Assembly: GCA_013416795.1 (NCBI GenBank)
Contig: RQSC01000007.1
Coordinates: 1-17,176 of the forward strand
DNA length: 17,176 nt
Origin: Prasinococcaceae sp. CCMP 1430
Taxonomy: Eukaryota; Plantae; Prasinodermophyta
Direction: 5' to 3'
Part shown: in pieces, positions 1 to 17,176 of the stretch
How the letters are laid out: every line of letters begins with the position of its first letter
Numbering within the stretch: position 1 is the first letter of the stretch
The notes under the pieces: model-generated
What the model was told of the DNA's origin: nothing
Seen by the model: the letters and a program-made list of their open reading frames with translations, nothing else
The model's database searches: none
Made by a program: the position numbers and the translations under genes

Positions 1-7805: not shown

Positions 7806-8439
7806 GCACGCGCAGCACACGTGTCCCCGTGCATGTCTCAGCGGATCGCGCGCACGCGCCCGCGCCCCCGCCCGCGCGCACCTCCTGCTCCTCGCCGGCC
7901 GGGCGAGCGAGCATCTGCTATCGCCGCCGCCGCCCCCGATAGATTCCCTTCACAGGGCCACCTGCGCGCGTGATTGACGCCTTTGTGTGTGTGTGTGTGT
8001 TGTGTGGCACTGTGCGCCCAAACGCGCGAGTCCATTGAAAGTGACCTGGTGCACATCAAAACGCATGCGCTTCAACAATGCCTTCAGAAAGGAGGCACAC
8101 AAAAATCGGAGGGTGTGTGCTGGCCACACGGCGTACACGCAGCGGCTGCGCGCCCGCGCCCCTCCTTCACCCGCCTCTGCGCGGCGCGGCCGCGTCCGCG
8201 CCGCCCCCCGCACTGCGGCTCGGCGGGCCGCCGGCGGCGCCGCCGCCGACGCTTTTCGTGCCGCAGCAGGGGGCGATCGGCAGTTGTGGGGCGGGCGAGG
8301 GGCGCGGCGACGAGCACAGGCGGCGAGCGCGTGCCGTGCATATTGACGCATATCCGGCACTCTCAACGGTGCTGGCGGGCGGCCAAGCGCGGGCGCGCCG
8401 ATGGTCACGAGTGGCGCACACGCTGGGCGGCCAGAGGAG

Positions 8440-10989
8440 ATGTTGGCACATCAAACGTCCCGAAGATGGGAAAGGCCTGCGGCGCTCGCCGGGGGGCGGA
8501 ATCTTCTTCGTGCGCGACCACGTCGTGCCCAGCTGTTTGTGTTGGCGGCGGTGCTCGTGTCTTTTTGCGCATGCACCGCAGCGGTGTCTCTCACCGCCAA
8601 CGCCGCTGGCGGGCTCTTTGTCACTATTTCCTACACGAGCGATGAACCCCTCTCGGGGCTGCAGTTCGAGCTGGCGGACGCCGCCAGTGGCGCGCCGCTC
8701 GTCCTTGTGGGGGATGGACAGGGCGGCGCAGCGGCTGCCGCACAATTTGATGTTGCGACAAGTACGGAGCCAGGCGTGGTGCGTGCGCGACAACGCGTGC
8801 TGCACTCTCTAGAGTCTTCCGCACGAACTCGAGCACGCGTCTCCGCTCGTTGTCATGCGCAGACAAGCGCCAATGCAGACGCATCTGACTGACACATCCT
8901 CGCATCGCGCTCCGACGAAAATGGGCGCGCGCACGGCGTTGATGCTGGAGCAAAGGTGCTCGTTTTCAGCCCTGCATTCACCAGCAGCCTGCCGCCTGCC
9001 TCAACTTCGACTTTGCTCACCACTGTCACTCTTGCGGTGGCTATGGCAGATGGGGACCAAGCCTGCATCCGGGACCCTGTCGCGACCGCATCCTCGGGCG
9101 GTGGCAATATCACTGTGGATGTGTCGCTGTCACCTTGCGAGGGTGCAGATGAGGGCGGAGGGGCAACTCCTCCCAGCGATGCGCCATTGCCTCTGCCGAC
9201 AGGCTTCGACGTGGCGCTTTCGGCGTCCGATAGTGATGCGGACGGTCTGGTGACGATTACCACTGCGTCTGCGGTGCCGTTTTCCTCTTTTAGTTTCTTG
9301 CTGCAAGCACCGGATGGTTCCCTAGTCGCTCTGAGCGGCACTGACGATCCTCCCAGCGGCGCTGCCCCTCAGGCTGGCTTCACCGTACTGGTGTCTACCG
9401 GGCCGGGGGGAGGCAAAACCAGGGTGAACGCGTTTGATCCGTCTGGCCAGAGTATCGGGCCTTTCGCGGAAGGTACTGTTCTTGTGGTCCTTCAGGTGTC
9501 GGCCTCCGGGGGTGTGGCGGGCGCTTGCGTGGCTGATGCGAGCGTCTCCTCCGGCTCCGTTGACGTCGAGGGGAGCCCTCTTCGCGTGTCGACGGACTGC
9601 GAAGGCGGGGAAGCGCCACCAACGCCGCCACCGCCCTCGAGCTCTACGCCTCCGTCCGAGCCTGCTCCGCCTCCTCCCCCGAGTCCCACCGTCGTAGGCC
9701 TACCGGCGGGCTTCGACGTGGCCCTTTCGGCGTCCGACAGTGATGCGGACGGTCTGGTGACCATCACTGCCGTGTCGGCGGTGTCATTTGTCGCCTTCGA
9801 GTTCAGGTTGCAAGCGCCCGACGGTTCTTTGGTCGTCCTGAGTGGCACCGACGACCCTCCCAGCGGCGCTGCCTCGGGCTTCTCCGTCTTTGTGTCTGTC
9901 GACCAAACCAAGGTGACCGCGTTTGATCCGTCCGGCCAGAGTATCGGGCCTTTTGCGGAAGGTACTGTTCTTATGGCCCTGCGGGTGTCGGCCTCCGGGG
10001 GCGTGGCGGGCGCTTGCGTGGCTGATGCTAGCGTCTCCTCCGGCTCCGTTGACGTCGAGGGGAGCCCTCTTCGCGTGTCGACGGACTGCGAAGACGGGGA
10101 AGCGCCACCAACGCCGCCACCACCACCACCTAGCCCACCCTCCCCGTTGGAAAGTGGTGGAGGAGGTGCCACGGGCGCGGAAGATGTCGTCATGGATATG
10201 AGCGATGTGGACGCCAGCGGAACGCTGACAGTCGGCTACACGAGCAAGGTACCCATTTACGCCTTCGATATCGTCCTCGCGGATGCCTCCGGAAATACGA
10301 TCGCAGTTGCCGAGGCCTTTGGGGGCGAGGCGGATGCTGCTGGCTTCGACGTCACAATAGACGGAAACACCGGAGTCGTGCGTGGCTCTGCGGCTGGCCT
10401 CGGCGAGCGCGCGGGCGATGTGGGGGTGGACAGTAGTCTGCGCCAGCAGGATCCTCAGCCCGTCCCCGCGTCCTCGGAGCAGCGTGTGCTCACACAACTG
10501 CGGCTGACAGACCCACCCCAGGAGGGCACCAGCCTGTGCACGAAAGAGGTGGCCTTCGAGGGGAGCGACGGCGAGCAGCTCACTGCGAGAGAACCCTGCG
10601 ACAAGAGTGGCGCTGTGCCCTCCCCACCGCCTTCGCCCTCTGGCAGCAACAATGCGAACGACGGAAACAACGATGGCGGCGGTGGTGGCCTCAGCGCAGG
10701 GGCCATCTTTGGCATTGTCATCGGATCGACGGTGGGAGGCGTGCTGCTAGTAGCGCTAGTGGTGTTCCTCCTGTCCAGACGCAGCCGCGAACGCCGCCCG
10801 GCGGCCATCTCGCCGTCGCAACGCAACGGCGGCGTCAATGGTGCGAGCGGCTCCTCTCCGCAACCGCCGCCAGGTGAGAGCGACTTCACCAACAAGGTCA
10901 CGAACGTTACGAACGAGTCGGCCGCCGGCTCACCGCCTATCAACCGCCCGTCGCGCGGTGGCAAGGGGCAGTTCGTGGAACTGGTATAA
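8440..10989 (+). CDS. Type-I membrane protein with four cohesin-like beta-sandwich repeats, Pro/Ser-rich linkers, one TM helix and a cytosolic tail; join(8440..8778,8956..10989), about 790 aa
   Basis: Signal-like LFVLAAVLVSFCACTAAVSLTA. Intron 8779-8955 (GTGCGT, CTGACTGAC 8885-8893, AAAG) joins STEPGV|VLVFS inside repeat 1. Repeats follow V.I.Y.S..P...FQF.L.....GGAA.AAGF.V...G.V..F.....I.P......L..L.V....C..x19-23..C. TM at 10702-10773 followed by SRRSRERR. Alternative start 8401; the acceptor is weak. Confidence 0.8.
9202..10121 (+). repeat. Intragenic tandem duplication (units about 9202-9636 and 9709-10121; offset 507 nt, falling to 489 nt after an 18-nt indel)
   Basis: Long near-identical DNA blocks, e.g. 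GCGTCTCCTCCGGCTCCGTTGACGTCGAGGGGAGCCCTCTTCGCGTGTCGACGGACTGCGAAG present in both units. Confidence 0.95.
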
Positions 10990-11267
10990 TCGCTGCTGGC
11001 CGAGCGAGGCAACAGCTCGTTGGTAGCGCTCGTTTTCTTCAGCCTGCACAGCGCGAGGCTGAGTGATGCTATTTACTTCACAGTCTTCCAGGCGTGCGCC
11101 CACGCTCGTTCTCGTCCCAAGGTGGAACACGCGAGGGAGCACATAGCGCGCAGGGAATTCACGCGCGCGTCGTCGGTAGGAAATAAGCATCCAAATGAGG
11201 GAGTGAGCACACGCTGCAAAGCGCCCTCGCACGACAGGCCATGGTGGCCTTCAGAGCGCGCTTGCTC

Positions 11268-12380
11268 CTACTCAGCCTCAGGCTCCGCAGGTGCCTGCTC
11301 AGGCTCGGCTGCGGGTGCCTCCTCCTCGGCGGCCGGCGCCTCCTCCTCCTCCGTAGCGGCCTCTGCGGGCACCTCGTCCTCCGCTGGCGCCTCCGGTGCA
11401 GCGGGCGCATCCATCTCTGCCTCCGCGGGAGCGTCTTCCACGACAGGCGCCTCTGTCTCTGCGGGCGTCTCACCACCGCCCTCGGTGGTAGCGCCGTTGA
11501 ACGCGGCGCCCGCCTCAGGCTCTGCCTCTGTTGCCACCCCCGCGTCACCTCCCGCCGCTGTCGCCGCCCCCTCGTCCACAGGAGCCTGCTGCGCGTGAGC
11601 ATCCCCGACGGCAGCTTCATCCCCAACCTCTGCTTTGGACGCTTCGGGAGCGTCAGCTTCAGGCTCAAGTCCCGCTGCCTTGCGCGCGGGCTTCACAACG
11701 ACTGCATTGTAGGCCTCGAGCTCTTCCTTTGAGACCTTGCCGTCGCCGTCGGTGTCAAGATCGGCGAAGTCGAGCGGTTTGGCGAGGTCGGCGATGTTCA
11801 GCGGTGCCAGCTATGGGACGCGTACAGCCACCGGCCCCGTGGCCACAAGCGTGTCAGCGCAGTGCGCACGGATTGGCCAGCTGTGGCCTCCCACGCTCGG
11901 GCGCGTGCGCCATGGCGCACGGGTGCGCCTGCCTGCGCTCCGCACCTTTGGCGGCGCGCTCCCCTGGAGCGGTGGCCTCCGCCGTGAGCCCTCAGGCGGC
12001 CGCACGCGCTTTGGTTTGGGCACGCCCTTCTCTAGCGCGACCTTGATGGCGTCGAACACGGCGTCCTTGTCGGCGAGCACCGCGTCATCTTCTTTGGCAA
12101 GCGCGCGCACGCCGCGCATGATTGTGTGCGGGAGGCCGCTCTGATCGAGGAATCGCAGGAAATCCTCGCGCCCGCGCGGCGGCGCCGGCCACGACTTGCG
12201 CAGGTGCTGCGGCGGCGCGCCCGGCGCGCGCAGCACCTTGGACACGAACGCCACCGCATCCTTCTTGTCGGGAGGGCCGCTGTTGTACAGGTCGAACACC
12301 GCGGCCTTGACGGCGTCTGCGCTCCCCGAGGCGTGCAGCGCCTCCAGCAGCGCCTCGCGCTTCGCCTGCGCAGGGTCCAT
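11268..12380 (-). CDS. Protein with two MYCBP/AMY-1-like (D/D-type) repeats, one EF-hand and an acidic Ala/Glu/Pro tail; complement(join(11268..11810,11946..12380)), 325 aa
   Basis: ATG 12380 (MDPAQAKRE). Intron 11945-11811 has AAG|GTGCGG, CTGAC at 11857-11853 and CCCATAG. EF loop DTDGDGKVSKEE at 11756-11721. Repeats KREALLEAL.ASG..D......DLY and REDFLRFLDQSG...T......AL.KE resemble MYCBP KREQFRRYLEKSGVLDTL..VLVALYEE. Confidence 0.8.
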
Positions 12381-12860
12381 CGCCGCCGCCCCTCGGGCGC
12401 CGCCCTCCGCCGAGCCCGCCCGGAGCACCGCAGTGGCGCGCGCGCACCCACGCCGCCCGCCAGGGCACACGCCGCACGCGCCAGGGCGCGCGCGCGCGTC
12501 CCAAAGCGGCTCCAGCGGACAAGCCCCCACCGCAGAACGCGCGCGGATTCCGCCCTCAGATTTCAAACGGCGAAAAACGCACTCGATGATCAAAACGAGC
12601 GTTAAAAGAACGGCAATCGGTGCGCCGCGCGGAGAAGAACAAACCCTCCATAAACCGTAATTCAGTGCGCAACCAGTGCTGTACCTTAACTCGCCGAATG
12701 GGCGCTGGTTCCCCGAGGGCGCGCCCGAAATAGAGCTGTTGCTGCGCCATGGGGCGCGCGAGGGCACGCGGGTGAGGCGAGGGGAGTGTGTGTAGGCGCG
12801 CATATGTGTGGGTGTGTACACACGAATACTCACACGTGGACCTTCACACACACACACGCT

Positions 12861-12896
<36 letters not shown>
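12861..12896 (+). repeat. Poly-G tract (36 nt), preceded by short (CA)n
   Basis: Seen directly. Confidence 0.9.
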
Positions 12897-12897
<1 letters not shown>

Positions 12898-12971
12898 GAG
12901 CCGTGGCCATACGACGCGCCCGAGCGCGCGCGCCGCGTGGGCGCGCGCCCGCGGCGGAGGCGGGGGTTGGG

Positions 12972-14100
12972 ATGGCGTACGCAGCGATGTCGCCGTCGGA
13001 CGTGCTGCCGCAGGACATGCTGGCCACGCTGCCGCCCGACCCGGCCGCGCAGCACGAGCTGGCCGTCAAGCTCGCGGCGTACGCCTTCAACGCGCGCGCG
13101 GCGGGGCTCGAGGCCGAGGTCGCCCAACTCAAGAGCGCGCTGGCCGCAAAAACCAATGCGCTCAAGGGGGTCGAGGCACAAGCCTCGGAGCTGCGCCTTG
13201 AGCTCGCCGAGGCGCGCGCGTGCGCCGAGCAGTCGCTCGAGGAGCAGTCAAAGCTCGTGGGGGAGAAGGATGCGCTTGCAGCCACAGTCAATAGGCTCAA
13301 TAGGGAGAACGCCAAGCTCGGGGCGTTCAAGAGGAACCTGCTGCAGACCCTACAGGACGATGACGACGTCCAGGTGCGCCCCTGAGCCCCTGCGCATTGA
13401 TGAGTGCGCCCGCGCGCCTTGGTTTCGCCGCGCTGACGAGCCTCGTTCCGGTCGCGTGCGCAGGCTGGCGCGCCGGTCGAGGGGATCGGTGCGCCGGGCT
13501 ACAGCGCAGCCAAGCGAGAGCCGGTGACTCCCTCATTGTCCCTCTACCAATCGCAGAGGTACGAACCCGCGCGCGCTCGCGAGTGGCGGCTGTCAAGGCG
13601 CGCGGAGCTCCGGCACTGACGCTGAGAGCTGGTCCGTCGCAGTGCCGTGCCCACCCCAACAAACTCCGCGCTGCGCTTGGCCGGTATGACGCCCGCTGGC
13701 GGTAGTGCGCCGCCCGGCGCCTCCCAGGTGGACGGCAAGGAGTTCTTCCGCCGCGCGCGCGCGACACTCGCCAACGAGCAGTTCACAGCGTTCCTGCGGA
13801 ACATCAAGGTGCGTGCCTGCGCACGCTCGCGCACTCGCATGCGCATGCGCATCGTGTGCGTATCGCGCGCGTGCACGTGCTCACATGTCCCTTTTCGCGC
13901 GCCGGCACGTCTCTCTCGCTCCGCGGACCCGTGCACGCTCGCACCCGCCCGTCCACCCTCAGGAGCTCAACGCGCACCGCCAGACGCGCGAGGAGACGCT
14001 GCAGCGCGCCGCCGACATTTTTGGCGCCGACAATGCTCACCTGTACACGGCCTTCGAGGGACTGCTCACCCGACATATGCCATTGGCGGGAGGGGCGTAG
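12972..14100 (+). CDS. At4g15545/NAIP (NAI2-interacting protein)-like coiled-coil protein; join(12972..13373,13464..13558,13643..13808,13963..14100), 266 aa
   Basis: N-terminal LPQDMLATLPPDP..Q..LA.K, coiled coil ending V.RL.RE.AKL..FKR.LLQTLQDD, C-terminal VDGKEFFR.AR..L..EQF.AFL.NIK|ELNAH.QTREETL..A..IFG.DN..LY..FEGLL.RH. Introns GTGCGC..CAG, GTACGA..CAG and GTGCGT..CAG keep frame; CTGAC in the first two. Confidence 0.92.
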
Positions 14101-14615
14101 GTGGCGCGCTCACGCGCAGCGCACGCTTCTCCGACGGAGAGTGGCACGGACCCTCACAGGGAGCCTCCCCTCACCTCCTGACCCTTCGACAACAGTAAGA
14201 TAAACACCCAACTGTAGGCCATCGGCGTGCTGACTGGCATGCGGGCGCGCCCACGCCTGCCAGCGCCACATGCCTGCGGCGAGTGCGCGCGCAGCGGTCG
14301 CGGCGTGCACCGCCACGCATAGCGTCCTGGCGGCGCCGAGGTTCAGGTTACGAGCTCATCAATATAGGGTTTGATTGTAGGGTTCAAATTTCACATCAAA
14401 TCGAATAGGCGTGTGCCGGGCACTCTTGGCGCCGCCGCTTCGGGCGTTTCGCGACGAGTGCGCCATTCTTCGCGAGTGCGCCGCCAGAGGGCGCGGGGCC
14501 GGCCGCAGGGCCTATCGGGCGGGCGGACGGGCGAGGGGGAGCCAAGGCGCAGCCCCTCCCTCCGCCCGCACGTGCTGTGACCCGCGGCAAGCTAAAGCCG
14601 CGCAGCCGGCGCAGC

Positions 14616-15860
14616 ATGACGCGCCGCGGCTTGGCGCGGCTTGGCGAGGCTCAACCGTACGTGTACGAGCGCGGTGGCGCATTCGAGAGCCTGCCTGCCG
14701 AGACTCGCGCCCGGCTCGAAGGGGTCAGCGTCGGCGCGGCCGCGGCGCGCACCGGCGATAGATTCGCAGCCGCAGAAGACGCGGCCGATGCCATCTTCAG
14801 CTGGTCCAAGTACCCCCCGCGTGTGCCCAAAGGCGTACCGGACTATGCGCAGCTCTGCCTTGAGGTCGCTTCGCAGATGGCCGACCAAGCGCTTGCGGCG
14901 CGCGAGAGGGGAGAGGAGGTGCCGCCGAGCCCCGAGCCGCGGCACTACGACACGCTGCGCGAATTCGGTGAGCACCCTGACGGCAGCGGCGATGGCGTGT
15001 TCCGCACCTTTCTCACTGAGGTGGACTTCTTCAATGAGGTCGACGGCGCGCTGCTCGACGCCGAGGCGAGCATAGCGGGCTCCGAAGCGGATGTGCTAGC
15101 CGCCGCGCGTGCCGCCGCGGATGCGCTCACCGAAGCCAATCGCACGCGCGCGGTGCCGCAAGCGCTTCAAACTGAGACGGGAATCACGCTGGCGACCGCG
15201 CGTTACCACGCGCATCGCGGCGGCTCCACGCGCGGCTCGGACGGGACCGCACTTGCGCTTTCTGACAGGGCCTCGCCGCGCTCCCGAGCTGCCACGGCCA
15301 GCTCCATCATCAATCGCACGCTCACGTTCCTGCGGCTACGCGCGCAGCGACAGGCAGCTGCCTCGCGCATCTCCGCGGGCGACACCACCGCCACTCTCAC
15401 TTTGCTGCCGGAGTGTGTCACACGCAGGGGAGAGCTCGCCCAGCCGACCAACCCGACGGGCGTAGGATGCACGTGGCCGCTGCCCGCGGACGTCGACGCC
15501 GGACTGTGGGAGGATGCCAAGCGGACCGCCGAGCACAAAGCGCGTCTATTGGCCGAAAGCAAGCGCTTCGCAGAGTCACGACGGCCCCTCGCCGCGCTGC
15601 ACGCGGCGCGGCGCGAGTGCGCGGCCGCGCGCGAGCGCGAGGAGGCCGCGCGCAGGCGCGCGGTGGACGAAGCCGTGCGGCGGCGTATCAGCGCGGCACT
15701 TAGCCGAGCGGCGCCCGAACGGTTAGCAGGGTACAAGACGCGCCTGGAGGAGCGGCGCAAGCGCGCTGAGGAGCTGCGCTCCGAGGCAAGCATGGGCTTT
15801 CGGGTCCTCAGCTCGGGGCGGTCGCTCACCACAGGCAAGGTGGTCCACCACACGCTCTAA
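14616..15860 (+). CDS. Hypothetical protein with C-terminal coiled coil, 414 aa
   Basis: Long ORF with ATG at 14616, protein-like composition (IFSWSKYPP, FRTFLTEVDFFNE, WEDAKR..EHKARLL, E/R-rich helix) and a downstream TGTAA. No family recognised; an in-frame intron cannot be excluded. Confidence 0.72.
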   Translation: MTRRGLARLGEAQPYVYERGGAFESLPAETRARLEGVSVGAAAARTGDRFAAAEDAADAIFSWSKYPPRVPKGVPDYAQLCLEVASQMADQALAARERGEEVPPSPEPRHYDTLREFGEHPDGSGDGVFRTFLTEVDFFNEVDGALLDAEASIAGSEADVLAAARAAADALTEANRTRAVPQALQTETGITLATARYHAHRGGSTRGSDGTALALSDRASPRSRAATASSIINRTLTFLRLRAQRQAAASRISAGDTTATLTLLPECVTRRGELAQPTNPTGVGCTWPLPADVDAGLWEDAKRTAEHKARLLAESKRFAESRRPLAALHAARRECAAAREREEAARRRAVDEAVRRRISAALSRAAPERLAGYKTRLEERRKRAEELRSEASMGFRVLSSGRSLTTGKVVHHTL

Positions 15861-15939
15861 CTGTAGTCTAACAGCTACGCGCTCGCGGGCGAGAGCGCAG
15901 CTGACTGCCGGATATGCGCGTCAGCATGGACGCCCTGGC

Positions 15940-15944
15940 TGTAA
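15940..15944 (+). promoter_or_regulatory. TGTAA candidate polyadenylation signal of the coiled-coil gene
   Basis: 79 nt after the stop codon. Confidence 0.5.
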
Positions 15945-16032
15945 CATATGTACAGTACGATTCGGTTGTGTACGCCTGGACGCCTGCGGCGAGGCGCACA
16001 TCGCACGCGCACGGTGGCGAGCGAGCAGGTGG

Positions 16033-16949
16033 CTAGAGGATGAGTTCTACGCCGCTCTCCTCGCAGAATGCCTTGAGGGCCTCCTCGCCATCTGTCCCGG
16101 AGAAGCGGTTCCGGCTCAAGTCGAGTCGTTTGAGGCGCTGTGCGCCGCCGGCCTCTTGCTCCGCAAGCGCCGCGTCGCGCGCGGCGGCGAGCGAGCATGC
16201 GAGCGCGTAGGCGCCCTCGGCGCCGCAGGCATTGGCGCTGAGGTCGACGCTCTCGAGCGCACCCAGCCCGACGCGCTCAAAAGCCTCGCCCACCTGGCGG
16301 AAGCCCTCGTCGCCAAGGCGGTTAGACGCCAGCCCCAGCGTCTTGAGCGACTCGTGTTGCGAAGCAGCTTCGGCGGCGGCGGCGGCACCCTCGGCCTCGA
16401 GCGAATTGAATCCGAGTTCGAGGCGGACCACTCCGGCGCCGTGCGCGCGCAGCGCGGCCGCGAGCGTCTCGCCTGCAGACGCCACGAGCGCAAGCCGCGA
16501 GAGTGGCAGCTCCTCGATCTCACACACGCGCAGCACGACCTCGAGCGCCTCGGCATGACCGGACTTTAGGGTCGCGAGCGCGAGGGAGCGGAGCTGTGCG
16601 CGGGGCAGCAGCGCGCCGCATGCGGAGACGCGAGTTAGCGCGCCGGTTTGCATGCGTTCTCGCGCGCACGCACGCGTACACCACGCACCTCGTCCTCCTC
16701 CAGCCAGTCCTCGCGCGCCTCGAGCAGCGCCTCCAGCGCCTCGCGGTGGCCGCCCGCCGCCGCGAGGTCCGCCGGCGTCTCGTCATGCTCGTCGAGCGCC
16801 GTGACGAGCGCGTCGAGGTCCGCGCCCTCGCCGTCCCCGTCGCCGTCTCCGGCCTCCTCGGCGGCGGCGAGCAACGCCCGCACGCGCGCGGCGTCGCCCG
16901 CCTCCGCCGCCTCGTGCAGCGGCGTCGTCACGCCCCCCTCGTCCGCCAT
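16033..16949 (-). CDS. Small ankyrin-repeat + RI-like leucine-rich-repeat protein; complement(join(16033..16593,16689..16949)), 273 aa
   Basis: ATG 16949. ANK motifs TPLHEAAEAGD...VRALL and DEHDETPADLAAAGGHREALEALL. Intron 16688-16594 has GAG|GTGCGT, CTAAC at 16638-16634 and CACAG, phase 0. LRRs RLELGFNSLEAEGA, LKTLGLASNRLGDEG, LESVDLSANACGAEG, LKRLDLSRNRF. Confidence 0.88.
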
Positions 16950-17176
16950 CGTCGCGGGGAAGCGGGAGCCCAGCGCGCCGCGCCCCGTCCACACCGCGTG
17001 CCGAACCCGCGCTCTGGCGCCCGCACGGGCTGCACCTCGAACCCCGCGTCGCCCAGTGGCCACAGAAACCTTATCCATCAGCCGAGGGGGAGCGCTGTGC
17101 GGCACACGGCGCGCGGCACACCCGTGCCAGCGCGCCCGCGCGCCGGCCTGCCGCGCGCCATGGCGTGCCGCGGCTG

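Follow-up and report, generated by a model that had tools for sequence, protein, structure and literature searches.

Cohesin-dockerin assembly is the textbook bacterial route to cellulosomes, with cohesins acting as the “sockets.” The cohesin domain is a nine-stranded flattened β-sandwich (jelly-roll) of about 140 aa whose function is the binding of dockerins, usually in a Ca-dependent manner. A shared fold is no proof of function: non-cellulosomal cohesins with other ligands exist, and such modules serve outside cellulose degradation. To our knowledge, the plugging of secreted proteins onto the cell surface via cohesins is undescribed for green algae. According to a 2017 survey, eukaryotic cohesins were thought to be confined to choanoflagellates and sponges, and later TMEM132, with no known dockerin partner and no known vertebrate dockerin (PMC6030884). 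The genome paper of Prasinoderma coloniale reports that the wall is thick, that none of the known synthases of wall polysaccharides is encoded, and that genes for surface glycosylation of bacterial or archaeal kind are present; it mentions neither cohesin nor dockerin (PMC7455551). A literature search found no link between Prasinoderma and dockerins.

The window analyzed here is the whole stretch of 17,176 nucleotides from Prasinococcaceae sp. CCMP 1430 (contig RQSC01000007.1). Its forward strand carries an expressed two-exon gene (8440-10989) whose product is a type I membrane protein with an ectodomain formed by a string of four cohesin-fold modules, with which the alga may plug other secreted proteins onto its own surface. 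The gene comprises the following features:

8440..8778, + strand: exon 1, coding for an N-terminus rich in Arg, a signal-like hydrophobic stretch (LFVLAAVLVSFCACTAAVSLTANA) and the first half of module 1; covered by transcript contigs
8779..8955, + strand: spliceosomal intron of 177 nt, GT..AG, inside module 1; from spliced contigs of runs X1 and X2
8956..10989, + strand: exon 2 (677 codons and stop), with the second half of module 1, modules 2-4, linkers, transmembrane (TM) helix and cytoplasmic tail
8608..9144, + strand, split by the intron: module 1, type A, the most bacterial-like, ISYTSDEPLSGLQFEL...GGAAAAAQFDV, Cys pair 37/61; from the repeat alignment and family profile
9193..9606, + strand: module 2, type B, cohesin-fold β-sandwich, Cys pair 191/215; from AF2, Foldseek and VIA-align
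9601..9708, + strand: linker 2, Pro/Ser/Thr-rich, EAPPTPPPPSSSTPPSEPAPPPPPSP; from translation
9700..10095, + strand: module 3, type B; from alignment to module 2 (84% identical)
10180..10605, + strand: module 4, type C, membrane-proximal, Cys pair 528/548; from AF2, VIA-align and the tree
9139-9201, 10090-10179 and 10600-10689, + strand: similar Pro/Ser/Thr-rich linkers; from translation
10690..10776, + strand: TM helix LSAGAIFGIVIGSTVGGVLLVALVVFLLS, aa 579-607 of the exon-2 protein; from translation, segment conserved in P0021
10777..10986, + strand: cytoplasmic tail of 70 aa ending FVELV; from translation and comparison with P0021

An alternative in-frame ATG for exon 1 lies at 8401. At the 8778/8956 junction, the intron opens with a GT donor (8779) and closes with an AG acceptor (8954-8955), and exactly these 177 nt are skipped in contigs of runs X1 and X2, which stem from two studies; the DNA run X10 is unspliced and contiguous across the intron. 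Metatranscriptome fragments of the gene were found besides the transcript contigs. An earlier note on this DNA, made from the letters alone, had asked for confirmation of this junction, which the spliced contigs now provide, and had named a lack of expression as grounds against its reading, whereas transcripts of the locus occur in both studies. The neighboring genes are eukaryotic (SIR2, LRR). The gene is a native nuclear gene of a high-GC marine green picoalga, probably Prasinoderma (Prasinodermophyta): it bears a spliceosomal intron in module 1, has the GC content of its flanks and belongs to an algal multigene family. Its intron, its native GC and its place in the algal clade exclude a recent horizontal transfer or contamination.

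The protein opens with a signal-like N-terminus; four homologous modules (~120-140 aa) follow, separated by linkers rich in Pro, Ser and Thr, and a single TM helix leads into the tail of 70 aa. Each module is closed by a Cys pair (37/61, 191/215, 354/378, and 528/548 in exon-2 protein numbering), with spacings of 23, 23, 23, and 19. Signal peptide, disulfides and glycosylation are predicted features. The linkers, such as PPTPPPPSSSTPPSEPAPPPPPSP and PPTPPPPPPSPPSP, are short (20-35 aa) with TPPPP/SPPP runs, and their translation contains neither Tyr nor Tyr cross-link motifs. Since long Ser-Pro(3-5) arrays with Tyr cross-link motifs, the hallmark of extensins and hydroxyproline-rich glycoproteins (HRGPs), are lacking, these stretches are best read as extensin-like spacers in a protein that is not itself an extensin. 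The motif RRSRERR directly after the TM helix is consistent with a type I topology in positive-inside orientation, and the end of the tail is conserved as SPP[IV]NRPS.GG..FVEL[VT] in comparison with P0021. Scans against Pfam and NCBIfam returned no match to a CBM, SLH or dockerin domain, and a regular-expression search over the six frames of the window returned no dockerin loop motif. The only near-match, DUF4690/SNORC (E 3e-5, below the cut-off), lies over the TM region and was dismissed. The features that had suggested a scaffoldin-like protein in the first place, i.e., the N-terminus, four repeats, Cys spacings, linkers, TM helix and terminal FVELV, are all where the earlier note had placed them, and the scaffoldin-like architecture holds in its tandem modules, Pro-rich linkers and membrane anchor.

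All four repeats can be aligned to one another. Module 1 was assessed as two exon-encoded halves, and folds were modeled for modules 2 and 4. On the family profile, the exon-1 half of module 1 (residues 57-113, via P0027) falls at positions 4-66, followed by the exon-2 half at 69-117; the intron therefore splits one intact module. Modules 2 and 3 share 79% DNA identity in their 5′ half and 95% in their 3′ half, and their dN/dS of 0.23-0.29 points to purifying rather than diversifying selection, so that positive selection between them was rejected. In the domain tree, module 4 is sister to P0021:952-1079.

The fold of the modules was assessed on AF2 models, which reached a pLDDT of 89.7 and a pTM of 0.85 for module 2 and a pLDDT of 91.5 for module 4, with a low-confidence loop of ~25 aa in the latter. 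In exhaustive structure searches of the PDB with VIA-align, the top 17 matches of module 2 (Z 8.1-10.4) and the top 15 of module 4 (Z 9.0-10.4) were all cohesins, with an rmsd of about 3 Å over 110-124 residues. Foldseek agreed, ranking cohesins on top for module 2 (2jh2 at E 2e-4). Where the earlier note had expected a cohesin/CBM-like sandwich, only cohesins thus head the lists for both modules: CBM2-type and CBM-type folds follow at Z 5.6-6.0, and a CBM fold was rejected as cohesins stand ~4 Z units above. The models of modules 2 and 4 solidly support the repeats being cohesin-fold modules.

At the sequence level, the repeat profile retrieved multi-repeat proteins of algae and marine bacteria in an exhaustive HMMER search; P0025, P0033, and P0041 were discarded as false positives. 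Algal-only and bacterial-only alignments matched each other in hhalign with a probability of 99.6% (E 6.3e-25) over 116 columns that include both Cys, and this terminal pair is invariant in both sets. The bacterial consensus, I.GFQF...GASGG.AE.AGF.VST...VLGFSF.G..IPAG, is almost exactly the motif that the earlier note had given for secreted marine bacterial proteins, and the kinship it supposed is now homology at the profile level. The alignments thus argue solidly that the algal modules belong to a distinct cohesin-like subfamily that they have in common with uncultured marine bacteria. The nearest structure clusters come from Fidelibacterota and Bacteroidota, and in the nearest ESM Atlas clusters 29-72% of members carry Cohesin or Dockerin_1. 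Bacterial members of the subfamily adjoin dockerins, T9SS tails and Pfam-positive cohesins: P0028, P0032, and P0035 have a Pfam Dockerin_1 in the same chain, and P0046 contains a Pfam-positive Cohesin (9.7e-12). A related-locus search with P0028 alone recovered only its own MAG.

The tie of the algal modules to the Pfam Cohesin family PF00963 is transitive only, through four bacterial family members that match PF00963 and through the family profile, whose best matches among PDB sequences are cohesins (5n5p at E 0.0057, NagJ at 0.1-0.3). Exon 2 has no PF00963 match at E<=10, and none of 40 algal modules has one at E<=1. No solved cohesin was reached by sequence with the algal-only profile, and the algal profile aligned weakly with the Pfam-positive cohesin P0046:2217-2353 (hhalign probability 9%). 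Queries of Pfam, NCBIfam and PDB sequences with the raw exons yielded no match of relevance. The analysis also defines a large cohesin-like subfamily in marine Fidelibacterota and Bacteroidota, as yet without a name and largely missed by Pfam.

Within the domain tree, the algal modules form a single well-supported group, and the named algal relatives are Prasinococcus proteins (P0038/P0049); therefore, any transfer between bacteria and algae, in either direction, would be an old event. Of the horizontally acquired module proposed earlier, the homology to marine bacterial modules stands, and a recent acquisition does not, as the gene belongs to a native intron-bearing algal family. The orthologue P0021 has the last two modules, TM helix and tail in common with this gene. 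Near-identical ORFs occur on marine metagenome contigs, P0011 having the same four-module layout, and a word-indexed protein search returned only four same-species variants. On same-species metagenome contigs, cassettes are swapped, R3 or R4 being replaced by a different module, RX.

We give about an even chance to the protein being a membrane-anchored docking scaffold that captures dockerin-type partners for the surface or wall. The signal peptide would direct it to the secretory pathway, and in every module the Cys pair would close into a disulfide. Like other green-algal HRGPs, the linkers are probably hydroxylated and carry O-glycans, and as rigid spacers they would project the modules away from the plasma membrane and into the wall or across it. 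A secreted protein bearing a Ca-binding dockerin-type module would be captured, non-covalently, by each cohesin-fold module; module types A, B, and C, together with the strain-specific cassettes, could confer differing partner specificities, and the conserved tail could tie the scaffold to sorting or cortical partners. More tentatively, the early-diverging green lineage Prasinodermophyta might run a full cohesin-dockerin system, in which multi-cohesin membrane scaffolds assemble dockerin-tagged secreted proteins into a modular wall or surface layer and strain-specific cassettes choose the partners. If true, this would be the first full cohesin-dockerin system outside prokaryotes and anaerobic fungi.

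On a rather unlikely reading, the modules bind non-dockerin ligands and the protein is an adhesion or recognition receptor, meeting the same protein on neighboring cells (colony cohesion), gamete partners, bacteria or viruses, with a tail that signals or anchors inward. Known eukaryotic cohesin-domain proteins are indeed read as adhesion molecules (PMC6030884), cassettes swapped within one species are expected of recognition molecules, and the tail motif is conserved; however, selection between modules 2 and 3 is purifying, not diversifying, and the bacterial relatives occur with dockerins. It is quite unlikely that the protein is a structural wall glycoprotein or wall-membrane tether, in which Pro-rich rods and disulfide-stapled sandwiches serve as wall blocks or bind wall or capsule glycans in a CBM-like manner: the linkers resemble HRGP spacers, CBM-type folds appear in the fold lists, and P. 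coloniale has its thick wall without known wall polysaccharide synthases (PMC7455551), but cohesins rank far above those CBMs, Pfam CBMs are absent from the scan, the linkers are devoid of Tyr cross-link motifs, and the wall facts come from P. coloniale, to which the window is not proven to belong. An artifact (contaminating bacterial DNA, mis-assembly of a repeat or an ORF without function) is highly improbable, for although repeats 2 and 3 have a 220-nt stretch of 95% identity in common, at which Logan contigs break, the intron is spliced out in RNA-type assemblies, GC matches the flanks, the neighboring genes are eukaryotic, the independent metagenome contig P0011 carries the same four-module ORF, and dN/dS is < 0.3. 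As a candidate docking scaffold, an expressed membrane-anchored cohesin-fold array in a green alga would open a eukaryotic cohesin-dockerin system to direct testing, and it may bear on the Prasinoderma wall, given the lack of known wall-polysaccharide synthases in P. coloniale (PMC7455551).

Among known systems, cellulosomal scaffoldins (C. thermocellum CipA, A. cellulolyticus ScaB; 1ohz, 5nrk) likewise display tandem cohesin-fold modules on Pro/Thr-rich linkers at the cell surface, and the algal protein shares with them several cohesins on flexible linkers. Their cohesins match the algal modules structurally at Z 9.5-10.4, whereas sequence identity is only 8-15% and no Pfam Cohesin match is obtained. 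Unlike these scaffoldins, the algal protein has a Cys pair in each module, neither CBM nor bacterial wall anchoring, and a type I TM helix with cytoplasmic tail in place of SLH, sortase or type II dockerin anchors, and its host is a phototroph without known cellulose-degrading context. In structure, the top or nearly top matches (Z 10.4, Foldseek E 2e-4) are cohesins from outside cellulosomes (Archaeoglobus fulgidus 2xdh; C. perfringens NagJ/NanJ 2jh2, 2o4e, 2vo8), which also give the best marginal sequence matches, yet they are single modules in soluble enzymes or toxins rather than membrane-anchored arrays.

Vertebrate TMEM132 and proteins of choanoflagellates and sponges are likewise type I membrane proteins with a cohesin-type module in their ectodomain (PMC6030884), but it is a single cohesin beside BIG/Ig domains in another lineage, and the HMMER search with the repeat profile did not retrieve them. 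True homologues are the marine bacterial multi-module surface proteins (P0028 of MAG TMED198, P0024, P0023, P0046), which have GFQF, SGGAAE.AGF.VS, VLGFS..G..IPAG and the C-terminal Cys pair in common with the algal modules; at their ends stand dockerins or T9SS sorting domains, and fn3, trypsin and adhesin domains accompany the modules, whereas the algal proteins are marked by HRGP-like linkers, a TM anchor and introns in their genes. The Prasinodermophyta relatives (P0021, P0022, P0038/P0049) share the module family, linkers and TM anchor of this gene, but differ in module number, which reaches 14 or more against four here, and this gene combines three module types in a mix of its own.

The gene at 8440-10989 joins two long forward-strand open reading frames in different frames (8401-8892 and 8956-10989) across an intron bordered by GT at 8779 and AG at 8954-8955, the removal of which (8779-8955) yields the in-frame fusion ...TEPGV / VLVFS... 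In each of two sequencing runs from separate studies of the same organism (X1 and X2, probably transcriptome assemblies), one Logan contig omits exactly 177 nt at this junction, with GT..AG ends; the Logan contigs of DNA run X10 continue unbroken across the intron site, and small contigs of a marine metatranscriptome (X5) cover 10578-10949. Expression of the locus and the 8778/8956 junction are therefore both confirmed: the earlier note had proposed this junction, which the spliced contigs of X1 and X2 and the unspliced DNA of X10 bear out, and had named lack of expression as grounds for abandoning its reading, which the spliced and metatranscriptome contigs contradict. The GC content of the gene (0.62-0.70) resembles that of its flanks, and its neighbours in the window are eukaryotic: SIR2 (227-1498) and an LRR gene (16033-16653). 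Across the window GC is 0.66-0.70, in agreement with the published figure of 69.8% for Prasinoderma coloniale (PMC7455551). A scaffold gap of approximately 700 N occupies 4272-4972 between (CA)n and (CGCA)-type microsatellites, and the long 'ORFs' across it are artefacts. Downstream, 11268-12380 on the reverse strand codes for a highly acidic protein rich in Ala, Glu and Pro, the last exon of which has no Pfam match. The features of the gene are as follows.

8440-8778, forward: exon 1, 113 aa when read from the ATG at 8440; Arg-rich at first, then a hydrophobic segment that ends in ...SLTANA, then GLFVTISYTSDEPLSGLQFEL...GGAAAAAQFDV
8956-10989, forward: exon 2, 677 aa, with Cys pairs at residues 37/61, 191/215, 354/378 and 528/548
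Within exon 2, forward: Pro/Ser/Thr-rich linkers
Residues 579-607 of exon 2, forward: putative transmembrane segment, 29 aa, uncharged, followed by RRSRERR
10777-10986, forward: tail, 70 aa by translation, ending GQFVELV

A signal peptide and a transmembrane helix are predicted from the sequence, and two relatives, P0021 and P0022, have signal peptides of ordinary look. All four repeats can be aligned to each other; identity is 84% between modules 2 and 3 and 25-50% for the other pairs. All searches were run exon by exon, module 1 being treated as two exon-encoded halves; since these fill positions 4-66 (exon 1) and 69-117 (exon 2) of the iterated family profile, the intron splits one complete module.

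Neither exon has a relevant match in Pfam, NCBIfam or PDB sequences, and a word-indexed protein search returned only four ORFs from marine metagenomes (75-86% identical). When the repeat profile was run exhaustively with HMMER against 1.84 billion representative proteins, 36 matches came back, three of them spurious; the genuine ones are either algal-type proteins with Pro-rich linkers or proteins of uncultured marine bacteria. Named chlorophyte or streptophyte proteins are absent from these matches, which, for so shallow a profile, is weak evidence of absence. Among the algal-type proteins, P0021 (1191 aa, about eight modules) has a transmembrane helix and tail matching those of this gene and ends KFVELT, and P0022 (2104 aa, at least 14 modules) also has a transmembrane helix; the others are P0026, P0029, P0034, P0038, P0044 and P0049. 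The clusters of P0038 and P0049 include EukProt proteins of Prasinococcus capsulatus, making Prasinococcus the nearest named relative. The bacterial proteins share the consensus I.GFQF...GASGG.AE.AGF.VST..VLGFS..G..IPAG...C...S..G....C, which the motif given in the earlier note matches almost exactly. Some carry C-terminal Pfam Dockerin_1 (P0028, located on the MAG 'bacterium TMED198', P0032 and P0035) and others T9SS sorting domains (P0023, P0046 and P0052), with fn3, trypsin-like and adhesin domains as further partners. As judged by hhalign of the algal-only against the bacterial-only alignment (probability 99.6%, E 6.3e-25, 116 columns including both cysteines), the modules of algae and bacteria are beyond doubt homologous.

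Several relatives have features of their own. P0021, from Tara Oceans, contains a 114-nt in-frame insert (GTGCGG...GCGCAG, L005:365-478, residues 70-107) that splits GFQ|F of its first module, at a position different from that of the intron described here; the insert resembles an intron that a prokaryotic gene caller translated as coding sequence. P0071, a Prasinococcus/MMETSP protein of the P0049 cluster, has, besides its cohesin-like modules, four copies of the Pfam domain Bact_surface_Ig-like (PF16403, E 1.8e-59), another bacterial-type surface module within this algal lineage. The MMETSP transcripts P0040 and P0066-P0069, probably from Prasinococcus, encode a PAN/Apple domain followed by a pair of cohesin-like modules and, at the C-terminus, half a dockerin (Dockerin_1, 18 bits, below cut-off), with isoforms that have or lack this segment. 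The tail motif RRS..RRP.AI ... SPP[IV]NRPS.GG..FVEL[VT] (10777-10986) matches no known domain and is common to this protein and P0021, whose owner is too distant for any DNA similarity to the gene and yet keeps it.

By fold, the modules count as cohesins. A model of module 2, built from the 97-row family alignment (pLDDT 89.7, pTM 0.85), found almost exclusively cohesins among its first 25 Foldseek matches in the PDB (best 2jh2, E 2e-4, TM 0.56). An independent structural alignment of the model to 48,161 representative chains ranked 17 cohesins at positions 1-17 (Z 8.1-10.4, rmsd 2.6-3.6 A, 112-124 of 138 residues), with CBMs following only at Z ~6. For the model of module 4 (pLDDT 91.5), the top 15 structural matches are all cohesins (Z 9.0-10.4). 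In the ESM Atlas, the closest structure clusters (TM 0.72-0.75) belong to Fidelibacterota and Bacteroidota, with Pfam Cohesin in 29-47% or Dockerin_1 in 65-72% of members. The cohesin-like nature first claimed for the modules is thereby supported at the level of predicted structure. By sequence profile, none of 40 algal modules matches PF00963 at E<=1; four bacterial family members do (best E 2.4e-9), and a whole-protein scan of P0046 places PF00963 at 2220-2349 (E 9.7e-12). The tie of the algal modules to PF00963 is, on these matches, transitive via the bacterial members. Against the PDB, the combined family profile found solved cohesins as its best matches, with marginal E-values (5n5p 0.0057, NagJ 0.1-0.3), the bacterial-only profile reached them at E 0.036, and the algal-only profile found no solved cohesin. 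Given the cohesin fold and the missing PF00963 match, the modules are filed as members of a divergent cohesin-fold subfamily barely covered by Pfam, strictly outside PF00963. The structural and homology claims together are regarded as very nearly certain.

The repertoire of modules varies. Modules 2 and 3 form a mosaic (9193-9635 vs 9700-10124), their 5' 174 nt being 79% identical (dS 0.61) and their 3' 220 nt 95% identical (dS 0.12). With dN/dS of 0.23 and 0.29, the two parts each show purifying selection and give no sign of positive selection between the two modules; the 3' part appears to have been recently homogenised by gene conversion. Same-species metagenome contigs have flanks about 98% identical and different cassettes. 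In comparisons with 9812-10670, they reveal a fifth type of module, RX, which shares 50% identity with module 2; it stands where module 3 would be in L006 (P0002, three assemblies; L006:1437-1704) and where module 4 would be in L001 (P0004; L001:1938-2357). Such replacements resemble an exchange of cassettes between strains, and chimeric assembly might also account for them. P0001 and P0003, which merely lack module 2 or 3, could be assembly collapses, and P0011 independently confirms the four-module layout.

In a maximum-likelihood tree of 97 modules, a branch with SH-aLRT 99 has 39 of the 41 algal rows to one side of it; the remaining two are long branches. Modules 2, 3 and RX are sister to P0021:820-945 and module 4 to P0021:952-1079, so the C-terminal half of the architecture is older than the split from the owner of P0021; a third algal group unites modules of type A from P0021 and P0026. 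Unrooted and built on a short alignment of 129 columns, this tree does not show the direction of transfer. Its bacterial side includes the Pfam-positive cohesins of P0046, weakly suggesting that the algal group derives from within bacterial diversity. Recent transfer is untenable because of the intron in module 1, the native base composition, the gene-family expansion and the presence in Prasinococcus.

As to function, it is about an even bet that the protein serves as a docking scaffold for other proteins, and docking is plausible as a mechanism. This reading is favoured because the fold is one used as a dedicated protein-protein socket and because the homologous bacterial subfamily travels with dockerins. 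No paper linking Prasinoderma with dockerin was found in the literature open to searching, and the genome paper of P. coloniale does not mention cohesin or dockerin (PMC7455551). The modules may instead belong to a receptor for recognition or adhesion that binds ligands other than dockerins, a role proposed for TMEM132 (PMC6030884), or contribute to wall structure or bind glycans. The P. coloniale genome paper describes a thick wall and none of the known polysaccharide synthases (PMC7455551), a background that fits the docking and structural models alike. Glycosylation of Ser-Pro motifs is established in green algae and plants, and by this analogy the linkers may be glycosylated. Rich in Pro, they resemble the spacers of green-algal hydroxyproline-rich glycoproteins but are short and free of Tyr.
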